The notes beneath the pieces are model-generated. The model was not told the origin of the DNA and searched no databases. It saw only the letters and a list, made by a program, of their open reading frames with translations. Both the position numbers and the translations under genes were made by a program. Of a stretch of DNA of 64,000 nucleotides, positions 1-64,000 are shown one piece after another; positions within the stretch are counted from its first letter, which is position 1; each line of letters starts with the position of its first letter. Location of the stretch: positions 149,859 through 213,858 of the forward strand of contig CAWBEI010000002.1 of assembly GCA_963787835.1 (NCBI GenBank), read 5' to 3'. The DNA is from Ignavibacteriota bacterium. Lineage in GTDB: Bacteria > Bacteroidota > Ignavibacteria > Palsa-1295.

Positions 1-547
1 TGCCCCGGACCTTCAAACGTAATTATATCAAAACCATGTTCAAAAAAATATAGCTGATGCCCAAACAACTCCTCAATATAACTGTCGAAACCTCCGAAGA
101 AAATAATAGTTCCGATGGGCGATTCCGGCGTGAACCGGTATGCACTCATGGTGATTTTCTCATACGGGATGTTGAAATGCTGCGTATCCTGTATTTGGTA
201 ATACTCCTTCATCCACTGTATGTAACGAAGGCGGCTTGCATCTTTCCTGCCGTCGTCGGGAAACATAAAAAATTCGGCTGAACGCAGATAACATGCAGCA
301 TGTAGCAGGCGGTTTTGCACGTATGCTTTTTCGGAAAGAGCCAAAAATTCACGGGTATAATCGGCATAGTTGTGGATAAGTGGGGTTACTTCCCTCATCT
401 CATCAAGCATCTGTTCCGAACCGTCAGAGAACCGGTTCATTTGATAATTGAGACTAATATCGGGGTGGATGGTATAATACCCAATATTAAATCCTTCTTT
501 AACTCTAACTACGGTCGTTTTTTTAGGATCTAAAGTTTCCGTTTTCA
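1..547 (-). CDS. alpha/beta-hydrolase fold protein (partial; C-terminus runs off the window start)
   Basis: Own translation of the reverse strand from the ATG at 545-547. It gives MKTETLDPKKTTVVRVKEGFNIGYYTIHPD...IIFFGGFDSYIEELFGHQLYFFEHGFDIITFEGPG with no stop before position 1. It is absent from the ORF track, presumably because no stop lies in the window. The motifs are hydrolase-like. Confidence 0.5.
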
Positions 548-570
548 TTTTATTTTGTTTTACCTGTGTG

Positions 571-1239
571 TTAATAACATACTTCTACCCTGGCCTTAAA
601 AGTTTTTTCGTCGTTCAAATGAGTTACCATGTAATCGGCAAGGTCGGCGCGCGAAATACTAGATGGGTTGCGTAAATGTTCATTGATGGCTATTCTATAT
701 TTTCCGGTTCGCTTATTATTAGTGAGCCGTGGAGCACGAATAACGGTCCAATCCAAATCAGATTTGCTAAGCACTTTTTCCATCCGTAACATGTCAGCAT
801 AAATATATTTGAATAACCGTTGTAAAATATATTTTACGACAAACTTCATTATGAAAGAACTTTTTGGGGGAATGATTACCGCGCCAGCCGTTATACAAAC
901 GATACGCTTAATCCCTGCTTTTTCCATGACCGTAACGATGTTACTTACTCCTTGTGAATAAACGGTGGTGGGCTTTTTTCTAGGGCTTCCTAAACACGAA
1001 ATAATAGCATCTTTCCCTTTCACTGCATCTTCAAAAGTAGCTGGCTGAAGTACATCTCCTTTAATAATTTCCAGATCCTTATTAGTGAGGGGAAAAGCAT
1101 CGGGATTCCGAACAATAACGGTAACCCGATAACCTGCTTCGAGTGCTTGCCGTGCAATAAGTTTGCCTGTTCCGCCCGTGGACCCGAATACCATTATGGT
1201 TTTCATCGTTGTTTTGTTTAGCGCCGATGTTTCAGTCAT
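571..1239 (-). CDS. NAD(P)H-binding NmrA/BVR-B-like oxidoreductase (likely real start at 1206, MKTIMVFGSTGGTGK)
   Basis: A Rossmann GxxGxxG motif sits at the N-terminus (FGSTGGTGKLIARQALEAGYRVTVIVR). Length is ~210 aa. Confidence 0.7.
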   Translation of the reverse strand: MTETSALNKTTMKTIMVFGSTGGTGKLIARQALEAGYRVTVIVRNPDAFPLTNKDLEIIKGDVLQPATFEDAVKGKDAIISCLGSPRKKPTTVYSQGVSNIVTVMEKAGIKRIVCITAGAVIIPPKSSFIMKFVVKYILQRLFKYIYADMLRMEKVLSKSDLDWTVIRAPRLTNNKRTGKYRIAINEHLRNPSSISRADLADYMVTHLNDEKTFKARVEVCY

Positions 1240-1281
1240 CCTTTTGTGTTAAATTTTAATCTTCACCGCTTGAAGAAAGGA

Positions 1282-1722
1282 TTAGGAATATAGATGGTGA
1301 GCTGTACCAGCTTCCGTAAGGGTCAATAAATCAAAGTATTCTCTAACTTCAACTAACTTACCTTCGTGAACTTCACACATTAGCATAATTGGCAGTTCGA
1401 ATTTTGTGCCCGGAGCAGGCCTCTGGGATGAAGTCGATGGCCACTTATCGGTAACGATTCCCGTATGCACATATTCCCAGCAGAGCTTTGTTCCTTCGGC
1501 ATTGGTGAAAACGTTTGTTGGCTTAATGCCCAGACCGTCACCGTGTTTCCTTGCCGCTACTGAACGGTTTGCGAGTTCCAGCATTTTATCAATTCCGATG
1601 AATGTTTCTCCGGTTGCCATTATTTTCCACTTGCCATCCGAGGCAAGAAGTTTTTTCCATCCTTCAATGTCATCGGAAGTAAATGCGGCAGTAAAAGCTT
1701 TTGCTAATTCGTCAGTGTTCAT
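1282..1722 (-). CDS. SnoaL-like / NTF2-like domain protein
   Basis: 146 aa. The pattern resembles the ketosteroid-isomerase-like fold. There is no signal peptide. Confidence 0.5.
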   Translation of the reverse strand: MNTDELAKAFTAAFTSDDIEGWKKLLASDGKWKIMATGETFIGIDKMLELANRSVAARKHGDGLGIKPTNVFTNAEGTKLCWEYVHTGIVTDKWPSTSSQRPAPGTKFELPIMLMCEVHEGKLVEVREYFDLLTLTEAGTAHHLYS

Positions 1723-1834
1723 TGGTTTTATAGTCCTTTTTATAGGATTAAGTGTAAAAGTAATTGCAAAAGCCCCGCCATAGGGCGGAGCTTATTGCAA
1801 TGCGATTTTCACCCCCTCGGAATAATCCGAGAAG

Positions 1835-1884
1835 GAGAAATTGGAAATGGTCAAATATGAATTCATAGCATTTCCAATTTCCTC
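1835..1884. promoter_or_regulatory. strong nested palindrome (13-bp perfect arms gaaattggaaatg / catttccaatttc around an internal tatgaattcata palindrome)
   Basis: Seen directly in the sequence. It is intergenic, between the stop of 1926..2138 and the start of 1282..1722. No U-tract follows it. Confidence 0.45.
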
Positions 1885-1925
1885 GATACGTTGAGTGATT
1901 AAAAATAGTAGTCTGCTACGCTAAT

Positions 1926-2138
1926 TTAGCGAGCTGTGACATCTTTATTTTCTTTCACGACCTCTTTGTTTTGTGTCCCAACTGGTTGATCTCCACCGAC
2001 GCTTTTGGGTGCCGAATTGCTGCTTCCTGCCGAGCTGGTTTGCCCGACTGGAGTGGTGGCTTTCTGCTCCGTGCTGGATGTGGATGTGCTCGGAGTCGAT
2101 GATGCGCTGGCGATAGGAGTTGATGTTGAATTATTCAT
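1926..2138 (-). CDS. hypothetical Ser/Thr-rich small protein
   Basis: 70-aa ORF of low complexity (STPIASASSTPSTSTSST). Its coding status is uncertain. Confidence 0.3.
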   Translation of the reverse strand: MNNSTSTPIASASSTPSTSTSSTEQKATTPVGQTSSAGSSNSAPKSVGGDQPVGTQNKEVVKENKDVTAR

Positions 2139-2252
2139 TGTATATTTTTATTGTTTAAAGAGAGCATACAATATTGTGTGCCCTAAAAGTTGTAGTTGAA
2201 TTGTGGCTAGAACCGTATCCCGCTGCAATATCGAGTGATCCCATACGTTTTA

Positions 2253-2321
2253 TCAGATGTGGCAGCTACCCACGACGAACAACGTGGCTAAAACGACTAA
2301 AACGATTACAACGATATACAT
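2253..2321 (-). CDS. tiny hydrophobic peptide ORF (MYIVVIVLVVLATLFVVGSCHI), copy 1 of a tandem pair
   Basis: Own translation. An SD-like aagaaggg lies ~9 nt upstream of the ATG. The paralog at 2445..2516 differs from it partly by synonymous changes. Confidence 0.45.
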   Translation of the reverse strand: MYIVVIVLVVLATLFVVGSCHI

Positions 2322-2444
2322 AATAGTTACCCTTCTTAAATTAATGTTATTGTGATATTATTGGTATTTCATTTATGGATAAAAACCGAATTCCCGCTGC
2401 AATATCGAATCTTCATCGTCTTGCACCGATATGATCCATAACCT

Positions 2445-2516
2445 TTAACAGGCGTGGCAGCTACCGACGACGAACAACGTGGCCAAAACGACTATAACGA
2501 TCCAGAGTATATTCAT
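2445..2516 (-). CDS. tiny hydrophobic peptide ORF (MNILWIVIVVLATLFVVGSCHAC), copy 2 of a tandem pair
   Basis: Own translation. An SD-like aagaaagg lies upstream. It sits immediately downstream of the small OMP gene on the same strand. Confidence 0.45.
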   Translation of the reverse strand: MNILWIVIVVLATLFVVGSCHAC

Positions 2517-2564
2517 AATAGTTACCTTTCTTCGCGTAATGCTTATATGATTCCGGTATTTTAT

Positions 2565-3074
2565 TTAAGGATAAAACCGGATACCTGCTGCAGCATCAAG
2601 CCCTGCTCCCGTTGGCGAAAGCCCGATGATCGGACCAAGCTCGAAAAATATTTCAATCGGCGATCGTTCTGGAATGATGTTCAATCCGAACATCACGCGG
2701 GCTGCGATGCCCATACTATTATCGCTGCTATAAAATTCGCGGCCACCATAGATACCGTTCCCATCGCCGAAGGCAAGGCAAAGCCCCGGTCCGGCGAACA
2801 TTTTGACCACACGACTATTGAAGACATCGAAATGCCAAAGATAGTCGCCATCGAGGCGAGTCGGACCGAAGTCCGACTCGCCGATGTCGAATGTGAACGC
2901 ATTGACGGGGTTCGTCCATATTTTAATGGTAGCCCCCAGAGGATCGAACACGACCAGGCCGAATCCGAAGGTTCGACCATCGGGCCCCTGAGCACGGCTT
3001 TCGCTCGAGCCGAGCATCAGGGTTAATAACCCGACGGCCAAAATCTTTGCGCTTATTTTATTGAATGTTCTCAT
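2565..3074 (-). CDS. small outer-membrane beta-barrel protein (OmpW/porin-like)
   Basis: It has a signal peptide (MRTFNKISAKILAVGLLTLMLGSSESRAQ), alternating beta-strand character and a C-terminal aromatic residue (…GIRFYP). Confidence 0.55.
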   Translation of the reverse strand: MRTFNKISAKILAVGLLTLMLGSSESRAQGPDGRTFGFGLVVFDPLGATIKIWTNPVNAFTFDIGESDFGPTRLDGDYLWHFDVFNSRVVKMFAGPGLCLAFGDGNGIYGGREFYSSDNSMGIAARVMFGLNIIPERSPIEIFFELGPIIGLSPTGAGLDAAAGIRFYP

Positions 3075-3101
3075 GCGATTCCTTGCGTGTTTCAGGTGTG
3101 A

Positions 3102-4340
3102 TTATTGACACGCCTGAACGACCATCACCGAAATGCGGCGGTTCTGCGTGCGTTCTGCTTCGAGGTCCGAAGCCGATACGTCCGTTCGTTCGCGAACGGC
3201 TGGACGTGTGTCGCCATAGCCGATCGTGCGGGTGATCTTGTCCGGACTTACCCCTTGCGCGATCAGCCAGTCATGAATGCGCGTTGCACGACGCTCGGAG
3301 AGTTCCTGGTTATGCTCATGAGTCCCTTCCTCGCTTGCATACCCTTGAATCTCGACCTTGAGGTTCGGGCATTGATCGACCAAGGCTTTGATGTGGTAGA
3401 GATGACCCATATTATTTGGCTCCGCATTGTTGAACTGATCGCTGTTCACAATAAATAACGTCCCCGGGAAGTTAAATACAGTGTTGATCTTCGGATTCGT
3501 CAAATAGACGGTATCAGTCGGGTTCTGAATATACAGCGTATCGGTGTGATAGATGTTGTTATCCGTGCGGTAGTTATTCGTGTTATAGTTATTTGTTGTG
3601 TTTCCCTGGTATGGGGCGGGCGCAACCGGCACATCGGGCGAGAAGAGAACCACGCTGAACCCGAGACCCATGCTTAGGTATGCATCCTGGCTGTAAGCGG
3701 CTGGATTCGAGTAATCGTCAAGCCAATCGGTTCCTGTTAAGTGTATAAGTCCCTTGCCAACAAAAGCAACCTTGGGAGTAATGTAGTATTCAAAACCTAC
3801 GCCCAGGACACCGCCAACGACGTTTTTGCTATATGCATTGATGGCATTGTTTCTCAACGGGGTCGGAGATCCATCATCCGGTTGGAAGTTGAGTAGCTCT
3901 AATCCACCTACGAAATAGGGAACGAACGTTTGCGATGGAAAGACGTTGCCTGACAACATAAGATCCCATCCGCCAACGCGAGTTTGGTTTGTTGAGCCGA
4001 CCGGACCACCATCCGCGCCAGCGTTACCACTGCCTACGCCAGTTCCGGGGAGTAGATACTCGTTAGCAATGCTTTGTGTGGTGGATTTATAATGCAACAC
4101 ACCGCCATTATAGGCAGCATGAAGCGATAGCCAATCAAGGATGTTCCATCGGATGAATGCGTCGCCCTGCAAGGAAAACAGGTCGCCCGTATAATTACCG
4201 TAGTATTTATCACCTCCGGCATCGAAGCCGAAGGAAAGACTGCCAGGGATGACCTGTGCATGAGCCTTGGTGCCCATGAGGCCGAGCACACCGATTACAA
4301 GCAGCGCAAAGCTGCGATTCTTTAGATTTAGATTTTTCAC
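3102..4340 (-). CDS. OmpA-family outer membrane protein
   Basis: It has a signal peptide and an N-terminal beta-barrel region. The C-terminal OmpA_C domain is present (NAEPNNMGHL…LSERRATRIHDWLIAQGVSPDKI…RRISV). Confidence 0.8.
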   Translation of the reverse strand: MKNLNLKNRSFALLVIGVLGLMGTKAHAQVIPGSLSFGFDAGGDKYYGNYTGDLFSLQGDAFIRWNILDWLSLHAAYNGGVLHYKSTTQSIANEYLLPGTGVGSGNAGADGGPVGSTNQTRVGGWDLMLSGNVFPSQTFVPYFVGGLELLNFQPDDGSPTPLRNNAINAYSKNVVGGVLGVGFEYYITPKVAFVGKGLIHLTGTDWLDDYSNPAAYSQDAYLSMGLGFSVVLFSPDVPVAPAPYQGNTTNNYNTNNYRTDNNIYHTDTLYIQNPTDTVYLTNPKINTVFNFPGTLFIVNSDQFNNAEPNNMGHLYHIKALVDQCPNLKVEIQGYASEEGTHEHNQELSERRATRIHDWLIAQGVSPDKITRTIGYGDTRPAVRERTDVSASDLEAERTQNRRISVMVVQACQ

Positions 4341-4570
4341 GATTTTTTACTGTTTATGATAAAATGAGTTGAGTGAGCATTGCGCGTTCGAAGACGCAAG
4401 TGAAGAACCGACCCTTAGAGGTCTGGCTACTTACAAATAAGGCTTAGTAGAAGACGAATTGATTAGAGTCTGAATGATCGATCATCCAGATAGTTCCAAT
4501 CCGTTCTGCTCGAACAGGGTCTTGTGAGTAAGGAACAAACACCGTCGGCGATGGGCCTTCAATAGTTGTT

Positions 4571-4656
4571 CTCATAATTCTCTGATACAAAGTTACGGAA
4601 AGGGGCGTTGGAATGTGTTACAAAATTTTAGAAATAAGTTACATAATTCACACATT
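4571..4656. promoter_or_regulatory. conserved intergenic element copy 1 (core GTGTTACAAAATTTTAGAAATAAGTTACATAATTCACACATT at 4615-4656)
   Basis: One of six copies. It is ~275 bp 5' of the minus-strand OmpA-family gene and just 3' of 4730..4933. Confidence 0.5.
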
Positions 4657-4729
4657 CCGGTCGTTAGTTCGGCGCATGGGTTTCTCCTATCCCCATACGC
4701 CGAGGAATAACGATCGTTGGGTGTTATCC

Positions 4730-4933
4730 TTATCGGATATGAACCCCCAAGACGACTTTAGCGTGGTGACGACGGCGACGGCGGCGATGATGACGATAAT
4801 GAGGTGCAACCCTGACGCCTACGCCTACTCGGACTTGGCTTGCACTTGCGCTCGTAGTCCCAGAAGCGGTGAACTGCACCATTCCGAAGGCTAAAGCACA
4901 GAAAACGATCAGCCTGATTGTTAGATGTTTCAT
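4730..4933 (-). CDS. small secreted peptide with His/Arg-rich tail
   Basis: The signal peptide is MKHLTIRLIVFCALAFGMVQFTASG. The tail is HYRHHRRRRRRHH. Conserved element copy 2 lies ~110 bp upstream. Confidence 0.35.
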   Translation of the reverse strand: MKHLTIRLIVFCALAFGMVQFTASGTTSASASQVRVGVGVRVAPHYRHHRRRRRRHHAKVVLGVHIR

Positions 4934-5001
4934 TGTGTAGTTATGATTTAGATATATAAAGATAATATTTGTATGTGGAAGAATGTTTTCAATGAATTCC
5001 T

Positions 5002-5087
5002 CTCATATTTCTCTGGTACAAACTTACGGATTGAAGACATAAAATGTGTTACAAAATTTTAGAAATAAGTTACATAATTCACACATT
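5002..5087. promoter_or_regulatory. conserved intergenic element copy 2 (core 5046-5087)
   Basis: It is nearly identical to copy 1 over ~85 bp (ctcatatttctctggtacaaacttacgga…). Confidence 0.5.
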
Positions 5088-5152
5088 GAAGACCCCGCCG
5101 GTAAGGTGGGACCCCATGCCCCACCTCTTGTGAAATACAATACAATAAGTTA

Positions 5153-5872
5153 CTATCGTTTTCCGCCGCCCTTGGGCGCTCCGCCGCCTCTCGAAGCACC
5201 ACCACCTTTAGGGGCTGCGGCAGGCTTCACGTATCCTCTCCCATAATTTAAATTCTTGCTCGCAGCCGGCATGGAAGGAGTGATGGACTTCATTGGCACT
5301 TCATGTGCTACACGATGATATGTCGCAGGCGCATGATCGTTCTGGACCGGCCGCTGCATGAACGTCACGCGGTTACTATTCTCATTGAATGCTCGAGGAA
5401 CGAGCCGGTGACCTGGCGCAGTGTTCGTGACGATCCGGTTGCGAACGACAATGTCCGTGTAATTATCGTACCCATGCGATGGATAATTTCTGCGATAATA
5501 CCCCTCGTTCATCCACGGGCGAGAAATATTGCGGTCGATGAGCACCATAAACGCACCGCCCAGGTCAATACCTGCATATTGAGGTGGCAAGCCCTCGCTG
5601 TAGATCCACTCGCCGTTGGGGCCAGCGTACCAGAACTGACCATCCCACACGTCATAATACATATCGTAATCGGGAAGGTAATAATAACGCACGGAACTGG
5701 TATTGTCGTACGGTGGCGCCCATGATGGCGGTACATAGTTCTGAACATCGATGGAGGCGCCGATGCGGATCTGAGCCTCGCTTGAGTTTGTATAGAATGC
5801 GAGTGCGAATGTGAGCGCCAGAAAAACGGACGTTCTTCGTAACCGTAGGGATAGAATAGAATGTATTTTCAT
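5153..5872 (-). CDS. secreted hypothetical protein with Gly/Lys-rich C-terminus
   Basis: It has a signal peptide (…FALAFYTNSSEAQ). It is Tyr/Trp-rich and ends in a PKGGGASRGGGAPKGGGKR tail. Confidence 0.45.
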   Translation of the reverse strand: MKIHSILSLRLRRTSVFLALTFALAFYTNSSEAQIRIGASIDVQNYVPPSWAPPYDNTSSVRYYYLPDYDMYYDVWDGQFWYAGPNGEWIYSEGLPPQYAGIDLGGAFMVLIDRNISRPWMNEGYYRRNYPSHGYDNYTDIVVRNRIVTNTAPGHRLVPRAFNENSNRVTFMQRPVQNDHAPATYHRVAHEVPMKSITPSMPAASKNLNYGRGYVKPAAAPKGGGASRGGGAPKGGGKR

Positions 5873-5943
5873 AAGTATTATGTATTGTAACTGTTATAAT
5901 AGCGTTGGGGATATGATTTTTGATTGATTAACGACGTGTTCTG

Positions 5944-6186
5944 TCAGAAGAATAACTCTGGAATGTTGTCGTCATAATGCTTATCTACAAAGATTTGTCG
6001 TTGGGATTCAGATAGTGCAGCATCATCGGATGATGTCGCTGCACTCTTTTCAAATTCTGAATCTGTCGGAGGGTTCAAATTACTTGGAAGGTTTCCAAGA
6101 ATCTCGGATCTGGAATTCCGATGCTGGACCTCGTGATAACCAAGAAGCTGCATGAGACTGCGATTTCTTGAAGTACTATTTTTCAT
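5944..6186 (-). CDS. hypothetical protein
   Basis: 80-aa ORF in a co-directional gene array. No recognisable motif was found. Confidence 0.25.
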   Translation of the reverse strand: MKNSTSRNRSLMQLLGYHEVQHRNSRSEILGNLPSNLNPPTDSEFEKSAATSSDDAALSESQRQIFVDKHYDDNIPELFF

Positions 6187-6202
6187 AATTTTCTATATAT
6201 TA

Positions 6203-6505
6203 TTAATCAATAGAGAAATCGGTCGCCGAACTGATCCTGGATTTTATCTCACTTTTCAGCGATTCAAGCTTTTCCGTGAAGGCATCGCTCAGTTGCCCGA
6301 TACGATCTTCGATTGTTTCGGCTACATCATCAATAACGCCTTCCCCTTTGCGGCGAATAACTCTCCGCAACACGCTCCCCTTATAGGGAGAATAAAGCAT
6401 TCCCGCCGCAGCACCGATGGCCGCACCGGCTAAAAGACCGAGCAGGAGATTTCCACCGCTGTTCATGGAGTTCGAGTTGTGTCCGCAATGTTTGCATTGT
6501 TCCAT
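6203..6505 (-). CDS. YtxH-like protein (general-stress type)
   Basis: It has a Gly-rich amphipathic N-terminal segment (LLLGLLAGAAIGAAAGMLYSP) followed by a coiled-coil tail. An N-terminal CxxC is present. Confidence 0.45.
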   Translation of the reverse strand: MEQCKHCGHNSNSMNSGGNLLLGLLAGAAIGAAAGMLYSPYKGSVLRRVIRRKGEGVIDDVAETIEDRIGQLSDAFTEKLESLKSEIKSRISSATDFSID

Positions 6506-6660
6506 TAGAGCACCCTCCTTCCGCTGATAACTCTCATAATAATCGCAATGATCGCGATGACCAGGAGGATGTGGATCAGCGCACCTGCGCCATACACGAG
6601 GAACCCGAGTGCCCAGGCAATAATTAGGATTACTGCAACCAAGTATAATAAACTTCCCAT
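6505..6660 (-). CDS. lmo0937-family small membrane protein (51 aa)
   Basis: Own translation gives MGSLLYLVAVILIIAWALGFLVYGAGALIHILLVIAIIAIIMRVISGRRVL. It is not in the ORF track because it is under 60 aa. Confidence 0.5.
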   Translation of the reverse strand: MGSLLYLVAVILIIAWALGFLVYGAGALIHILLVIAIIAIIMRVISGRRVL

Positions 6661-6703
6661 AATGATTGTTTTAAATAAGTGAATAAAAATGTATTGAAAT
6701 GGC

Positions 6704-7117
6704 TCATTCGTAGCCGCTTTTGATGACCGTGAGGATCATTTTGAACCGCTCGTTGGCTCGAAAAATATTGGATTTGTGCGCAGGCAGAACGATACCCTCG
6801 CCCGTTTCAAGTAAATTCGATACGCCATCAATGACGATCTCGGCCTTGCCATCGATGATCTGAGCGAAGCTATCGAACGGTGAGGTTTTTTCCGTCAGGC
6901 CTTCACCCGTATCCAGCGACATGACGCTGATATTGCCCGTAGATTTCTTGATAATTGTTTTGCTAAGTACTGCATTCGGCACATACTCGATAATTTCCAC
7001 TATAATTACTCCTTTCGATTTTTCTAATTCATACGAATTTTTACTAATGGCCAGGTCTATCATGGGACTACTGACAACTTTTTTGCTTTCTAATTTTATG
7101 GGTTCGCTTTTTTTCAT
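6704..7117 (-). CDS. cupin-domain protein
   Basis: 137 aa. The pattern resembles a small beta-barrel of the cupin type. Confidence 0.4.
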   Translation of the reverse strand: MKKSEPIKLESKKVVSSPMIDLAISKNSYELEKSKGVIIVEIIEYVPNAVLSKTIIKKSTGNISVMSLDTGEGLTEKTSPFDSFAQIIDGKAEIVIDGVSNLLETGEGIVLPAHKSNIFRANERFKMILTVIKSGYE

Positions 7118-7135
7118 TTTAATAGGAGCAATGCA

Positions 7136-7738
7136 TTATTTAACGAAGAGCAAATTGTAATTCAAAACCAGCACATCGCCAACCTTCATCGTGCCCAAAA
7201 GGAAAGATGGTCGCTGGATATTATAATCTGAGAGATAGAGCGGCAGCGAGCCGGTGCATAAGATCGTGCCATCCTTATTGATGCACGCCGACGTTTTTAG
7301 TGTAGTAGGCTGGGTCACACCAGCCATCGTAAGATTACCATGAAGTAAGATCAGATAATGCTCGCTTCCACTTTTTATGAACATAGCAGAAGTCAGTTCA
7401 AAAACGATGTCCTTGAATTTATCCTCTTTTAGAGCTTTATAAGCACTCTTTTCCATTCCACGGTCTTCACTCATGAGATTGTGTACCGGCAAATTCAAGG
7501 AAAATTCCGAAACCGCACGTAGCTCATTATTCTCGCCGAAGCTAAATTTCGCAGAACCCGTGAACGCATGAGCAGTCATGCCCCAGTTATGCAACGGAGC
7601 AGTTCCTTTGATATTGATGACCGAATTGCTATCGACCGTGTAATTCGTTTGAGCATTTGTTGCATGAGGAAATGCAAAGCAAATCGTAAAACCGATGAGG
7701 AGGATAACTTTAAGTCTTACGATAGTGTCCGTTTTCAT
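7136..7738 (-). CDS. YceI-like periplasmic protein
   Basis: It has a signal peptide and YceI-like motifs (…HNWGMTAHAF…). It is a paralog of 8870..9469. Confidence 0.6.
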   Translation of the reverse strand: MKTDTIVRLKVILLIGFTICFAFPHATNAQTNYTVDSNSVINIKGTAPLHNWGMTAHAFTGSAKFSFGENNELRAVSEFSLNLPVHNLMSEDRGMEKSAYKALKEDKFKDIVFELTSAMFIKSGSEHYLILLHGNLTMAGVTQPTTLKTSACINKDGTILCTGSLPLYLSDYNIQRPSFLLGTMKVGDVLVLNYNLLFVK

Positions 7739-7750
7739 TAGATGGCAAAA

Positions 7751-7813
7751 ATACGGAGATCATCATCTGAAAGTGTTACAAAATTTTAGAAAAAAGTTAC
7801 ATAATTCACACAT
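7751..7813. promoter_or_regulatory. conserved intergenic element copy 3 (core 7773-7813)
   Basis: It is ~35 bp 5' of the YceI-like start codon. Confidence 0.5.
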
Positions 7814-7827
7814 TTTTCAAATTACGA

Positions 7828-8601
7828 TCACTTTGGTGACGGTTCAGGATTCTTCCCATAAATAATGACCTCTGTTTCGACAGGAGTTGTGCGAAACAAC
7901 TCGTCAGCAGCAAACATCGGAAGCCGGATGCAACCGTGGCTCCCTGGTATCGAAGGGACGCTGGGTTCGCCGTGTACGGCAAAACCGCCCGTAATGTACA
8001 TTGGGTCGAACATAATCCCCAGTGGACTTTTTTTCCAGCCCGTCACTTTGTGATAGATCTTAAATTTCCCGCGCGGCGTCCTGGCATATTCATTACCTTT
8101 TCCGGGATAATGGAATCGCTGTCCCGTGCCGGTCGAAACCGGCAGAACATGTACGACTCGATCGGTCGAATCCACAACGAGCAGGACTTGATCGTCGAGA
8201 TCGACTTCAAGATGATACGCATGGATAGAATCGTTTGGAACCGGAATAGATGAGCACATTATTTCCGCGATCGTCGAATCCGTAAGTGTCCCCGTTCGCG
8301 ATAGGCCGGAAAGCTTCTGAAATGCTACAATTGCCTGACGGTTTGCATCTTCCTTAGGCGAATAGGTCTTGCCGGCCCAGAAGTGAAGTTCGTAAAGCTG
8401 TGCGATAGCATAATCAATCCTCTCGTTTTGCAGAATGTTCGCAAATTGTCTTGCTACTGTTGACGATGCTGAATCAGCATGCGATGACTGTTGAGCAATC
8501 GCAGGATAGCTGCAAAGTACAAAAGAGAGTAAAAGAACATACCGCGTAGTTCTCAGCATTAATTCGTGGATATACTGGAAGGAGATTGATGGCAGCATCA
8601 T
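7828..8601 (-). CDS. L,D-transpeptidase (YkuD domain) with PG-binding domain
   Basis: The catalytic motif SHGCIRLP is present. A PG_binding_1-like segment is present (IVAFQKLSGLSRTGTLTD). It has a signal peptide. Confidence 0.75.
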   Translation of the reverse strand: MMLPSISFQYIHELMLRTTRYVLLLSFVLCSYPAIAQQSSHADSASSTVARQFANILQNERIDYAIAQLYELHFWAGKTYSPKEDANRQAIVAFQKLSGLSRTGTLTDSTIAEIMCSSIPVPNDSIHAYHLEVDLDDQVLLVVDSTDRVVHVLPVSTGTGQRFHYPGKGNEYARTPRGKFKIYHKVTGWKKSPLGIMFDPMYITGGFAVHGEPSVPSIPGSHGCIRLPMFAADELFRTTPVETEVIIYGKNPEPSPK

Positions 8602-8625
8602 GGATGATGTGCATCATGGTTGATG

Positions 8626-8850
8626 CTATGGCGCGACATTTTCTGGGACAGGCTGGCGCCGCTGACCACGCGGGCCTACCGACAGATCTTCACTCGCGAT
8701 ATAGATCACCATGGCAGTAACCATAAGGACTAAGAATACCCAAAAGCGCCAATCATGGTGAATGCGTCTCCATCGAGGCCGATGTGCTTCGATGGTGCTG
8801 TCGGTGCTTGGCCTTCCGGACTCGTTGTGATGATGTTTCGAATTTTTCAT
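8626..8850 (-). CDS. small membrane protein, hypothetical
   Basis: It has one TM segment (FWVFLVLMVTAMVIYIA). Confidence 0.3.
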   Translation of the reverse strand: MKNSKHHHNESGRPSTDSTIEAHRPRWRRIHHDWRFWVFLVLMVTAMVIYIASEDLSVGPRGQRRQPVPENVAP

Positions 8851-8869
8851 TGATTGATCCGATGGAGTT

Positions 8870-9469
8870 TTATTGAACGAAAATCAAACTATATGTCAAG
8901 GTAAGAGCATCGCCAACCTTCATCGTGCCAAGCATAAATGATGGGCGCTCGATACCATAATTCGAAAGTAATATCGGCACCGTACCGCTGCATGAAATAG
9001 AGCCATTCGAATTTACCGTCGCTAATACGATCAATGTGACCGGTTTCGTGACACCCGCAATCATAAGATTACCCAGCGCAGTTATTTTATACTTGCTTCC
9101 ACCCGATGAAGTGACCGTAGCGGATGTGAGCCTGAATGTAATGTTTGGGTTCCTATCTGCTTTGAGCGATTCATAAGCGTTGGAGTTCATTCCGTCGCTT
9201 TCGCTCTTGAGGTTATGGACCGGCAAACTGAGAGAAAGCGCGCTTATCGAGCTCAGTTGCTTGCTCGATGAAAGGCTCATCGTTGCATTGGCCGTGAACG
9301 AATTAGCTGTCATGGTCCAATTGTGCAGGGTCGAGGTCCCTGCGAGCGTCATTGCCGAATTGGAACCTATTTTATAGCTTGTTTGCGCATTCGATACGTT
9401 TGAATATACAATGCAAAGTATAAGAATAACGAGAAGGATCACCGCCTGTATTAAATTTCGGTCTTTCAT
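8870..9469 (-). CDS. YceI-like periplasmic protein (paralog 2)
   Basis: It is similar to 7136..7738 (…LHNWTMTANSF…VHNLKSE…). It has a signal peptide. Confidence 0.6.
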   Translation of the reverse strand: MKDRNLIQAVILLVILILCIVYSNVSNAQTSYKIGSNSAMTLAGTSTLHNWTMTANSFTANATMSLSSSKQLSSISALSLSLPVHNLKSESDGMNSNAYESLKADRNPNITFRLTSATVTSSGGSKYKITALGNLMIAGVTKPVTLIVLATVNSNGSISCSGTVPILLSNYGIERPSFMLGTMKVGDALTLTYSLIFVQ

Positions 9470-9526
9470 AATTTATTATTAGTTGTAATATTGAAGTGGA
9501 GTTTTAATACCTATTGAAATACTATT

Positions 9527-10294
9527 TTAACGTGCGGCATATCCGCCATCGATCACTAACTCCGAACCGGTCACGAACTTCGATTCGTCGGAGGCGAGGT
9601 AGAGGATCCCGAAGGCAATATCGTCCGGTTCGCCCAAATGACCGAGCGGATGCAATGCCACCAATGCCGCGCGGACTTCTTCCGCTTTGCCGTCTGTCTT
9701 AGCGAAATTCTCCACCATTGGCGTCCAAATAAATCCCGGATGCACCGAATTTACCCGAATTTTTTTCTTGGCGTAGGTCAGAGCATCGTTCTTGGTCATG
9801 ATCATAACAGCTCCTTTTGATGCATGATACGGCGGGACATCTGCGGCACCCACGAGACCGTAGATCGAGGAAAGATTGATAATGCTGCCACTACCCACCT
9901 TCAGCATATATGGGATGGTATGCTTTGTGCAAAAGAACACGCCTTTGACGTTCACATTCATAACCTTATCCCATTCTTGCTCCGTAAGCTCGTGGGTTGG
10001 TTTGTCCACACCGATAATTCCCGCGTTATTCACGAGTACATCTATTCGTCCCCACTTTGCAGCAATTTCCCCAATTACTTTGGCAACTTGGCTTTCATTC
10101 GTGACATCCAAATGCCAAAAGGCCGCTTCACCACCAGCATTATGTATGGCATCGACGGTGCCATTTTCTTGGCTAACCGAGACATCGGTAACAGCGACTA
10201 TTGCGCCTTCCTGTGCCAAAAGAATGGCCGTTGCACGGCCAATGCCCAACGCTCCACCGGTTACGATCGCTACTTTATTCTTTACTCTGTTCAT
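9527..10294 (-). CDS. SDR-family oxidoreductase (real start MNRVKNKVAIVTGG)
   Basis: The TGGALGIGRA Rossmann motif and NNAG motif are present, together with a YxxxK active site (YHASKGAV). The ORF extends artefactually to 10348. Confidence 0.85.
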   Translation of the reverse strand: MNRVKNKVAIVTGGALGIGRATAILLAQEGAIVAVTDVSVSQENGTVDAIHNAGGEAAFWHLDVTNESQVAKVIGEIAAKWGRIDVLVNNAGIIGVDKPTHELTEQEWDKVMNVNVKGVFFCTKHTIPYMLKVGSGSIINLSSIYGLVGAADVPPYHASKGAVMIMTKNDALTYAKKKIRVNSVHPGFIWTPMVENFAKTDGKAEEVRAALVALHPLGHLGEPDDIAFGILYLASDESKFVTGSELVIDGGYAAR

Positions 10295-10335
10295 TATATT
10301 ATTTATAAAAAGTACTTCTATGACTACGCAGCAAA

Positions 10336-10400
10336 AATACGGTGGCAACCTTCAAAAAACGTTGCAAAATTTTGGAAAAGAGTTACATAATTCACACATT
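10336..10400. promoter_or_regulatory. conserved intergenic element copy 4 (core 10361-10400)
   Basis: It is ~65 bp 5' of the SDR start. Confidence 0.5.
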
Positions 10401-10443
10401 CTCATCTAAAGCCTTGAAATGGGTATGATGCCTTCCTTTTCAT

Positions 10444-10656
10444 CTACCAATTTGTCCGCCGCCGAACAGATTTTCGGACTTCCTCCTCACCCTGCTCTGA
10501 AAAAGTTCTTCGCAGAGCAAATCTCGTCTTCATCTGATGTTCAAGTAATGAGTGGATATCCTCATTCGAGATCGGATTCTCGTCCTTTTCGTGAGCGGTA
10601 TTACCATCCTGTGCCGGCGGTTGGTTTTCTTCAGTTTTTGATGGTTCGTTGTTCAT
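10444..10656 (-). CDS. hypothetical acidic small protein
   Basis: 70-aa ORF. Conserved element copy 5 lies ~125 bp upstream of it. Confidence 0.3.
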   Translation of the reverse strand: MNNEPSKTEENQPPAQDGNTAHEKDENPISNEDIHSLLEHQMKTRFALRRTFSEQGEEEVRKSVRRRTNW

Positions 10657-10781
10657 TGCGTTCAGGTTGATTGAAGAACACGCGTTATCGTATGTTCAAA
10701 AAGATTGAAGATTGCGCTCGCGTGGGTTATTGAAGCAATGTTAAACCCGTTGAAACAATCACGATTACTACAAAACAAAAT

Positions 10782-10843
10782 TACGGCAATGGCCTTCAAA
10801 AGAGGTTACAAAATTTTAGAAAAAAGTTACAAAATTCACACAT
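10782..10843. promoter_or_regulatory. conserved intergenic element copy 5 (core 10804-10843)
   Basis: It lies between the start of 10444..10656 (minus) and the start of the AI-2E transporter gene (plus). Confidence 0.5.
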
Positions 10844-10947
10844 TTGCTTTTCTGACAGCACTGGCTGTAACGAAGTGGAAATCCTTACTGTTGGAACCAT
10901 CCTAATCATTAGATAAAAAAATTCTTAATACCTAATCCCAATCTTTT

Positions 10948-12045
10948 ATGCTGACGGAAATAGCGGTAGCGGATCCAGTGGCAGACCTCATCGTGTTGCA
11001 ACCGCAGCAGCGACATTATCTCATTCCTATTGCTATTGCGAGCGTGGTGGTCATCGGAGTGCTGCTTCATTTTGTCAGCAATATCTTTTTGTCCATTATT
11101 ACCGCGCTGTTCCTGGCAAATATCTTTATGCCGCTCGTCAGCGGGCTTCGCACACGGAAGGTGCCGATGATAATCTCAATTTTATTGGTGCTGGCGCTGG
11201 TTGGCGGCTTGTTCTTTGGAATTGCAAAAATTATCGGCGTGACGGTTGAATCCATCATTCTCGTGATGCCGAAATACGAAGCAAAGTGGGAAAATGTATT
11301 ATTGCCCCAAATCGCGGGGATCCTTGGGAACATCTCCGATGGCATGAGGAAGCAAGCGATGGATTTTAATCTGACATCCCTTGTACCATCTAACGAGATG
11401 GGTTCAGCGCTTTCTTCCGCCACGAATCTTGTGAGCGGCTTTGCTATTATTCTTCTAGCGATGCTTTTTATTTTAGCAGCGAATGGCCAGTTTAAGAAAA
11501 AGATCGGAATAGCATTTCCGAAATCAGGTTCGTTACAACTCACGCAGATCATACAAAACATTGAACGAAGCGTTCGGCGCTATTTAGTTACAACACTGAT
11601 CCTGAACACTTTAGCCGCAGTCACAATGACCGTTGTTCTGCTTCTTTTTGGTGTCGATCTTGCGTTCCTGTGGGGCATCCTGACTTTTTTACTGATGTTC
11701 ATACCCACCTTTGGCGGATTATTTGCTATTGTACTGCCCGTCTTAGCAGCATTCCTGCAATTCGACACCGTAAGCACTCCGATTCTTCTTGCCATCACGG
11801 TGATCGTGACTCAACTTATGATCGGCAGCGTTCTTACTCCGCGCGTAATGGGTTCGACGCTCAATATTAGTCCCTTGCTTATTATTGTATCGATCATTTT
11901 CTGGGGATGGGTATGGGGACTGCTTGGGATGATCCTTGCCGTGCCGATCACCTCGACCATCGCCATCGTCTTTCAAAACATTCCCGCTCTTACGCCAATC
12001 GCGGTGCTGATGAGCACCGATCCGGGAAAAGTCCGTTGGTATTAA
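10948..12045 (+). CDS. AI-2E family transporter (PerM/TqsA-like permease)
   Basis: It is a polytopic membrane protein of ~360 aa whose pattern is typical of the AI-2E family. It is the only plus-strand gene in the left 14 kb. Confidence 0.65.
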   Translation: MLTEIAVADPVADLIVLQPQQRHYLIPIAIASVVVIGVLLHFVSNIFLSIITALFLANIFMPLVSGLRTRKVPMIISILLVLALVGGLFFGIAKIIGVTVESIILVMPKYEAKWENVLLPQIAGILGNISDGMRKQAMDFNLTSLVPSNEMGSALSSATNLVSGFAIILLAMLFILAANGQFKKKIGIAFPKSGSLQLTQIIQNIERSVRRYLVTTLILNTLAAVTMTVVLLLFGVDLAFLWGILTFLLMFIPTFGGLFAIVLPVLAAFLQFDTVSTPILLAITVIVTQLMIGSVLTPRVMGSTLNISPLLIIVSIIFWGWVWGLLGMILAVPITSTIAIVFQNIPALTPIAVLMSTDPGKVRWY

Positions 12046-13691
12046 AAACCAACAACCTTACCGATGGATTTACGGAGTGCTAACCATATGAATTGGAAGA
12101 ACTCTTCATCTCTCGAATAGATATAGGTGGTTGTTCCTGAGATCGCTTTGTTGTTCCCGTTATCGACGTTATTCGTGCGAAGCACAAACGTATTCGCAAT
12201 AAATGATTGAATGCCTTCGAAAATACCGCTGTGATCTTTGACTTTGGTTGTAAGCACATTCATTGAAACATCTTCATAACGCGGTGCGACCGTGGTTATT
12301 CCAGTTCCAGCGTGAACATCCATTTGTAATGCTCCGCCTAAACATTTTCCTTTCATTATCTCTTTTCGCTCGTTCGTAACGAGATAGGAGTTCAGAGACG
12401 TTACATCGAACGGCCCGACGGTTGCATCGATGTGAAGATCGAACTGCTTTTGATGTACCGGATACACAACCGTCCCCAATACTTTTCCTTGCCCCATAAA
12501 AAATGCACTGACCGCAAAATGCAGGGGCTCGCTATAAAGCGAACTTCTAGTATCGGTACAGAATGGATGCTCAATAACTCGGACTTGCGTAAACGTTAAC
12601 AAGCTTGCGTGGGTACTTCCCGTGACACGTTCCCGGTGATGAATCGTCCCCTTGTTGAAAATGATCGAATCGAGCGTGATGGGCGCTTTGATCGAACTAA
12701 TGACCACATTGGGCAATACTGCATTCGGAGGGTGCGGATTTTTCGGTTTGCGGAGATCGCCATAGTAGTCCACGAACCATGATTCTGCCTCCAGTGACCG
12801 GACATGAAGCCCACCGCCCGCGAGCAGCTTCGTGAAATTGATGCCGCGAATATGTAATCCGGTACATTGGAAATCCAGCCTTCCCTGGGCATATTGATGC
12901 AGATCGGCAAAGGCTTGTTCGCTATAATTGGGCTTGTACTCGAAACTATCGATCGTTACAAGCGAATCCGATAAACTACCGTGGATACCTCGAACTTCGA
13001 TAGAATATGTGCTATCGCCGATAGAATAGCTCCCGGTAGGGAGTTCAAATCCTGCATTCTTAGAGAACAGTGCCGATTCGCCAGCGTTGCGACTTGGATC
13101 GAGAGAAAAATCGGTTAGCCGGATCGTAATGTTTCGATAAGATGGCACCATGTCATTTCCGGATGTCTTCGGCAGGAACACACTAATATCACGTAAGACA
13201 ATACTATCGAACGAGATAACGGGCACATCCGAAAGCGCAAATTTCTTCGCTGCAACGAATTTTGGAATGCGTGGTAGCGTGATCCCCGTATCAATATCGG
13301 TCATGTATAGCTTTGGTGCGTTCAGCTCCAGGGTGCTCAAGTTCAAATCTTTTTGCCAGAGCACGTCCCACCAATCGATGCCTTCGAACCTCGCGCTATC
13401 GAGCGTGATCCGTTCGAGCACCACGCCATGCTCACCGCTATCGTAGGCGATGCGGTAAAGAATGAAGGTATTGCACTCCAGCGTGCCATGCTTGTAGAAG
13501 ATCTTATCTAAGGTAAGTGCAAACCTGCCGTGCGTTGATTTCAGCACAGCTTGTTCTATTTTTGGAATGACGGCTTTATTAAGTGTACTTTCAAAATAGA
13601 AGGTGAGAAAAACCCAAATTGCAAGCAACACCACAACAACGATCGAGCCGAACGTGTAGAGGATCGGCTTGAGTAGCGATCGTTTTTTCAT
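12042..13691 (-). CDS. AsmA-like / DUF748-type envelope protein
   Basis: It has a single N-terminal TM segment followed by a large beta-rich periplasmic region (549 aa). Confidence 0.4.
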   Translation of the reverse strand: MKKRSLLKPILYTFGSIVVVVLLAIWVFLTFYFESTLNKAVIPKIEQAVLKSTHGRFALTLDKIFYKHGTLECNTFILYRIAYDSGEHGVVLERITLDSARFEGIDWWDVLWQKDLNLSTLELNAPKLYMTDIDTGITLPRIPKFVAAKKFALSDVPVISFDSIVLRDISVFLPKTSGNDMVPSYRNITIRLTDFSLDPSRNAGESALFSKNAGFELPTGSYSIGDSTYSIEVRGIHGSLSDSLVTIDSFEYKPNYSEQAFADLHQYAQGRLDFQCTGLHIRGINFTKLLAGGGLHVRSLEAESWFVDYYGDLRKPKNPHPPNAVLPNVVISSIKAPITLDSIIFNKGTIHHRERVTGSTHASLLTFTQVRVIEHPFCTDTRSSLYSEPLHFAVSAFFMGQGKVLGTVVYPVHQKQFDLHIDATVGPFDVTSLNSYLVTNERKEIMKGKCLGGALQMDVHAGTGITTVAPRYEDVSMNVLTTKVKDHSGIFEGIQSFIANTFVLRTNNVDNGNNKAISGTTTYIYSRDEEFFQFIWLALRKSIGKVVGF

Positions 13692-13730
13692 TTTTGTAAC
13701 GGTAGGATTATTCAGCGAGTGGCTAATTTA

Positions 13731-13807
13731 CCACCAGTACAAAGATATGAAATTCAACCGAAAGACACGTTACAAAATTTTAGGAAAAAGTTACAAAATT
13801 CACACAT
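13731..13807. promoter_or_regulatory. conserved intergenic element copy 6 (core 13769-13807)
   Basis: It is ~75 bp 5' of the AsmA-like start. It overlaps the stop codon of the AraC gene. Confidence 0.5.
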
Positions 13808-14360
13808 TCTCAAGTCCACCCATCCTTTTATGCTTGATATTCTTAAAAAAGGTAGGAGTGAGTCCGGTGATCTTCTTAAATTGATTCGAAAGCGCTGCTA
13901 CGCTGCTATAATGAAGCCTGTACGATATTTCTGTGAGCGAAAGCTCGTCGTAAATAAGCAACTCCTTTGCTCGTTCGATCTTATGCTTGATAATGAATTG
14001 CTCGATCGTCGTGCCCTCGACTTCTGAAAACATATTGGCAAGATAGGTATAGTCGTACTTTAACTTTTCGGTTAGGTGATCGGACCAATTTATTCTCAGT
14101 GCTTCGTCGGAATAATGGATGGTTTCGATGATAACCTGCTTGATCTTTTCGATCAAAATAGCTTTCTTATCATCCATCAGCTCCAGCCCGGACCGTTTTA
14201 AGACACGGGTCAATTCGATGCGTTGCGCCGGAGATATAGGTCCTGGAATCTCCACTTCTCCAAGATCGACGGTGGTATAAGGAAGGCCGAGGGTTTCTAA
14301 CTCGGCGATCACCACCATCTTGCACCGGATGCTCACCATGTACTTAACGTACAGCTTCAT
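13800..14360 (-). CDS. AraC-family transcriptional regulator
   Basis: The C-terminal HTH_18 signature is present (…LTEISYRLHYSSVAALSNQFKKITGLTPTFF…). Confidence 0.85.
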   Translation of the reverse strand: MKLYVKYMVSIRCKMVVIAELETLGLPYTTVDLGEVEIPGPISPAQRIELTRVLKRSGLELMDDKKAILIEKIKQVIIETIHYSDEALRINWSDHLTEKLKYDYTYLANMFSEVEGTTIEQFIIKHKIERAKELLIYDELSLTEISYRLHYSSVAALSNQFKKITGLTPTFFKNIKHKRMGGLENV

Positions 14361-14431
14361 TCCGTTATTTAAATTATTATTTTACCCCAAGCCAAATACG
14401 AGTGGTTTGGTTCGCAGAAAGGCTGAGATGC

Positions 14432-14872
14432 TTAATTCTGGATCATATAGGCGCTCAACCCCTGGCGCAGCCGGTCGGGTATCCGGCGCGGGCGCAGCGA
14501 AGTCCGGCCAACCGTCACCAGAACGCAATGGCCGGTAACCAGCACTTCGCCCAATTTCCCTTTGACCGAATGTTTACGCGTGATCTCGAAGTGAAGTTCG
14601 ATCGAACTATTCCCGAGATGGGTCGCCCAAATTTCTGTGGTGAGCAAATCATCCAGAAACGCAGGCGCTTTGAAATCGCAATGAAATTGAGCGCGAACCG
14701 GATAGACGTCTAACTCATCGAATGCGCCGGAATAGGGCAGGCCCATTTCACGATACAGCTCCGTCTCAGCGATCTCAAAAAAGCGGACATAGCTGCCGAA
14801 ATAAATTATTCCCGCGTGATCGACATCCGACCAGCGAACTCGCTCCTCGATCGAAAAATGCTTTCCAGCCAT
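14432..14872 (-). CDS. acyl-CoA thioesterase (4HBT/YbgC hot-dog fold)
   Basis: The motif WSDVDHAGIIYFGSYVRFFEIAETELYREMG is present. Confidence 0.7.
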   Translation of the reverse strand: MAGKHFSIEERVRWSDVDHAGIIYFGSYVRFFEIAETELYREMGLPYSGAFDELDVYPVRAQFHCDFKAPAFLDDLLTTEIWATHLGNSSIELHFEITRKHSVKGKLGEVLVTGHCVLVTVGRTSLRPRRIPDRLRQGLSAYMIQN

Positions 14873-15333
14873 GTATTCTCGGTTGCTTTAAGTAAAAAGG
14901 AATCTTCGGCTAACAAAAAGATGGGATAAAAAAAACCCCGGGTGGTGAGAGTTACCCGAGGTCTGATTGAGTTGTGTTGTGTCTTCAAAAAGCCGGAGGT
15001 TGTCCCTAGACCCCGGCTAACTCTTATGCTATGAAGCTTATCTTCTGCTTTCTAACAAACGTTTACGCCCGATACGGATTCGTGTTACACTTTGGGTTGA
15101 ATTTCTGCGAAAATCTCCTGTTTTTTCTTTTAGAAGTGTTCAATAATGGACTCGTTATGGCATATTTGAGCAATTCCCGGGCCAATTCAGCTTGGACAGA
15201 CTTTTAACGTTTATCGTCAGTGCAATCACCCTGAATTCTACAATATCAGACACGCTTATTAACACGCGAACCTGAAAAGTGTTGCATTAAAAGTCATCTC
15301 TTTTGCAATATTATTTGAAATTAATATTCCCAG

Positions 15334-16878
15334 TTGTCTCTTTTCCAGGACGTGTTGGGAAATCGACAGCCCCCCATTGCTTCGAAGCACACTCTAAAAG
15401 AAGTGATTCAGAAAAGAGAGGCTTGCTCGCTCGGAATTCTCTCACCGATACAGAAGTTGTCGATCCTATTAGAGGATCAAACTATGGAACGAAACGGTCA
15501 TCCAACAGATACGAACGGGACGATGGAAGCACGCTGGTCTAATTCACCGGAATTGCGCGGCGTGGGAATCCCTCTGGCAAAATACAATTTCCCGAAAGAC
15601 CAGCGCCGGTTAGGCGGCGATTTCACCGTGGAGCAGAATGTCGGCCAACTGCTTCGATTTTTCCTCTTCGAGCGGAATATCCTTCGAGCGATGGCCGGCT
15701 GGGGAATGGGCACACCGGAGTTCGAAGTAAAGGTCGAGTTCGGGCGGCATATCTATTATCATGCAGAAGCAGGAATGAAGATCCGTACCCGGCTTACGGA
15801 ACTCCGCATGGCTGAAGAAACAACGGATAAGTTTCAGTCCGATGAGATCGCCGAGTTATTCAATGAGTTGATCCTTTCCGAAAGCCCGGCACACTTTGTC
15901 GCCGCATTATATGGAGTAGTGCTACCACATTTGAAACGGGCGTATCAGGAACATTCCGCACACACCGATCAGGTTGCGGACGCCCCAACGGTTCGGATCA
16001 TCCATCAGATCATGCCGGATTACGATGCGATGATAGCATGGGGTAAAGGTGCGATCGAAGCATATATTCAAGGCGGATACAACGAGGGCGGTCTGCACAA
16101 GTGGCAATATCACATCGAGAAGCTGCTACGCTCTTTTGGGGGAGTCGGCGGTTCTGCCGAACGTGGTAAACGGCCAGACTCACTTCGTTCTGCGGGCAAG
16201 CCGCCGTTCGAGCGCTCCTTCATCGCTACCCGCGATCCGCGCTTCGATACTTTTGAAGATACCTATGATTATCAGGTTGGCGATGATGGCCGGTTAGGCT
16301 ACGAATCAGAGTTCGACAAGACTCGCCTGAATCTCGTCCGGTCACAACGCGATGAAATGGACGCCATCGAAACGTTCGCAAATGTACTCTATGAGATCCG
16401 CAATGTGCCATTTGGATTCGATTACGATATTGCCCGTATCATCTGGGATGAAACGCGCCACACCGAACTTGGCCACAAAGCGATGGAAGCCCTCGGGTAT
16501 GATCCTTATGATCTCTTAAATCGCCTCATTGGTATCAAAGTACGCACAAAGTTACCGGCTGTGTATTCGCTGGCAGAGATCAATCTGTTCGGCGAGGCCA
16601 ACATTGTGCAGGAATGCCTCCGCTATGCCCGCGAAGCATACGAAAAGGGTGACGACCTGACGGGACGCCTCTTCGATTTCGTCAATGCCGACGAGCGTAC
16701 CCACATCAGCAAAGGCGTTCATTGGCTAAAGCATATCTTCAAGACCGATTCCGTGCAGGAGATCGAACAAAAAACGAAACAGATTGCCATCGACCGCCTG
16801 CTCGAACTCGGCATTATTGATCACGAAGTCGCGTTAACCATTTCGCACCGGGAACTGGCGAAAATCATTGGGGAATAA
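15334..16878 (+). CDS. ferritin-like diiron-carboxylate protein, large (start ambiguous: 15334, 15484 or 15523)
   Basis: Two E-x-R-H motifs are present (IWDETRHTELGH and NADERTHISKGVHW). The protein is helical. It is unusually long (~450-514 aa) for the ferritin-like superfamily. Confidence 0.55.
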   Translation: MSLFQDVLGNRQPPIASKHTLKEVIQKREACSLGILSPIQKLSILLEDQTMERNGHPTDTNGTMEARWSNSPELRGVGIPLAKYNFPKDQRRLGGDFTVEQNVGQLLRFFLFERNILRAMAGWGMGTPEFEVKVEFGRHIYYHAEAGMKIRTRLTELRMAEETTDKFQSDEIAELFNELILSESPAHFVAALYGVVLPHLKRAYQEHSAHTDQVADAPTVRIIHQIMPDYDAMIAWGKGAIEAYIQGGYNEGGLHKWQYHIEKLLRSFGGVGGSAERGKRPDSLRSAGKPPFERSFIATRDPRFDTFEDTYDYQVGDDGRLGYESEFDKTRLNLVRSQRDEMDAIETFANVLYEIRNVPFGFDYDIARIIWDETRHTELGHKAMEALGYDPYDLLNRLIGIKVRTKLPAVYSLAEINLFGEANIVQECLRYAREAYEKGDDLTGRLFDFVNADERTHISKGVHWLKHIFKTDSVQEIEQKTKQIAIDRLLELGIIDHEVALTISHRELAKIIGE

Positions 16879-16893
16879 TTGCTAAGGTTTGTC

Positions 16894-17706
16894 TCATTTC
16901 AAAATAGCCTCTAATCCTTTGCAGCCATTTTTCACGGCAAGGTCATACGGTCGATCACCCGCATCATCTTTCACATTCTTGTTCGCTCCATATTCCACAA
17001 GTAGGTGTGCTGCTGAAGTATCGCACTGCTTAGCGGCTTGGTGTAAGAACGTGTCACCATTCTCATAGTGTATAGACGGATTTGGTGTGGCACCAAACTT
17101 TAATAATATCTGAATAATTTGGAGATCGTTAGCGCGACGTGTGTCACCAGTAGTATCATGTTGTTCGATTTCGATATCCTTCTGCTTTAGTGTATTCATT
17201 CTGTGACTCTCGGAAAGAGCGAACCAGAGTGGCGTAATGTTATGTGGAGCAATAAAATTTGGATTGGCTCCATTGTTAAGAAGGAAGAAAATCATCTGAA
17301 TATTTCCTAAAAAGATCGACTGTATTAGAGGTGTTATACCAGACGAGTCTGGAAGATCCACACTCAGCCCGTGTTCAATTAGATATTTTGCGGCAATAAA
17401 TCTATTAATCGATACGCAGTGACCAATTAGCGATCCACCGAGAGTTGGGCAACGTGATTGAATATCAGCGCCGTGATTTAAAAGAATATTAATCATTAAA
17501 GTATCATCCTTATCTACTGCCCACTCTAAAGGACTGCTTCCGAACTGGTCTCGTTCATTTGGATTTGCACCCTCGTTTAGCAATTTTTCAACAAGCTGAT
17601 AATTTTGCCTGTTTATTGCACGATCAAGAAGCGGCGGCTCTTGCGAACGCGAACATACAGTACAGACTATGAGCAAGAAAAAACAAATAATAATTTGACG
17701 CATCAT
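16894..17706 (-). CDS. ankyrin-repeat protein with signal peptide
   Basis: Multiple ANK repeats are present (…GANPNERDQFGSSPLEWAV…LLNHGADIQ…). Confidence 0.8.
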   Translation of the reverse strand: MMRQIIICFFLLIVCTVCSRSQEPPLLDRAINRQNYQLVEKLLNEGANPNERDQFGSSPLEWAVDKDDTLMINILLNHGADIQSRCPTLGGSLIGHCVSINRFIAAKYLIEHGLSVDLPDSSGITPLIQSIFLGNIQMIFFLLNNGANPNFIAPHNITPLWFALSESHRMNTLKQKDIEIEQHDTTGDTRRANDLQIIQILLKFGATPNPSIHYENGDTFLHQAAKQCDTSAAHLLVEYGANKNVKDDAGDRPYDLAVKNGCKGLEAILK

Positions 17707-17710
17707 TGTA

Positions 17711-18925
17711 TTAAAAATGATACGACCCGCTCACCATGGGGATCACCTCGAAGGGCGCATTGAACACATACTGCCCTAATGTTTCCATATTGCTCGCTCC
17801 TGCTTTGTAGAGCGAAAAGACCACCGCCGCATCGATCGTGAGATCGTTCTGGAAATACCGGACGGAAAAAATGGTTGGAACAATTCCAAAATCCTGAATA
17901 AAATAGAGCTCCAGCGCTACCTTCAAGTTCTCGCCCACCCGCATATCTCCGGCAAAGCCAAAAAAGGAATTCTTAGGATAATACAAGGCGCCCGATGAAT
18001 CGATCACGCCGCTTTGATAGGACATCCCCACCAGCAGCGTCAATTCGGATTCCCATGTTCCGTAGGTAGCCGCAAGATACGGGAATGCGATGTGCGTTGT
18101 GTTCACAACCTTCGAATAAATATCCTGAAATCCAGCGGAAACATTGAGCACATCCGAACCATAGGGAGTGATCTTTATGCCGCCGGTCATCGCCGTCACG
18201 GTGGTCGGCAAAAAAGGTGCAAGAACCCCGCCCGCATTCAGGCTGATCCAATCCGTGACGCCATAATTGGCTTGCAAGCCTGCGACCATATAATCATTCA
18301 GGAAGAAATTACCTTCCCCGAAGGAGCGCGCCGTTGGCAAAAGAAAATCCTGCGAGGATTCGGGATCTTTCGCAACATAATACTTGGAGGTCGCAAAATC
18401 CTCGCGCCGGTCATTCTGTCCGGACCAATTATCGACATATTGCAAGTCCGGGTAGGTAAAGAAGAGATTCCCATAATCAGTTGCGAGGATCACATGCGCG
18501 GTATCGTCAAAAATATATCGGTGCCCTTTGAAAATATCGAAATCCTTCGTAGCAACGGTGGAAGTATCCGGCATTTTCGGCTTTCGGAGAAAGCGCATCA
18601 CCTCATTGGTTTGCACATCGGTAATATTTTTTAGCGCAGCAGATTTCATATCCCCCTTTTGCACCCAATTATACCGGTAGTCGATCGCATAATTGATGCG
18701 GTCGATGGGAATTTCGAGTCGTCCATAGGCGGTTTCGACAATAAATCGGTCTGGCAAAGGTCTCGCGAGAACGGTCACATAAAATTCCGAAGAATCGAAC
18801 ATGACGAGCTTCACATAACTATCCGGTGTAAGCTGGTCGGGAGGCATTTGGGCTATGACCCGATGCGAAAGTAGCAGCAGAATGAATAGTGTGAGCAAAG
18901 TCCTCAACAAGCTATTAAATGTCAT
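17711..18925 (-). CDS. hypothetical secreted/outer-membrane protein (real start MTFNSLLRTLLTLFILLLLSHRVIAQ)
   Basis: It has a signal peptide and is beta-rich with a C-terminal aromatic residue. The ORF-track N-terminal extension to 19090 is a translation of a REP-like element. Confidence 0.5.
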   Translation of the reverse strand: MTFNSLLRTLLTLFILLLLSHRVIAQMPPDQLTPDSYVKLVMFDSSEFYVTVLARPLPDRFIVETAYGRLEIPIDRINYAIDYRYNWVQKGDMKSAALKNITDVQTNEVMRFLRKPKMPDTSTVATKDFDIFKGHRYIFDDTAHVILATDYGNLFFTYPDLQYVDNWSGQNDRREDFATSKYYVAKDPESSQDFLLPTARSFGEGNFFLNDYMVAGLQANYGVTDWISLNAGGVLAPFLPTTVTAMTGGIKITPYGSDVLNVSAGFQDIYSKVVNTTHIAFPYLAATYGTWESELTLLVGMSYQSGVIDSSGALYYPKNSFFGFAGDMRVGENLKVALELYFIQDFGIVPTIFSVRYFQNDLTIDAAVVFSLYKAGASNMETLGQYVFNAPFEVIPMVSGSYHF

Positions 18926-19066
18926 CCTGAGCGGAGCAAAACGGAGCGATAGCGTAGTTTTGCTCAGTCGAAGGATCTCCGGACATTCATCACTCAGCTG
19001 AGCTGCATGGGATCCTTCGACTCCGTTCGCCCCTCCTTCGTCGGGCCGAACTCCGCTCAGGATGAC
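18921..19066. repeat. REP-like palindromic element, family 1 (GTCATCCTGAGCGGAGC…GCTCAGGATGAC), copy A
   Basis: It is an imperfect ~145-bp palindrome. Related copies are at 34647-34774 and 53666-53810. Confidence 0.8.
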
Positions 19067-19086
19067 AATCATTAAATTTACTACTC

Positions 19087-19650
19087 TCACTTCTTTATCC
19101 TTCCCGGATTCATTTCCACAAATTGCTTCCAGTTCTTGGAAGAAGCTTTCGCGGCTGTGGACGAACTGCCGTTCCGAAATCGCGCCGCGTGCGTGATCGC
19201 AACCGCGAGCGCATCATACGCGTCCGGTAGTTTCTTATCCGCAGGTTTTAATCCTAATAATGAACGAACCATGAATTCCACTTGCTCCTTCGAGGCATTT
19301 CCGTTCCCAACGACGGCCCGTTTTATTTCGCGTGGCGCATATTCTGCGGGCGGAACATCCTTGAGCATGCTCGCCAGCATCGCTACGCCGCGCGCATGAC
19401 CTAACTTCAGCGTCGATTGCACATTCTTGTGATAGAATGCCGATTCGATCGCAACCGCATCGGGGTTTGCGCGCTCGATCACCGCCGTGAGCCTTGTAAA
19501 AATAACACGCAGCCGAACGGCCAGAGTTGCAATCCGTTTGGATTCGATGGTGCCATATTCCACCAGCTCGAAGCTGTTCCCGTTGCTGCTCGATTGGATC
19601 ACCCCGTATCCGGTAACCAACGTGCCTGGGTCGATGCCGAGTATCTTCAT
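19087..19650 (-). CDS. ruvC: crossover junction endodeoxyribonuclease RuvC
   Basis: The N-terminus MKILGIDPGTLVTGYGV and the overall pattern match RuvC. Confidence 0.9.
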   Translation of the reverse strand: MKILGIDPGTLVTGYGVIQSSSNGNSFELVEYGTIESKRIATLAVRLRVIFTRLTAVIERANPDAVAIESAFYHKNVQSTLKLGHARGVAMLASMLKDVPPAEYAPREIKRAVVGNGNASKEQVEFMVRSLLGLKPADKKLPDAYDALAVAITHAARFRNGSSSTAAKASSKNWKQFVEMNPGRIKK

Positions 19651-20504
19651 TGTGGTAACCTCAGCCGGTTCTTCACCCAAACATTCAGTGCGATCCGTAT
19701 TTTTTGGAAATTCGAAAATCTGATACGCTCGGCAAAAACATTAAATCTTGATTTCTCGATCTTGGTCAAAAGCCGGAAATAGATCGCGTCCATGATCTGC
19801 GCAGCAACCATGGATCGCCGTTCATCCGGTAGAAGCAACGAGTGCGCTTTTGAATAAAATTCTCGCGCCCGCTCTGCCTCGAATTTCATCACGGCTATGA
19901 ACCGCTCATCATATAGCGAGGATATAATACTTTGCTCGTCGTATCCGAATTTGTGGAGATCTTCGAGCGGTAAATATATTCTATTATTTGCCGCATCCTG
20001 TTTTACATCACGCAGGATGTTCGTAAGCTGAAGTGCGTAGCCAAGCTGGACAGCATATTCCCGGGTTTCTTCGTGCTTGAACCCAAATACTTGAATGGAG
20101 ATCAACCCGACTACGCTTGCAACCGCATAACAATACTCTAGAAGTTCCTCGAAGGTTTCGTATCGCGTTTGATGGAGATCCATCTCCACGCCATCAGTGA
20201 GTGTCAGAAGATACTCTTTCGGAATCTCATATTCATGAATAATATCTCTTAAAGAAATCATCACGGGATGTGTTGGCTTGCCGTTGTAACACGCTTCTAT
20301 CTCCATGCGCCATGTTCGGATGCGCTCTTGCTTTTCTTCGACAGATGCGTTATCTTCATCCACGAGGTCATCCGTGTATCGGCAGAAATCATAGATACGG
20401 AGCATGGCTTCGCGCTTCCGTTTTGGCAGAAGCATGAAGGAAAAGAAAAAATTACTGCGACGTGAGCCAGAGTGAGCAGATGCCATTGGCATGTGCAACA
20501 GCAA
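19647..20504 (-). CDS. hpnD: squalene/phytoene synthase family protein (HpnD/CrtB-like)
   Basis: Two motifs are present: YDFCRYTDDLVDE and YALQLTNILRDVKQDAANNRIYLP. Confidence 0.7.
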   Translation of the reverse strand: MLLHMPMASAHSGSRRSNFFFSFMLLPKRKREAMLRIYDFCRYTDDLVDEDNASVEEKQERIRTWRMEIEACYNGKPTHPVMISLRDIIHEYEIPKEYLLTLTDGVEMDLHQTRYETFEELLEYCYAVASVVGLISIQVFGFKHEETREYAVQLGYALQLTNILRDVKQDAANNRIYLPLEDLHKFGYDEQSIISSLYDERFIAVMKFEAERAREFYSKAHSLLLPDERRSMVAAQIMDAIYFRLLTKIEKSRFNVFAERIRFSNFQKIRIALNVWVKNRLRLPQ

Positions 20505-20513
20505 CTTTGAACG

Positions 20514-21383
20514 CTAAACTCCGCTACGGTTAGTGAATGCGGATAGAAGCATCTTCAATTTTTCAAGCATAGATAGCGTGGGCCGCTCCTCAATGGTATT
20601 CCCATTTATTGCTCGAATCTTCCCGATCATCATTCTTGCACCTGTTAGAACGGCACGAAGCTCCATTCGAAGGCGTCCGCTCACGCTTGCAGGAAGTGCA
20701 GCACCATTCGCGAGCAGTTGTTCGATTCTATCGCATTCGAAGAGGATCAATCTGTCCGTCATCGAAGAATTCAATACTTCATCGGCGGTTTCGATGCCGA
20801 ATGACTGGAAATCTTCTCGTGGGAAATAGCAGCGATTCTGGGTAAGATCGTCTTTAGCATCCTGAAGAAAATTGATAAGTTGCAATGCGGTGCAAATATC
20901 GTTCGACCACCCTATTCGTTCCTGATCCCGATAGCCAAACAGCGCCAGCACTAACTGCCCCACGGGTTCGGCGGAACGCATGGTGTACCAGTGCAGATCA
21001 TCATACGTATCGAAACGAACGTTGCCACGGGCATCGAATTCGAATGCATCGACCAGCATATCGAATGGCTGAATCGCAAGACTAAATTTTTGAACAGTAT
21101 CCTGTAATGCGAGAAAGATGGAATCGCTGGGCTGCTCGTTCTTATAGATGGAATGAAGCATTGTGCGCCAATCTGCAAGCAAAACAAGCCGTTCTTCGCT
21201 CGAACGATGTGGGAGATCGGCAAAATCATCCGCGGTGCGCATGAAGGCATAGAGCGCGTAGAAATACTTGCGAAGTTTGCCTGGAATCAGCACGGAGCCA
21301 ACGGGAAAATTCTCGTAATGGCCAGTGGCAATTTGCCGGCAATGTTCGTAGGCTTCGTTGGGGGATGGGTTTGTCACGCCCAA
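20514..21383 (-). CDS. hpnC: squalene synthase HpnC-like (trans-isoprenyl diphosphate synthase family)
   Basis: Motifs present are HYENFPVGS, YAFMRTADDFAD and LQLINFLQDAKDD. Confidence 0.65.
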   Translation of the reverse strand: MGVTNPSPNEAYEHCRQIATGHYENFPVGSVLIPGKLRKYFYALYAFMRTADDFADLPHRSSEERLVLLADWRTMLHSIYKNEQPSDSIFLALQDTVQKFSLAIQPFDMLVDAFEFDARGNVRFDTYDDLHWYTMRSAEPVGQLVLALFGYRDQERIGWSNDICTALQLINFLQDAKDDLTQNRCYFPREDFQSFGIETADEVLNSSMTDRLILFECDRIEQLLANGAALPASVSGRLRMELRAVLTGARMMIGKIRAINGNTIEERPTLSMLEKLKMLLSAFTNRSGV

Positions 21384-21385
21384 TC

Positions 21386-21787
21386 CTACTTCAATAATGC
21401 GACAAAACCAGCTTGCTCAAAATGTTTATCGCCGGTGAGCGCTTCTTTAATACCCTGATCGCGCATGACGATAAAGGATGTGCAGTCTGTAAGTGACCAT
21501 TCTTTATCAGAATGTCGATGATAATAATGGAGAGCATGGTCGAAAAGATCTCGACTGGCTTCGAGTACTTCACAGTGAGGTAGTGATCTTAAATAAAGGA
21601 AATAGTCGCGTGCTTGATCGCGTACTTCTGAACCGGCTAAAGCATCCGCTACTTCCATCAGTACCCAGTCGGTTGTGACGAGACTGGCCCGCATGGTTTT
21701 TGAAAACTCAATCACACGATCGTGATGTTGATCCTCCTGATTGATCCGAGCAATGAAATAATAAGCATCAGCAAAAAATACTCTCAT
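21386..21787 (-). CDS. PIN-domain toxin (VapC-like)
   Basis: 133 aa with a PIN acidic-residue pattern. It overlaps the upstream small gene by 4 nt. Confidence 0.7.
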   Translation of the reverse strand: MRVFFADAYYFIARINQEDQHHDRVIEFSKTMRASLVTTDWVLMEVADALAGSEVRDQARDYFLYLRSLPHCEVLEASRDLFDHALHYYHRHSDKEWSLTDCTSFIVMRDQGIKEALTGDKHFEQAGFVALLK

Positions 21788-22005
21788 TTTTTCGGATGCC
21801 CGTGGACGTAATGATCGATATTCGCCGCTAAGTCTGGCGGAAGATCAGTAGCAATGCCATCCCATTTCTTTAGCATTTCGTACAGCGTAGGGATTTCTTC
21901 CTCTTCAGGTATCACGCGCACGGTCATCCCATCCGGCCAGTCCACGTCAGGCGGCATGACAACGTGGCCTTTTTCGATTTTCGCTGTTATTGGTTGGTAT
22001 GTCAT
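21784..22005 (-). CDS. putative antitoxin (VapB-like) partner of the PIN protein
   Basis: 73-aa ORF upstream of and overlapping the PIN gene. This is the canonical TA arrangement. Confidence 0.5.
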   Translation of the reverse strand: MTYQPITAKIEKGHVVMPPDVDWPDGMTVRVIPEEEEIPTLYEMLKKWDGIATDLPPDLAANIDHYVHGHPKK

Positions 22006-22126
22006 AATATCACCATGTTTACAATAACGCAGGTTCAGAGTAGGAAATTCATTCCGTAAAGTTCAACCCCATGCAAGAAATGCCTCGGAGCCGAACGGCA
22101 TTCATTTACGTTTAGGCGCTTGATAT

Positions 22127-23149
22127 ATGGAAGCTCGCCGAAACGCCGCCTCAAGTCGTCAATCCGCTTGGATTCACCGGTTCGCTATTTTCACAGCAGT
22201 GTGCTGTTTTGCGCTGCTATTTATTGGTGGGCTTGTGACAAGCCATCAGGCCGGGCTATCCGTCCCCGACTGGCCGACGAGTTATGGCTGGAACATGTTC
22301 ACCTTCCCGATGAAAGATTGGACGGGCAACATTTTTTACGAGCACACGCATCGGCTGTTCGCATCGTTCGTCGGCTTTCTTATTCTTGCTCTCGCGATCG
22401 TTCTGCAAATCTATGAGCCGCGCAAGTGGGTGAAGCGACTTGGGTGGTTCGCATTGGGTTGTGTGGTGATGCAAGGCGTTTTGGGTGGAATCACCGTGCT
22501 AACCTATCTTCCTCCTGCGGTTTCGAGCGCACATGCGGGGCTCGGGCAAGCGGTGTTTTGCTTAACCATCGGCATTGCAATGGTTACCGGTAAACGATGG
22601 GACAAACAAGGAACTAAGTGGAGTGAGCGGACGAAAGTTGGTGTTAGGATGCTTTCATTGATTACTGTATGCTGTATTTTCACTCAACTTATGATCGGTG
22701 CAGTGATGCGGCATACCTTTTCCGGCCTTGCTATCCCATCGTTCCCATTTGCACCGAATGGCAGTTTAATTCCCGATTTCACGTCCTTCGGCGTGGCGAT
22801 CAATTTTACTCACCGCGTTGGTGCATTTGTGGTTACGATCATGATGTTCCTTACAGCGCGCGCTATCTTTCGGTGGTATCCACGGGAAAGATCGCTGGTA
22901 TTTCCCATGATGTTTGCCATGCTCCTGCTTGGCATTCAGATCATGCTTGGCGCCATCACAATATGGAGCCAGAAAGCTGTTACGCCGACCACACTTCACG
23001 TCTCCTGTGGCGCGGCTATTCTGGGAACGATGGTTTATATTATGGTAAAAAGCCGGCACATGTTGGCGGCTAAGGCAGAGAACGTGACCTATGCCAGCGA
23101 AGGGAGACATACTTTAAGCGAGAAAATAGCTTCGGCATCGGTAAAATAA
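22127..23149 (+). CDS. ctaA: heme A synthase (CtaA/COX15 family)
   Basis: It is a polytopic membrane protein with conserved His/Cys loops. It is adjacent to ctaB. Confidence 0.75.
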   Translation: MEARRNAASSRQSAWIHRFAIFTAVCCFALLFIGGLVTSHQAGLSVPDWPTSYGWNMFTFPMKDWTGNIFYEHTHRLFASFVGFLILALAIVLQIYEPRKWVKRLGWFALGCVVMQGVLGGITVLTYLPPAVSSAHAGLGQAVFCLTIGIAMVTGKRWDKQGTKWSERTKVGVRMLSLITVCCIFTQLMIGAVMRHTFSGLAIPSFPFAPNGSLIPDFTSFGVAINFTHRVGAFVVTIMMFLTARAIFRWYPRERSLVFPMMFAMLLLGIQIMLGAITIWSQKAVTPTTLHVSCGAAILGTMVYIMVKSRHMLAAKAENVTYASEGRHTLSEKIASASVK

Positions 23150-24055
23150 ATGGAGAATACTGCAAAGCTTGATTCCCCGGCAGCCCCACCATCCTTCGAT
23201 TGGCGGCAGCTTCTGCGGGATTTCTACGATCTTTCGAAACCTGGCATTGGATTTTATTCCCTGCTAACAACAGCCACCTCGTTCTGGCTTGCCTCCACGG
23301 AATTTAATCTCGTCCTTTTCATTCACACGATGATCGCAACCGGGCTTGTAACCTGTGGCGGCGGCGCGTTGAATCAAGTGATCGAGATCGAGGCAGATTC
23401 TCAGATGCGGCGTACCGAGAAGCGTCCGCTTCCATCTGGCAGAGTGTCACCTACTGCCGGCCTTGCGTTCGGGGTACTTGCATCTCTGGCTGGGGCGGTT
23501 TATATGCTAACCTTTGTTGGAAGTTTGGCAAGTATTCTTGCCATTCTGACACTTCTTGGATATTTATTCGTCTATACTCCGCTGAAGAAACGGACGCATC
23601 TTTCCACGCTTGTGGGTGCGTTCCCGGGAGCAGTTCCCATCCTGATCGGCTGGGCGGCCGCGCGCGGGTCGCTGAATGTAGAGGCATGGTCGTTGTTTGC
23701 AATATTGTTCCTGTGGCAGATCCCCCATTTCCTCGCCATTGCGTGGATGTACCGTAAGGATTACGCCCGCGCAGGGTTCCCGATGCTCACCGTTATCGAT
23801 CCGGAAGGCTCCCGTGTCGCCTTTCAAGCCCTGAGTTACACGCTTGTCCTTATTCCTGTCAGTTTATTACCGTCGCTTCTGAAATTGACAGGGCCGATCT
23901 ATTTCGGCGGAGCATTGCTATTGGGAGTCGGCTTTACCATCGCCGCAATTCGCATCGTGAGTGCGCGCACGAATACCACTGCGAAACAACTGCTCTTTGC
24001 CTCGATCATTTATTTGCCGGTTCTGCTCGCACTGATGGCGATCGATAAGCAATGA
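23150..24055 (+). CDS. ctaB: protoheme IX farnesyltransferase (heme O synthase, UbiA family)
   Basis: The pattern is a UbiA prenyltransferase (…LKKRTHLSTLVGAFPGAVPILIGWAA…). Confidence 0.85.
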   Translation: MENTAKLDSPAAPPSFDWRQLLRDFYDLSKPGIGFYSLLTTATSFWLASTEFNLVLFIHTMIATGLVTCGGGALNQVIEIEADSQMRRTEKRPLPSGRVSPTAGLAFGVLASLAGAVYMLTFVGSLASILAILTLLGYLFVYTPLKKRTHLSTLVGAFPGAVPILIGWAAARGSLNVEAWSLFAILFLWQIPHFLAIAWMYRKDYARAGFPMLTVIDPEGSRVAFQALSYTLVLIPVSLLPSLLKLTGPIYFGGALLLGVGFTIAAIRIVSARTNTTAKQLLFASIIYLPVLLALMAIDKQ

Positions 24056-24115
24056 CAGCGTTCGGGATGTGAACTAAATGATCTACCGCTGCTTTTATAG
24101 CATGGGAGAACGAAT

Positions 24116-24667
24116 ATGCTGGAAACCATAGAAAAACGGGCAACGATCCAGGACTACGAGCGTCTCGAAGAAGGTGCGCCCTATCAACTGATTGGCGGAG
24201 AATTAATTATGACCCCGAGTCCCAGCTTTTTTCATCAGAGAATTCAATACCGACTTGCAAATGCACTCGGTACCTTCGTTGAGAAGAATAGACTCGGTAT
24301 TCTTGTCGGTGCACCGCTCGACGTCTATTTAAGCGATGAAGATGTCTATCAACCCGATCTCATCTTTATTCGCGCAGACCGGGCACACAATCTCCAAAAA
24401 GATAAGCTCCATATTATCCCCGATCTTGTCATTGAAGTGCTTTCATCTTCCACGGCTTATTATGACTTTACACGCAAGAAGGAAATGTATTGCACGCACG
24501 GTGTATCGGAATATTGGATCGTTGATCCTGAAGCCGAAACAATCGAAATGATGGTCAAGCGCGGTGAGATTTACCAAACGGAACAATTGCTGCACAAAAC
24601 CGGTACATTGGAATCCTCGATGTTTCCTGCCTTTAGCATGAAAATACAGGACGTTTTTGAATTCTAA
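24116..24667 (+). CDS. Uma2-family endonuclease (DUF820)
   Basis: The motif …YQLIGGELIMTPSPSFFHQRIQYRL…QPDLIFI… is present. Confidence 0.75.
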   Translation: MLETIEKRATIQDYERLEEGAPYQLIGGELIMTPSPSFFHQRIQYRLANALGTFVEKNRLGILVGAPLDVYLSDEDVYQPDLIFIRADRAHNLQKDKLHIIPDLVIEVLSSSTAYYDFTRKKEMYCTHGVSEYWIVDPEAETIEMMVKRGEIYQTEQLLHKTGTLESSMFPAFSMKIQDVFEF

Positions 24668-24747
24668 AGAACAATGAATGTGTCTTTTCTTTCACGAACT
24701 GGTACCACATTCTCCATGTTTACTTTATTTAAGGGTTTAAAAGCAGG

Positions 24748-25155
24748 ATGAAACGCAAACATATTATCGCTCTCGTCGTCGCGGTCGCATTTATCGGTAT
24801 TGCGGCATTTGCGTTGATCGATAATAAGGTCGATTACTCGGATTTTGAAAAGGCTGCATCGAGCGGGCGGCGCACCCAGGTATCCGGAACCTATGATAAA
24901 GATAAAGGCGCTCAGTATGACGCAAATTCCAACACGTTCTCCTTTTTCATGAAAGATCGTGCCGGGCACGAAATGCCGGTTAAATATGCAGGCATGAAGC
25001 CGAACAACTTCGAGATCGCGCCTAGCGTCGTCTGTGTTGGAAAAGTCGAAAGCGGTGTATTCGAAGCCACGGATATTCAGACCAAATGTCCATCGCGGTA
25101 CGAGGGTTCTGGCAAGATGAATACAAATGTAACAAGTCAGTCCGGCCAATCATGA
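24748..25155 (+). CDS. ccmE: CcmE-like heme chaperone (CxxxY variant)
   Basis: It has an N-terminal TM anchor, an OB-fold-like body and a C-terminal KCPSRYEG motif. It is adjacent to ccmF. Confidence 0.55.
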   Translation: MKRKHIIALVVAVAFIGIAAFALIDNKVDYSDFEKAASSGRRTQVSGTYDKDKGAQYDANSNTFSFFMKDRAGHEMPVKYAGMKPNNFEIAPSVVCVGKVESGVFEATDIQTKCPSRYEGSGKMNTNVTSQSGQS

Positions 25156-25173
25156 GGTCAACTCGACCGATGA

Positions 25174-25211
25174 GATTGCTTCGTCGTCCCTCTCGGGCTC
25201 CTCGCAATGAC
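25174..25211. repeat. REP-like element family 2 half-site (GATTGCTTCGTCGTCCCTC…CTCGCAATGAC)
   Basis: It is related to the full palindrome at 39776-39882 and to 50988-51029. Confidence 0.6.
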
Positions 25212-25240
25212 GGTCTTAATTCTTAATTTTTAATTCTCAA

Positions 25241-27868
25241 TTGCTCGGTAATATCGCACTCGCCTTTACGCTTACCGCCTCCGTTATGGGGATGGTATTA
25301 TACACGCTTGCTGCTCGCGGGAGAACCGAACTTACCATAGCAGCGCGTTTCGCAACACGGCTTGCGATCCTTGGCATGTTTGTTGCCTGTGGAACCCTCC
25401 TCTATTATATTTTCAATTACCATTTCGAGTTCAATTACGTCTATGAACATGTGTCTCGCAAACTGAGTAAGTTCCTGCTCTTCTCGACATTCTACGCAAG
25501 CCAGGAAGGAAGCTTTATGCTGTGGGGCTTGTGGACATCCGTCATCGCCGCATTCCTTATCGGTTACGCTCGCCGCCAGCGATATGAAGCGCATGTCATG
25601 GCGATCTTTCTCTCGGTGCTCGTTTTTATCTCGATCATGCTGCTTGCCAAAAGCCCGTTCGAGACGATTTATGCTGCAAATCCGGGTCAGGCGCCGAAAG
25701 GATTTATACCGATGGATGGCAAAGGCCTAAATCCATCGCTGGAAAATCTTTGGATCGTCATTCATCCTCCGATGTTGTTTCTAGGGTTTTCCTTGCTTGC
25801 TGTTCCATTCGCATTTGCTCTGGCTGGGCTTATCAAACGTGATTATCAGGGTTGGGTCGTAACATCGATGCCCTGGACGCTTGGAGCGGCGATGGTCTTA
25901 GGATTTGGTGTGATGCTCGGCGGATTCTGGGCGTATGAAACGCTTGGCTGGGGCGGATTCTGGGGATGGGATCCCGTCGAGAACGCAAGCTTGCTTCCCT
26001 GGCTGATCACAGTAGCGGCCGCACATTCGATGCTCACACAAAAGCGAACCGGCGGCCTCATTAGAACGAACATTGCGCTCACACTTCTTGCGTATGCGCT
26101 CGTGTTATATGGCTCATTCCTGACCCGCTCCGGCGTACTTGGCGATGCCAGCGTACACTCGTTCGCCGATCCCGGCAATCTTGCATTTACATTGCTGGTT
26201 GGTGCATTAGCAGTCTTTATTCTTGTCCCTTTCGGAATTTTCTTCTGGCGATGGCGCGAAATGTCGGGCTTTGCTCAGGATTATAAGATCCTCTCTCGCG
26301 AAACCGGACTTTCCATTGCATCTGCGCTATTGGGCGCGAGCGCTCTCGTTGTTTTTATTGGCACGAGCGCTCCGTTGCTGAAGAAAAAAGTCGAGACCGA
26401 TTTCTATAACAATCTCCACATTCCGCTCATCACCGTTTTACTACTTGTAAACGGACTTTCCTTGCTGCTGAAGTGGCGTCAATCGAGCTGGAACGAAGTT
26501 GTGAAAAAATCGATCACGGCATTGATTGCCTCTGCGGTATTTACCATTGGCGTGGTATTCATGGGTGTTCACGACCCAAAATATGTTGCCGTTTGTGCGG
26601 CAGCATTCTTTGCGCTATTTGTTAATCTTGAAATCGGCTGGAAGATCCTTCGGGGTCATTGGCGCTTTTCCTTCGAGCGTTCTGCTCCCACCCGGCACGA
26701 TTATGTTCGGCGGCTTTCCACTGCGCTTGGCATTACCCTGCTTCTTGGGCTGATCGCTCTGCTTGTCAGCACTGCTGGCGATTACAATCTCTTTGGAGTA
26801 GCCATTGCTCAATATTGGCCATATTTAGCGATCCTCTTTGCGGCGCTTCTGACTGCATTTGTTCTCGCAGGTTATCCAAAATTTATTTTCGACACGAAAT
26901 TTCTTGGGGCCTATGTTGCACATGTCGGGCTGGCCGTTTTCGTGATCGGCGTCATTGCGGCAAATGGTTATACCAAACGGGATTTTATCACTCTGCCGAT
27001 CCACAAACCGGTTCCGGCGTTCAATGGCAAATACACACTGACATTCCGTGGCACCGAGGAAGCTCCAAACGAGCACAGCTACTTCATTATCAATATCGCC
27101 GATAAAAACGGTTATGCCGGAACCGCAAGACCATTGTGGTTCATGACGGACTTTAACCAGCATCAGTCACCCATTGCTAATCCCGGAATTGTGAAGTACG
27201 CGTCCCGCGATCTCTACTTTACCGTCATGGCGAACGAACTGGAAGGCGGAGTTCCCAAGGACACGCTTGGCAAGCTTCAGGAAGCGACCGTCCTCGATGG
27301 CAAGCTCAAGATAAAATTTATCAACTTCGATTTTCCACAGTCCGAGCGAACGAAGATGCTGTCACAGCAGCCCTTTCACGTCAAAGGGACTGTCGTTGCC
27401 AGCACGGAAGCAAAACCCGCAGGCGACACGCTCATTTTGGGCGTGACACGCAATCCTGTTACTGACGAAGCGCAGGAAGACGACGTACTCGTTCCGGGCA
27501 CCAGCTTTCATGTTCAGTTGGGGCAGTTAATGCCGGACATGCAGAATCCTGCGAATTCCAAAGTCGTATTACGATATTTCGACGATCAGCACCTGCCTCC
27601 TGCGCCGACGGAAGTTGTAACCGTCGAAGCATTTGTAAAGCCTTATATCAATCTGGTATGGGGCGGGATTCTCACGCTGGTGCTTGGCTTTGGGTTCTCA
27701 GTGATGCGCCGTCGCCGTGAGGCACTCGTCGCGATCGACCGTGCAGAGCGCGTGTACGAAAAACTTCTGGCAAGCGACCATTCCAGAATGATCCCGGATG
27801 CGCCCGCTCTGGCCAGAAAAACCGACGCTCCGTTGTTAACGAAAAAGAAATACGACAAAAGGGCGTAA
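25241..27868 (+). CDS. ccmF: cytochrome c-type biogenesis protein CcmF-like (WWD domain), long form
   Basis: The WWD motif WAYETLGWGGFWGWDPVENASLLPW is present. There are multiple TM helices. Length is 875 aa with a C-terminal extension. Confidence 0.8.
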   Translation: MLGNIALAFTLTASVMGMVLYTLAARGRTELTIAARFATRLAILGMFVACGTLLYYIFNYHFEFNYVYEHVSRKLSKFLLFSTFYASQEGSFMLWGLWTSVIAAFLIGYARRQRYEAHVMAIFLSVLVFISIMLLAKSPFETIYAANPGQAPKGFIPMDGKGLNPSLENLWIVIHPPMLFLGFSLLAVPFAFALAGLIKRDYQGWVVTSMPWTLGAAMVLGFGVMLGGFWAYETLGWGGFWGWDPVENASLLPWLITVAAAHSMLTQKRTGGLIRTNIALTLLAYALVLYGSFLTRSGVLGDASVHSFADPGNLAFTLLVGALAVFILVPFGIFFWRWREMSGFAQDYKILSRETGLSIASALLGASALVVFIGTSAPLLKKKVETDFYNNLHIPLITVLLLVNGLSLLLKWRQSSWNEVVKKSITALIASAVFTIGVVFMGVHDPKYVAVCAAAFFALFVNLEIGWKILRGHWRFSFERSAPTRHDYVRRLSTALGITLLLGLIALLVSTAGDYNLFGVAIAQYWPYLAILFAALLTAFVLAGYPKFIFDTKFLGAYVAHVGLAVFVIGVIAANGYTKRDFITLPIHKPVPAFNGKYTLTFRGTEEAPNEHSYFIINIADKNGYAGTARPLWFMTDFNQHQSPIANPGIVKYASRDLYFTVMANELEGGVPKDTLGKLQEATVLDGKLKIKFINFDFPQSERTKMLSQQPFHVKGTVVASTEAKPAGDTLILGVTRNPVTDEAQEDDVLVPGTSFHVQLGQLMPDMQNPANSKVVLRYFDDQHLPPAPTEVVTVEAFVKPYINLVWGGILTLVLGFGFSVMRRRREALVAIDRAERVYEKLLASDHSRMIPDAPALARKTDAPLLTKKKYDKRA

Positions 27869-27898
27869 AACCCGTTTGCAAAGTGTTGGAAGCCGGAT

Positions 27899-27937
27899 TC
27901 GTCGAAAGATGGAGCCGGTTTTTTTGTGCCCAATCAT
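27899..27937 (+). terminator. candidate rho-independent terminator after ccmF
   Basis: A GC stem (aagccgg…ccggttt) is followed by TTTTTTT. Confidence 0.35.
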
Positions 27938-27980
27938 TAGTCACATTTTTTTCGCAAACGGAGGTTTGCGCTACACATAG

Positions 27981-29732
27981 ATGAGCATCGTACGCGACGT
28001 TTTTAGCCTTCCACGCCGCCTCAGTTATGCCGACCTTGTCGTCTTTGGCATCTTTGGTGGCCTGATGTATTGGCTTGTGCTTGTTTCGCGTGAATGGTCG
28101 CAAGCCATCCAGCCGCACACGGTTATTCATTCCGAGTTCACCTACCTTCCGCTCTATACACTGTATTCACTTTCCCGTGGCTTAGGCGCGTACATTATTT
28201 CTCTCCTATTTACGATCGCCTATGGCTACGTGATGGCGCATTCGAAGCGTGCAGAGAAAGCGATGCTTTCGCTTCTCGACATTTTGCAGAGCGTCCCGAT
28301 CGTCGCGTTCCTCCCGGAACTCGTGACCGTATTCGTGCTTCTTTTTCCGAACTCCTACGTCGGTCTCGAGATCGCTTCGGTCATCACGATCTTCACCGGA
28401 CAGGTCTGGAATATGACCTTTGCCTTTTACCATTCGATCAAGGCCATCCCGCAGGATTTGAAAGATGCCACGGAAAGTTATCACCTCACGAAACGCGAAA
28501 CGCTGCGGCGTCTTGAATTGCCCGCAAGCGCCATTCCACTGATCTGGAATTCGATGATGTCCATGGCAGGTGGGTGGTTCTTTCTCTCGTTGAGTGAAGC
28601 ATTTACCGTCGGAGGCAAGGATTTCCGGCTGCCGGGTATCGGAAGCTACATGGCCCAGGCCGTGGAGCAAGGCAACATTCCGAGTATGATCGGTGCAATG
28701 ATCGCGATGGGACTGATGATCATTTTCCTGGACCGAGTGCTCTGGAGACCGCTCGTGATCTGGAGCAGAAAATTCAGGGTCGAGGAACTTTCAAGTGAAC
28801 CGGAAGGAAAATCTTTTGTACTCTCCATCATTCAGAGATCGGAAATGATTCAGTCCATGAACCGATGGTTCGAACGCCGGCGTCGCGACAAGGCCGGTGC
28901 CACCGACGCTTCGTACCTCGCAACGAAAGAAGCCCTCAGCCATGACGCGTTCGATCAAAAGGTCGAGACCGACACTCCGTTCCGAAAAGCGGTCGGGGTC
29001 GCGCTGGCCGTCATCGTGTTAGGACTGCTCGCCTATGGTGTGTTCCGGTTGTATTTGATTTTTACTCAAGAGGTGACGGCCGCGGAATGGCTGGACATTC
29101 TCAGCGATTCCTTCCTCACACTTCTTCGGGTAATGGCTGCGCTCGCCATTGGCGCTGCGTGGGCTGTGCCTGCGGGCATTATGATCGGCATGAATGCAAA
29201 ATGGTCCCACCGATTACAACCGGTGGTGCAATTCATGTCGTCGTTTCCTGCACCGCTGGTATTTCCGATCTTCATTCTGATATTTCGAGAATGGGGCATT
29301 TCGATCGAGTATGGTTCCATCGTACTCATGCTGCTCGGCACACAATGGTATCTGCTCTTCAATGTCATTGGAGGTGCGAGCGCGATCCCAACCGACTTGC
29401 AGGAAATGTCAGCCAGTTACCGTATTACGAAGAAGTCGCTCTGGAAAAAACTACTATTACCGGCGGTTTTTCCCTCAGTGGTTACCGGGGCGATCACCGC
29501 AGCTGGCGGCGCGTGGAATGCGAGCATCGTGGCCGAGTTCGTTGAGTACCACCATAACACCTATGCGGCACACGGTATCGGAGCCTTGCTTCAGAAAGCA
29601 TTTGAAGACGGGCATTATGCACTGCTTGGCGCAGGTATCTTTGCGCTCTGCCTCATGGTCATTTGCCTCAATAAATTTGTCTGGCGCAAACTCTTCGCGA
29701 TCGCGCAGGATAGGTTTGCGTTGAACGTATAG
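27981..29732 (+). CDS. ABC transporter permease with two fused BPD-type transmembrane domains (ThiP/FbpB-like)
   Basis: Two EAA-loop-like segments are present (…TESYHLTKRETLRRLELPASAIPLI… and …SASYRITKKSLWKKLLLPAVFPSVV…). Confidence 0.6.
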   Translation: MSIVRDVFSLPRRLSYADLVVFGIFGGLMYWLVLVSREWSQAIQPHTVIHSEFTYLPLYTLYSLSRGLGAYIISLLFTIAYGYVMAHSKRAEKAMLSLLDILQSVPIVAFLPELVTVFVLLFPNSYVGLEIASVITIFTGQVWNMTFAFYHSIKAIPQDLKDATESYHLTKRETLRRLELPASAIPLIWNSMMSMAGGWFFLSLSEAFTVGGKDFRLPGIGSYMAQAVEQGNIPSMIGAMIAMGLMIIFLDRVLWRPLVIWSRKFRVEELSSEPEGKSFVLSIIQRSEMIQSMNRWFERRRRDKAGATDASYLATKEALSHDAFDQKVETDTPFRKAVGVALAVIVLGLLAYGVFRLYLIFTQEVTAAEWLDILSDSFLTLLRVMAALAIGAAWAVPAGIMIGMNAKWSHRLQPVVQFMSSFPAPLVFPIFILIFREWGISIEYGSIVLMLLGTQWYLLFNVIGGASAIPTDLQEMSASYRITKKSLWKKLLLPAVFPSVVTGAITAAGGAWNASIVAEFVEYHHNTYAAHGIGALLQKAFEDGHYALLGAGIFALCLMVICLNKFVWRKLFAIAQDRFALNV

Positions 29733-29733
29733 C

Positions 29734-30731
29734 TTATTTTTCCCGCTCGATAACATAATGAGCGAAATTCAGAAGCGCTTCTCGCGCTTCTGATTCTGGA
29801 AAGACCATCAGCGCTTCGCAGCCTCTGTTCACATGTTCTTCCGCTTTTGCGCGAGCATAGGCAATGCTTCCGTTCGACGAAACGAAATCCATTACTTCCT
29901 GATAGGATTCTTTTGCCGCTTTACCATTTTTTACCAGTCCAATGATCCGCTTCCTTTGACTTTTATCGACCTTCGAGAGCGCATGAATGATCGGGAGTGT
30001 TAACTTTTTCTCTTTTAGGTCTGCTTCCGCAGGTTTGCCGGTCTTGCCATTCAAAGACTCAAATCCGAAGAGATCGTCGCGAATTTGAAAGGCGATACCA
30101 ACCCCTTCGCCATAATTTTGCAAAGCATCGCGAAATACCTTCCCCTGCCCTTCTGATTTATCGGGATAGATACTGGCGGCGCCAAGTTCGCAACAGGTAC
30201 TGATCAGTGAAGCCGTCTTATCTGCTATGATCCGGAAATAGGCTGCTTCATCAATATTAAGCTGACGTGCTTTTTGCAATTGGTACAGTTCCCCTTCCGA
30301 CATTCTTCGAACAGCGTTCGAGGTGATCTCCAAAAAATGATACTCATTGGTCTTCACGGTTCGGAGCAAACCCTGCGCGAGAAGATAGTCGCCCATCAGA
30401 ACGCCTACCTTATTCTTCCACAGCGCTTTTATGCTCGCAAGCCCACGGCGTAGTTCGGAATCATCGACCACATCATCGTGAATGAGCGTCGCCGTGTGAA
30501 GCAACTCGACAAGCGTGGCAGCGCGATACGTCGCATCGTTCACTTCACCGCAGGCTTTCGCTGAAAGCAGCACCAGCATCGGGCGAAGTTGTTTGCCCTT
30601 TGTGCGAATGAGGTATTTCGCCACGAGATTTACGAGCGGGACGTCCGAGATCATCGCGCGGCGGAATTCGGCATTGAATTCCTTCATTTCGCGCTCGACT
30701 GGGCGAACGATGTCGTTGAGTTGGGACATGA
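29734..30731 (-). CDS. polyprenyl diphosphate synthase (IspB-like)
   Basis: The FARM motif LIHDDVVDDSELRRG and the SARM motif GIAFQIRDDLF are present. The real start is MSQLNDIVRP. The ORF extends artefactually to 30909. Confidence 0.85.
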
Positions 30732-30739
30732 ATTTCGGT

Positions 30740-31537
30740 TTATGACATAGCAGCAGCTTCGGCCTTGCGCCGCTGGCGAGCGGCGAGGGCTGTTCCGGCG
30801 ATGGAAATTTCGAAAAGTGCCCAGAGCGGGCCAAACAAGATAAGCTGCAAAATTGGATTCCCGCCCGGCGATAACACGGCTGCAATGGCAAGCAAGATGA
30901 CAATAGCATGACGGCGATAATGCCGCATGAACGTTGGAGTAAGAATTCCCAAACGCCCGAGAAAATAGGCGACTAACGGCAGTTCAAATACGATTCCGGA
31001 AAGCAATATGATCTCGAGAAATACGGAGAGATACTTATCGATCTGGATCATGTTCTGAACATTGCCGATCACAAATCCCATTGAAAAGCTGAGCACCATC
31101 GGCAGCATCACCCAATACGCAAACGCAAGCCCACACAAAAAACTGAAAACGGTAAAGAATGCGATCTGGCTTACATACTTTCTCTCTTTCTCTTTCAATC
31201 CCGGAGAAACGAATTTCCAGATCTGTATGAGCGTGTATGGGAACGAAACAATCACGCCGCCCCATAACACGATCGACATCCACACCGATAGCTGACCATA
31301 GACTTCCGTGTTCAGGAGCTTCATCGGTGGTTTGGTCTGCATCGTGGGCAGCAGGATCACGTAATCCATGATCTGATCGAAGAAGATCGCGCACAGCCCC
31401 ATCCCGACGCCGATCCCGATCACCGCGCGTACCACGACCCAGCGCAGTTCTTCGAGATGCTCCCACACGGACATCTCCTGATCGTTGCTCGGTTGTGTGT
31501 TGCTATCGTTTTCGGCCATTGTCCGCGATAAACGCAC
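30740..31537 (-). CDS. tatC: twin-arginine translocase subunit TatC
   Basis: It has 6 TM helices and a TatC-like pattern (…WEHLEELRWVVVRAVIGIGVG…). Confidence 0.8.
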   Translation of the reverse strand: MRLSRTMAENDSNTQPSNDQEMSVWEHLEELRWVVVRAVIGIGVGMGLCAIFFDQIMDYVILLPTMQTKPPMKLLNTEVYGQLSVWMSIVLWGGVIVSFPYTLIQIWKFVSPGLKEKERKYVSQIAFFTVFSFLCGLAFAYWVMLPMVLSFSMGFVIGNVQNMIQIDKYLSVFLEIILLSGIVFELPLVAYFLGRLGILTPTFMRHYRRHAIVILLAIAAVLSPGGNPILQLILFGPLWALFEISIAGTALAARQRRKAEAAAMS

Positions 31538-31620
31538 AAGTATGCGATTTCGTCACCATTTTTATGCCTAAAGTGAAAGGGCCATAGGCCCGGCCAGTTT
31601 GTAGAATGAATGCAACAAAA

Positions 31621-31680
31621 AAAGATAGCTCCGTTAGAAGCGACCTAAGGCCGCTCCTAACGGAGCTATTTGGATTCTAA
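31621..31680 (-). terminator. rho-independent terminator downstream of 31774..32427
   Basis: The hairpin tagctccgttag…ctaacggagcta is followed by a TTTTTTT run on the minus strand. Confidence 0.6.
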
Positions 31681-31773
31681 AAATACGAGGTTCTACAAAC
31701 GGGCCACGGCTACGCCGTTTATCATGCCTCCGCAACTAATCGATTTCGCTTCGAATGATCCTTATAAGAGATA

Positions 31774-32427
31774 TTATCTCGCGACAATGATTCTCCTCCA
31801 AATTGCGAATTGCTCTCCACTATCGGACTCGCCAGTAATTCGGACGAAATAAGTGCCTGTGGCAATGCTCGAGGCATCCCATTGCCAGGTCGTCGTATTC
31901 GACGAAGCGATCTCTTTGCCGAGCAGATCATAAATTCCGATCTCTGCCGTACGAACGCCGTTGGACAGGATATTGACATTATCCGTCGCAGGATTCGGAC
32001 TAATAGTAAACGAGACATTGCTCGGAAGAGCGTTCGAAACACCCGATGCTGCGACGGTACCTACTAATTGGAATGTTTTATTGCATTCGTCGCAGTACAA
32101 TGTTCCCGTAAATGTTCCAGAGGAGTTTGCGCCGGGTGTGAAAGTAATTGTAAACGTTGTCGTTCCACTCCAAGAAAAAGTGGACTGCCCATGATCGAAA
32201 GTAAATACATCCGATCCGGTGGTAATGCTAAGGGTTCCAGCATCGCCCCCGGTTCCATCAAGTACGGTCCACGTTAGGCTCTGCGAGCCTCCCGGCACGG
32301 CTGTAAATGAAGTCGGTCCAGAATACCCCACTGGGCAGGCTGTCGCTGTGCGGCTAAAAATGGATACTGAGCACAGTAGCATGAAAAATGCCGCCACTCT
32401 TAAAAACGAAGTGCGATACGTTTTCAT
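31774..32427 (-). CDS. secreted protein with T9SS-type C-terminal sorting domain (paralog 1)
   Basis: It has a signal peptide. The C-terminal ~100 aa are nearly identical to the neighbour (…TGTYFVRITGESDSGEQFAIWRRIIVAR). Confidence 0.6.
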   Translation of the reverse strand: MKTYRTSFLRVAAFFMLLCSVSIFSRTATACPVGYSGPTSFTAVPGGSQSLTWTVLDGTGGDAGTLSITTGSDVFTFDHGQSTFSWSGTTTFTITFTPGANSSGTFTGTLYCDECNKTFQLVGTVAASGVSNALPSNVSFTISPNPATDNVNILSNGVRTAEIGIYDLLGKEIASSNTTTWQWDASSIATGTYFVRITGESDSGEQFAIWRRIIVAR

Positions 32428-32494
32428 ATTTATTTTTGTAACAAAAAGTGAATAAAACCACTAAATTCGCTCTGTATGGTTTTTATGAGAGGCA

Positions 32495-33139
32495 TTATCT
32501 CGCAATAATGATTCTCCTCCAAATTGCGAATTGCTCTCCACTATCGGACTCGCCTACAATTCGGACGAAATAAGTGCCCGTTGCAATGCTTGAGGCATCC
32601 CATGTCCAGGTGGTCGTATTCGACGAAGCGACCTCTTTGCCGAGCAGGTCGTAAATTCCGATCTCTGCAGTACGAACGCCGCTTGATATGATGTTGATAT
32701 TATCCGTCGCAGGATTCGGACTAATAGTAAACGAGACGTTGCTTGGAAGAGCGTTCGCGACTCCCGCTGCTGCTACAGTGCCTACTAATTCGTATGTATG
32801 GCCGCAACCGCAGGTTATTGATCCACTATATGTTCCGGAGGCGTTTGCGCCTGGTGTGAAGGTAACCGTAAAAGTAGTCGAATCATCATAACTGAGCGGC
32901 ATTTGGCTAAGGGTAAATACATCCGATCCGGCGGTTATCTTTACCCACATTAAATCCGTTCCTGCGAAAGAGTACGCTGTCCAGGTCTGGCTATGCGAGC
33001 CTCCGGGTGCGGCAGTAAATGATGTCGGTCCGCTAATCCCATCTGGGCAAGCTATTGCGTTCCGGCTAACAATACATGTCAAGCACAACAGCATCAAAAA
33101 AACCGACACACTCAAAAATGAAGTACGGTAAGTGTTCAT
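32495..33139 (-). CDS. secreted protein with T9SS-type C-terminal sorting domain (paralog 2)
   Basis: It is a tandem paralog. The 3' ~330 bp are ~92% identical to paralog 1 at the DNA level. Confidence 0.6.
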   Translation of the reverse strand: MNTYRTSFLSVSVFLMLLCLTCIVSRNAIACPDGISGPTSFTAAPGGSHSQTWTAYSFAGTDLMWVKITAGSDVFTLSQMPLSYDDSTTFTVTFTPGANASGTYSGSITCGCGHTYELVGTVAAAGVANALPSNVSFTISPNPATDNINIISSGVRTAEIGIYDLLGKEVASSNTTTWTWDASSIATGTYFVRIVGESDSGEQFAIWRRIIIAR

Positions 33140-33353
33140 GTTTTTTCGTAAAAAAGTGAATAAATATACCTAAAACACTTTAAGCAAACGCATCCCTTAG
33201 TACAAAGTTGCAGCTTTTTAGGGTAAATCGGAGTGCATACCGGACTGCTCTCGATCCTGTGAGGATTAGGAGATGAAGATGTCAGACATGGCGAGATCGG
33301 ATCACAACTATACGGCTGACCGCCCGGCTTTAGGCCTGAACTAAGCAGCATGA

Positions 33354-34640
33354 TTAGGCATAAAGCGGGAACCGGCTCGTAAGCCGTTTCACTTCTTCCC
33401 GAACCCCGGCAATCAATGTCGCATCCGTAGGATTTGAAACTACTCGGTCTATCATTTCTGCGATCACATCCATTTCGGCCTCTTTCATTCCGCGCGTAGT
33501 AACGGCCGAAGTGCCAATCCGAATACCGCTTGTGACAAGCGCTGGTTTATCGTCATACGGAACGGCATTTTTGTTTACTGTGATGGCGGCTTTGTCCAAT
33601 GCTTCCTCAGCAGATTTGCCGGTAATATTCTTCCCACGCAGATCGGCAAGCATCAAGTGATTGTCCGTGCCTCCTGAAATAATATAAAATCCCCGCTTCA
33701 CGAGTTCCGATGCGAGACGTTTCGCATTACGAATGACCTGTGCGCCATATTCGGTAAAACTATCTTCGAGCGCTTCACCAAACGCCACGGCCTTTGCGGC
33801 AATAACGTGCATCAGCGGACCGCCCTGTATCCCTGGCATCACGGTGGAATCAATAATTTCGGAAACCATCTTCGTGCGTCCTGATTTTGGCGCAACTGAT
33901 CCCCAGGTGTTCTCGAAATCTTTCCCGAGCAGAATCAGTCCCCCGCGCGGGCCGCGAAGCGTTTTATGGGTCGTCGATGCGACAACATGGCAATACAGAA
34001 GCGGGCTGGTGAGATGGCCTTTAGCAATCAGGCCGGCAGGATGTGCCATATCACAAAAGAGAAATGCGCCGACAGAATCGGCGATCTCACGGAAACGCTT
34101 GAAATCCATGTCGCGCGAGTAAGCGCTTGCTCCGACCGTGATCATTTTCGGCTTGACTTCATGCGCTTTTCGTTCGACGTCCTCATAATCGATGTATCCG
34201 GTTTCTTTCGAGACGCCATAGGCATGGAATTCATACAGTTGGCCAGAAAAATTCGCTGGATGACCGTGCGTGAGATGTCCACCGTGGGAAAGATTCATTC
34301 CCAATACACGATCTCCCGGTTTTAGGAAGGTAAAATAGACCGCCATGTTTGCCTGGGAACCGGAATGGGGCTGAACGTTCGCATATTCTGCGCCAAAAAG
34401 TTTTTTCACACGATCTCGCGCCAGGTTTTCTACAACATCCGCGAACTCGCACCCGCCATAATACCGCTTGCCGGGATATCCCTCTGCATATTTATTGGTA
34501 AGCACGCTTCCCTGCGCCTGCATCACGGCAGCGGAAGTGAAATTCTCGCTCGCGATGAGTTCCAGTCCGTGCTGCTGTCGTTCGAGTTCCTGTTCGATGG
34601 TGTGGAATACTTCGTTATCGTACATTGGATTCAAGTTCAT
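33354..34640 (-). CDS. glyA: serine hydroxymethyltransferase
   Basis: Full-length SHMT with PLP-lysine context (…[13 protein letters not shown]…). Confidence 0.95.
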
Positions 34641-34646
34641 TAGAAT

Positions 34647-34774
34647 GTCATTCTGAGCGGAGCAAACCGTAGCGACAGCGAAGGTTTGCGAACTCGAAGA
34701 ATCTCTTGAACTGCCAGAGATCCTTCGACTCCGTTCGCCCCTCCTTCTTCGGGACGAACTACGCTCAGGATGAC
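34647..34774. repeat. REP-like palindromic element family 1, copy B
   Basis: It has the form GTCATTCTGAGCGGAGCAAACCGTAGCG…CGCTCAGGATGAC. It is intergenic between glyA and rpiB. Confidence 0.8.
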
Positions 34775-34802
34775 ATGCATCCTGAAACAGATTCTTGCTG
34801 TT

Positions 34803-35240
34803 TTAATGATCGCCGCTCATCATTTTTTGAATTCTTGCGATATGTCTTCCTCCTTCGAATGAAGTCGATAGCCAAATCTCTACGATGTTGAGTGCTATTT
34901 CCTGCGAGATCATACGTTCCCCCAAAGAGAGCACATTTGCATCGTTATGGCGGCGTGAAGCGCTCGCCGTTTCGTCATTCCAACAAAGCGCGCACCGCAC
35001 GCCATGCACTTTATTCGCTACCATCGCCTCGCCGTTCCCGGAACCTCCCAACACGATGCCTCGCTCGCATTCGCCATTAGCAACGGATTCGGCGGCTGGG
35101 CGTATGAAGTCAGGATAGTCCACCGGAGCCGTGCTGGACGTGCCAAAATCCTTCACGGTATGACCGGCTGCGATCAGCCACGATTTGATGGCCTCCTTGT
35201 AGGTAAAACCAGCATGGTCGCTGGCGATGGCAATGGTCAT
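34803..35240 (-). CDS. rpiB: ribose-5-phosphate isomerase B (RpiB/LacAB family)
   Basis: 145 aa. The pattern MTIAIASDHAGF…GIVLGGSGNGEAMVANK is present. Confidence 0.8.
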   Translation of the reverse strand: MTIAIASDHAGFTYKEAIKSWLIAAGHTVKDFGTSSTAPVDYPDFIRPAAESVANGECERGIVLGGSGNGEAMVANKVHGVRCALCWNDETASASRRHNDANVLSLGERMISQEIALNIVEIWLSTSFEGGRHIARIQKMMSGDH

Positions 35241-35347
35241 GGGGAAATTATGAATGATAATTTATGAATGATGAAATTAGGATTGAAAAAAATGGCAGTT
35301 GTGATATTATGATGTGTTCGAAGTCACCATTCATCATTTATAATTCA

Positions 35348-36610
35348 TCATTGTCTCCTGGTTGGTGTGAACCATTGCTCGGAAAAGCTCACATCAGCCC
35401 CTAAACGCACGAAGGTCTCGTTCGGTGCGGAGCCGCTTATCTGCGGCGTACGCTGGCCAATGACCAGCGAAAGATTCAACAATGTTTCCAAGCTCACCGG
35501 TATCCCCACTCCGCCAGAAACAGAATATTCCCGAACACCGCCAGAACCTACCGGGTTGACAGGAAGCGTGCCATAAGAAAAACCTAATCGAAGTGCCCAT
35601 CGGTCAAGACCAGAATTGCTGCCAAATTCGCTGCCTAAATTCGGCAGACGTTCAATGCCAACTGAGAACCGATTGCTCGAACGCATCAGCGTGTCACCGG
35701 AGATCGCTGTTGGCGAGTAGAGATATGCCGTGGAAAAATCCTGTGCGAAATAGTCAACCTCAGCACGATATCTTCTGCCGACATGAAACGAGATACCGGC
35801 GGATAGCGAAGCCGGATAACGCCCGACCCCGTTCACATCAATGTTCGTATCGAGCGATGAGGAAATCGGTGTGATGATCGTTTGCTGCGTGGATTTAAGA
35901 TTAGTTGCAAAGCTATAGCTTGCTCCGAAGGATATTCCGTCGAGCGCATCGGCAATAGAATCTCCGATGAGCTGCAAACCGAACGTTGGCCGAACTCCAT
36001 AAAAAAGATAGTCCCGTTCGAATTGGCCGGTGGCTGACTCCGTATCGGTATAACTTACTTGGTCGATGTGCCGGATATCGCCGGTCACGAGATCCAGCCG
36101 AGCGCCGAGTGCGACTGCTGGGATAGGCCGAGCCGCAAAACCGGCAAACACAAGATTGGTACCACCGCGAATGATATAATTCTTGGTGCTGGACGAATCG
36201 CTCTCGTTAATATCATCGCTGGCGTTGGTCAAAGGAACATAGCCGAGCGAGATCGCACCATGATACTTGTTCAATACCGGCGCGGCGAAAGAGGCCCCGC
36301 TGAATTGTATGTTTTGCTGACGATCCGTATTACCAGACAGTGTGGCATTACTCATATCGTAATGGACTGAAGCCTGAAACCGCGTTCGGGCGATCCACGT
36401 CCAGTCGGCGGGGTTAAGATCGTTCACTAACCTGCTTGCCTCCATGGCTATGCCGGTTCCGCCCAGCGCTTCGAGTGTTTCACTTCCGGAATGCACCGGA
36501 AGCCCAAAGCCGATCAAATCATACGGCGACCCCTGAGCGAAGCCCGTATTAGAAAATGCAAGCAAAAAAAGTACAAATAAGGCCCAGCGCGCCCTTCGGT
36601 GTTGGTGCAT
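35348..36610 (-). CDS. outer-membrane beta-barrel protein (PorV/FadL-like)
   Basis: It has a signal peptide, is beta-rich and ends in an aromatic-rich C-terminus (…EQWFTPTRRQ). Confidence 0.45.
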   Translation of the reverse strand: MHQHRRARWALFVLFLLAFSNTGFAQGSPYDLIGFGLPVHSGSETLEALGGTGIAMEASRLVNDLNPADWTWIARTRFQASVHYDMSNATLSGNTDRQQNIQFSGASFAAPVLNKYHGAISLGYVPLTNASDDINESDSSSTKNYIIRGGTNLVFAGFAARPIPAVALGARLDLVTGDIRHIDQVSYTDTESATGQFERDYLFYGVRPTFGLQLIGDSIADALDGISFGASYSFATNLKSTQQTIITPISSSLDTNIDVNGVGRYPASLSAGISFHVGRRYRAEVDYFAQDFSTAYLYSPTAISGDTLMRSSNRFSVGIERLPNLGSEFGSNSGLDRWALRLGFSYGTLPVNPVGSGGVREYSVSGGVGIPVSLETLLNLSLVIGQRTPQISGSAPNETFVRLGADVSFSEQWFTPTRRQ

Positions 36611-37881
36611 TACTTCAGTTTAGAATATGAAAGAATGAAGTACGGACGCTTTGTCACATCAGCACAGTTCGGGCCATAAAAAGTCCAGCGGTTTACGGTG
36701 TTGTCTTCGACTCCTATCGTTTCCGGAGCGGGTGCATCGAAACTTCGCGAAGAGTATCCGGACCGCAATTCAAATCCCAAATTTGGGATGGAATCCCGAA
36801 GCCATTCCTGCACCATGCCTCGGACCTGGAAGCGGTACGTGATATTCGGATTTGTCGGTGAGATAGTATCCAAGGAGCCATTGCCGTCATAATGATCGGC
36901 AGAGTCCACGCTGCCAACGAGTACAATATCCGGGCCGATCGTATCTCCTTCAATATTGGAATGGCTGGAATTTGCCGGGTCCAGCGTGAGTACCAGCGTG
37001 GCATTATTGATCGTCGTAAAGGCATTGAGCTGGGCATCCGTGGTATCTTTCGAATTTGCAAGATTCAGCGTAATACGTTCTCGCTTGCCAGAGCCGCCTC
37101 GAAGCGTAAATTCCCCGGCTGGCGGCGTGCTCATCTCATGGACATAAAACAGATCCACCGAGGGAGCGCGGAAGACCGAATCGCCATTATTTAAATAATA
37201 CTCGATCTGCGGTACGGAGTTTACATCACCATAACTATGGATCGTGCCAAAACCACGGGCATTGGTCATCTTCTGCATTGGGGCGATCACATAATTGATG
37301 AACGGTGACGTAAGATTTGGAATAGCACTGGAAGAGATGGGAATCTCGAGTCCGCGATCGGTGGAGTCCGGAAACGAGGTGTCAATCGAGCCTATCGGAA
37401 CTGTGGATGCGATCGTGCTCCAGGGTAATGTAGTTACGGAATCATAATCGAAGCTGCTATAAAGGCTATAGACCACAAAGCTCACCTGGCTTTTCAAGCC
37501 ACTTGTCGTATCGCCGTAAGACATATTTCCATCTTTAAGTATCAATCTAATACCAGTTATCATGGAGAGGGAATCCGGACTTAGAGGCGGAAATTGCAAC
37601 AGCCCCCAGGACTCGAAATTATCCGTTCCGCCATACGGATTCTGTACTTTCCCGATGATCATCAGCGTGGTGGAATCGGTAAGCGCGTAGTTTATCTGGT
37701 TGGCCGTGACGAATGGGCGGAGGGTATCGGCGAATTGGATAAAGGCGGCGTCGTTTCGGATGCTCGTCTGGGTTGCAATCGTATCCGAATAATACGGTGC
37801 TCCGAGGTTTGAGATCTTATCCACGCAACCCGAGAGTGCAAGGCTGGCAGCAGTAAGAAGAAGGATGGTGTATTTCAGCAA
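36610..37881 (-). CDS. DUF4270-like lipoprotein
   Basis: It has a lipoprotein signal (MLKYTILLLTAASLALSGC). It is adjacent to glgA, which is a typical Bacteroidota pairing. Confidence 0.5.
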   Translation of the reverse strand: MLKYTILLLTAASLALSGCVDKISNLGAPYYSDTIATQTSIRNDAAFIQFADTLRPFVTANQINYALTDSTTLMIIGKVQNPYGGTDNFESWGLLQFPPLSPDSLSMITGIRLILKDGNMSYGDTTSGLKSQVSFVVYSLYSSFDYDSVTTLPWSTIASTVPIGSIDTSFPDSTDRGLEIPISSSAIPNLTSPFINYVIAPMQKMTNARGFGTIHSYGDVNSVPQIEYYLNNGDSVFRAPSVDLFYVHEMSTPPAGEFTLRGGSGKRERITLNLANSKDTTDAQLNAFTTINNATLVLTLDPANSSHSNIEGDTIGPDIVLVGSVDSADHYDGNGSLDTISPTNPNITYRFQVRGMVQEWLRDSIPNLGFELRSGYSSRSFDAPAPETIGVEDNTVNRWTFYGPNCADVTKRPYFILSYSKLK

Positions 37882-37965
37882 GGCGTGATATTCTGGATGG
37901 CACTGAGGAAATGCCGATCGATACTTATGAACGGTTATCTGGAGAAAACGCGACTATCATGACCA

Positions 37966-39552
37966 CTACTCAAAGGATGAGAGAGCGCTGGTCGTTCCCG
38001 CAGGCTGCTTCGGAGCCACTTTTTGTACTTTAAGCACCTTCTCATAGACTTGAGCATATTCGACCGCTGACCGATCCCAGGAGAAATCCTTTTTCATGCC
38101 ATTGATCTGAAGCTGCCGCCAGAGCGGCTGATCGTTATGATAGATCTTCAGCGCATGTTCGATGGCTTTCCAGAACGCATGCGCATCGTATTTCTCGAAG
38201 GTAAATCCGGTTGGCCGCGTGCGCGGTCGGTCGGCTGCACCATCGAGATCGATCACGGTATCCGCCAAACCACCGGTCTTGCGAACAACAGGGACCGTCC
38301 CATAGTGCATGGAATACATCTGGTTCAGGCCGCAGGGTTCATAGGCACTCGGCATAAGAAAAATATCGCACCCGGCCTCGATCTTATGCGCAAAACTATC
38401 GTGGAATCCAAAATAGATACCAATGTGGTCAGGATGCTTCTTTTGCAATTTCGTCAGAATATCGACGTATTTCTTATCGCCCTCGCCGAGCACGACAAGT
38501 TGAGCATCCGCCTCGACGATCTTTTCGATGATCTCGACCAATAAGCCGAATCCCTTTTGGTCGATAAGGCGTGCGATCATGCCGAGCACCGGGCGGCCCT
38601 CCTTATACGGAATATTCATATCGAAGCAAAGGTCTTGCTTGCAGGCTTCTTTCGCTGAAAAATCGCCTTCTACAAAATCTTCGGTGGCATAGGGCCGCAC
38701 GATATTCACATCGTTGGCCGGATCCCAGACGAGCAGATCGATCCCATTTAAAATTCCATGCAGATCGCGTTTGCGTTTAGCGAGTAGCTGGTCGAGGCCG
38801 CAGCCAAATTCCGGCGTGCGAATCTCTTCCGCATACGTCTGGCTGACGGTAGTAATCGCATCGGCATACGCAATGCCGGATTTGAGATAAGAGACCTGGC
38901 CATAGAATTCCAATCCATCGGGCGTGAAAAATTCCTGCGGGAGTTCGAGCTTTGGAAATGTCGATGCAGGAAAATTCCCTTGATACTCCAGATTGTGAAC
39001 CGTGAACACCACTTTCGTATCCTTGAAGAATGGATCGTCTTTGAATCGTCCTTTCAGGAGTGCAGGCACGAGGCCGCCCTGCCAGTCATTACAATGAATG
39101 ATGTCCGGCTTCCATTGCAGCAAGCGGCATAACTCGAACGCGGCAAGCCCATAGAGCAAGAAGCGTTCGTCGTTATCGGGATAATCGGTATGGGTAACGG
39201 GATCGACGTAAAGCCCCAGACGCTGGAAGTATTCTTCGTTCTCCAGAAAATACAGTTGAATGCGCGTTTTGTTCGTCAGGATCGCGGAAGATTTTAAATT
39301 GGTAACAAGGGTTTTGCCAGCGATCTCGAACTCCACGCCCTGCAACCGGTTGATAAGATGGATCTTCTGCTTTTTCTCGCCGATGAATCCGTACTTCGGC
39401 ATCATGACGCGCACATCATGACCAAGCTCGCGAAGAGCCTGCGGCAGCGCGGCGCTGACATCCGCCAGCCCGCCTGTTTTCGCGAACGGATACACTTCCG
39501 TCGAAAGAAAAAGAACGTTCCGAGGGGTAAATTGTGGCCGTGGTGAGGTCAT
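37966..39552 (-). CDS. glgA: glycogen/starch synthase (GT5)
   Basis: The N-terminal KTGGLADV motif is present and the overall pattern matches. Confidence 0.85.
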   Translation of the reverse strand: MTSPRPQFTPRNVLFLSTEVYPFAKTGGLADVSAALPQALRELGHDVRVMMPKYGFIGEKKQKIHLINRLQGVEFEIAGKTLVTNLKSSAILTNKTRIQLYFLENEEYFQRLGLYVDPVTHTDYPDNDERFLLYGLAAFELCRLLQWKPDIIHCNDWQGGLVPALLKGRFKDDPFFKDTKVVFTVHNLEYQGNFPASTFPKLELPQEFFTPDGLEFYGQVSYLKSGIAYADAITTVSQTYAEEIRTPEFGCGLDQLLAKRKRDLHGILNGIDLLVWDPANDVNIVRPYATEDFVEGDFSAKEACKQDLCFDMNIPYKEGRPVLGMIARLIDQKGFGLLVEIIEKIVEADAQLVVLGEGDKKYVDILTKLQKKHPDHIGIYFGFHDSFAHKIEAGCDIFLMPSAYEPCGLNQMYSMHYGTVPVVRKTGGLADTVIDLDGAADRPRTRPTGFTFEKYDAHAFWKAIEHALKIYHNDQPLWRQLQINGMKKDFSWDRSAVEYAQVYEKVLKVQKVAPKQPAGTTSALSSFE

Positions 39553-39775
39553 TTTTTAGAACGTGGAGAGGTGTGGCGACTGGTCCTTAAACAGAGCTTC
39601 CGTCACCCGCAAAACATGAATTTCAATACGCGACGCTAAAAATGTAGTATTTTAGATTGTTGAGTTATGTGTCCGAAGTCCTGTGACGTGACACAAACAT
39701 CTACAAAAATACGGAATTTTCGAGGGGAATGTGTGGAATGGGGAAATACCTTACTTTACCATTGTTCTTGACATC

Positions 39776-39882
39776 GTCATTGCGAGGAGCATTTGGCGAT
39801 CGAAGAGAGCCAAATGCGACGAAGCAATCCCTCTCCATTGAATAGATTGCTTCGTCGTCCCTCCGGGACTCCTCGCAATGAC
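39776..39882. repeat. REP-like palindromic element family 2, full copy (GTCATTGCGAGGAG…CTCCTCGCAATGAC)
   Basis: It is a ~107-bp nested palindrome directly after the stop of 39893..40348. Confidence 0.8.
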
Positions 39883-39892
39883 AGGGTAAACG

Positions 39893-40348
39893 TTATTGCT
39901 CCAACGCCCAGACCCGCGCAACCTGCTCCTTGTTCCACGCGCTTTGGGCATCGCCGGAAGAAATGGGCGTAGCGAACCAGGCATCGAGGATCTCCTTCAT
40001 TACCGGTACCGGAGTAGCGCGAAGACTTAGCGCAAGCACATTCGCGTGATTGAAAATGCGGGCGCCCCGAGCAGTTTCGGCGTCTCCGGCAAGAGCGCAG
40101 CGAACGCCAGCGATCTTATTTGCCGCGATAGCGACACCCGTTCCAGTCCAGCAGCAGACGATCCCTTCCACTGCGCTGCCATCGGCCACGGCACGCGCCA
40201 CATCTGCTGCGACGAGCGGCCAATCGCGGTTCGCCTCTCCGATCGTCAGTGGACCAAATGCTACAAGCGTGTGCCCGCGATTCTCAAGCTCGGATTTGAG
40301 CGCTTGCGTTAGTTCTGTTGCCGTGTCGCTGCCGATGGATATTTTCAT
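39893..40348 (-). CDS. RpiB/LacA/LacB-family sugar-phosphate isomerase (second paralog)
   Basis: 151 aa with an RpiB-like pattern (…GIVCCWTGTGVAIAANK…). Confidence 0.7.
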   Translation of the reverse strand: MKISIGSDTATELTQALKSELENRGHTLVAFGPLTIGEANRDWPLVAADVARAVADGSAVEGIVCCWTGTGVAIAANKIAGVRCALAGDAETARGARIFNHANVLALSLRATPVPVMKEILDAWFATPISSGDAQSAWNKEQVARVWALEQ

Positions 40349-40475
40349 GTTTTCTGAAAGTGTGTAAACCGGGTTTTAACCCGGTTCAGAATGATCGATC
40401 ATGCTTTTTCAATTCGCTGGAATAGGCGCATATTATGTGCCAGTTTTGCATGGCGGAACTCAATAAAAACATTGA

Positions 40476-40700
40476 TTACACTTTTTTAAATGCATTGTCG
40501 ATGAGAAGGATGCCGGGATGAACTCCTAACGCATCGGCAAGTTGACATAAATTTGAAAGAGTAAGATTCATCTCTCCCCTTTCCACCGCGCCGATATATG
40601 TTCTTTTGAAACCAGATTTTAATGCGAAACCCTCCTGAGAAAAGCCCTTAGCCTCTCTCAAAAATCGTATATTTCTACCCACTATTTTCTGCATATCCAT
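40476..40700 (-). CDS. XRE-family HTH transcriptional regulator
   Basis: The real start is MDMQKIV. An HTH is present (…FSQEGFALKSGFKRTYIGAVERGE…). Confidence 0.8.
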   Translation of the reverse strand: MDMQKIVGRNIRFLREAKGFSQEGFALKSGFKRTYIGAVERGEMNLTLSNLCQLADALGVHPGILLIDNAFKKV

Positions 40701-40830
40701 GCTGTAAAAGGATGGAATATGAAGGGGCGGTAAAATTACGCCATTCAAGCATGGCGACAAAAAATGTCGTATATTTGTATTGACTTTTGAGATTCAATAC
40801 TTCAAACATTCTATATCTGGTAGGGTTTTT

Positions 40831-41835
40831 ATGAAACGAATCATTTTCCCCGTTCTGCTTCTCAGCATGGTTTTCGTGGCTTCGATAGCGCGAGCGCAAG
40901 CTCCGACTTACTATGGAGCATTGCTTTATAGCATGCACGCTGATACTTCTGAGCCTCCGCTATACACGGGCCAACCAACGGCTGTAACAACGGCGTACCT
41001 CTGGCTCGATGAGGCGATGAGGTTTTATAACGAATCTACAATTGAACATTTTATAAATGCACTTTCGTGGGATGATACCCCCCAGACGATAGCAAGCAAT
41101 TTTTATCAGATCCAACATGATAACCCTCTCTCGTTCTATGTATGGTCTGGAGATCGGATGAGACCAAACCCCTATAAGGCTGAACCAAGCATGGCTCGTG
41201 AATTTTTCGAAAATTTCGTTTCCACGAGCGCAGGAGACACGGCCCGAACGAGTTGGCTTCTGTCAGCAGATATTATCGCGGATATTACTGTTTCAGACAC
41301 ATTGTGCAGATTCGATCCCACTGCAATGAGTGTGAAAGACTGGGTTTTGGTAAATTCGACCGTACTCGACACCATAAAAGGTAAAAAAATTCCAGAGTGT
41401 TCTGGTTATTTCAGAACGGGAAAGAAGATCGAATTGCCCCTAAGCACCCCCACATCAGCCTTGCCAGTCTATGCTGTCGCTGCAAACGTTGGCACATGCC
41501 TTCAATTCCAATATTCACCGGAAGGGCATCGAAGTCTTGACGAAGATATGCTTAATAATTCCCTAAAGGATTCATTGGGAGGATGGTGGATCAAACCAGG
41601 TAAAGAGTATATTGTTTTTCTCTCTTTCGTGGGAATCGGAGCGGACACTTCTTCAGCATATTTTACCACTTGTCCGTGTAATGGTATTACCGGCCATAGT
41701 GGGGGAATGTATTTGGTTAAGAGTGGGGTCGTACAGGATCCGTATGATGATTTTGGGTTAGGTGGAACTGGTTTGACTGTAGCCGCTTGGAAATCCCGGT
41801 TGCGAGCGCGAATTAACGCAATTATTACTCCTTGA
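40831..41835 (+). CDS. secreted hypothetical protein
   Basis: It has a signal peptide (MKRIIFPVLLLSMVFVASIARAQA). No recognisable domain was found. Confidence 0.4.
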   Translation: MKRIIFPVLLLSMVFVASIARAQAPTYYGALLYSMHADTSEPPLYTGQPTAVTTAYLWLDEAMRFYNESTIEHFINALSWDDTPQTIASNFYQIQHDNPLSFYVWSGDRMRPNPYKAEPSMAREFFENFVSTSAGDTARTSWLLSADIIADITVSDTLCRFDPTAMSVKDWVLVNSTVLDTIKGKKIPECSGYFRTGKKIELPLSTPTSALPVYAVAANVGTCLQFQYSPEGHRSLDEDMLNNSLKDSLGGWWIKPGKEYIVFLSFVGIGADTSSAYFTTCPCNGITGHSGGMYLVKSGVVQDPYDDFGLGGTGLTVAAWKSRLRARINAIITP

Positions 41836-41870
41836 AATTATCCATTAAATATTAGAAGTGGAGTGATTTA

Positions 41871-43460
41871 ATGAAACGCATTATCGCATTAGTTCCATTA
41901 GTGTTACTTTTGATTTCGAATGAAACATCTGCACAGGTGAGATGCACCACCCCGTGCTGGGAGCAAAGCTTCCCTTATCTCTTTTGTGATCCCAGATCAG
42001 GTATTCAATCAGTAGGTTGCTCTACTAACCCGAATGACGATCCGCAGGGAATTCCTACAAAAGCGTACATACCCGGCTGTGTATCGATCTATTACGAATT
42101 TAACTTGGATACGCTTTGGCAACCTTCTGATCCGATTCCGGTTTTTACTGAGACCCCACCGGATAGAGAAACAATTTATGAGGCGTATGTAGATAATCTG
42201 AGCTCGTATCCCGGACCGCCCTGGTTCAATCCTTTTGACCCTGATTCGGACGTTTGGAGTGATGACTATTCGGCTTACGTGGCTGCTACACTGCAATGGG
42301 ATAAGGACACTTCGAATTTTTTCGCTGGCCTCGGATGGGAAATGATTGATACGTCGGGCATGGATAGTAATGCTCAAGGTGCCGTCGTAAATTTTTATAT
42401 TGGCGACTATAATAACTTGTTCGCAGTATATGATAACGAAGAGACCGCGTATGAAGACAGTTTGAATGCTTACAATAGAGGCACGGATGTTCACTATGTG
42501 CAGCCATGGAACGATGTTCAGGCGGACTCAGATGCACAACATGCTCTTGATAATTGGCTTGGGGTATGTCACCCGGCAATAAGCTCAGATGGGCCAGGAT
42601 GTTGCATTCACGTCAATCTTGATGCCAATCCTAATGATTTTAATCCAGCGGCGACAGACTTTGCTGAAACTCGTAGTGATAGCAATCAAGAGGGATTTCC
42701 AAATTGTGATGAAGCTTCCTGTCCCGACTTATACAGATTTATCAACGTCAATGTATCTCCGGCTTTTCTTTATCAATCTAATAATCCGCTAACATGGCAT
42801 TCCGACCCTGGTTATAAACTTCATTCTTCCCCGAAAAGGATTTGGTACACTGGGACCGGTTTGCCTTTTATGCCTAATATTTATTATTATGGCGGTTACA
42901 ACGTTCTTAGCTTCTATCAATTGATGGAGCATGAGATAGGGCATTGGCTTGGGCTTATGCACCCAGAATCCGGCCCCCCCAATGGAAATTCTACTTATGC
43001 CTGTCCGAATTGCTATACTAACAATCCTTATGTTACCCCTGCTCAAAAATATAATCCATCGGGTTTCTGGACAGTTATGGCTCAAGGTAACAATATTCAG
43101 AATGACACAGCTCTCCTTCTGACCAACGAAGATAGCTGTCAATTTAAGAAGCTCTATTGTGAGGAGGATGTATCTGTTAAGCTTGCTCCGCAAAGAGACA
43201 ACTGGTTCAATCCAGAGGTCTTTCCGAATCCATCCAATGGCGGGATGACGCTGACCTTCACCAGCATAGCACCAAGCCTCACACAGATAGCGGTCTATGA
43301 TGTGCTCGGCAATGAGGTGAAGGAAGTATGTAATGGGTATATGAATCCTGGGCCTTACTCCATTCCTCTCGGGACTGAATCATTACCATCGGGTAATTAC
43401 GTGTGTCGTGTTCGTGTAGGCGATATGGTAAGTTATATTAATCTGGCAATTACAAAGTAA
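41871..43460 (+). CDS. secreted zinc metalloprotease (M43 pappalysin/cytophagalysin-like HEIGHWLGLMH) with T9SS-type C-terminal domain
   Basis: It has a signal peptide and a HExxHxxGxxH motif. The C-terminal beta-sandwich tail is followed by …YINLAITK. Confidence 0.65.
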   Translation: MKRIIALVPLVLLLISNETSAQVRCTTPCWEQSFPYLFCDPRSGIQSVGCSTNPNDDPQGIPTKAYIPGCVSIYYEFNLDTLWQPSDPIPVFTETPPDRETIYEAYVDNLSSYPGPPWFNPFDPDSDVWSDDYSAYVAATLQWDKDTSNFFAGLGWEMIDTSGMDSNAQGAVVNFYIGDYNNLFAVYDNEETAYEDSLNAYNRGTDVHYVQPWNDVQADSDAQHALDNWLGVCHPAISSDGPGCCIHVNLDANPNDFNPAATDFAETRSDSNQEGFPNCDEASCPDLYRFINVNVSPAFLYQSNNPLTWHSDPGYKLHSSPKRIWYTGTGLPFMPNIYYYGGYNVLSFYQLMEHEIGHWLGLMHPESGPPNGNSTYACPNCYTNNPYVTPAQKYNPSGFWTVMAQGNNIQNDTALLLTNEDSCQFKKLYCEEDVSVKLAPQRDNWFNPEVFPNPSNGGMTLTFTSIAPSLTQIAVYDVLGNEVKEVCNGYMNPGPYSIPLGTESLPSGNYVCRVRVGDMVSYINLAITK

Positions 43461-43469
43461 TAGCAAAAT

Positions 43470-46400
43470 TTATCTCGCCACACCCCCCTTTCTCGCTGTC
43501 TTCTCGCGATCGTTGCCGAGGACGAGGAAGTAATCGCCGCTGGCATTCGGGATGGGAATGGATGCGTGATGCTCGCCGAGGGAGGTTTCTAGCTCGGTGA
43601 TGCGGGAAATGCGGGCGCCGGTGGCATCGTACATATCGAGCGTGAGCGTGGTCACTTCTGCGCGTGTGATGTAATCAATATCCCATACGCCGGAAGAAGC
43701 TGGGTTCGGCGCCACGCCAATAAAGGTAAAACTGATCGGCTGTTCGCGCAGCAGATCGAGCAGATAGGGATCGCCGCATTCCATCGCGATCGTGAACGGC
43801 TGCTCCGGAATGCTGCACAGCCCGAGCGTGGGTTCCCGATCGGTCGAGAACGTGTTTAACTGCACTTCAGTCGTCGTATCGATGGTGAGCGCAACGTTCG
43901 TCTTGATATAGACCAGTGGCAACGTGAGAGGACTGTTCTCCGAAACCGTATCGATCAGATTTACCGTACCAGAACACCCGATGCCGGGTTCCGGCGTGAA
44001 CGAATAGGTTAGCATACGCGCCGAGCAGGTGTTCGCAAACTCAAGATCGGATGGCGTCAGCAGATCGGTATTGAACGAAAGATGGAACGTGTAACTATGG
44101 ATCGAAAACGTATCCGTCGTCGGCGTTAGCATAATGGGAATATCGAGGACGTTCCCAGCCGCGAGCGATGGAAGCGCAGGAATGAATGGAGCCGGAGCCG
44201 TTAGATTTTTCGCGGCGATCGTGATCAGGGTGTCGATCGCCAGCCCGTTCTCATGCACATACAGCTTTGCCGTAATCGTACGCGAACCTGTGCTATCCGG
44301 CGTGAATGTAACGAACGTGGAATCTATTTCGCCCGGCTGAAGCGAATCCGGTGGTTTCGGCAGGTAAAATTCGTTCAGAGAATCGCCTGTGACGATGAGG
44401 GAATCAATAGTCATCACATTGCACCCCAAATTCCCAATGATGAATGGCACCCTTACCGTCTGACAATATTTCGTGAACAGCCAAAGCGAATCCGAGGAAA
44501 GCGCAAGCGGTTCGGATGCAATAGTGTTCGATACCGTCACCGAGATCGTCGTATCGATGACGCGCTGAGCGGTGTGCATCGCTAAACGCATGGTGAGTGC
44601 CTTCGTTTTTCCATCCAACGGATTATACGCAATGTGGATCGGCAAAATGTTCCCGCTCTGAATGGGCGACTGCGTGGGATCGTAGCCAACCGTTATTTCA
44701 CTACCATCCCCGATCGTTACAGAATCCAGGAATAACATTCCGCATCCCTGATTAGAGACCAACAGCGTATCCGAAAGCGAGAGGCAGCTCCCCGTCGCAA
44801 GCGTAATTGCATCCTGCGAAAGCGTCGCCGATTGCGGAAGGGTAATGTTACTGGCGGAAACAAGGATGGTCGTGTCGCACAAACCCCATTTGCCGTGTGC
44901 GAAGATCCGAATGCTGTCATTCGAAGTGCCGGCAGAATCCGGTGCATACTGGATGCTAAGGCTATCGCCGATCGAAGGCGCAAGTCCGGAGGGTGCGTGC
45001 ATCAATACAAACGAGCCATTCGCGGAAACGAGGGAATCAAAAATGATGCTATCGCATCCGGGCGCGTGAAGACCAATATTCGAAACCACCGGTTGGCAGT
45101 ACTTCGTCCCAAGCGAAACCGACGTACTATCGAGCACGAAACGTTCCGGCTCTGGGGCGGATCGAACAAAGATTGAAATAATAGTATCATACGCACGGCG
45201 GCCATCGTGTGCATAGACTATGGCGGTAAGCGTATCCGCGCCCGCGCTATTCGGCTGAAATAGGAAGTGGAGCGGGTATTGCGTTGTATCCACCAAAAGG
45301 GTCGGAAGTATATTCAACAATCTGACACCGCCATTGGTAAAAGTTACCGAATCGAGCACCATCCCCGGACACGCAAGATTGGCTATCAACACGGTATCAT
45401 AGGCGGCAGTGCATGCACCGGCGTTCATTCTGCTGGTATCTTTCGAGAGCGAAAGCGTCGATGGCTCATTATTTTGGGTAATAATGGTTACTGTTTTGGC
45501 GACAACGTCTTCCCCGGAATGTGCGAAGATGGTTGCCTTGGTTACGATCCTGCCACTCTTTGTGGGTGAATAGAGAAGTATAACCCGTGTGGAGTCTCCA
45601 GCGCTAAGCGTCTGCGGCAATGTGCCATCGTTCGGAAGCCGTAGGAACTCCGATCCGCTCGGCAAAACGATGGAGTCTATCGTTACCGGAATACAATTGA
45701 CACCACTGATGCTAAATGCAAGTGTATCGCCACAGGGATTCGGCAGCCAGTTAATGGTATCCGAAGCAAGAGCAACTTTCCCGGTAAGGGTTCCATCGCC
45801 TCCGTCATCTGTTTTATAGACATCACCGAACGCATCGAAGGCATAAACGATCTGGCCCATACAGCCCGCTACCACGAACCGTGTATCCCGACTGGTAGAA
45901 GGACCATTCACAAAATGCCAGGTTGCGCCGGTATCATCGGAACGATACATGCCATGTTGGTAGGAATCGGCATCTAAGTAGGAGTATAAGGTTCCAGTAT
46001 CCGTTTGGAAATAGAGCGTTTTCCCCTGCCCTTCGATCGTGCCGGTAAAGTGCATTGCGGGAAAACTTGCGCGCTGGCTCCAGGTAAATCCGCCATCCGT
46101 TGACCAATTGATCGATTGGTGCGGAATGAAATCCTGTGACTCATTCGCACAGAGATAGATACGTTGCCCCGGCATCACATACACCGACCACGATTCATAT
46201 TGATTTGTGAGGCTCGACTGCCACGTTCGGCCCGCATCTAACGTAACCCAAAAGTTATTACCGGGCGCATTGGGATTCATTTCCGTTATCACGCCATTGA
46301 GGCTATCCGAAAAAGCGATCCCATTGCAGCGGCGAAAATTTGGGGTCCACGTTACTCCGCCATCATACGAGTAATCCCCGCCGAGTGGGTCAGGCGGAAA

Positions 46401-46958
46401 ATAGTGGCTGGTTTCAGAACCATCCCACTTCGTAATGAGTATCAAACCGTTCTGTACATAAACACTTGTAATAGCATGATCGAGATGGAACGGATCGAAC
46501 CATGTACTTCCGCCATCAGTCGTCTTCCAGAGCGAGGAACCACCGAAGGTAAGTTGAGTGGAATAATCGACCGAAGGCAGAATGGACGCAAAACCTATTA
46601 GCGAATCCTGCATCCAGATCGAAGTAACAGCTCCATTGATCTGTGCCGGCACCGTTGAGATAGTCCAAGTTATTCCTCCGTCAGTCGTTCGATAAATAGC
46701 GCATGCGTCATTCGGATACACTTCTGCCCAGCGAATGCCCGAGCCGATAAGACCATGATCTTCATCGGTGAAAAACCCACAGCCGATCGAAGTTGGAAAG
46801 GTTTGGAGAAGCTTCCAGGTATTTCGTTGAGCTTTTAGTGGAAGAGTCGATGCCGTGATGATGAGCAATAAAAGAATCGGGAACACTCTCACGCGCAAAC
46901 GCTGTAACGACCGATTCGGCCATCGAGGAACGAGAAAGAAAGAGACTACTTCGCTCAT
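43470..46958 (-). CDS. large secreted BNR/sortilin-type repeat protein (1162 aa)
   Basis: Multiple S-x-D-G-G-x-T-W repeats are present. It has a signal peptide and long Ig-like repeat regions. Confidence 0.6.
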   Translation of the reverse strand: MSEVVSFFLVPRWPNRSLQRLRVRVFPILLLLIITASTLPLKAQRNTWKLLQTFPTSIGCGFFTDEDHGLIGSGIRWAEVYPNDACAIYRTTDGGITWTISTVPAQINGAVTSIWMQDSLIGFASILPSVDYSTQLTFGGSSLWKTTDGGSTWFDPFHLDHAITSVYVQNGLILITKWDGSETSHYFPPDPLGGDYSYDGGVTWTPNFRRCNGIAFSDSLNGVITEMNPNAPGNNFWVTLDAGRTWQSSLTNQYESWSVYVMPGQRIYLCANESQDFIPHQSINWSTDGGFTWSQRASFPAMHFTGTIEGQGKTLYFQTDTGTLYSYLDADSYQHGMYRSDDTGATWHFVNGPSTSRDTRFVVAGCMGQIVYAFDAFGDVYKTDDGGDGTLTGKVALASDTINWLPNPCGDTLAFSISGVNCIPVTIDSIVLPSGSEFLRLPNDGTLPQTLSAGDSTRVILLYSPTKSGRIVTKATIFAHSGEDVVAKTVTIITQNNEPSTLSLSKDTSRMNAGACTAAYDTVLIANLACPGMVLDSVTFTNGGVRLLNILPTLLVDTTQYPLHFLFQPNSAGADTLTAIVYAHDGRRAYDTIISIFVRSAPEPERFVLDSTSVSLGTKYCQPVVSNIGLHAPGCDSIIFDSLVSANGSFVLMHAPSGLAPSIGDSLSIQYAPDSAGTSNDSIRIFAHGKWGLCDTTILVSASNITLPQSATLSQDAITLATGSCLSLSDTLLVSNQGCGMLFLDSVTIGDGSEITVGYDPTQSPIQSGNILPIHIAYNPLDGKTKALTMRLAMHTAQRVIDTTISVTVSNTIASEPLALSSDSLWLFTKYCQTVRVPFIIGNLGCNVMTIDSLIVTGDSLNEFYLPKPPDSLQPGEIDSTFVTFTPDSTGSRTITAKLYVHENGLAIDTLITIAAKNLTAPAPFIPALPSLAAGNVLDIPIMLTPTTDTFSIHSYTFHLSFNTDLLTPSDLEFANTCSARMLTYSFTPEPGIGCSGTVNLIDTVSENSPLTLPLVYIKTNVALTIDTTTEVQLNTFSTDREPTLGLCSIPEQPFTIAMECGDPYLLDLLREQPISFTFIGVAPNPASSGVWDIDYITRAEVTTLTLDMYDATGARISRITELETSLGEHHASIPIPNASGDYFLVLGNDREKTARKGGVAR

Positions 46959-46997
46959 GGAAGCGTTACGATATTAGATCAACGACCGCCCTCAACG

Positions 46998-48317
46998 ATG
47001 ATTTCATCGGCGAAATCGTCGTTATCAAAGAAACTCCGGAACGTGAAAAAAGTCACTACCATTATCTTCATAGCTTTGGTGCTCGCCTCAATGGCGACGG
47101 CGGGCGCTACACGGCGACATCCGCGAAAAAAAAGCGCGGGACGAAAACCGGCATCCTCCGCCCTGCAACAGAAGCGCATGACCGATCATGCGAGGGCCTC
47201 CACGGAAAAAGCCCTTGCTAAATTGCAACAGGAGATAGCAAAATATGAATCCGAGCTAAAGGAGCACGAAAAAAAGGAAAAACACTCGAAAGAAACCATC
47301 CACGCGTTCGAGAAACGCGAAGCAAGCCTGAAAGCTGCTATTGCCCGCCTCGAAAAAGAGGCTTCCGTGCTGGAGGGGCAGAAAACAGAGATCGATGCCT
47401 CCATTACGCAAACTACCAATCTGCTGGAGTCACGAAAAGAAGCCTACGCCAACAGCAGCCGGCAGCTTTATATTCAGGGAGCACTTACTCCCATTGACCC
47501 CATCTTTGCATCTGCGTCGGATGCCGACCCGATCCGTATGTCCTATTATGCTCAAGTAATATCGCAGGCCCATGCGATGGATAAATCCCGGCTGGATTCG
47601 CTGAAATTGTCGCTCGGTGCCTCCAGCGAAACCCTTGCCACGACCATTGCATCCGAGGAGCAGCAGATCGGAGCACAGCAAACCCAGGCCACCACGCTCG
47701 AACAAAAGAAGGCAGCGGAAGCAACAGCCCTCGCTCAAATACAGGCGAAAAAAGCGCGGCTCCGAAAACTTTTGGATGAACGCCGCGCCAGCGAAAAACG
47801 CCTCGAAAATATTATCGCCGATCTTGTGACCAAAGAAAAAACAACGCGCCGGACAGCTAAAGGACGACACCGCTCCACGACCCATGAGGAGGAATCCGAA
47901 AGCGATCTGGGGCTTGGGCCGGCGCACGGCCCGCACTCCCTTGATTGGCCAAGCGCATCGCACCGGATCGCGCAGGGATATGGCGCTCATCGCAATCCCG
48001 ATCTGGGAACTGTCACGATGAATCTGGGGATCGATATTGCCGCCCCGGCAGGGTCAAGCGTGAAGGCTGCCGCTGAAGGCGAAGTGGCGCTTGTTTCGTC
48101 GCTGCCGAGTTATGGAACGGTGATCGTGATCCGGCATTCCGGTGGGATACATACGGTCTATGCCGATCTCTCCGGAGCATCCGTACAATCCGGAACACAT
48201 ATTCGCGCCGGGCAAACGATCGGCAAAAGTGGATCGAGCGAAATGAGCGGAGCGGTCATTCACTTCGAAGTGTGGAAGGGGAAATCCAAACAAAACCCTC
48301 TTGGATGGCTGAAGTAA
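46998..48317 (+). CDS. M23-family peptidase with N-terminal coiled coil (EnvC-like murein hydrolase activator)
   Basis: It has a coiled-coil region and a C-terminal M23 domain (…GIDIAAPAGSSVKAAAEGEV…HFEVWKG…). Confidence 0.8.
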   Translation: MISSAKSSLSKKLRNVKKVTTIIFIALVLASMATAGATRRHPRKKSAGRKPASSALQQKRMTDHARASTEKALAKLQQEIAKYESELKEHEKKEKHSKETIHAFEKREASLKAAIARLEKEASVLEGQKTEIDASITQTTNLLESRKEAYANSSRQLYIQGALTPIDPIFASASDADPIRMSYYAQVISQAHAMDKSRLDSLKLSLGASSETLATTIASEEQQIGAQQTQATTLEQKKAAEATALAQIQAKKARLRKLLDERRASEKRLENIIADLVTKEKTTRRTAKGRHRSTTHEEESESDLGLGPAHGPHSLDWPSASHRIAQGYGAHRNPDLGTVTMNLGIDIAAPAGSSVKAAAEGEVALVSSLPSYGTVIVIRHSGGIHTVYADLSGASVQSGTHIRAGQTIGKSGSSEMSGAVIHFEVWKGKSKQNPLGWLK

Positions 48318-48352
48318 TTTTCTGAACCGTGATTTATGGGATTTTTGAAATT

Positions 48353-48445
48353 GTCATTCCCGCGAAAGCGGGAATCCAGTGGTGCAATTAGCACTGACTG
48401 GCGGTTTTGCAGACGAGCCTGGATTCCCGCTTTCGCGGGAATGAC
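48353..48445. repeat. REP-like palindromic element family 3 (GTCATTCCCGCGAAAGCGGGAATCC…GGATTCCCGCTTTCGCGGGAATGAC)
   Basis: It is a near-perfect ~93-bp palindrome. Its 3' end supplies the ATG of the vWA gene. Confidence 0.85.
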
Positions 48446-49316
48446 AATAGGATGTTTATACTCATCATTTTCGATCCAATTACAAGCCCAACCTATCGCC
48501 ATCGAACTGAACAATCCGAAAGCGGCACAACTGCAAACCGATAGCGTAAATTGGAATGAAGGATGGATAGAAATTTCGGGTATCTCGCCTGGAGAAAAGC
48601 CAGATATAGACGACCTTCACGTTACCAGCGGCAACCGACCCGCCGATGTGCTAACTATTGACTCGATCGGCTCAAGTTTTCGAAGCCGACTTGCCCTCAG
48701 TTTTGTGCTCGATAATTCCGGCTCCATGTTCCATGCCTTCGATTCGCTTACCAAAGATTGTGATAGCATCGTGAAACTGCTTCCAACCGGTGCGATAGGG
48801 CAAGCTTTAACTTTTGATACACGGTATCGTGATCCGTCGCATCGGTACACCAACCGTTCCTCCACGTTTATTGCCGAGAACGATTTTACCGACAGCTTAC
48901 CAAAGCTTAGCTATTTCTGGCATTTCTTCGATACAATTCGAACTCAACACACCCCGCTTTATGATGCGATCGCCGCAGGAGTGACAAATATCACCGAGCG
49001 CAGGGAGCGAGGCGACACCGCTCATAACGATGTGCTCATCATTGTGACCGACGGCGAAGACAACGCAAGCAGAACTTCCATTGAATCGCTGGAAAAGCTT
49101 GTAGCAAGCGCCCATCTTCGGCTGTTTGCAATAAATTTCAGGACCGACGAGGATAACCGCCTTGAATGGCTTGCACGCAAAACGGGCGGAGAATTTTTTA
49201 CTGCCAATAATATTACTGAATTGCGAACATTGCTCCGGTCTATCGGACTTTCAATAACGCAGCAATACCACATTCGATACCGATTTCCCACGCTTGGGCC
49301 AAGCAGTGGGCATTGA
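48441..49316 (+). CDS. von Willebrand factor A (vWA) domain protein, secreted
   Basis: The real start is MTIGCLYSSF… at 48441. The MIDAS-like LSFVLDNSGSM motif is present. The ORF-track extension to 48336 translates the REP element. Confidence 0.6.
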   Translation: MTIGCLYSSFSIQLQAQPIAIELNNPKAAQLQTDSVNWNEGWIEISGISPGEKPDIDDLHVTSGNRPADVLTIDSIGSSFRSRLALSFVLDNSGSMFHAFDSLTKDCDSIVKLLPTGAIGQALTFDTRYRDPSHRYTNRSSTFIAENDFTDSLPKLSYFWHFFDTIRTQHTPLYDAIAAGVTNITERRERGDTAHNDVLIIVTDGEDNASRTSIESLEKLVASAHLRLFAINFRTDEDNRLEWLARKTGGEFFTANNITELRTLLRSIGLSITQQYHIRYRFPTLGPSSGH

Positions 49317-49391
49317 TAAGTTACGAATAAATCGAATGAAATTCATTCCACGCTGGTTTTCTATTTTCTACTTCAACCAACCAATATTTCA

Positions 49392-50960
49392 TTGACCACC
49401 ACGCACACACCACCAACGGAGCATCCGAACGAGATCAAGGAAGCCCTTCATCGCATCGAAGAATCGGAACGCCCGGAAGCACTGACCGACCAGGAGCGCG
49501 AGCGACGAAGCTCGCTTACAGCATTGCGCCGGCTTGGCGTCGAGCCGTATGCCTATGCGTTCGACCGCACGAGATATTCGGATGAAGCAATGTCCCTGTT
49601 CGACGAAGCAAATCCGGATGCGCATCCCTCCGCGAGTATCGCCGGACGTATCATGGGGATTCGGCACATGGGAAAAGCATCGTTTGCACATTTGCAGGAT
49701 GAAGCAGGAAAAATTCAGATCTATTTCAAATCGAATGAACTAGCAGAACGGTACGATCTGCTAAAATTGCTCGATATTGGTGACATCATTGGCGCGCATG
49801 GATTTATTTTCCGCACTCGAACAGGCGAGGTTACTCTGCACGTCACATCCTTCGAAGTGCTGGCAAAAGCCATCCGCCCGCTGCCGGTCGTGAAAGAAGA
49901 GACCGATCCCGTCACCGGAGAAAAAATAGTTCACGATGCGTTCTCGGATAAAGAACTGCGCTATAGAAGGCGATATGTCGATCTCACGGTCAATGCAGAA
50001 ATACGAAAAACATTTCGAACGCGCGCGAAAATAATCACCTCTATTCGCAGCTTTTTCGATGAGCGCGGGTATCTCGAAGTTGAGACGCCAGTGTTGCAAC
50101 CCATTTATGGCGGTGCGTATGCGCGACCATTCGTTACGCATCACAACGCACTCGATTTCGATCTTTTCCTCCGCATTGCAGATGAGCTGTATCTGAAACG
50201 CCTTATCGTTGGCGGCCTTGCTGAAGGCGTGTACGAGATCGCAAAAGATTTCCGCAACGAGGGCATGGATAAAAACCACAGCCCGGAATTCACGATGGCG
50301 GAAATATACATTGCCTATAGAGACTATGAGTGGATGATGTCGTTCGTGGAAGAACTATTTGCAGAAGTTGCACGAGCTGTTGGTGATTCTAAAGCTAATT
50401 TTACTCCTCCATTTCGTAGGCTCTCGATGTATGATTCCATCAAGGAATATGCAGGAATTGATGTAAGCGAAATGAATGAAGACGAGCTTCGCATTACTGC
50501 AAGCAAATTCGGCGTCGAACTGGAACCTGGTTCCGGCGCAGGAAAGATCATCGACGAGATCTTTTCCGAAAAGGTGGAGCATCATCTCATTCAGCCGACG
50601 TTCATTACGGATTATCCGCTTTCGATGTCGCCATTAGCAAAAATGCACAAGACGAAACCGGGACTTGTCGAGCGGTTCGAATTGTATGTGAACGGTCAGG
50701 AACTTGCCAATGCGTTCAGCGAGCTAAATGACCCGCTCGATCAGCGCGCGCGATTCGAAGAGCAAGCGCGACTGCGAACGAAAGGCGATGAGGAAGCGAT
50801 GGTCCTCGATGAGGATTTCCTCCGCGCAATGGAATACGGAATGCCGCCGATGGCCGGCCTCGGCTTCGGCATTGACCGTCTGGTGATGATAATGACGGGC
50901 GAGGAATCCATTCGAGATGTCGTGCTATTCCCTGCGATGCGTCCGGAGCGGATGCGGTAA
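49392..50960 (+). CDS. lysS: lysine--tRNA ligase (class II)
   Basis: It has an OB-fold N-domain and class II motifs (…[16 protein letters not shown]…[11 protein letters not shown]…). Confidence 0.95.
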
Positions 50961-50987
50961 ATTAGAATCTGCAAATCACAGTTAAAA

Positions 50988-51029
50988 CGTCACTGCTTCG
51001 TCACCCCTCCGGGGTTTCCTCGCAATGAC
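50988..51029. repeat. REP-like element family 2, degenerate copy
   Basis: It has the form CGTCACTGCTTCGTCACCCCTCCGGGGTTTCCTCGCAATGACG. It lies after lysS. Confidence 0.6.
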
Positions 51030-51139
51030 GTTATAGAAATGGCTCAACTATAGGTTCTAAAAATTATCCGATACTTTCTGGATAATTTTTCGTTTACACT
51101 CGGGAGTCCATTTTTTACAATCCTTTTTGGTCAACATCC

Positions 51140-52321
51140 ATGGCAAATCTTAACGAGCGAGAAAAAAACTCTTTCTTTCCAACTTACGAACGGCTCCCGA
51201 TCGGTGCGGTGACGCACGCGGAGGGAGTGCATATCACGACCGATGCTGGTAAAACATACCTCGATGCCATAGCCGGACTTGGCGTGAATGCGCTCGGGCA
51301 CTCGCATCCAGCGATCGTTGAAGCGATTCGCGAGCAGGCAGGGAAGTATCTTCATCTCTCAAATTTGTATTTGCAGGAACCGCAGGTTCAGCTTGCTGAG
51401 AAGTTGGAGCGTCTCTCTGGAATGGAGCGCACGTTCTTCACGAATTCCGGCACAGAAGCTGTCGAAGGCGCGATCAAACTTGCTCGAAAAGTCTTTTCCA
51501 GTGAATACAAAGCGGAAGTGCTTGGTATTGCTAACGGATTCCACGGGCGCACCTACGGTCCGCTTTCCGTGATGGACAAGGCAAAATACCGCGAGAACTT
51601 CGGGCCGTTTCTTTCGGATGCTTCCTGCATTCCGAGCTATGATGTGGATGCGTTGGAATCGGCAGTTTCCGCTCGGACGGCGGCTGTTATCATCGAGCCG
51701 ATTCAGGGTGAAGGCGGAATTATTGAAGTTCCGGTGGATTTTGCTCGAGCGCTTGCCGAGCTTGCCAAGAAGCATAATTTTCTCATTATTGCAGATGAAA
51801 TTCAATCTGGAATTGGCAGGACTGGAAAATTCTTCGGCTACGAACATCTCGGAATGAAACCGGATATTGTGGTTTGCGCGAAAGCCATCGGCGGCGGGCT
51901 GCCGCTGGGTGCAATCCTCTCCCGAAAAGAAATTGCCGAAGTCTTCAAAGCAGGAACTCATGGTACGACTTTTGGCGGAAATGTTCTTTCATGCGTAGCA
52001 GGAAACGTCGTGCTCGATCTTGTTGAAAAAAGCTACATGAGCAATGCCGCAACTGAGGGCACCTACATCAAAACGAATTTCGTAGGGTTACAGGAGAAAC
52101 ATCCCAACTCCATCCGAGAAGTGCGTGGGCACGGACTGATGCTCGGCATCGAATTCACCTCGAATGCCAAGCAAGTGCAGAAGCAGTTATTCGATAATAA
52201 TATTATCACGAATGTGACCGCCGGTGAAGTCCTGCGCCTGCTGCCGCCGCTTATTTTCGAGCGGAAGCATTCCGATGAATTGATCGATGGAATAAAAGAG
52301 GCGGTCGAGACGATGGATTAA
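51140..52321 (+). CDS. argD: class-III aminotransferase (acetylornithine aminotransferase-like)
   Basis: The PLP-lysine context (…VVCAKAIGGGLP…) and the pattern …GFHGRTYGPLS… are present. Confidence 0.8.
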   Translation: MANLNEREKNSFFPTYERLPIGAVTHAEGVHITTDAGKTYLDAIAGLGVNALGHSHPAIVEAIREQAGKYLHLSNLYLQEPQVQLAEKLERLSGMERTFFTNSGTEAVEGAIKLARKVFSSEYKAEVLGIANGFHGRTYGPLSVMDKAKYRENFGPFLSDASCIPSYDVDALESAVSARTAAVIIEPIQGEGGIIEVPVDFARALAELAKKHNFLIIADEIQSGIGRTGKFFGYEHLGMKPDIVVCAKAIGGGLPLGAILSRKEIAEVFKAGTHGTTFGGNVLSCVAGNVVLDLVEKSYMSNAATEGTYIKTNFVGLQEKHPNSIREVRGHGLMLGIEFTSNAKQVQKQLFDNNIITNVTAGEVLRLLPPLIFERKHSDELIDGIKEAVETMD

Positions 52322-52376
52322 GGGGACAGAACCGGGATTACGCGGATTGAAGGGGATTACGCGGACGATTTTAGGG
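52322..52376. repeat. left arm of ~55-bp inverted repeat flanking the GNAT gene
   Basis: The sequence is GGGGACAGAACCGGGATTACGCGGATTGAAGGGGATTACGCGGACGATTTTAGG. Its reverse complement recurs at 52839-52894. Confidence 0.85.
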
Positions 52377-52391
52377 GATGAGGAATAATTC

Positions 52392-52826
52392 TTATAAGTC
52401 TTTTACGAAGCGTTTCGTTTTCTCTTCGTAACCACAGCTCAAATAGAATTGGTGCGTTTCGTGGCGTTGTATGCCGCTGGCAACCGCAATTCGCACGCAT
52501 CCACTTTGTATTGCAAATGCTTCGACATGATCAATAAGTTTGCTTCCGATCCCTTGAGCACGCATAGTTTCCAGCACGCACATTGCGGTGATCGTTCCTA
52601 TTCTTCCTTCCAGATGAAATGCTGGTTCCGAATCGAAACTTAGGAATCCAACAACTGCACCCTCCCGCTCTGCCGCAAAAACTTTCGCGCTCGCTCTCAC
52701 CGACAATTCCTCCAACTTGCGAACAACGAATGAAGCATCCTGTGGATAGCCAAGTTGTGAAAGAAGAATAGCTAGCGCGTCGGCATCCTCATTCCCTGCT
52801 TCCCGGATTACAATGTCATGTGACAT
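52392..52826 (-). CDS. GNAT-family N-acetyltransferase
   Basis: An acetyl-CoA-binding motif is present (…RAQGIGSKLIDHVEAFA…). Confidence 0.8.
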   Translation of the reverse strand: MSHDIVIREAGNEDADALAILLSQLGYPQDASFVVRKLEELSVRASAKVFAAEREGAVVGFLSFDSEPAFHLEGRIGTITAMCVLETMRAQGIGSKLIDHVEAFAIQSGCVRIAVASGIQRHETHQFYLSCGYEEKTKRFVKDL

Positions 52827-52838
52827 AAAAAATCAAAT

Positions 52839-52894
52839 CCTAAAAATCGTCCGCGTAATCCTTCCAAATCCGCGTAATCCCGGTTCTGTCCCCT
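52839..52894. repeat. right arm of ~55-bp inverted repeat flanking the GNAT gene
   Basis: It is the reverse complement of the left arm, with 3 small indels. It overlaps the yebC stop codon by 2 nt. Confidence 0.85.
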
Positions 52895-53618
52895 ACTTTA
52901 GATTATGATACACCGCCTGCACATCATCATCTTCTTCGAGCTTTTCGATGAGTTCCAGGACGGGTTCTTCGTCGGTTTCGGATAATTCTTTGAAGACGGT
53001 GGGCAGGCGTTGGACTTCCGCGCTTGTCACTGCGATCTTCCGTTCTTCGAGCGCTTTTGACATTCCTACAAAATCCGGGAAGGATGTCAGGATGGTCACT
53101 TCGGATGGTCGTTCATCCGTCCCTTCTTCGACTGTGATTTCCTCCGCGCCGAAATCGATCAGTTCCAATTCTAAATTATCAAGATCGATTCCTTCCGCCG
53201 GAAATTTGAACACGCCTTTACGCTCGAAAAGAAAATCAAGCGAGCCGGTGGTGGCAAGCTGACCGCCCGAGCGAACGAAGGCGCTGCGCACATTCGCGAC
53301 GGTGCGCGTGGGGTTATCCGTCGCGCATTCCACGACGATCGGCACGCCCGATGGGCCGTAGCCTTCATACACCACTTCCTGAAATGCTTCCTGATCTTTG
53401 GAGGACGCGCGCTTGATCGCACCTTCGACGCGATCTTTGGGCATGTTCACGCCTTTGGCGTTGGTGATGGCCATGCGAAGGCGCGAATTGCTATCGGGAT
53501 CAGGGCCGCCCAATCGGACGGCAATAGCGATCTCTCGGCCAATTTTGGTAAACGCTTTGGACATTTTGTCCCAGCGCTTAAATTTACGTGCTTTACGGAA
53601 TTCGAATGCGCGACCCAT
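52893..53618 (-). CDS. yebC: YebC/PmpR-family DNA-binding regulator
   Basis: 241 aa with a full-length YebC pattern (MGRAFEFRKARKFKRW…). Confidence 0.9.
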   Translation of the reverse strand: MGRAFEFRKARKFKRWDKMSKAFTKIGREIAIAVRLGGPDPDSNSRLRMAITNAKGVNMPKDRVEGAIKRASSKDQEAFQEVVYEGYGPSGVPIVVECATDNPTRTVANVRSAFVRSGGQLATTGSLDFLFERKGVFKFPAEGIDLDNLELELIDFGAEEITVEEGTDERPSEVTILTSFPDFVGMSKALEERKIAVTSAEVQRLPTVFKELSETDEEPVLELIEKLEEDDDVQAVYHNLK

Positions 53619-53665
53619 ATTTTAATTAAGAATTAACACTGAAGAATTGGAATTCACTTTGCTTG

Positions 53666-53810
53666 TCATCCTGAGCAGAGTTCATCCCTCCAGGCATCGC
53701 CCACGATGCCTGGAGGGATGGACGAAGTCGCAGGATCTCATGCAAAAGCCAAAGATCCTTCGACTACGCAAAACTCCGCTGTCGCTCCGTTTTGCTCCGC
53801 TCAGGATGAC
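53666..53810. repeat. REP-like palindromic element family 1, copy C (inverted relative to copies A and B)
   Basis: It has the form GTCATCCTGAGCAGAG…CGCTCCGTTTTGCTCCGCTCAGGATGAC. Confidence 0.8.
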
Positions 53811-53953
53811 ATTAGTTGAAACAGATAGTCGTTAGAAGCCCTAAACGGTTACGTAACATAATTTCGATTTGCTAATTCCTTGCGCCGCATGGGAAAGTCC
53901 GTATATTTGCATTTGACAATTGTGTTTTTCATCCATTTAATCAAACAATCACC

Positions 53954-54553
53954 ATGAATTTATCAAATGCGAAGAATGTAGTGCTCAGCCAACAGTCCGA
54001 ATGGACTCGTGTCATGTCCGACGAGAATGACAAATCCAGCCTCATGCGCTATGGCATGACACTGATCGTTATCACCTATGCGATCATGTTAGTCCTCTCA
54101 CTTGTATTCAACAGCGGGATGGGTGTGTTCGTCTCGTTTTCCATGACGTATGTCATCACCATGATCGTGATTCAATTCGTACTTGCGATCGCGTCCCTCT
54201 ATTTTATTCCGATGATCCTTGCGGCCATTGCACCATCGTTTGGAGGCAAGAACGATGCGCTCAACGCACTCAAGCTCTATGTTTTCGTTGAAACACCCGC
54301 GTGGATCGGGATGGCCGTTTCAAGGCTGCCTGTTATCGGCTGGCTGGTAGCTATTGCTGCCGCTATCTATGCGATCTATCTGTTCTGGCTCCATGTGTCC
54401 GAAGCAATGACTGTTCCGGAAGATAAGAAGATCGGTTATGTGATCGTCAGCGTGATCGTTCTCGCCGTTATTTATTTCGTGATCGGCGCGATAGGAGCGG
54501 GTATCGCAGCCATGGTATCGCCGGTTTCCGTCTTCCACGGGATCCACTACTGA
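53954..54553 (+). CDS. Yip1-domain membrane protein
   Basis: 199 aa with 5 TM helices and a Yip1-like topology. Confidence 0.5.
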   Translation: MNLSNAKNVVLSQQSEWTRVMSDENDKSSLMRYGMTLIVITYAIMLVLSLVFNSGMGVFVSFSMTYVITMIVIQFVLAIASLYFIPMILAAIAPSFGGKNDALNALKLYVFVETPAWIGMAVSRLPVIGWLVAIAAAIYAIYLFWLHVSEAMTVPEDKKIGYVIVSVIVLAVIYFVIGAIGAGIAAMVSPVSVFHGIHY

Positions 54554-54571
54554 CAAGAACGAGGGCCAGCG

Positions 54572-55478
54572 TTAGATCACATGCTCCGGGGCAAGCTCAC
54601 AGCCGGGTGCCCCGCGCTCGACTTGAAGCGTGGTGTGCTCGATGCCATAACGGTCATGCAATACGTGTGAGATCTCGAACAGGAGTTGATCATCCACGCT
54701 GCTTTCAGGAATAACAAGGTGCGCCGTGAGCACCACATGCGTGGTGCTCATCGCCCAAATATGCAGATCGTGAACCTCGCACACGCCCGGAACGCTCAGC
54801 AAATATTGCTCGATGGCAGCGGGATCGATCTGAGCGGGAACTGCATCGGCGGCGAGATTGAAGGAATCCCGCAAGACCGACCATGTCCCGAACGCGATCA
54901 CGATGGAAATGATAATGCTCATCGCCGGATCGACCCATACCGCACCCGCCGCCATAATAATAATTCCCGCGATCACAACCCCGGCAGAAACAGCGGCATC
55001 GCCCGCCATGTGAAGGAACGCGGCCTTTACATTGAGATCGCCTTTTTCTGCCGCGTGCAAAGAGCCACGCAGACGCTGCATTCAGCACAATGCCAATTCC
55101 CGCAACAATAGAAACCACCCCACCCTCCACAGGAACCGGATGGTTGAGCCGCTCGATCGATGCGAATAAAATGGCGCCGGTGGTAACGAGCAGGATCCCG
55201 GCATTCAGCAGTGCAGCAAGGATCGTCGTGCGTCGGTAGCCGTAGGTGCGTTTCTGCGTCGGTGGACGCGCAGCCAGGATATTAGCGCCAAGCGCAAAAA
55301 GCAGGCTTAGAACATCCGTCAGGTTATGCCCCGCATCGGCAATAAGCGCGATGGAATGGCTGAGAAATCCATAGATAACCTGAATGACCACGATCACAAC
55401 ATTCAACCCGATCGCGATCTTAAAACTCGCATTCGGGGACTCGCTGGCGGGTGCGTGATGATGGTGGTCATGCGGCAT
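54572..55478 (-). pseudogene. cation diffusion facilitator (CzcD-like) transporter interrupted by a single frameshift near 55060-55080
   Basis: The N-terminal ORF 54705..55478 has a His-rich start, TM helices and HxxxD. The C-terminal ORF 54572..55081 (…GDLNVKAAFLHMAGDAAVS…) lies in another frame. The two join around AASAW/LRGSLH. Confidence 0.55.
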
Positions 55479-55550
55479 AGCAATGAAACAGCAAGAAGTG
55501 AAGTTTTGTCATTGCAGGCTCCGAGTGCATAATTTGTGTGTTACAAAATA

Positions 55551-57185
55551 ATGGTATATCGACGGATATTAGTGACGGCTCTGTTAGCAGTTCTCTGCGG
55601 TTGTGCAGCTCCTAAAAAAATTACGACAGAAAAGCCCCCGCCTCAGCTGGCCGCGCCTACTACTCCAAAACCTGTACCCGCACCAGTTCCGTCACCCGCT
55701 CCAGTGCCCGTTCCCATGGGACTTCCGCCGGTTCCCGCATCTGCACACGATGCCCCATTACATATCAGCGTAGCCTATCCGGTTCCCAACCAATGGCGGC
55801 CCAATGTGGATTCTAATTTTATCTTTGGGACGGTTGGTAATGGCAATGCGTCGTTAAGCATCGATGGGTTCTCTGTGCCCGTGGCAAAGAACGGCGCATT
55901 TCTTGCCTTTCTTCCCATGCCCGAAAACGGTACCTATCATTTAGTGGCCCAGCACGGTATGGATCGAGATTCGATCACCGTTGCCTATAGTGCGAGAACG
56001 CTGGAGGAAACCCCGAAAAAGAATAGTCCGGATAAAAATTTCTCTCCAAAATTTGCCTTTATAACCAAAGGCAGCGATACGCTTCAGAACGGGAATGATG
56101 TCGCCTGTGGCGCACTTACGCCCGATGGGAACCGCGAGTGGTTCTTCCCGCTCGGCACACGGCTGCACCTTGTTGAGCATGAGGGAAAATATTACAAAGC
56201 AAAACTCGATAGCACCACCTTCGCATGGATCGCCGATAGCAATTTTGACACAAAAAAATCGACGAGTCATATTATTTTATTAAACCGCCCTGTTGCCGGT
56301 CGTGCCGATATATTCCCCGCAACAGAATATATTAATCTTCTTATTCCCAGCAGTTACAACCCATTTCAGATCAATACGACGGCATTTTCGGTTCGGATCC
56401 ACGTCTATGGCGGCACATTACCTGGCTCATTCATTTCTTCCGGCAACGACCCTCTGATGAATGGCTGGAGCTACGATACGGTTCCCGGAGGTATCGAATA
56501 TACCATCTTACTGACAAAGCCGGTCTGGGGATATAAAGTCTATTACTCAGAAGATGGCTCGATCAATATTCGTATTCGGCGACCACCGGTGATCGATTCC
56601 AGCAATCCACTTATAGGCATACGTATCATGCTCGATCCGGGACATCCGCCCGGCGGCGCGACGGGGCCGACGGGCATGATGGAGCGGGAAGCAAATCTTG
56701 CTGAGGCGTTAAAATTGAGAGATCAACTGACCGCAAAAGGCGCGATCGTGCTTATGACCCACGAAACACTAAGCGGTTTAGTAAGCGATGTGAACCAAAC
56801 GGAAGAATTAGAAGCACGCTCGTTACTTGGGGTGCAGTCCAACGTCGATCTGTATCTAAGCGTCCACAACAATGCGTTCCCAGATGGGACCGATCCGTTC
56901 CTGAAATATGGAACCTCGACCTATTATTTCCATCCTTTCTCTGCTCAGTTTGCAATCGATCTGGATAAAGAGATCGTGGCCGTTACACGCATCCCCGATC
57001 TTGGCGCGAAATTCAAAAGCCTGGCCGTCTGCCGCCCAACCTGGATGCCGTGCGCCCTGACCGAATCGCTGTACATGATGTTCCCCGATCAGGAAGCAGC
57101 CTTGCGCAACCCGGATTTCCTCGATAAACTTGCCGCCGCACATGTTCGCGGCATCGAGGATTTCTTGCGGGAACGGGCTCAGTAA
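55551..57185 (+). CDS. N-acetylmuramoyl-L-alanine amidase (Amidase_3) lipoprotein
   Basis: It has a lipoprotein signal (…LAVLCGCAAP) and a C-terminal Amidase_3 domain (…IMLDPGHPPGGATGP…LYLSVHNNAF…). Confidence 0.75.
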   Translation: MVYRRILVTALLAVLCGCAAPKKITTEKPPPQLAAPTTPKPVPAPVPSPAPVPVPMGLPPVPASAHDAPLHISVAYPVPNQWRPNVDSNFIFGTVGNGNASLSIDGFSVPVAKNGAFLAFLPMPENGTYHLVAQHGMDRDSITVAYSARTLEETPKKNSPDKNFSPKFAFITKGSDTLQNGNDVACGALTPDGNREWFFPLGTRLHLVEHEGKYYKAKLDSTTFAWIADSNFDTKKSTSHIILLNRPVAGRADIFPATEYINLLIPSSYNPFQINTTAFSVRIHVYGGTLPGSFISSGNDPLMNGWSYDTVPGGIEYTILLTKPVWGYKVYYSEDGSINIRIRRPPVIDSSNPLIGIRIMLDPGHPPGGATGPTGMMEREANLAEALKLRDQLTAKGAIVLMTHETLSGLVSDVNQTEELEARSLLGVQSNVDLYLSVHNNAFPDGTDPFLKYGTSTYYFHPFSAQFAIDLDKEIVAVTRIPDLGAKFKSLAVCRPTWMPCALTESLYMMFPDQEAALRNPDFLDKLAAAHVRGIEDFLRERAQ

Positions 57186-57200
57186 AATAATTAGATAACT

Positions 57201-58778
57201 CTAAATGTATTCGCCGAAGACATGGCGGAGGGCGTCCGAAATTTCGCCGAGGGTGGCATAAGCTTCCACGGCGGCAATGAGGCGTGGCATGAGGTTCTCG
57301 CCATCCTTGGCTGCGCGCTCCACTTCGGCGAGCGCATCGCTGGTGATCCTGGCATCGCGGCGAGTGCGAAGGTTTTGCACGGCGGCGATCCGGCGGGCTT
57401 CGAGTTCGGGATCGATGCGGAGCGTTTCGGGCGCGACAAGTTCCTCCGTGACGAACTCGTTCACGCCGACGACGATGGCCTCTTTCGTTTCCACTTTCTT
57501 CTGGAACTCGTATGCGCTTTGTGCGATCCGTTCCTGATAAAATCCGGCTTCGATGGCGCTGACCGCTCCGCCGATAGCTGCAATTTCGCTCATGAGCATT
57601 TCGGCTCTTCGAATAAGTTCCGAGGTGAGATATTCGACGAAATAGCTCCCCGCCATCGGATCGACGGTATCGGCAATTCCCGATTCGCACGCAATGATCT
57701 GCTGAGTGCGAAGCGCGGTGCGGGCGGCCTCTTCGGTAGGCAGGGCAAGGGCTTCATCCTTGCCATTGGTATGCAGGGACTGGGTTCCACCGAGCACCGC
57801 AGCCATCGCCTCGATAGTGGTGCGAACGATATTGTTCTCGACCTGTTGTGCCGTCAGCGTGGAACCGGCGGTCTGCGAATGGAACCGGAGTTTCATCGAG
57901 TTGGGATTTTTTGCATGGAACCTGTCGCGTATGATGCCCGCCCAGAGCGTCCGGGCCGCGCGGAACTTAGCAATTTCCTCGAAGAAATTGGAGTGAGCAT
58001 TGAAGAAGAAGGAGAGCCGAGGGGCGAAGTCGTCGATGGAGAGCCCGGCACCGATCGCCGCCTCGACATACGCGATGCCGTTAGCGAGCGTGAAGGCGAT
58101 TTCCTCAACGGCCGTGGAACCCGCTTCGCGAATGTGATAGCCGGAAATGGAAATGGTGTTCCACGAAGGAAGTTCCGCAGCGCACCAGCGGAAAATATCC
58201 GTCACGATCCGCATGGATTGCAATGGAGGATAGATATAGGTTCCACGAGCAGCGTATTCCTTCAGGATGTCATTCTGGACCGTTCCGGAAAGTAGTTTCA
58301 GATCGGCACCCTGCTTTTTAGCTTTTGCCACGTAAAGCGCCAGCAGGATCGCAGCCGTGGCATTGATCGTCATCGAAGTGGAAATTTTCGCCATTTCGAT
58401 GCCATCGAAGAGGATATCGAAATCCTCCAGCGAATCGATGGCGACGCCGACGCGACCAACTTCGCCGGCGGCCATCGGGTGATCGGAATCGTAGCCGATC
58501 TGGGTGGGCAGATCGAAGGCGATGGAAAGTCCGGTTGTACCAGAGGCCAGCAGGTATTTGTACCGCCGGTTGGATTCCTCGGCGCTGCCGAAACCAGCAT
58601 ACTGACGCATCGTCCAGAGCCGAGAACGGTACATTTCGGGGTAAATGCCGCGAGTAAAGGGAAATTCGCTGGCATCGAGAGCTGGGGCAACCGCTCTATC
58701 CTGCGATGGAAGGGGCTTGTTGATACGCTCGATGGGTATCCCGGAGCTGGTTTCGAATTTGGCTTTACGCAATGGCAT
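57201..58778 (-). CDS. methylmalonyl-CoA mutase family protein, catalytic (N-terminal) domain only
   Basis: 525 aa with the (beta/alpha)8 mutase pattern (…[36 protein letters not shown]…). There is no B12-binding domain. Confidence 0.8.
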
Positions 58779-58886
58779 GGGACAAAAATACGGCTAATTT
58801 CGGATGGGGGAAGCATTCGGGCATAGGTTGCGTTAGCGAACGCTCCGAAACAGAACCTATTATAGAGCCGTACTTAGCCCGAACGA

Positions 58887-60305
58887 ATGGAAAAATCCGC
58901 TGCAACCACCCCCCGCCCCCGCCTTGAAAAGTCGGTGGAGAATGTTCCTCTTACTGGTCATGCCGCCGCATTGGAGGGGAAGCTTAAAAATAAGACGGCG
59001 AAGATCGGAGTCGTGGGGCTGGGATATGTCGGGCTACCGCTGGCGATAGAATTCGCCAAGAAGGGATTCGAAACGGTCGGCATCGATCTCGACAAATCGA
59101 AAGTTGAATCGCTGCAAAAAGGGAAAAATTACATTCAGGATATTCCGGATGCCGAGGTTAGCGAGGCTGTCAAGAATGGGACGTTTCGAGCACAAGCCAA
59201 TTATGAAAATTGCGGTAAGCTGGACGTCATCTATATTTGCGTTCCCACGCCTTTTACCGAGAATAAAGATCCCGACATCAGCTATATCACGAGTTCGGCG
59301 GAATCGATCGCAAAGGAGTTACGCGATGGTCAGCTTATCATTCTGAAATCGACAACTTTTCCCAATACTACGGAAGGCTCGGTTCAGCCCATCTTCGAAA
59401 AGAATGGAAAGAAAGTTGGCAAGGATTTTTTCCTCGCGTTCAGCCCGGAACGAATCGATCCGGGAAATCAGAAATGGACGACAGCGAATACGCCGATCGT
59501 TGTTGGCGGTGTAACGCCAAGTTGCACAAGGCTCGCAGTCCTGACGAATGAACAGATCATTCAGAATGTCATCGCAGTCAGCGGACCAAAAGTCGCTGAA
59601 ATGGAAAAGCTGCTGGAAAATATTTTCCGGTCGGTGAATATCGCATTGGTAAATGAACTTGCAAAGCTTTGCGACCGAATGGGTGGAATTAATATGTGGG
59701 AAGTCGTCGATGCTGCGGCAACGAAGCCATTCGGATTTATGCCATTCTATCCAGGGCCGGGAATTGGCGGGCATTGCATTCTGATCGATCCATTTTACTT
59801 ATCATGGCAAGCGCGAGCTTATGATTTCGAGACGAATTTCATCACGCTTGCAGCGGAGACGAACGAGTCCATGCCGTTTTATGTGAAGGACTTGGTTTTC
59901 AAAGCTGTCGCAGAACTTCCGATACGCTTGCGAGATGCGAAAATTTTAATGATCGGCGTAGCATTCAAGCGCGACGTGGATGACACGCGGCACTCCCCCG
60001 CTATCCGTGTCATGGAATTGTTGCTCGATGATGGAGCATCGCATATTGATTTTACTGACCCATTCGTAGAAAAGATCAACGTCAAAGGCAGAGATTTTAC
60101 TGCAAAGCCGTTCGATGCCAAGACGCTGCAATCGGCGGATGTTGTCATTATCACGACCGATCACTCGCAATACGACTATGAGTTCCTGGTTCGAAACGCA
60201 TCACATATCATCGATACAAGAAATGCAACCAAACACATTCACGAACCGGAGCTTCGTGAAAAGATCGTTCTGCTTGGATCGGGAAATCGCCATACGACCG
60301 CGTAA
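58887..60305 (+). CDS. nucleotide-sugar dehydrogenase (UDP-ManNAc/UDP-GlcNAc dehydrogenase, WecC/WbpA-like)
   Basis: An N-terminal Rossmann motif is present (IGVVGLGYVGLPLA). The catalytic Cys context is …GPGIGGHCI…. Confidence 0.8.
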   Translation: MEKSAATTPRPRLEKSVENVPLTGHAAALEGKLKNKTAKIGVVGLGYVGLPLAIEFAKKGFETVGIDLDKSKVESLQKGKNYIQDIPDAEVSEAVKNGTFRAQANYENCGKLDVIYICVPTPFTENKDPDISYITSSAESIAKELRDGQLIILKSTTFPNTTEGSVQPIFEKNGKKVGKDFFLAFSPERIDPGNQKWTTANTPIVVGGVTPSCTRLAVLTNEQIIQNVIAVSGPKVAEMEKLLENIFRSVNIALVNELAKLCDRMGGINMWEVVDAAATKPFGFMPFYPGPGIGGHCILIDPFYLSWQARAYDFETNFITLAAETNESMPFYVKDLVFKAVAELPIRLRDAKILMIGVAFKRDVDDTRHSPAIRVMELLLDDGASHIDFTDPFVEKINVKGRDFTAKPFDAKTLQSADVVIITTDHSQYDYEFLVRNASHIIDTRNATKHIHEPELREKIVLLGSGNRHTTA

Positions 60306-60308
60306 ATT

Positions 60309-61418
60309 TTGACAAAGAAAAAAATTCTGTTCGTCGTTGGCGCTCGCCCGAACTTCATGAAGGTCGCGCCGGTGCTGGAGGCCGTTCGCGCAACTGGGAA
60401 ATTCGATTCTATCCTTGTTCATACCGGCCAACATTACGATGCTAATATGTCGGATGTGTTCTTCAGCGATCTCGACATGCCCCAGCCAGATCGGTTTCTT
60501 GGCATTGGCTCTGGAACTCATGCACAGCAGACGGCGAAAGTAATGATCGAGATGGAAAAGCTTCTGGTCGAAGAAAAGCCTGATCTTGTGATGGTTGCTG
60601 GCGATGTGAATTCAACACTTGCCACTGCGCTTGTTGCAGCTAAAGCTGGAATTCCACTTGGACATATCGAATCGGGATTGCGCTCGTTCGATCGCTCCAT
60701 GCCCGAAGAAATTAACAGAATAGTGGCCGATGAATTCTCCCGATTCTGTTTTGTGACCGAGCCGAGTGGGCTTAAAAATCTGGAGTATGAAGGAATATCG
60801 AACGATCGGGTGTTTGTTGTAGGCAATACGATGATCGATTCAGTGCAAAAATATTTACCTAAAGCACGCGAACGATTTCCGGAACTCGCACAGAAATACG
60901 GAATTGAGTCGAAAAATTACGCTCTTGTTACCCTGCATCGGCCAAGCAACGTGGATGAACCGGCTGGACTCACACGCTTTGTGGAGCTTTTTGAGCGCAT
61001 GTCCTCGTTTGTGTCTCGCATCGTTTTCCCCATTCATCCTCGCACTCGGAAGCAGCTCGAAGCATTTGGCTTAGATGCTCGCGTTCGAGAAAATCAGCGT
61101 TTGTCGCTGATCGCCCCGGCTGGGTATCTTGATTTTTTGGCTTTGCAGGATTCAGCGGGTGTCGTTCTAACAGATTCCGGAGGTATTCAGGAAGAAACAA
61201 CCGCACTTGGAATCCCGTGCATCACTTTACGAGAGAACACGGAACGGCCGATCACAGTCGAAGAAGGAACCAACGAGCTTGTTGGGCTGAACATGGAACT
61301 GGCCCTTAAATTTTCGAAGGCCGCATTAGCAGGACATTGGAAATCGCATCAAGTTCCCATACTGTGGGATGGACATGCGGCAAATCGTATTGCAGCTATT
61401 TTAGAATCATCATTTTGA
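60309..61418 (+). CDS. wecB: UDP-N-acetylglucosamine 2-epimerase (non-hydrolysing)
   Basis: The N-terminus MTKKKILFVVGARPNFMKVAPV is present and the protein is full length. Confidence 0.9.
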   Translation: MTKKKILFVVGARPNFMKVAPVLEAVRATGKFDSILVHTGQHYDANMSDVFFSDLDMPQPDRFLGIGSGTHAQQTAKVMIEMEKLLVEEKPDLVMVAGDVNSTLATALVAAKAGIPLGHIESGLRSFDRSMPEEINRIVADEFSRFCFVTEPSGLKNLEYEGISNDRVFVVGNTMIDSVQKYLPKARERFPELAQKYGIESKNYALVTLHRPSNVDEPAGLTRFVELFERMSSFVSRIVFPIHPRTRKQLEAFGLDARVRENQRLSLIAPAGYLDFLALQDSAGVVLTDSGGIQEETTALGIPCITLRENTERPITVEEGTNELVGLNMELALKFSKAALAGHWKSHQVPILWDGHAANRIAAILESSF

Positions 61419-63166
61419 GAAATTTTAGCGCTTCTCTTATCATCATCTCTGTGGCAATCGCTTGCTTGGGAGATGGCGCGCGCGCGCAACTTACCTCGCC
61501 ATTATCTCCACAAAGCTCGATCCCACAACTTAGCTCACAGAAGGGCTCAACACCTCCAACATCAGCCGAAGGCACGATCTTTGAAAGCAGTATCGATCCC
61601 GCCGAATACCATTTAGGTCCCGGCGATGTATTCGAATGTCGTTTCTGGACAAGTGGCGAGACATTTTATCCATCGGTCTCACTGGATAATTTGCTCTTGA
61701 TTCCTAATCTTGGCGCGTTCGATATACAGGGAAAAACACTTGCTCAAGTTAGGGAAGAAGTGTTACAAGAAGCCACAGCATCCTTCGCATCTAAACATCC
61801 CGACCCGAACCATCCGCCAATTGCACTTGCTCTTTACCAACCTCGTAAGATCTACGTGACAGTTCAAGGGGATGTATCAACGCCAGGGGAGTATGCCCTT
61901 TCGGCTGCCGATCGTGCCAACGTCGCAGTAGATATTGCCAACAAGATAGATCCTGCAATGCAGCCTTCCCATGAGCCGGGAATGCAAAAGCAGATGGATC
62001 TCGATCAATTAGGAAAGAAACATCTTCAAGCACTTTTTGGGGATCGTGAGGCTGCACCAGCAAGCAAACGCTATCTTACTGTCGCTCATGAGGATGGCAC
62101 CATGGATCGGATCGATCTTGTACGTTACAACTCGATGCATGACCCTAAAGCTTCACCACCATTGCGTCAGGGAGACGTGATCGATGTCCCGTTTCGAGAT
62201 ATGATGCACCCCGCTATCGGAGTCTATGGTGCTGTTCAAGCACCAGGAGAATTCGAATTTGTGCAGAGCGATTCCCTCTCATCTGCCATTAAGTACGCTT
62301 TTGGGCCGTCTGCGAATGCGGATCTTCATCATGTAGAACTCTCGCGAATTGGTGCAGGAGATACGACCGGCCATCCGCAGGTTTATGATCTTGCAGCAAT
62401 CCAAGCCCACACGGCCCCAGATGTCCCCCTCCAGCCCAATGATAGAGTGATCCTGCGATCATTACCAGAAGAAAACCGAGCGGCGGTGGTAGAAGTGATC
62501 GGAGAGGTTGGCGAACCGGGCCCCTACCCGATTGACGATGGTCATACTACCCTATCGCAAGTGGTGCAAGAGGCTGGTGGGTTGACAGCAAAAGCTTATC
62601 CCGCCGCTGGGGTGATAAAGCGACACAGCCATGATGAGCGGCTGACGGCTGGTTCGCCGGAAGATGTGGCCCAAATTACACGTCTGCAAAACCTCACCGT
62701 TGCTGATACTGCAAATTATGAGAGGCAACTTTCCATGAGACCCACAACCGCTGTCACCGACATGTACCGTTTGTTTGTGCAAGGCGATCGTTCTGCAGAT
62801 GTAAGACTTGAGGATGGAGACGAGATCATCATCCCGAAGCGACCGACCAGCGTCTATGTCAATGGATTCGTCAATATTGCCGGTTTTGTAAATTATCAGG
62901 AAAATGCACCTCTTCGTTATTACATAGCGCAGGTTGGCGGATACGCCGATGGTGCTGAAAAATCAGAAACTGTGGTAATAAAACTCAGTTCGAAAGCTTG
63001 GATGGACCCAAGCGATACTAAGATCGAACCCGGCGACGAAATCTTCGTTCCAAAAGAGCCCGATTATTCTGAAGATTATAAACTGGCCAGACTCACGACA
63101 GCTGTAGCCATCGTTGGAGCGCTTCTCACGGGGCTCTCAATCTACGTCAACGTTACACACAAATAG
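61337..63166 (+). CDS. polysaccharide export protein (Wza-like; Poly_export plus SLBB domains); start uncertain (ATG 61337 overlaps wecB, or a TTG near 61413)
   Basis: …PGDVFECRFW… and the repeated SLBB-like …PGEY… segments are present. There is a C-terminal TM helix. Confidence 0.65.
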   Translation: MEIASSSHTVGWTCGKSYCSYFRIIILRNFSASLIIISVAIACLGDGARAQLTSPLSPQSSIPQLSSQKGSTPPTSAEGTIFESSIDPAEYHLGPGDVFECRFWTSGETFYPSVSLDNLLLIPNLGAFDIQGKTLAQVREEVLQEATASFASKHPDPNHPPIALALYQPRKIYVTVQGDVSTPGEYALSAADRANVAVDIANKIDPAMQPSHEPGMQKQMDLDQLGKKHLQALFGDREAAPASKRYLTVAHEDGTMDRIDLVRYNSMHDPKASPPLRQGDVIDVPFRDMMHPAIGVYGAVQAPGEFEFVQSDSLSSAIKYAFGPSANADLHHVELSRIGAGDTTGHPQVYDLAAIQAHTAPDVPLQPNDRVILRSLPEENRAAVVEVIGEVGEPGPYPIDDGHTTLSQVVQEAGGLTAKAYPAAGVIKRHSHDERLTAGSPEDVAQITRLQNLTVADTANYERQLSMRPTTAVTDMYRLFVQGDRSADVRLEDGDEIIIPKRPTSVYVNGFVNIAGFVNYQENAPLRYYIAQVGGYADGAEKSETVVIKLSSKAWMDPSDTKIEPGDEIFVPKEPDYSEDYKLARLTTAVAIVGALLTGLSIYVNVTHK

Positions 63167-63172
63167 CTGAGT

Positions 63173-64000
63173 ATGCGATTATTGTGTGCATTGGTATTAG
63201 TAGTCTCGATGGTGACATGTACCATTCAATCAGTGTGGGGTCAGATCCTTACCTCGCAACCGCACATTGGCGTAGAGCAGGTTCCGCTTGACGATAATGA
63301 GATCTATGCTTTCCTTCGACATCTTTCTGTTCGGGGTGTAATTACGGGGTTTTCGGAAGCCGAGCTTCCACTTTCCCAATTTGAAGTAGCCGGTTTTTTG
63401 CGGCAGGCACGATCGGCAAAACTTTCCGGCGCAGAGCAAGCGCTTCTAAAAAAATATCTTCAAACATATGCCCTCGATCCTCGTGAAGCTGTGACGATGT
63501 TTTCTTCGCAGGATGCAATGCCCCTTTTCTTCGATGGAATTTTTACCCAACAAGATAAATATCTTTACCAATGGTATGATGACTCTACCAAATCTGACCT
63601 TTTTGTGCATGGGATAGGTAGTGTGGAGTATCTTCGCGAGACAAGTCCTGCTTCCGAATCCGTAAAGCTGCTTAATCTTGGTGGACGTTTCTCCGGAACG
63701 TTGAGTGGGCACGTCGGATACTTTATGCAGACCACCAACGGAGTGGCCATAGGTGATCAGCAGTTGGCGCTCGAAGATCCTGCACTGGGCAAAAATAATA
63801 ATTTGCGTTATTTCTCTAATTTTTTTGACTTCACCACCGCAGAGCTATCCTATAATAACGATTGGTTCACCGGCAAAATAGCACGGGAGTCTATTGCTAT
63901 CGGAGGATCCTATGAAAACGATAATATCCTTCTTTCTGCCGACGGGGTACCCACGTTCGATTTCTTCAGCCTCGGTGCTCATGTTGGAGCGGTTCGTTAT
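63173..64000 (+). CDS. hypothetical secreted/outer-membrane protein (partial, runs off window end); possibly capsule-assembly Wzi-like
   Basis: Own translation from the ATG at 63173 gives MRLLCALVLVVSMVTCTIQSVWGQ… and runs to the window end without a stop. It is absent from the ORF track. Confidence 0.4.
   Translation, partial: MRLLCALVLVVSMVTCTIQSVWGQILTSQPHIGVEQVPLDDNEIYAFLRHLSVRGVITGFSEAELPLSQFEVAGFLRQARSAKLSGAEQALLKKYLQTYALDPREAVTMFSSQDAMPLFFDGIFTQQDKYLYQWYDDSTKSDLFVHGIGSVEYLRETSPASESVKLLNLGGRFSGTLSGHVGYFMQTTNGVAIGDQQLALEDPALGKNNNLRYFSNFFDFTTAELSYNNDWFTGKIARESIAIGGSYENDNILLSADGVPTFDFFSLGAHVGAVRY

Follow-up and report, generated by a model that had tools for sequence, protein, structure and literature searches.

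Two very short reading frames lie inside a tandem repeat on the minus strand, just downstream of a small outer-membrane protein (OMP) gene, in the 64,000-nt stretch of DNA analyzed here (the window), and the locus raises the question of whether they are genes at all and, if so, of what kind. The first-pass annotation had described both frames and the AAGAA(A/G)GG motifs preceding them, and had compared the locus with type I toxin genes; the frames are present exactly as described, and each motif stands 8 nt before its ATG. The reading that we favor, with moderate confidence, is that the frames code for inner-membrane micro-proteins of a single helix, which form a new family; the gene would be transcribed together with an OmpA-like/OMP envelope operon, and would have been duplicated here by recombination between repeats of the OMP 3′ end. 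The elements concerned are the following.

2253..2321, minus strand: pep1, the distal peptide gene and conserved copy, with the ORF MYIVVIVLVVLATLFVVGSCHI; its TGA stop is followed by an in-frame TAA (2250-2252).
2445..2516, minus strand: pep2, the proximal peptide gene and divergent copy, with the ORF MNILWIVIVVLATLFVVGSCHAC.
2322..2337, minus strand: translation-initiation region of pep1, i.e., the SD-like AAGAAGGG (2330-2337) and an 8-nt spacer, TAACTATT.
2517..2532, minus strand: translation-initiation region of pep2, i.e., the SD-like AAGAAAGG (2525-2532) and an 8-nt spacer.

The peptides are 22–23 aa long in the window and 20–23 residues long across all copies, with the consensus MYIVIIVLVVLATLFVV[GSD]SCH followed by one or two hydrophobic residues. 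Residues 1–17 are nearly all I, V, L, F or A and are predicted to form one transmembrane helix; the Kyte–Doolittle mean, calculated by hand, is about 2.6, i.e., the peptide is hydrophobic almost throughout. The C-terminus, [GSD]-S-C-H and the one or two residues after it, is polar and uncharged, with no K, R, E or Trp, and Cys occupies position 20 in all eight copies, with His present in seven of them. The sequence bears out the original description of the products as hydrophobic mini-proteins of the small-membrane-protein kind. At the DNA level, pep1 is 88–96% identical to the single copies in the relatives L062, L081, L089 and L002, and pep2 is 79–83% identical to every other copy, its 3′ end (CACGCCTGTTAA) being similar to CGCGCATGTTAA in L002. 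The start region is A-rich and strongly conserved (AAGAAAGGTAAC), and AAGAAAGGTAACTAT(T/C)ATG is almost unchanged in seven of the eight copies. No SD-type enrichment was found 5′ of the first ATG among the long ORFs of the window, which makes it uncertain whether AAGAAAGG serves in ribosome binding.

The peptide gene was found directly 3′ of the orthologous 8-stranded OMP gene in six other Ignavibacteriota-like genomes or contigs, i.e., there are eight copies in seven genomes or contigs, every one of them 3′ of the OMP gene, and comparison of these copies indicates that the ORFs are genuine protein-coding genes under reading-frame selection. Among seven orthologous copies, 15 codon-state changes are synonymous and 4 non-synonymous, whereas the other five frames of the region show the reverse pattern, with mostly non-synonymous changes, and third codon positions account for 11 of the 17 variable sites (p = 0.008). 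Across the same four genomes, 13 of 63 sites vary in the peptide ORF, compared with 13 of 57 in the upstream non-coding DNA; the ORF is thus as variable as its non-coding leader, and the constraint therefore appears to act on the protein and not on the nucleotides. The start and frame are kept even in L002, where the C-terminus is shorter. Frame selection had first been proposed from synonymous differences between the two window copies; the examples cited were correct, but these copies differ by 3 synonymous and 5 non-synonymous codons and are by themselves weak evidence, and it is in the orthologous regions, where conservation of the frame had been suggested as a check, that the proposal holds. 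An additional constraint at the nucleotide level, considered because third-position divergence is lower than in the OMP gene, was dropped, as the locus is a mosaic in which identity among relatives runs in blocks from 60% to 100%, and as the ORF varies as much as its leader.

The same comparison bears on the possibility that there is no functional gene here, the ORFs being a leftover of rearrangement at the OMP 3′ end or part of an ORF-bearing 3′-UTR or RNA element of the OMP transcript, which we regard as improbable. The site is indeed prone to rearrangement, as seen from the surplus OMP-end fragments, the occurrence of three different genes downstream and the mosaic identity, the ORF core holds a 9-nt tandem repeat, and the gene is frequently absent from relatives. 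However, the codon-position pattern and the excess of synonymous changes are specific to the peptide frame, and the start codon, its spacing and the upstream motif are kept in all copies; a neighboring remnant ORF (2155..2244, across the third OMP-end fragment listed below), unlike the peptide ORF, differs from its counterpart in L062 chiefly by non-synonymous changes, as read by eye. Neither RNA structure nor an Rfam match was found over the peptide genes (window positions 1–6000 gave only two chance matches at E ≤ 1, both off the repeat), and similarity to the OMP signal peptide or to DUF5670 proteins is no better than that of shuffled peptides. Descent from a decayed signal peptide or N-terminus of a tandem OMP paralogue was rejected in this way, the BLOSUM62 local score being reached by 12–37% of shuffles.

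The tandem repeat of about 190 bp reported at 2200–2600 is real. A 116-nt block (2241-2356 and 2436-2551) is 78% identical between the copies at a spacing of 195, a 27-nt block (2363-2389 and 2555-2581) is 85% identical, and a 25-nt segment of the OMP 3′ end occurs three times, at 2208-2232, 2382-2406 and 2573-2597, with spacings of 174 and 191. A 26-mer from the core of the peptide ORF has only two sites in the 64 kb, one in each repeat copy, against 0.00 expected. The alignment defines two units and a third fragment of the OMP end.

2407..2597, minus strand: repeat unit 1 (191 nt), with the native OMP 3′ end, a 48-nt spacer, pep2 and a 3′ flank.
2233..2406, minus strand: repeat unit 2 (174 nt), with a redundant OMP-3′-end fragment (2382-2406, DIAAGIRF and then a 1-nt insertion), a spacer, pep1 and a shorter 3′ flank, which has a 21-nt gap relative to unit 1.
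2208..2232, minus strand: a third, degenerate OMP-3′-end fragment (DIAAGY...; 72% identity), also present in L062.

The duplicated module is accordingly the one first proposed, an OMP 3′ end plus a peptide gene; of the array of repeated duplications into which it had been placed, the duplication stands, but its extent is just two peptide genes and two redundant OMP-end fragments. In L001, an intact OMP end is joined directly to the sequence of a downstream S/T-rich ORF, and at this place the window and L062 carry a peptide gene and an OMP-end remnant. This comparison suggests an insertion or tandem event from which the former OMP end was left over, and identifies the fragment at 2208..2232, as judged from its sequence, as a remnant of the ancestral junction between the OMP gene and the S/T-rich ORF. 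The second peptide copy and the redundant OMP ends would have arisen by recombination between short OMP-3′-end repeats at a recombination-prone site.

The same repeats also allow the gene to be lost, and its patchy occurrence would be accounted for in this way. The peptide gene is absent at 10 related loci, whose OMPs are 63–79% identical, so that the peptide is dispensable for the OMP, and across the copies its downstream contexts are of three different kinds. A codon-degenerate scan of metagenome contigs gave nine matches, two of them true, both directly behind an OMP gene, and the same pattern had no match in viral contigs, nor did the gene have a match in plasmids (tblastn) or phages (blastn). 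Such a distribution may also be read in terms of a tiny selfish cassette of about 140–190 bp that spreads among related Ignavibacteriota by way of the 3′ end of one OMP gene, and persists through membrane toxicity of, or addiction to, the peptide when its expression escapes control; we give this reading a slim chance. If true, the cassette would carry or regenerate the OMP 3′ end, leaving the host gene intact and a truncated duplicate behind, and it would amount to a type I-like module that dispenses with the usual antisense architecture.

In the reading that we favor, i.e., a membrane micro-protein tied to an envelope operon, the following elements lie upstream of the peptide genes.

2565..3074, minus strand: the small OMP gene (169 aa, product ending in GIRFYP), constant upstream neighbor of the peptide gene.
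3102..4340, minus strand: an OmpA-like gene with a C-terminal OmpA domain (PF00691, E 6e-16), first gene of the putative operon.
4616..4652, minus strand: a 37-nt motif, TGTGAATTATGTAACTTATTTCTAAAATTTTGTAACA, candidate promoter or operator, which precedes the OmpA-like gene by about 280 nt.

The OMP is modeled as a signal helix followed by eight strands (AlphaFold2, mean pLDDT 80.5); in fold comparison it comes closest to the PagL, OprF and OmpA barrels, but weakly, with E values of 5e-3 to 2e-2 and no match at E ≤ 1e-3, and PF13161 is present in some of its homologues. The order of the OmpA-like and OMP genes is conserved in every relative whose upstream gene was read. The 37-mer has four copies in the window and its 28-nt core six, where 0 are expected, and every one lies on the minus strand; the core is found on the gene strand in the loci of nine relatives, and a check in L091, L092 and L089 placed it upstream of the OmpA-like gene. 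The operon would thus run from a repeated promoter-like motif through the OmpA-like gene and the 8-stranded OMP gene to the peptide gene.

The peptide gene begins 48 nt 3′ of the OMP stop codon on the same strand in five of the eight copies; in the remaining three (L002, L062 and L093) an insert of about 45 nt with a weak hairpin separates the two genes. No terminator-like site was found between them, and a scan for sigma-70 promoters gave no candidate before either peptide gene. The two types of upstream junction have sequence in common in the vicinity of the start codon only, so that no conserved promoter belonging to the peptide gene is visible. From this arrangement we infer that the peptide gene most likely shares a transcript with the OMP gene, as the distal gene of the envelope operon. 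Independent transcription is nevertheless possible, given the insert and its hairpin in the one junction type and, in the other, a hexamer resembling a −10 box (TAATAT) some 35 nt before the peptide gene. Two structures proposed for this region were rejected, i.e., a conserved hairpin or terminator in the gap of L062, L002 and L093, which has a weak consensus of −2.6 kcal/mol and no compensatory pairs, and a small hairpin across the OMP stop codon, which is not conserved.

On the downstream side, three further elements follow pep1.

2161..2184, minus strand: an imperfect hairpin or palindrome located after pep1 and before the S/T-rich ORF; L062 and L001 retain it, with two pairs changed on both sides in this comparison.
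1926..2138, minus strand: an S/T/N-rich ORF of 70 aa with conserved termini, downstream neighbor of the peptide gene in this lineage only.
1760..1925, minus strand: a structured 3′ region with three hairpins, the last of them terminator-like (...GCTCCGCCCTATGGCGGGGCTTTTGC), with local folding z of −6 to −8.

Homologues of the S/T/N-rich ORF occur in L062, L001 and L091. The consensus structure of 1760-1925 is conserved in four genomes, and a strong structured, terminator-like region was found solely after the S/T-rich ORF; 1760..1925 is likely the end of the transcription unit.

The comparison with the ldr, ibs, shoB and zor loci implied a type I toxin–antitoxin module, i.e., an Ibs-type toxin that depolarizes the membrane and is held in check by an undetected antisense or nearby small RNA. 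The peptides resemble IbsC in size and composition (19 aa, nearly all transmembrane helix; PMC12648545), and at 22–23 aa they fall within the class of small (<60–70 aa), hydrophobic, one-helix proteins from which such toxins have been sought (PMC2887945). As in Ibs/Sib, Ldr/Rdl and ZorO/OrzO (PMC2887945, PMC12648545), a tiny hydrophobic peptide gene is tandemly duplicated, its distribution among close relatives is narrow and patchy, and similarity reaches past the ORF, a feature that Fozo et al. used as a criterion for new type I families (PMC2887945); the peptide is also without annotation in any database searched. The RNA features expected of such loci are, however, absent. No local folding minimum occurs on either strand of 2200–2600 (z −2.4 to +2.6), the sole strong minima lying at 1740-1900, and whole-region folding z values of +0.74 and +0.58 indicate no structured RNA. 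Predicted folds of five peptide loci leave the SD-like motif and the ATG unpaired (z −1.5 to +1.6), so that neither is sequestered; the sequence 3′ of the ORF varies between genomes, and hence there is no conserved antisense promoter; and no complementarity was found that would allow the structured element at 1760-1925 to pair in trans with the peptide mRNAs.

The genomic setting differs as well. Type I loci typically stand well apart from the genes on either side (PMC2887945), whereas the peptide gene closely follows the OMP gene in the same orientation without an intervening terminator, and it is single-copy in six of the seven genomes, tandem copies being confined to this one, so that the multicopy organization once taken as a type I sign does not extend to the relatives. 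The peptides had no match to the Pfam toxin families Ibs, Ldr, Fst and Hok at E ≤ 10. The type I likeness was not sustained on any of these points, and we consider such a module unlikely. Type I toxins are also characterized by charged, polar or bulky residues clustered at the C-terminus; the C-terminus of the peptides is polar but carries no charge.

The ending VVGSC matches the lipobox pattern, as the first reading had pointed out, and Cys20 is present in all eight copies, which invites the alternative of a signal-peptide-like lipoprotein precursor, cut by Lgt/LspA at VGS|C to give either a tiny lipidated Cys-His-Ile peptide or a hydrophobic signal peptide that is released and has a role in signaling. 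Precedents are the tandem genes of small entericidin lipoproteins and the signal-peptide-like precursors of enterococcal inhibitor peptides (21–23 aa). The lipobox ([LVI][ASTVI][GAS]C) is not conserved, however: residue −2 (position 18) is G, S or D, with VGSC in five copies, VSSC in L093 and VDSC (VVDSC) in L094, and in L002 the ending is LRAC directly before the stop, which would leave a mature part of one residue. Lipoprotein n-regions carry K or R within the first seven residues or so (PROSITE rule PS51257), and there is none in residues 1–17 of any copy; the hydrophobic core of about 16 residues also exceeds the typical lipoprotein h-region. Cys20 falls within positions 15–35, where the cysteine of a lipoprotein precursor is expected, but only 0–3 residues follow it, and we know of no precedent for a mature lipoprotein part of 1–4 residues. 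The entericidins EcnA and EcnB, which the locus resembles in having a tandem pair of paralogous mini-genes and a lipobox-like ...GSC, are 40–50 aa long and have a genuine mature part as well as charge in the n-region, features that the present peptides do not have. A lipoprotein precursor is, on this evidence, very improbable.

Database searches did not assign the peptides to a family. Pfam at E ≤ 10 returned chance matches only (Smim3 at 0.13, Comm and DUF2897), NCBIfam and PADLOC at E ≤ 10 returned none, and a search of 5.8 billion proteins with the two peptides concatenated gave three word-sharing candidates, none of them at E ≤ 10. As far as these comparisons go, the family lies outside all described ones, and the best explanation is that the peptide is neither an RNA-controlled suicide toxin nor a lipoprotein. 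The favored micro-protein would consist of a transmembrane helix (residues 1–17) followed by the conserved Ser-Cys-His and one or two hydrophobic residues and, to judge from other small membrane proteins of bacteria, may insert into the inner membrane and act through helix–helix contacts or self-association, possibly by way of Cys20. It would then modulate a membrane protein, or the membrane itself, while the envelope operon is on; with the peptide in the inner and the OMP in the outer membrane, their predicted locations do not suggest a direct complex.

Small single-helix membrane proteins beside larger genes are well documented, among them CydX (37 aa), encoded downstream of cydAB, and the 27-aa YohP (PMC12648545, PMC7549839). 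The likeness to CydX and KdpF lies in a very short single-helix protein that is encoded on the same strand directly after larger genes for the envelope or membrane, is conserved as a protein and is prone to be missed in annotation (PMC12648545); here, however, the upstream gene encodes an outer-membrane barrel and not an inner-membrane complex, and the peptide is shorter (20–23 aa), dispensable in many close relatives and without sequence similarity to either. YohP, a stress-linked, stand-alone protein of E. coli, likewise consists of little more than one transmembrane helix and has no catalytic domain, and it depolarizes the membrane at high level without being a classical toxin–antitoxin toxin (PMC7549839, PMC12719787); it is not homologous to the peptide, comes from a different phylum and is unlinked to an OMP gene.

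The locus adds a well-supported micro-protein family, previously unannotated and strictly linked to one OMP gene, from an uncultured phylum, and it shows that a gene of 22 codons, missed by gene callers and by the 5.8 billion database proteins, can be validated through comparative analysis of codons. It also preserves a record of how a mini-gene was gained, lost and duplicated by way of short repeats built from the 3′ end of a neighboring gene. A new mechanism would be at hand only if the peptide proves to be toxic or a partner of the OMP.

In L091, a 49-aa DUF5670 gene (PF18919, E 9e-13) lies directly behind the OMP gene, in the place of the peptide gene. The shared position, together with shared 10–11-mers, suggested that the peptide might be a truncated DUF5670 gene, an idea that was rejected, as 16–53% of shuffles score equally and the PF18919 profile does not match the peptides at E ≤ 10. 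Proteins of this DUF5670/lmo0937 type have two helices and a C-terminal GRR motif, in contrast to the single helix of the peptide, which lacks GRR; the DUF5670 gene of L091 and the leader of the peptide gene have the 11-mer GTAACTATTAT in common.

Two minus-strand mini-ORFs lie behind OMP, the small eight-stranded barrel gene at 2565..3074 (minus strand), and they encode exactly the peptides that the first-pass annotation had proposed:

2253..2321, minus strand: pep1, the distal peptide ORF, MYIVVIVLVVLATLFVVGSCHI
2445..2516, minus strand: pep2, the proximal peptide ORF, MNILWIVIVVLATLFVVGSCHAC

The Shine-Dalgarno (SD)-like motif AAGAA(G/A)GG does precede each ORF, followed by an 8-nt spacer, TAACTATT, to the ATG, and, within the 64 kb, a 26-mer taken from the ORF core is confined to these two places (expected 0). 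The repeat with OMP 3′-end fragments is likewise present, and was resolved by the repeat finder into a 116-nt block (78% identity between copies, spacing 195), a second block of 27 nt (85% identity), and a 25-nt segment in three copies, i.e., 2208–2232, 2382–2406 and 2573–2597. The last of these is the true 3′ end of OMP, which gives the order OMP, pep2, OMP-end fragment, pep1, degenerate OMP-end fragment, next gene.

Synonymous differences between the two copies had been taken as a sign of selection on the reading frame. The window pair (3 synonymous, 5 non-synonymous differences) is by itself weak coding evidence, and orthologous loci were therefore gathered by three routes from metagenome-assembled genomes labelled Ignavibacteriota or Ignavibacteriae and from unbinned metagenome contigs. 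A scan anchored on OMP and limited to a single genome for each species yielded 80 loci; in two, L002 and L062, the peptide ORF lies ~100 nt past OMP. The fully codon-degenerate pattern I-V-x-V-V-L-A-T-L-F-V gave nine matches over metagenome contigs, seven of them in unrelated membrane proteins and the two true ones (L081 and L089) directly behind OMP, and L093 and L094 were found on the contigs that encode the closest homologues of OMP. The resulting eight copies, from seven genomes or contigs, have the consensus M-Y-I-V-[IV]-I-V-[LI]-V-V-L-A-T-L-F-V-V-[GSD]-S-C-H-[IFVA]-[FC], with a different C-terminus in L002 (...FVLRAC).

Among the seven orthologous copies, changes of codon state are synonymous in 15 cases and non-synonymous in 4 (V5I, L8I, G18S/D), variable sites fall at codon position 3 in 11 of 17 cases (p = 0.008), and all five alternative frames show mostly non-synonymous changes. 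Selection on the frame thus holds for the orthologues, and this frame-specific bias runs counter to the lack of frame conservation in orthologous regions that had been named beforehand as refuting. In the same four genomes, 13 of 63 sites vary in the ORF and 13 of 57 in the non-coding leader; since the ORF is as variable as the leader, selection acts on the protein, not on DNA or RNA. By contrast, a 29-codon ORF at 2155..2244, spanning the third OMP-end fragment, displays almost only non-synonymous changes relative to L062 when compared by eye. Judged from these alignments, the peptide gene is genuine. A non-functional remnant or an RNA element is quite improbable, because the substitution pattern is frame-specific, and RNA structure and Rfam matches are both lacking. 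Origins as a decayed OMP signal peptide or as a truncated DUF5670 gene (the type at this position in L091) were not significant against shuffled peptides.

The type I toxin likeness suggested earlier (ldr, ibs, shoB, zor) was assessed with the criteria of Fozo et al. (PMC2887945). Peptide size and helix agree with a type I toxin-antitoxin locus, as does the tandem multicopy organization, which is real in this genome, whereas the other peptide-bearing genomes have one copy each. However, neither strand shows a local folding minimum between 2200 and 2600, the SD-like motif and ATG are predicted to be unpaired in five loci, the 3′ flank where an antisense promoter would sit is not conserved, no complementarity was found to the sole nearby structured RNA, and Pfam toxin families give no match. 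The gene also lies 48 nt behind OMP without a terminator-like site in the gap, a position in which a peptide that kills at low dose would presumably be poorly tolerated. We regard this likeness as unlikely to reflect function. The lipobox-like reading of VVGSC fares worse: Cys20 is invariant across copies, but the motif itself is not conserved (VGSC, VSSC, VDSC, and LRAC followed by the stop), the N-terminal region lacks K or R in every copy, and the Cys has no more than three residues after it, which makes a lipoprotein-like peptide very unlikely.

On balance, and with modest confidence, we favor a new family of single-helix micro-proteins, probably encoded at the distal end of an envelope operon and acting in the inner membrane by helix packing or self-association, a reading in which observed coding constraint, linkage and anatomy are joined to predicted expression, location and activity. 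The peptide's Kyte-Doolittle mean is about 2.6 (calculated by hand). Its insertion into the inner membrane is expected from the analogy with CydX, KdpF and YohP (PMC12648545, PMC7549839, PMC12719787), and it would work there through such helix contacts; the likely functional residues are Cys20 and His21, which would sit at the membrane interface. No match was found in Pfam, NCBIfam, PADLOC or Rfam, in phage, plasmid and viral collections, or among 5.8 billion predicted proteins, and the family is therefore undescribed. Small hydrophobic membrane proteins encoded beside larger genes are a well-known kind, and the family is a tidy example for the specialist, not a surprise.

The upstream gene, on a model basis, encodes a small outer-membrane barrel: all 47 OMP homologues end in GIRFYP, and the AlphaFold2 model has a signal helix and eight strands (pLDDT 80.5), with weak top fold matches to PagL, OprF-N and OmpA-TM (E 5e-3 to 2e-2). 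A gene with an OmpA domain precedes it. Over the OmpA-like and OMP genes (~2560–4400), identity to L093, L002, L062, L081, L089 and L094 is mosaic, and 96–100% blocks (e.g., window versus L093 or L002 within OMP) adjoin ~60–70% blocks.

The peptide is confined to loci with an OMP at least ~65% identical to that of the window, and is absent from 10 loci within that range (L001, L006, L090–L092, L095–L099). OMP linkage is the only constant feature, and the downstream gene varies:

S/T-rich ORF: window, L062
His/Gln/Arg-rich secreted protein: L081, L089, L093
Ice-binding-like protein: L002, L094

In L001, syntenic with the window, OMP is joined straight to the leader of the S/T-rich ORF, which marks the third OMP-end fragment of the window and L062 as the old OMP end, stranded when a segment from the OMP 3′ end to the peptide was inserted or duplicated. 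Recombination between repeats could equally delete the peptide and restore the L001 state. Locus-wide identity among relatives is mosaic (100% blocks beside ~60–70% blocks), which is consistent with frequent homologous recombination among lineages or, alternatively, with chimeric metagenome assemblies. Since pep1 is closer to copies from other genomes (88–96%) than to pep2 (82%), and the C-terminal codons of pep2 recur in L002, the pair is not a fresh in-situ duplication; by sequence, pep1 is the conserved copy and pep2 the diverged one. That the gene is a recombination-borne mini-cassette aimed at the OMP 3′ end and kept by peptide toxicity seems a long shot.

Elements around the putative operon (window sites on the minus strand)
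4616–4652, 5047–5083, 7774–7810, 10804–10840: 37-mer TGTGAATTATGTAACTTATTTCTAAAATTTTGTAACA (chance expectation 0)
10361–10388, 13769–13796: further sites of its 28-nt core
2161–2184 (L062 ~4756–4779; L001 ~4533–4556): imperfect palindrome or hairpin AGGGCACACAATATTGTATGCTCT
1760–1925 (L062 5092–5262; L001 4846–5025; L091 4184–4345): conserved structured ~160-nt region behind the S/T-rich ORF

The 37-mer at 4616–4652 precedes the OmpA-like gene by ~280 nt. All six window copies of the core are on the gene strand, preceding envelope/stress-type genes (OmpA-like, R/H-rich 67-aa secreted protein, YceI-like, SDR and others), and the core recurs in nine relatives' loci. In L091, L092 and L089, the loci checked for its position, the core again precedes the OmpA-like gene; TGTGAATTATGTAACTTATTTCTAAAATTTTGTAACA looks like a candidate promoter or operator of a regulon. 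The hairpin AGGGCACACAATATTGTATGCTCT, some 25 nt ahead of the S/T-rich ORF, is retained in relatives with two pairs changed on both sides, and may be an operator or weak terminator. The first strong terminator-like structure comes only past the S/T-rich ORF. There, the 1760–1925 region has three hairpins, with a perfect 13-bp stem at 1837–1881 and a terminator-like last hairpin, local folding z to −8, five pairs changed on both sides among four genomes, and no significant match in Rfam; a 3′-UTR-derived sRNA and a compound terminator are both possible readings.

In the 25 nt before the first ATG of 59 ORFs of at least 150 aa across the window, GTTAC, TTACA and ACACA are enriched (e.g., TGTTACAAAATAATG), frequently within 15 nt of the ATG, and SD-type enrichment is absent. 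Leaders may thus be very short, or a promoter element may lie near the start, as in Bacteroidota. Given this lack of SD-type enrichment, AAGAAAGG, which is strongly conserved ahead of the peptide genes, is unusual for this genome.

Small genes around the locus
S/T/N-rich ORF: window 1926–2138, minus strand; L062 4799–5094; L001 4573–4857; L091 3879–4186
DUF5670 (PF18919) gene, 49-aa two-helix membrane protein: L091 3565–3714; L090 5794–5943; L002 7426–7575; L001 2336–2485; more distant paralogue, window 6505–6660, minus strand
Small secreted protein family: window 4730–4933, minus strand; L081 5670–6080; L089 ~5030–4600, minus strand; L093 1222–1338; L096 ~1305 onward

The S/T/N-rich ORF, with no match in Pfam, NCBIfam or PADLOC, has conserved ends (MNNSTSTPIA... 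and ...SNSAPKSVGGDQPVGTQNKEVVKENKDVTAR), no signal peptide, and a low-complexity middle of variable length, for a total of about 70 to 100 aa. The position of the DUF5670 gene around the locus varies by genome; in L091 it lies directly behind OMP, the place taken elsewhere by the peptide gene. The small secreted proteins share the signal peptide MK[NH]R.TI.LIVFSAL.LG.GQF and have repetitive His/Arg/Gln/Asp-rich tails. Several relatives carry their gene beside the OMP/peptide locus; in the window it precedes the OmpA-like gene.

Follow-up and report, generated by a model that had tools for sequence, protein, structure and literature searches.

We propose that each of six near-identical intergenic elements in a 64-kb window (the whole stretch of DNA that was analysed) is an activator-dependent promoter of the primary sigma factor, with a tandem operator bound by the 186-aa AraC-family protein encoded next to the sixth copy. 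Although no binding, start-site or expression data are available, we hold this explanation to be probable. The earlier note had seen in the copies a shared promoter/operator of an envelope-stress regulon under a dimeric regulator, and comparative evidence, namely conservation, register with the -7 box, orientation and co-localisation with the AraC gene, supports that interpretation.

Anatomy of the repeated element

Exactly six copies of the element, all in one orientation, were found within 9.2 kb of the window. The repeat search aligned the six copies in a single register across 87 nt, shuffled sequence gave an expected count of 0, and a weight matrix trained on 121 sites from other genomes scored the copies at 62-69 bits, against -4 for the best other site of the window and -1.4 for the best shuffle; the number and single orientation noted earlier were confirmed. 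With a next-best score of only -4, there are no weak additional copies in the 64 kb. The partial copy that had been reported near 55525 turned out to be a lone 13-nt half-site with no partner, no -7 box and no matrix score. A degenerate look-alike 5' of a thioesterase/AraC pair (~15250-15310 and 15085-15095) was seen by eye; it does not score and was rejected. Copies 1 and 2, described previously as alignable over about 85 bp, are 86% identical across 87 nt, and judged by this sequence identity unit 2 arose recently by duplication of unit 1. Copy 4 is the most diverged of the six.

On the minus strand the unit reads AATG-TGTGAATT-W-TGTAAC-N15-TGYAAC-N21-TAnnTTTG (Table 1). The string TGTGAATTNTGYAAC-N15-TGYAAC is present in 6/6 copies, and from the proximal half-site it is exactly 21 nt to the start of an exact TAnnTTTG in every one of them. 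The direct half-site repeats, put at about 21 bp apart in the earlier note, are exactly 21 bp apart from start to start in every copy, and over the 121 sites listed the extended repeat has the consensus RARTTRTGTAAC, occurring as two direct repeats separated by 21 bp, or two helical turns. The distal repeat carries an extra TGTG one turn further upstream, with 10 bp between TGTG and TGTAAC. A TACGG sequence had been taken for a separate upstream box at a fixed distance; the fixed distance holds in five of the six copies, but for a polymerase reading the genes the sequence comes after the core, not before it, and is merely the flank of the exact TAnnTTTG -7 box.

Mapped start sites of Flavobacterium psychrophilum place the -7 box at -12 to -5 (PMC9723704). 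With this placement, which gives predicted rather than measured starts, the proximal half-site spans about -39 to -34. Like the canonical Bacteroidota promoter (-33 TTTG/-7 TAnnTTTG), the units carry TAnnTTTG, exactly in 6/6 copies and as nAnnTTTG in the 121 listed sites; unlike it, they lack the -33 TTTG 19-21 nt 5' of the -7 box, where the GTAAC(A) of the proximal half-site is found instead. The TTTG within AAAATTTTG is 25 nt away from the -7 box.

Table 1. Predicted promoter units, their likely targets and the candidate regulator in the window (element copies are given as written on the plus strand)
Feature	Position	Strand	Details
Unit 1	4588..4656	-	Element copy 4615-4656; AATG+TGTGAATT 4645-4656; distal TGTAAC 4638-4643; proximal TGTAAC 4617-4622; 68.9 bits
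Unit 1, -7 box TAACTTTG	4588-4595	-	Predicted start near 4583
Unit 1, target	3102-4340	-	OmpA-family gene, via leader of ~243 nt that contains a doubtful ORF of 43 aa (4444-4575)
Unit 2	5019..5087	-	Element copy 5046-5087; distal TGTAAC 5069-5074; proximal TGTAAC 5048-5053; 65.4 bits
Unit 2, -7 box TAAGTTTG	5019-5026	-	Predicted start near 5014
Unit 2, target	4730-4933	-	Gene for secreted His/Arg-rich peptide, 67 aa
Unit 3	7746..7814	-	Element copy 7773-7814; distal TGTAAC 7796-7801; proximal TGTAAC 7775-7780; 68.1 bits
Unit 3, -7 box TATTTTTG	7746-7753	-	Predicted start near 7741
Unit 3, likely operon		-	YceI 7136-7738; cupin-like 6704-7117; YtxH 6203-6505; 5944-6186; 5153-5872
Unit 4	10332..10400	-	Element copy 10361-10400; distal TGTAAC 10382-10387; proximal TGCAAC 10361-10366; 61.9 bits
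Unit 4, -7 box TATTTTTG	10332-10339	-	Predicted start near 10327
Unit 4, likely operon		-	SDR 9527-10294; YceI 8870-9469; 8626-8850; YkuD L,D-transpeptidase 7828-8601
Unit 5	10776..10844	-	Element copy 10803-10844; distal TGTAAC 10826-10831; proximal TGTAAC 10805-10810; 66.0 bits
Unit 5, -7 box TAATTTTG	10776-10783	-	Predicted start near 10771
Unit 5, target	10444-10656	-	70-aa hydrophilic ORF; direction away from the AI-2E transporter gene
AI-2E transporter gene	10948-12045	+	Inside the island span, downstream of no copy
Unit 6	13740..13808	-	Element copy 13767-13808; distal TGTAAC 13790-13795; proximal TGTAAC 13769-13774; 65.5 bits
Unit 6, -7 box TATCTTTG	13740-13747	-	Predicted start near 13735
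Unit 6, target	12042-13691	-	549-aa membrane-anchored protein
Putatively controlled island	3102..13691	-	~17 genes, six predicted transcription units
Candidate cognate regulator, 186 aa	13800..14360	-	Pfam HTH_18 + HTH_AraC; its stop codon is the TGA within TGTGAATT of unit 6

In units 1-6 the first plausible start codon follows the proximal half-site after 277, 115, 37, 67, 149 and 78 nt, respectively, when the OmpA gene is started at GTG 4340 and the SDR gene at ATG 10294 rather than TTG 10348. The predicted start of unit 3 falls about 3 nt before the YceI ATG 7738, which would make this transcript nearly leaderless. The island comprises genes for OmpA, the His/Arg peptide, two YceI proteins, a cupin-like protein, YtxH, YkuD, an SDR and the 549-aa protein as well as small ORFs, with operon boundaries inferred from gene spacing only. 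Pfam agrees with the OmpA, YceI, SDR and AraC assignments made earlier; the label "AsmA-like" given to the 549-aa protein is without a Pfam match, and the unknown ORFs of the island had no NCBIfam match.

Conservation of the motif beyond the window

A genome-wide pattern search and a comparison of orthologous intergenic regions in relatives had been suggested in the earlier note. Our pattern scan of public genomes returned at least 120 loci with 121 sites, nearly all of them from the FCB group (Bacteroidota and relatives), against about 4 expected by chance according to our own estimate. Since these loci were picked by the motif pattern itself, conservation at the required positions is circular and only the non-required positions count. 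Among the 121 listed sites, such positions were kept in the form of A at -3 (103/121), G at -1 (88/121) and AARTTR ahead of the proximal half-site. The -7 box was likewise retained at a fixed offset (A in 100/121 listed sites, each T of TT in 114/121, the following T in 84/121 and G in 65/121). The motif is oriented toward downstream genes: an ORF start lies 30-130 nt downstream in 88 of the 121 listed sites, with a peak at 40-80 nt, compared with 25 of 121 in the reverse-direction control.

The earlier idea of a local regulon holds as regards the shared promoter/operator but is too narrow, as the motif occurs in Bacteroidota, in Ignavibacteriota and in Kapabacteria; gut Bacteroidales, soil Chitinophagaceae and Ignavibacteria all have the conserved element. 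The close relatives of the window are MAGs labelled Ignavibacteriota. Orthologous promoters in two related MAGs kept 39-40 of 40 core positions and 7-8 of the 8 positions of the -7 box, with flanks that were diverged or unrelated, and one related MAG contained 10 copies in an island of ~33 kb, with identical geometry throughout. Gene families recurring beside the motif elsewhere include OmpA, YtxH, cupin, YceI, AI-2E, DUF748/AsmA and MlaE/MlaD.

The AraC-family candidate and competing explanations

The adjacent AraC gene, which had been put forward as a candidate, gained support from its orthologues. A full-length homologue of the regulator (55-68% identity) occurs in 27 of the 120 listed loci (874 kb in total), and among the matches listed about 15 motif sites lie directly upstream of the regulator gene. 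This co-localisation is ~100-fold, given an expectation of ~0.2-0.5 per 874 kb that rests on an assumed 1-2 gene copies per genome. Of the proteins encoded directly downstream of the motif, more belong to the AraC family than to any other (11 of 104 among the matches listed). The order motif, AraC, hybrid PAS kinase and receiver was found in at least 10 loci, and AraC is the sole DNA-binding protein of this cassette, the co-operonic receiver being without an output domain. Among the listed matches the regulator family is 68-96% identical with nearly invariant helix-turn-helix residues; this parallels the near-invariant DNA motif and was counted in favour of AraC as the binder. In the window and its close relatives the AraC gene is not itself preceded by the motif, so that autoregulation is not evident in this lineage, and with two regulator paralogues in many genomes it cannot be told which of them binds.

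The structure model of the regulator (pLDDT 90.8) begins with an HMA-like beta-alpha-beta-beta-alpha-beta N-domain; a linker helix then leads to a double helix-turn-helix of the AraC/MarA type, which matches the DNA-binding domains of MarA, SoxS and AraC (Foldseek: 1bl0, 1xs9, 7w5w and 1d5y). The best non-AraC Foldseek matches of the N-domain were the HMA proteins 2roe, 4y2i, 1fe0 and 4a47 (E 0.07-0.4, target TM 0.58-0.69). The N-domain has the HMA fold pattern, but in place of the MxCxxC that HMA domains carry in the beta1-alpha1 loop it has MVSIRC (M8-V-S-I-R-C13), with the first Cys replaced by Ser; Cys13 is invariant in the family, and MVCxRC appears in a few homologues. Pfam gave no HMA match at the N-terminus, NCBIfam gave only partial, below-cutoff matches to generic AraC-family models, and a PDB sequence search with the regulator found AraC-type DNA-binding domains only.

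The layout resembles that of E. coli AraC at araBAD (I1-I2), RhaS/RhaR and XylS, in which an AraC protein is likewise combined with direct half-sites ~21 bp apart on one helix face and the proximal site overlaps the -35 region of a promoter without a good -35; this likeness points to activation by a dimer. In contrast to E. coli AraC, the regulator here carries a 65-aa HMA-like ferredoxin fold instead of a sugar-binding cupin, nothing points to a distal site for looping, the promoter belongs to the -33/-7 type of Bacteroidota, and the genes concern envelope and stress rather than catabolism; binding here is untested. The marbox of MarA, SoxS and Rob is similar in its double helix-turn-helix, its asymmetric site with two elements ~10 bp apart (TGTG ... 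TGTAAC), its class I/II site positions and its dispersed stress regulon that includes envelope genes. MarA and SoxS, however, are monomers that use a single marbox in either orientation and lack the additional N-terminal domain, whereas the present element has two tandem sites in fixed orientation and spacing.

Our data establish the anatomy of the element, its conservation, its orientation and its co-localisation with the regulator; as regards binding, activation as opposed to repression, the positions of the starts, dimerisation and the signal, the mechanism that follows is inferred. Each promoter keeps the Bacteroidota-type -7 box TAnnTTTG, with the usual -33 TTTG replaced by the proximal operator half. 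A box at -12 to -5 would centre the two 15-bp sites at about -41 and about -62, where activators of class II and class I, respectively, classically bind, and each repeat may be occupied by one double helix-turn-helix domain, with TGTG and TGTAAC spaced 10 bp apart as in the marbox. The HMA-like N-domain would hold the AraC dimer, which would recruit RNA polymerase, and the six promoters would jointly switch on ~17 envelope and stress genes. Within the lineage, the promoter was presumably copied together with the early transcribed region during island growth. The signal may enter through the invariant Cys13 (metal or redox) and, in other lineages, may come via the co-operonic hybrid kinase and receiver.

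The element may still be a real operator and promoter of some other, unidentified DNA-binding protein. The AraC co-localisation is only correlative, no site precedes the gene in the window's lineage, and the gene could be a frequent regulon member or neighbour under another factor. We nevertheless regard this as unlikely: the recurrent cassette encodes no other DNA-binding protein, no other regulator family recurs among the 120 listed loci, AraC-family activators typically act from tandem direct repeats 21 bp apart next to the -35 region, and the conservation of the AraC helix-turn-helix matches that of the motif. Considerably weaker is the case for an ECF sigma promoter in which TGTAAC (AAC) would serve as -35 and CGTA, from the TACGG box, as -10. 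TGTAAC does look like ECF -35 boxes, and 5/6 window copies, like 9/10 copies of the related MAG, have a CG just before the TA of the box; yet the AAC-CGT distance is 19 nt instead of the usual 16-17, CGT (positions 55-57) is not conserved in the 121 listed sites while the primary-sigma nAnnTTTG is, and a sigma factor leaves unexplained the second, equally conserved half-site together with the TGTG, both 21-35 bp further upstream. ECF sigma promoters usually have their sigma/anti-sigma genes nearby and are autoregulated, but no such gene stands beside the island and none recurs in the 120 listed loci.

A MITE-like or other mobile or selfish repeat without a regulatory role, the alternative kept in the earlier note, would account for six near-identical copies in 9 kb and for the extra flank similarity of copies 1/2 and 4/5, which suggests duplication. 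It is effectively refuted by the absence of terminal inverted repeats, inverted-repeat arms and target duplications, by the shared orientation of 6/6 copies at a fixed short distance before genes (with the 88 versus 25 bias among the 121 listed sites), by a motif that is conserved between classes and between phyla, varies in its spacer and stays in fixed register with a promoter box, and by orthologous positions kept in related genomes. Just as little credence goes to the idea that GTTACA-N17/19-CATAAT acts as a sigma-70-like promoter on the plus strand, or that a structured RNA is made from the element. One weak plus-strand consensus match lies at copy 4, and only copy 5 has a plus-strand gene downstream, the one copy that the sigma-70 reading was said to fit in the earlier note; we reject this reading, as the primary sigma of Bacteroidota type does not use TTGACA/TATAAT (PMC9723704) and the orientation statistics favour the opposite direction. 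The sigma-70/terminator consensus scan stayed at background level and is uninformative for this promoter type. As to a structured RNA, the whole window had 0 Rfam matches, and on the functional strand transcription is predicted to start only after the element.

Meaning for stress regulation in Bacteroidota and relatives

The gene content of the proposed AraC-activated promoters overlaps with the general stress regulons of sigma-B (Bacillus), sigma-S (Escherichia) and EcfG-NepR-PhyR (Alphaproteobacteria), including YtxH, CsbD, an SDR of the YdaD type, OmpA-like proteins, Dps/bacterioferritin and the universal stress protein. One promoter signature ahead of many small stress genes and, in many genomes, linkage to a PAS histidine kinase and a receiver are further likenesses. 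Those systems depend on an alternative sigma factor, whereas a primary-sigma -7 box is found here and specificity would come from the upstream activator site. No published description of the motif or the regulator was found in full text, although most subscription journals were outside our coverage and the absence is not proof.

To our knowledge, Bacteroidota and their relatives are without sigma-S, sigma-B and EcfG, and their coordination of general and envelope stress is largely unknown. It is a tentative possibility, well short of an expectation, that the motif and the HMA-like AraC regulator, joined in many lineages by the hybrid PAS kinase and single-domain receiver, form a general/envelope stress master switch of Bacteroidota, Ignavibacteria and Kapabacteria. 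If true, this would be a counterpart of sigma-B, sigma-S or EcfG built on a primary-sigma activator, with the signal passing via a degenerate metal-binding fold (the invariant Cys13) and/or a phosphorelay onto a regulator without a receiver domain. What is gained is a precise, testable cis-element, whose core of 40 bp keeps a fixed register with the -7 box. A specific regulator, unusual in its sensor domain, is now a candidate, as is an upstream phosphorelay. A first regulon list comprises OmpA, YtxH, CsbD, YceI, Mla, AsmA/DUF748, AI-2E, ice-binding-like and small membrane proteins. Engineering of Bacteroidota could make use of the element as a strong, inducible promoter, and the motif can be used now for regulon prediction in any genome of the group.

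Six copies of a probable promoter in the window

The 42-nt core recurred with 0-3 mismatches at 4615, 5046, 7773, 10803 and 13767 (+ strand as written), and a sixth, more diverged copy was located at 10361-10400. All six copies were on the + strand, shuffled sequence gave an expectation of zero, and a repeat search aligned them in one common register over 87 nt; the sixfold repeat described in the earlier note is therefore real, at the coordinates reported there. Copies 1 and 2, which had been said to align over ~85 bp, indeed shared 86% identity over 87 nt. A weight matrix derived from 121 sites in other genomes and covering the core plus the -7 box gave the six copies scores of 62-69 bits; since no other position in the 64 kb scored above -4 and the best of 30 shuffles reached -1.4, the window holds exactly six sites, within 9.2 kb, and no weak extras. 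The partial copy suspected at ~55525 was ruled out as a further copy, being a single 13-nt half-site with neither a partner nor a -7 box.

As the neighbouring genes all lie on the minus strand, the element was read in that direction, where every copy is a 69-bp unit of the form AATG-TGTGAATT-W-TGTAAC-N15-TGYAAC-N21-TAnnTTTG. The direct GTTACA repeats ~21 bp apart noticed earlier correspond to two direct TGTAAC half-sites with a spacing of 21 bp, and TGTG stands one helical turn upstream of the distal (gene-remote) half-site. An exact Bacteroidota primary-sigma -7 box was present in 6/6 copies (as listed, TAACTTTG, TAAGTTTG, TATTTTTG, TATTTTTG, TAATTTTG and TATCTTTG), beginning in each exactly 21 nt past the proximal half-site. 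The TACGG box of the earlier note is the reverse complement of CCGTA, the first bases of the -7 box plus two flanking bases; it lies transcriptionally downstream of the core and not, as supposed, upstream. Mapped start sites of Flavobacterium psychrophilum place TAnnTTTG at -12 to -5 (PMC9723704), and starts were therefore predicted near 4583, 5014, 7741, 10327, 10771 and 13735, with 15-bp sites centred near -41 (proximal) and -62 (distal). GTAAC occupies the position expected for the -33 TTTG, and a good -7 box without a -33 box is the anatomy expected of activator dependence. The predicted start of promoter 3 falls ~3 nt before the YceI ATG (window 7738-7753), which would give a nearly leaderless mRNA, an arrangement also kept in L121, a locus from a close relative.

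About 17 genes on the minus strand, from 3102 to 13691, can be attributed to the six promoters. No family match in Pfam or NCBIfam was obtained for several small or unknown ORFs of this island, and the 67-aa ORF had neither such a match nor a homologue in the 120 listed loci. The two YceI paralogues, 1734 nt apart and in different motif-driven units, share 144 nt at 72% DNA identity, and the pair shows that genes were duplicated inside the island. The 460-bp intergenic region 14873-15333 (-) contains no ORF and had no Rfam match; two GC-rich hairpins followed by T runs (~15020-14990 and ~14965-14925) lie there downstream of a lone TGTAAC with a -7-like AACGTTTG (~15095-15060), and the region could be a small RNA or the leader of the thioesterase/AraC transcript. 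Outside the island, and unrelated to the finding, are an ankyrin-repeat protein, a PIN-domain toxin with a small upstream ORF and a Uma2-family endonuclease (16894-17706, 21386-22005, 24116-24667).

Coordinates of window genes, stop-codon overlaps and regulator paralogues (window positions unless a locus is named)
Feature	Position	Strand	Basis or remark
OmpA family	3102-4340	-	Pfam; signal peptide when started at GTG 4340
67-aa ORF	4730-4933	-	signal peptide; C-terminal HYRHHRRRRRRHH stretch; own promoter copy
YtxH	6203-6505	-	Pfam
YceI paralogue	7136-7738	-	Pfam
YkuD L,D-transpeptidase	7828-8601	-	Pfam
YceI paralogue	8870-9469	-	Pfam
SDR	9527-10294	-	Pfam
AI-2E transporter	10948-12045	+	Pfam
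AraC-family protein	13800-14360	-	Pfam
TGA-in-TGTGAATT overlap	13800-13808		window
TGA-in-TGTGAATT overlap	10557		L121, L122 and L123 (close relatives)
TGA-in-TGTGAATT overlap	1857		L073
TGA-in-TGTGAATT overlap	5945		L096
Paralogue pair	5021-5578 and 6250-6807		L033
Paralogue pair	5389-5946 and 6055-6423		L096
Paralogue pair			L122/L123

Conservation, distribution and gene content of the motif loci

Orthologous intergenic regions, whose comparison had been proposed, were examined in the MAG of L121, with an AraC protein 96% identical to that of the window. Its promoters retain 39-40/40 of the core and 7-8/8 of the -7 box, with 14-19/21 of the 21-nt spacer, and the promoter unit is inferred to start at AATG because the sequence further upstream is unrelated where synteny differs. 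A second relative (recorded as Ignavibacteriota) has 10 distinct copies, a ~33-kb island and two AraC paralogues; its copies are uniform in orientation, and in all of them an exact -7 box follows the operator at a distance of 21 nt. The N15 spacer hardly varies within the window lineage (TTTTTTCTAAAATTT), and the likeness of copies 1/2 and of copies 4/5 extends past the functional blocks, from which it appears that promoters were also propagated by duplication during island growth. A CG preceding the TA of the -7 box is frequent among promoters of this lineage but lacks phylum-wide conservation. At L121 (10626-14279) and L123 (10626-14281), a promoter over the AraC stop drives genes for a P-type cation ATPase, a DUF2934 protein and a PPK2 polyphosphate kinase; these are absent from the window island, so island content varies among near relatives.

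The pattern GTTRCA-N15-GTTRCA-N-AATTCACA, with 38 bits of information and ~4 chance matches estimated in the collection, matched at least 120 loci with one genome per species. By record titles, almost all of the 120 listed belong to Bacteroidales, Chitinophagaceae, Flavobacteriales, Cytophagales, Sphingobacteriia, Ignavibacteriota, Kapaibacterium and Chlorobiales, the exceptions being a Methanothrix contig with a GTAACAGGTT tandem repeat and two small contigs in proteobacterial bins. Sunxiuqinia indica (L081) and Mucilaginibacter sp. UYP27 (L038) are examples of carriers in culture. The Methanothrix MAG match (L023 6334-6369), the only archaeal one among those listed, was dismissed as an accidental GTAACAGGTT-type tandem repeat with no -7 box and no downstream gene. 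Positions left free by the search were conserved across 121 sites, including AA-G before TGTG (A 103/121, G 88/121), A between the blocks (88/121) and AARTTR before the proximal TGTAAC, and the -7 box stood at a fixed offset (A 100/121, T 114, T 114, T 84, G 65).

The families recurring in the 120 listed loci were hybrid kinase (32 loci), AraC (27), OmpA/glycine-zipper (22), ice-binding-like (21), ABC exporter (14), YtxH (13), MlaE, MlaD and receiver (11 each) and AI-2E (10), as well as Holin-X-like proteins, outer-membrane beta-barrels, cupin and DUF748/AsmA. CsbD, universal stress protein, bacterioferritin and a PRC-barrel protein were seen by eye directly behind some sites. The OmpA, YtxH, cupin-like, YceI and AI-2E genes of the window belong to the same families, and the gene content of the motif loci resembles general-stress and envelope regulons known elsewhere. 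The ice-binding-like (DUF3494) proteins of L001-L120 are secreted, several with T9SS sorting tails; their genes are among those most often found behind the motif, nine of them directly downstream of a site, a hint that the motif may be connected with cold, freezing or surface stress.

The linked AraC-family candidate regulator

The AraC gene, noted earlier as immediately adjacent to copy 6, overlaps it, with its TGA stop inside TGTGAATT. The AraC stop lies likewise within TGTGAATT of the next promoter at L121, L073 and L096 and for both paralogues of a related MAG, and the AATG extension of the motif encodes the conserved C-terminal residues ...LENV. Such an overlap of stop codon and promoter was seen in several distant genomes.

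The 186-aa window protein begins with MKLYVKYMVSIRCK, and many genes directly behind the motif in other genomes start (M/L)KLYIKYMVSNRCK. By tblastn, a full-length homologue including the N-terminus was found in 27/120 listed loci (874 kb total), mostly at 55-68% identity, against a chance expectation of ~0.2-0.5 if one or two such genes per genome are assumed. About 15 sites lie directly upstream of a homologue, and AraC/HTH_18 was the commonest family directly behind the motif (11/104 proteins). At least 10 loci (L009, L011, L014, L018, L047, L051, L058, L070, L081 and L119) share the conserved operon order motif, AraC (MVSNRC subtype), hybrid PAS-HisKA-HATPase-REC kinase and single-domain receiver, and several further loci are truncated forms of it. 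AraC is the sole DNA-binding protein of this recurrent cassette; because the regulator has no receiver domain, phosphorelay control would need protein-protein contact. An Hpt-like ORF (L119 5541-5909) or a CheB/CheR-like fusion (L018 3180-5771) lies between the cassette genes in some loci. Many genomes encode two regulator paralogues, MVSIRC/MVSLRC with tail LENV (window type) and MVSNRC with tail IEDI, often adjacent with a motif copy between them.

The family is large, with at least 8000 proteins at E <1e-10, and strongly conserved; among the matches listed identity was 68-96%, and the helix-turn-helix residues and Cys13 were invariant or nearly so. The AlphaFold model (pLDDT 90.8) comprises an N-terminal beta-alpha-beta-beta-alpha-beta domain, a linker helix and a seven-helix AraC domain. 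The top Foldseek matches in the PDB were the DNA-binding domains of AraC, MarA, SoxS and Rob, and the first non-AraC matches were the HMA metal-binding proteins 2roe, 4y2i GolB, 1fe0 HAH1 and 4a47, with weak E-values and full-length domain coverage. The HMA loop MxCxxC is MVSIRC in the window protein and MVCxRC in a few homologues.

Alternative readings and proposed mechanism

In the scan across species, sites were oriented to genes: an ATG ORF of at least 40 aa starts 30-130 nt downstream of 88/121 sites, with a sharp peak at 40-80 nt, compared with 25/121 and a flat distribution in the opposite direction. Given this bias and the conserved free positions, the element behaves as a promoter-proximal regulatory site and not as a mobile repeat, and the MITE alternative was rejected. 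A sigma-70-type promoter on the plus strand, which had been left unresolved, was rejected as well, as was an RNA. The case for an ECF sigma promoter, AAC-N19-CGTA, is weak: the spacing from AAC to CGTA is wrong (N19), CGT lacks phylum-wide conservation, such a promoter would leave the second half-site unexplained and there is no linked sigma gene, neither a sigma nor an anti-sigma gene lying near the island. Another possibility is that the site is bound by a different protein, with the AraC gene merely among its targets; the main point in favour is that in the window lineage the AraC gene has no site upstream of it.

What our analysis shows is a tandem direct repeat that is conserved, keeps a fixed register with a primary-sigma -7 box, faces genes and is linked genetically to a single AraC family. 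Elements that join the operator of an AraC-type activator to a promoter are a well-known kind, and AraC (I1-I2), RhaS, XylS and MarA (PDB 1bl0) are the established models behind the mechanism inferred here. By analogy with these, and without binding data, one double helix-turn-helix domain would read TGTG and TGTAAC one turn apart, two AraC subunits would occupy the two repeats on one helix face, and the proximal subunit near -41 would replace the missing -33 contact and recruit RNA polymerase. The signal is a matter of speculation: it may act through the invariant Cys13 of the HMA-like domain, as metal or redox state that might in turn control dimerisation, or, in many lineages, through the hybrid kinase and receiver encoded in the same operon.

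No description of the motif, of this regulator family with its HMA-like N-domain or of its proposed phylum-wide stress regulon was found in the searchable literature, and no curated NCBIfam model names the regulator. Possibly, this system is the general or envelope stress switch so far missing for the Bacteroidota group.
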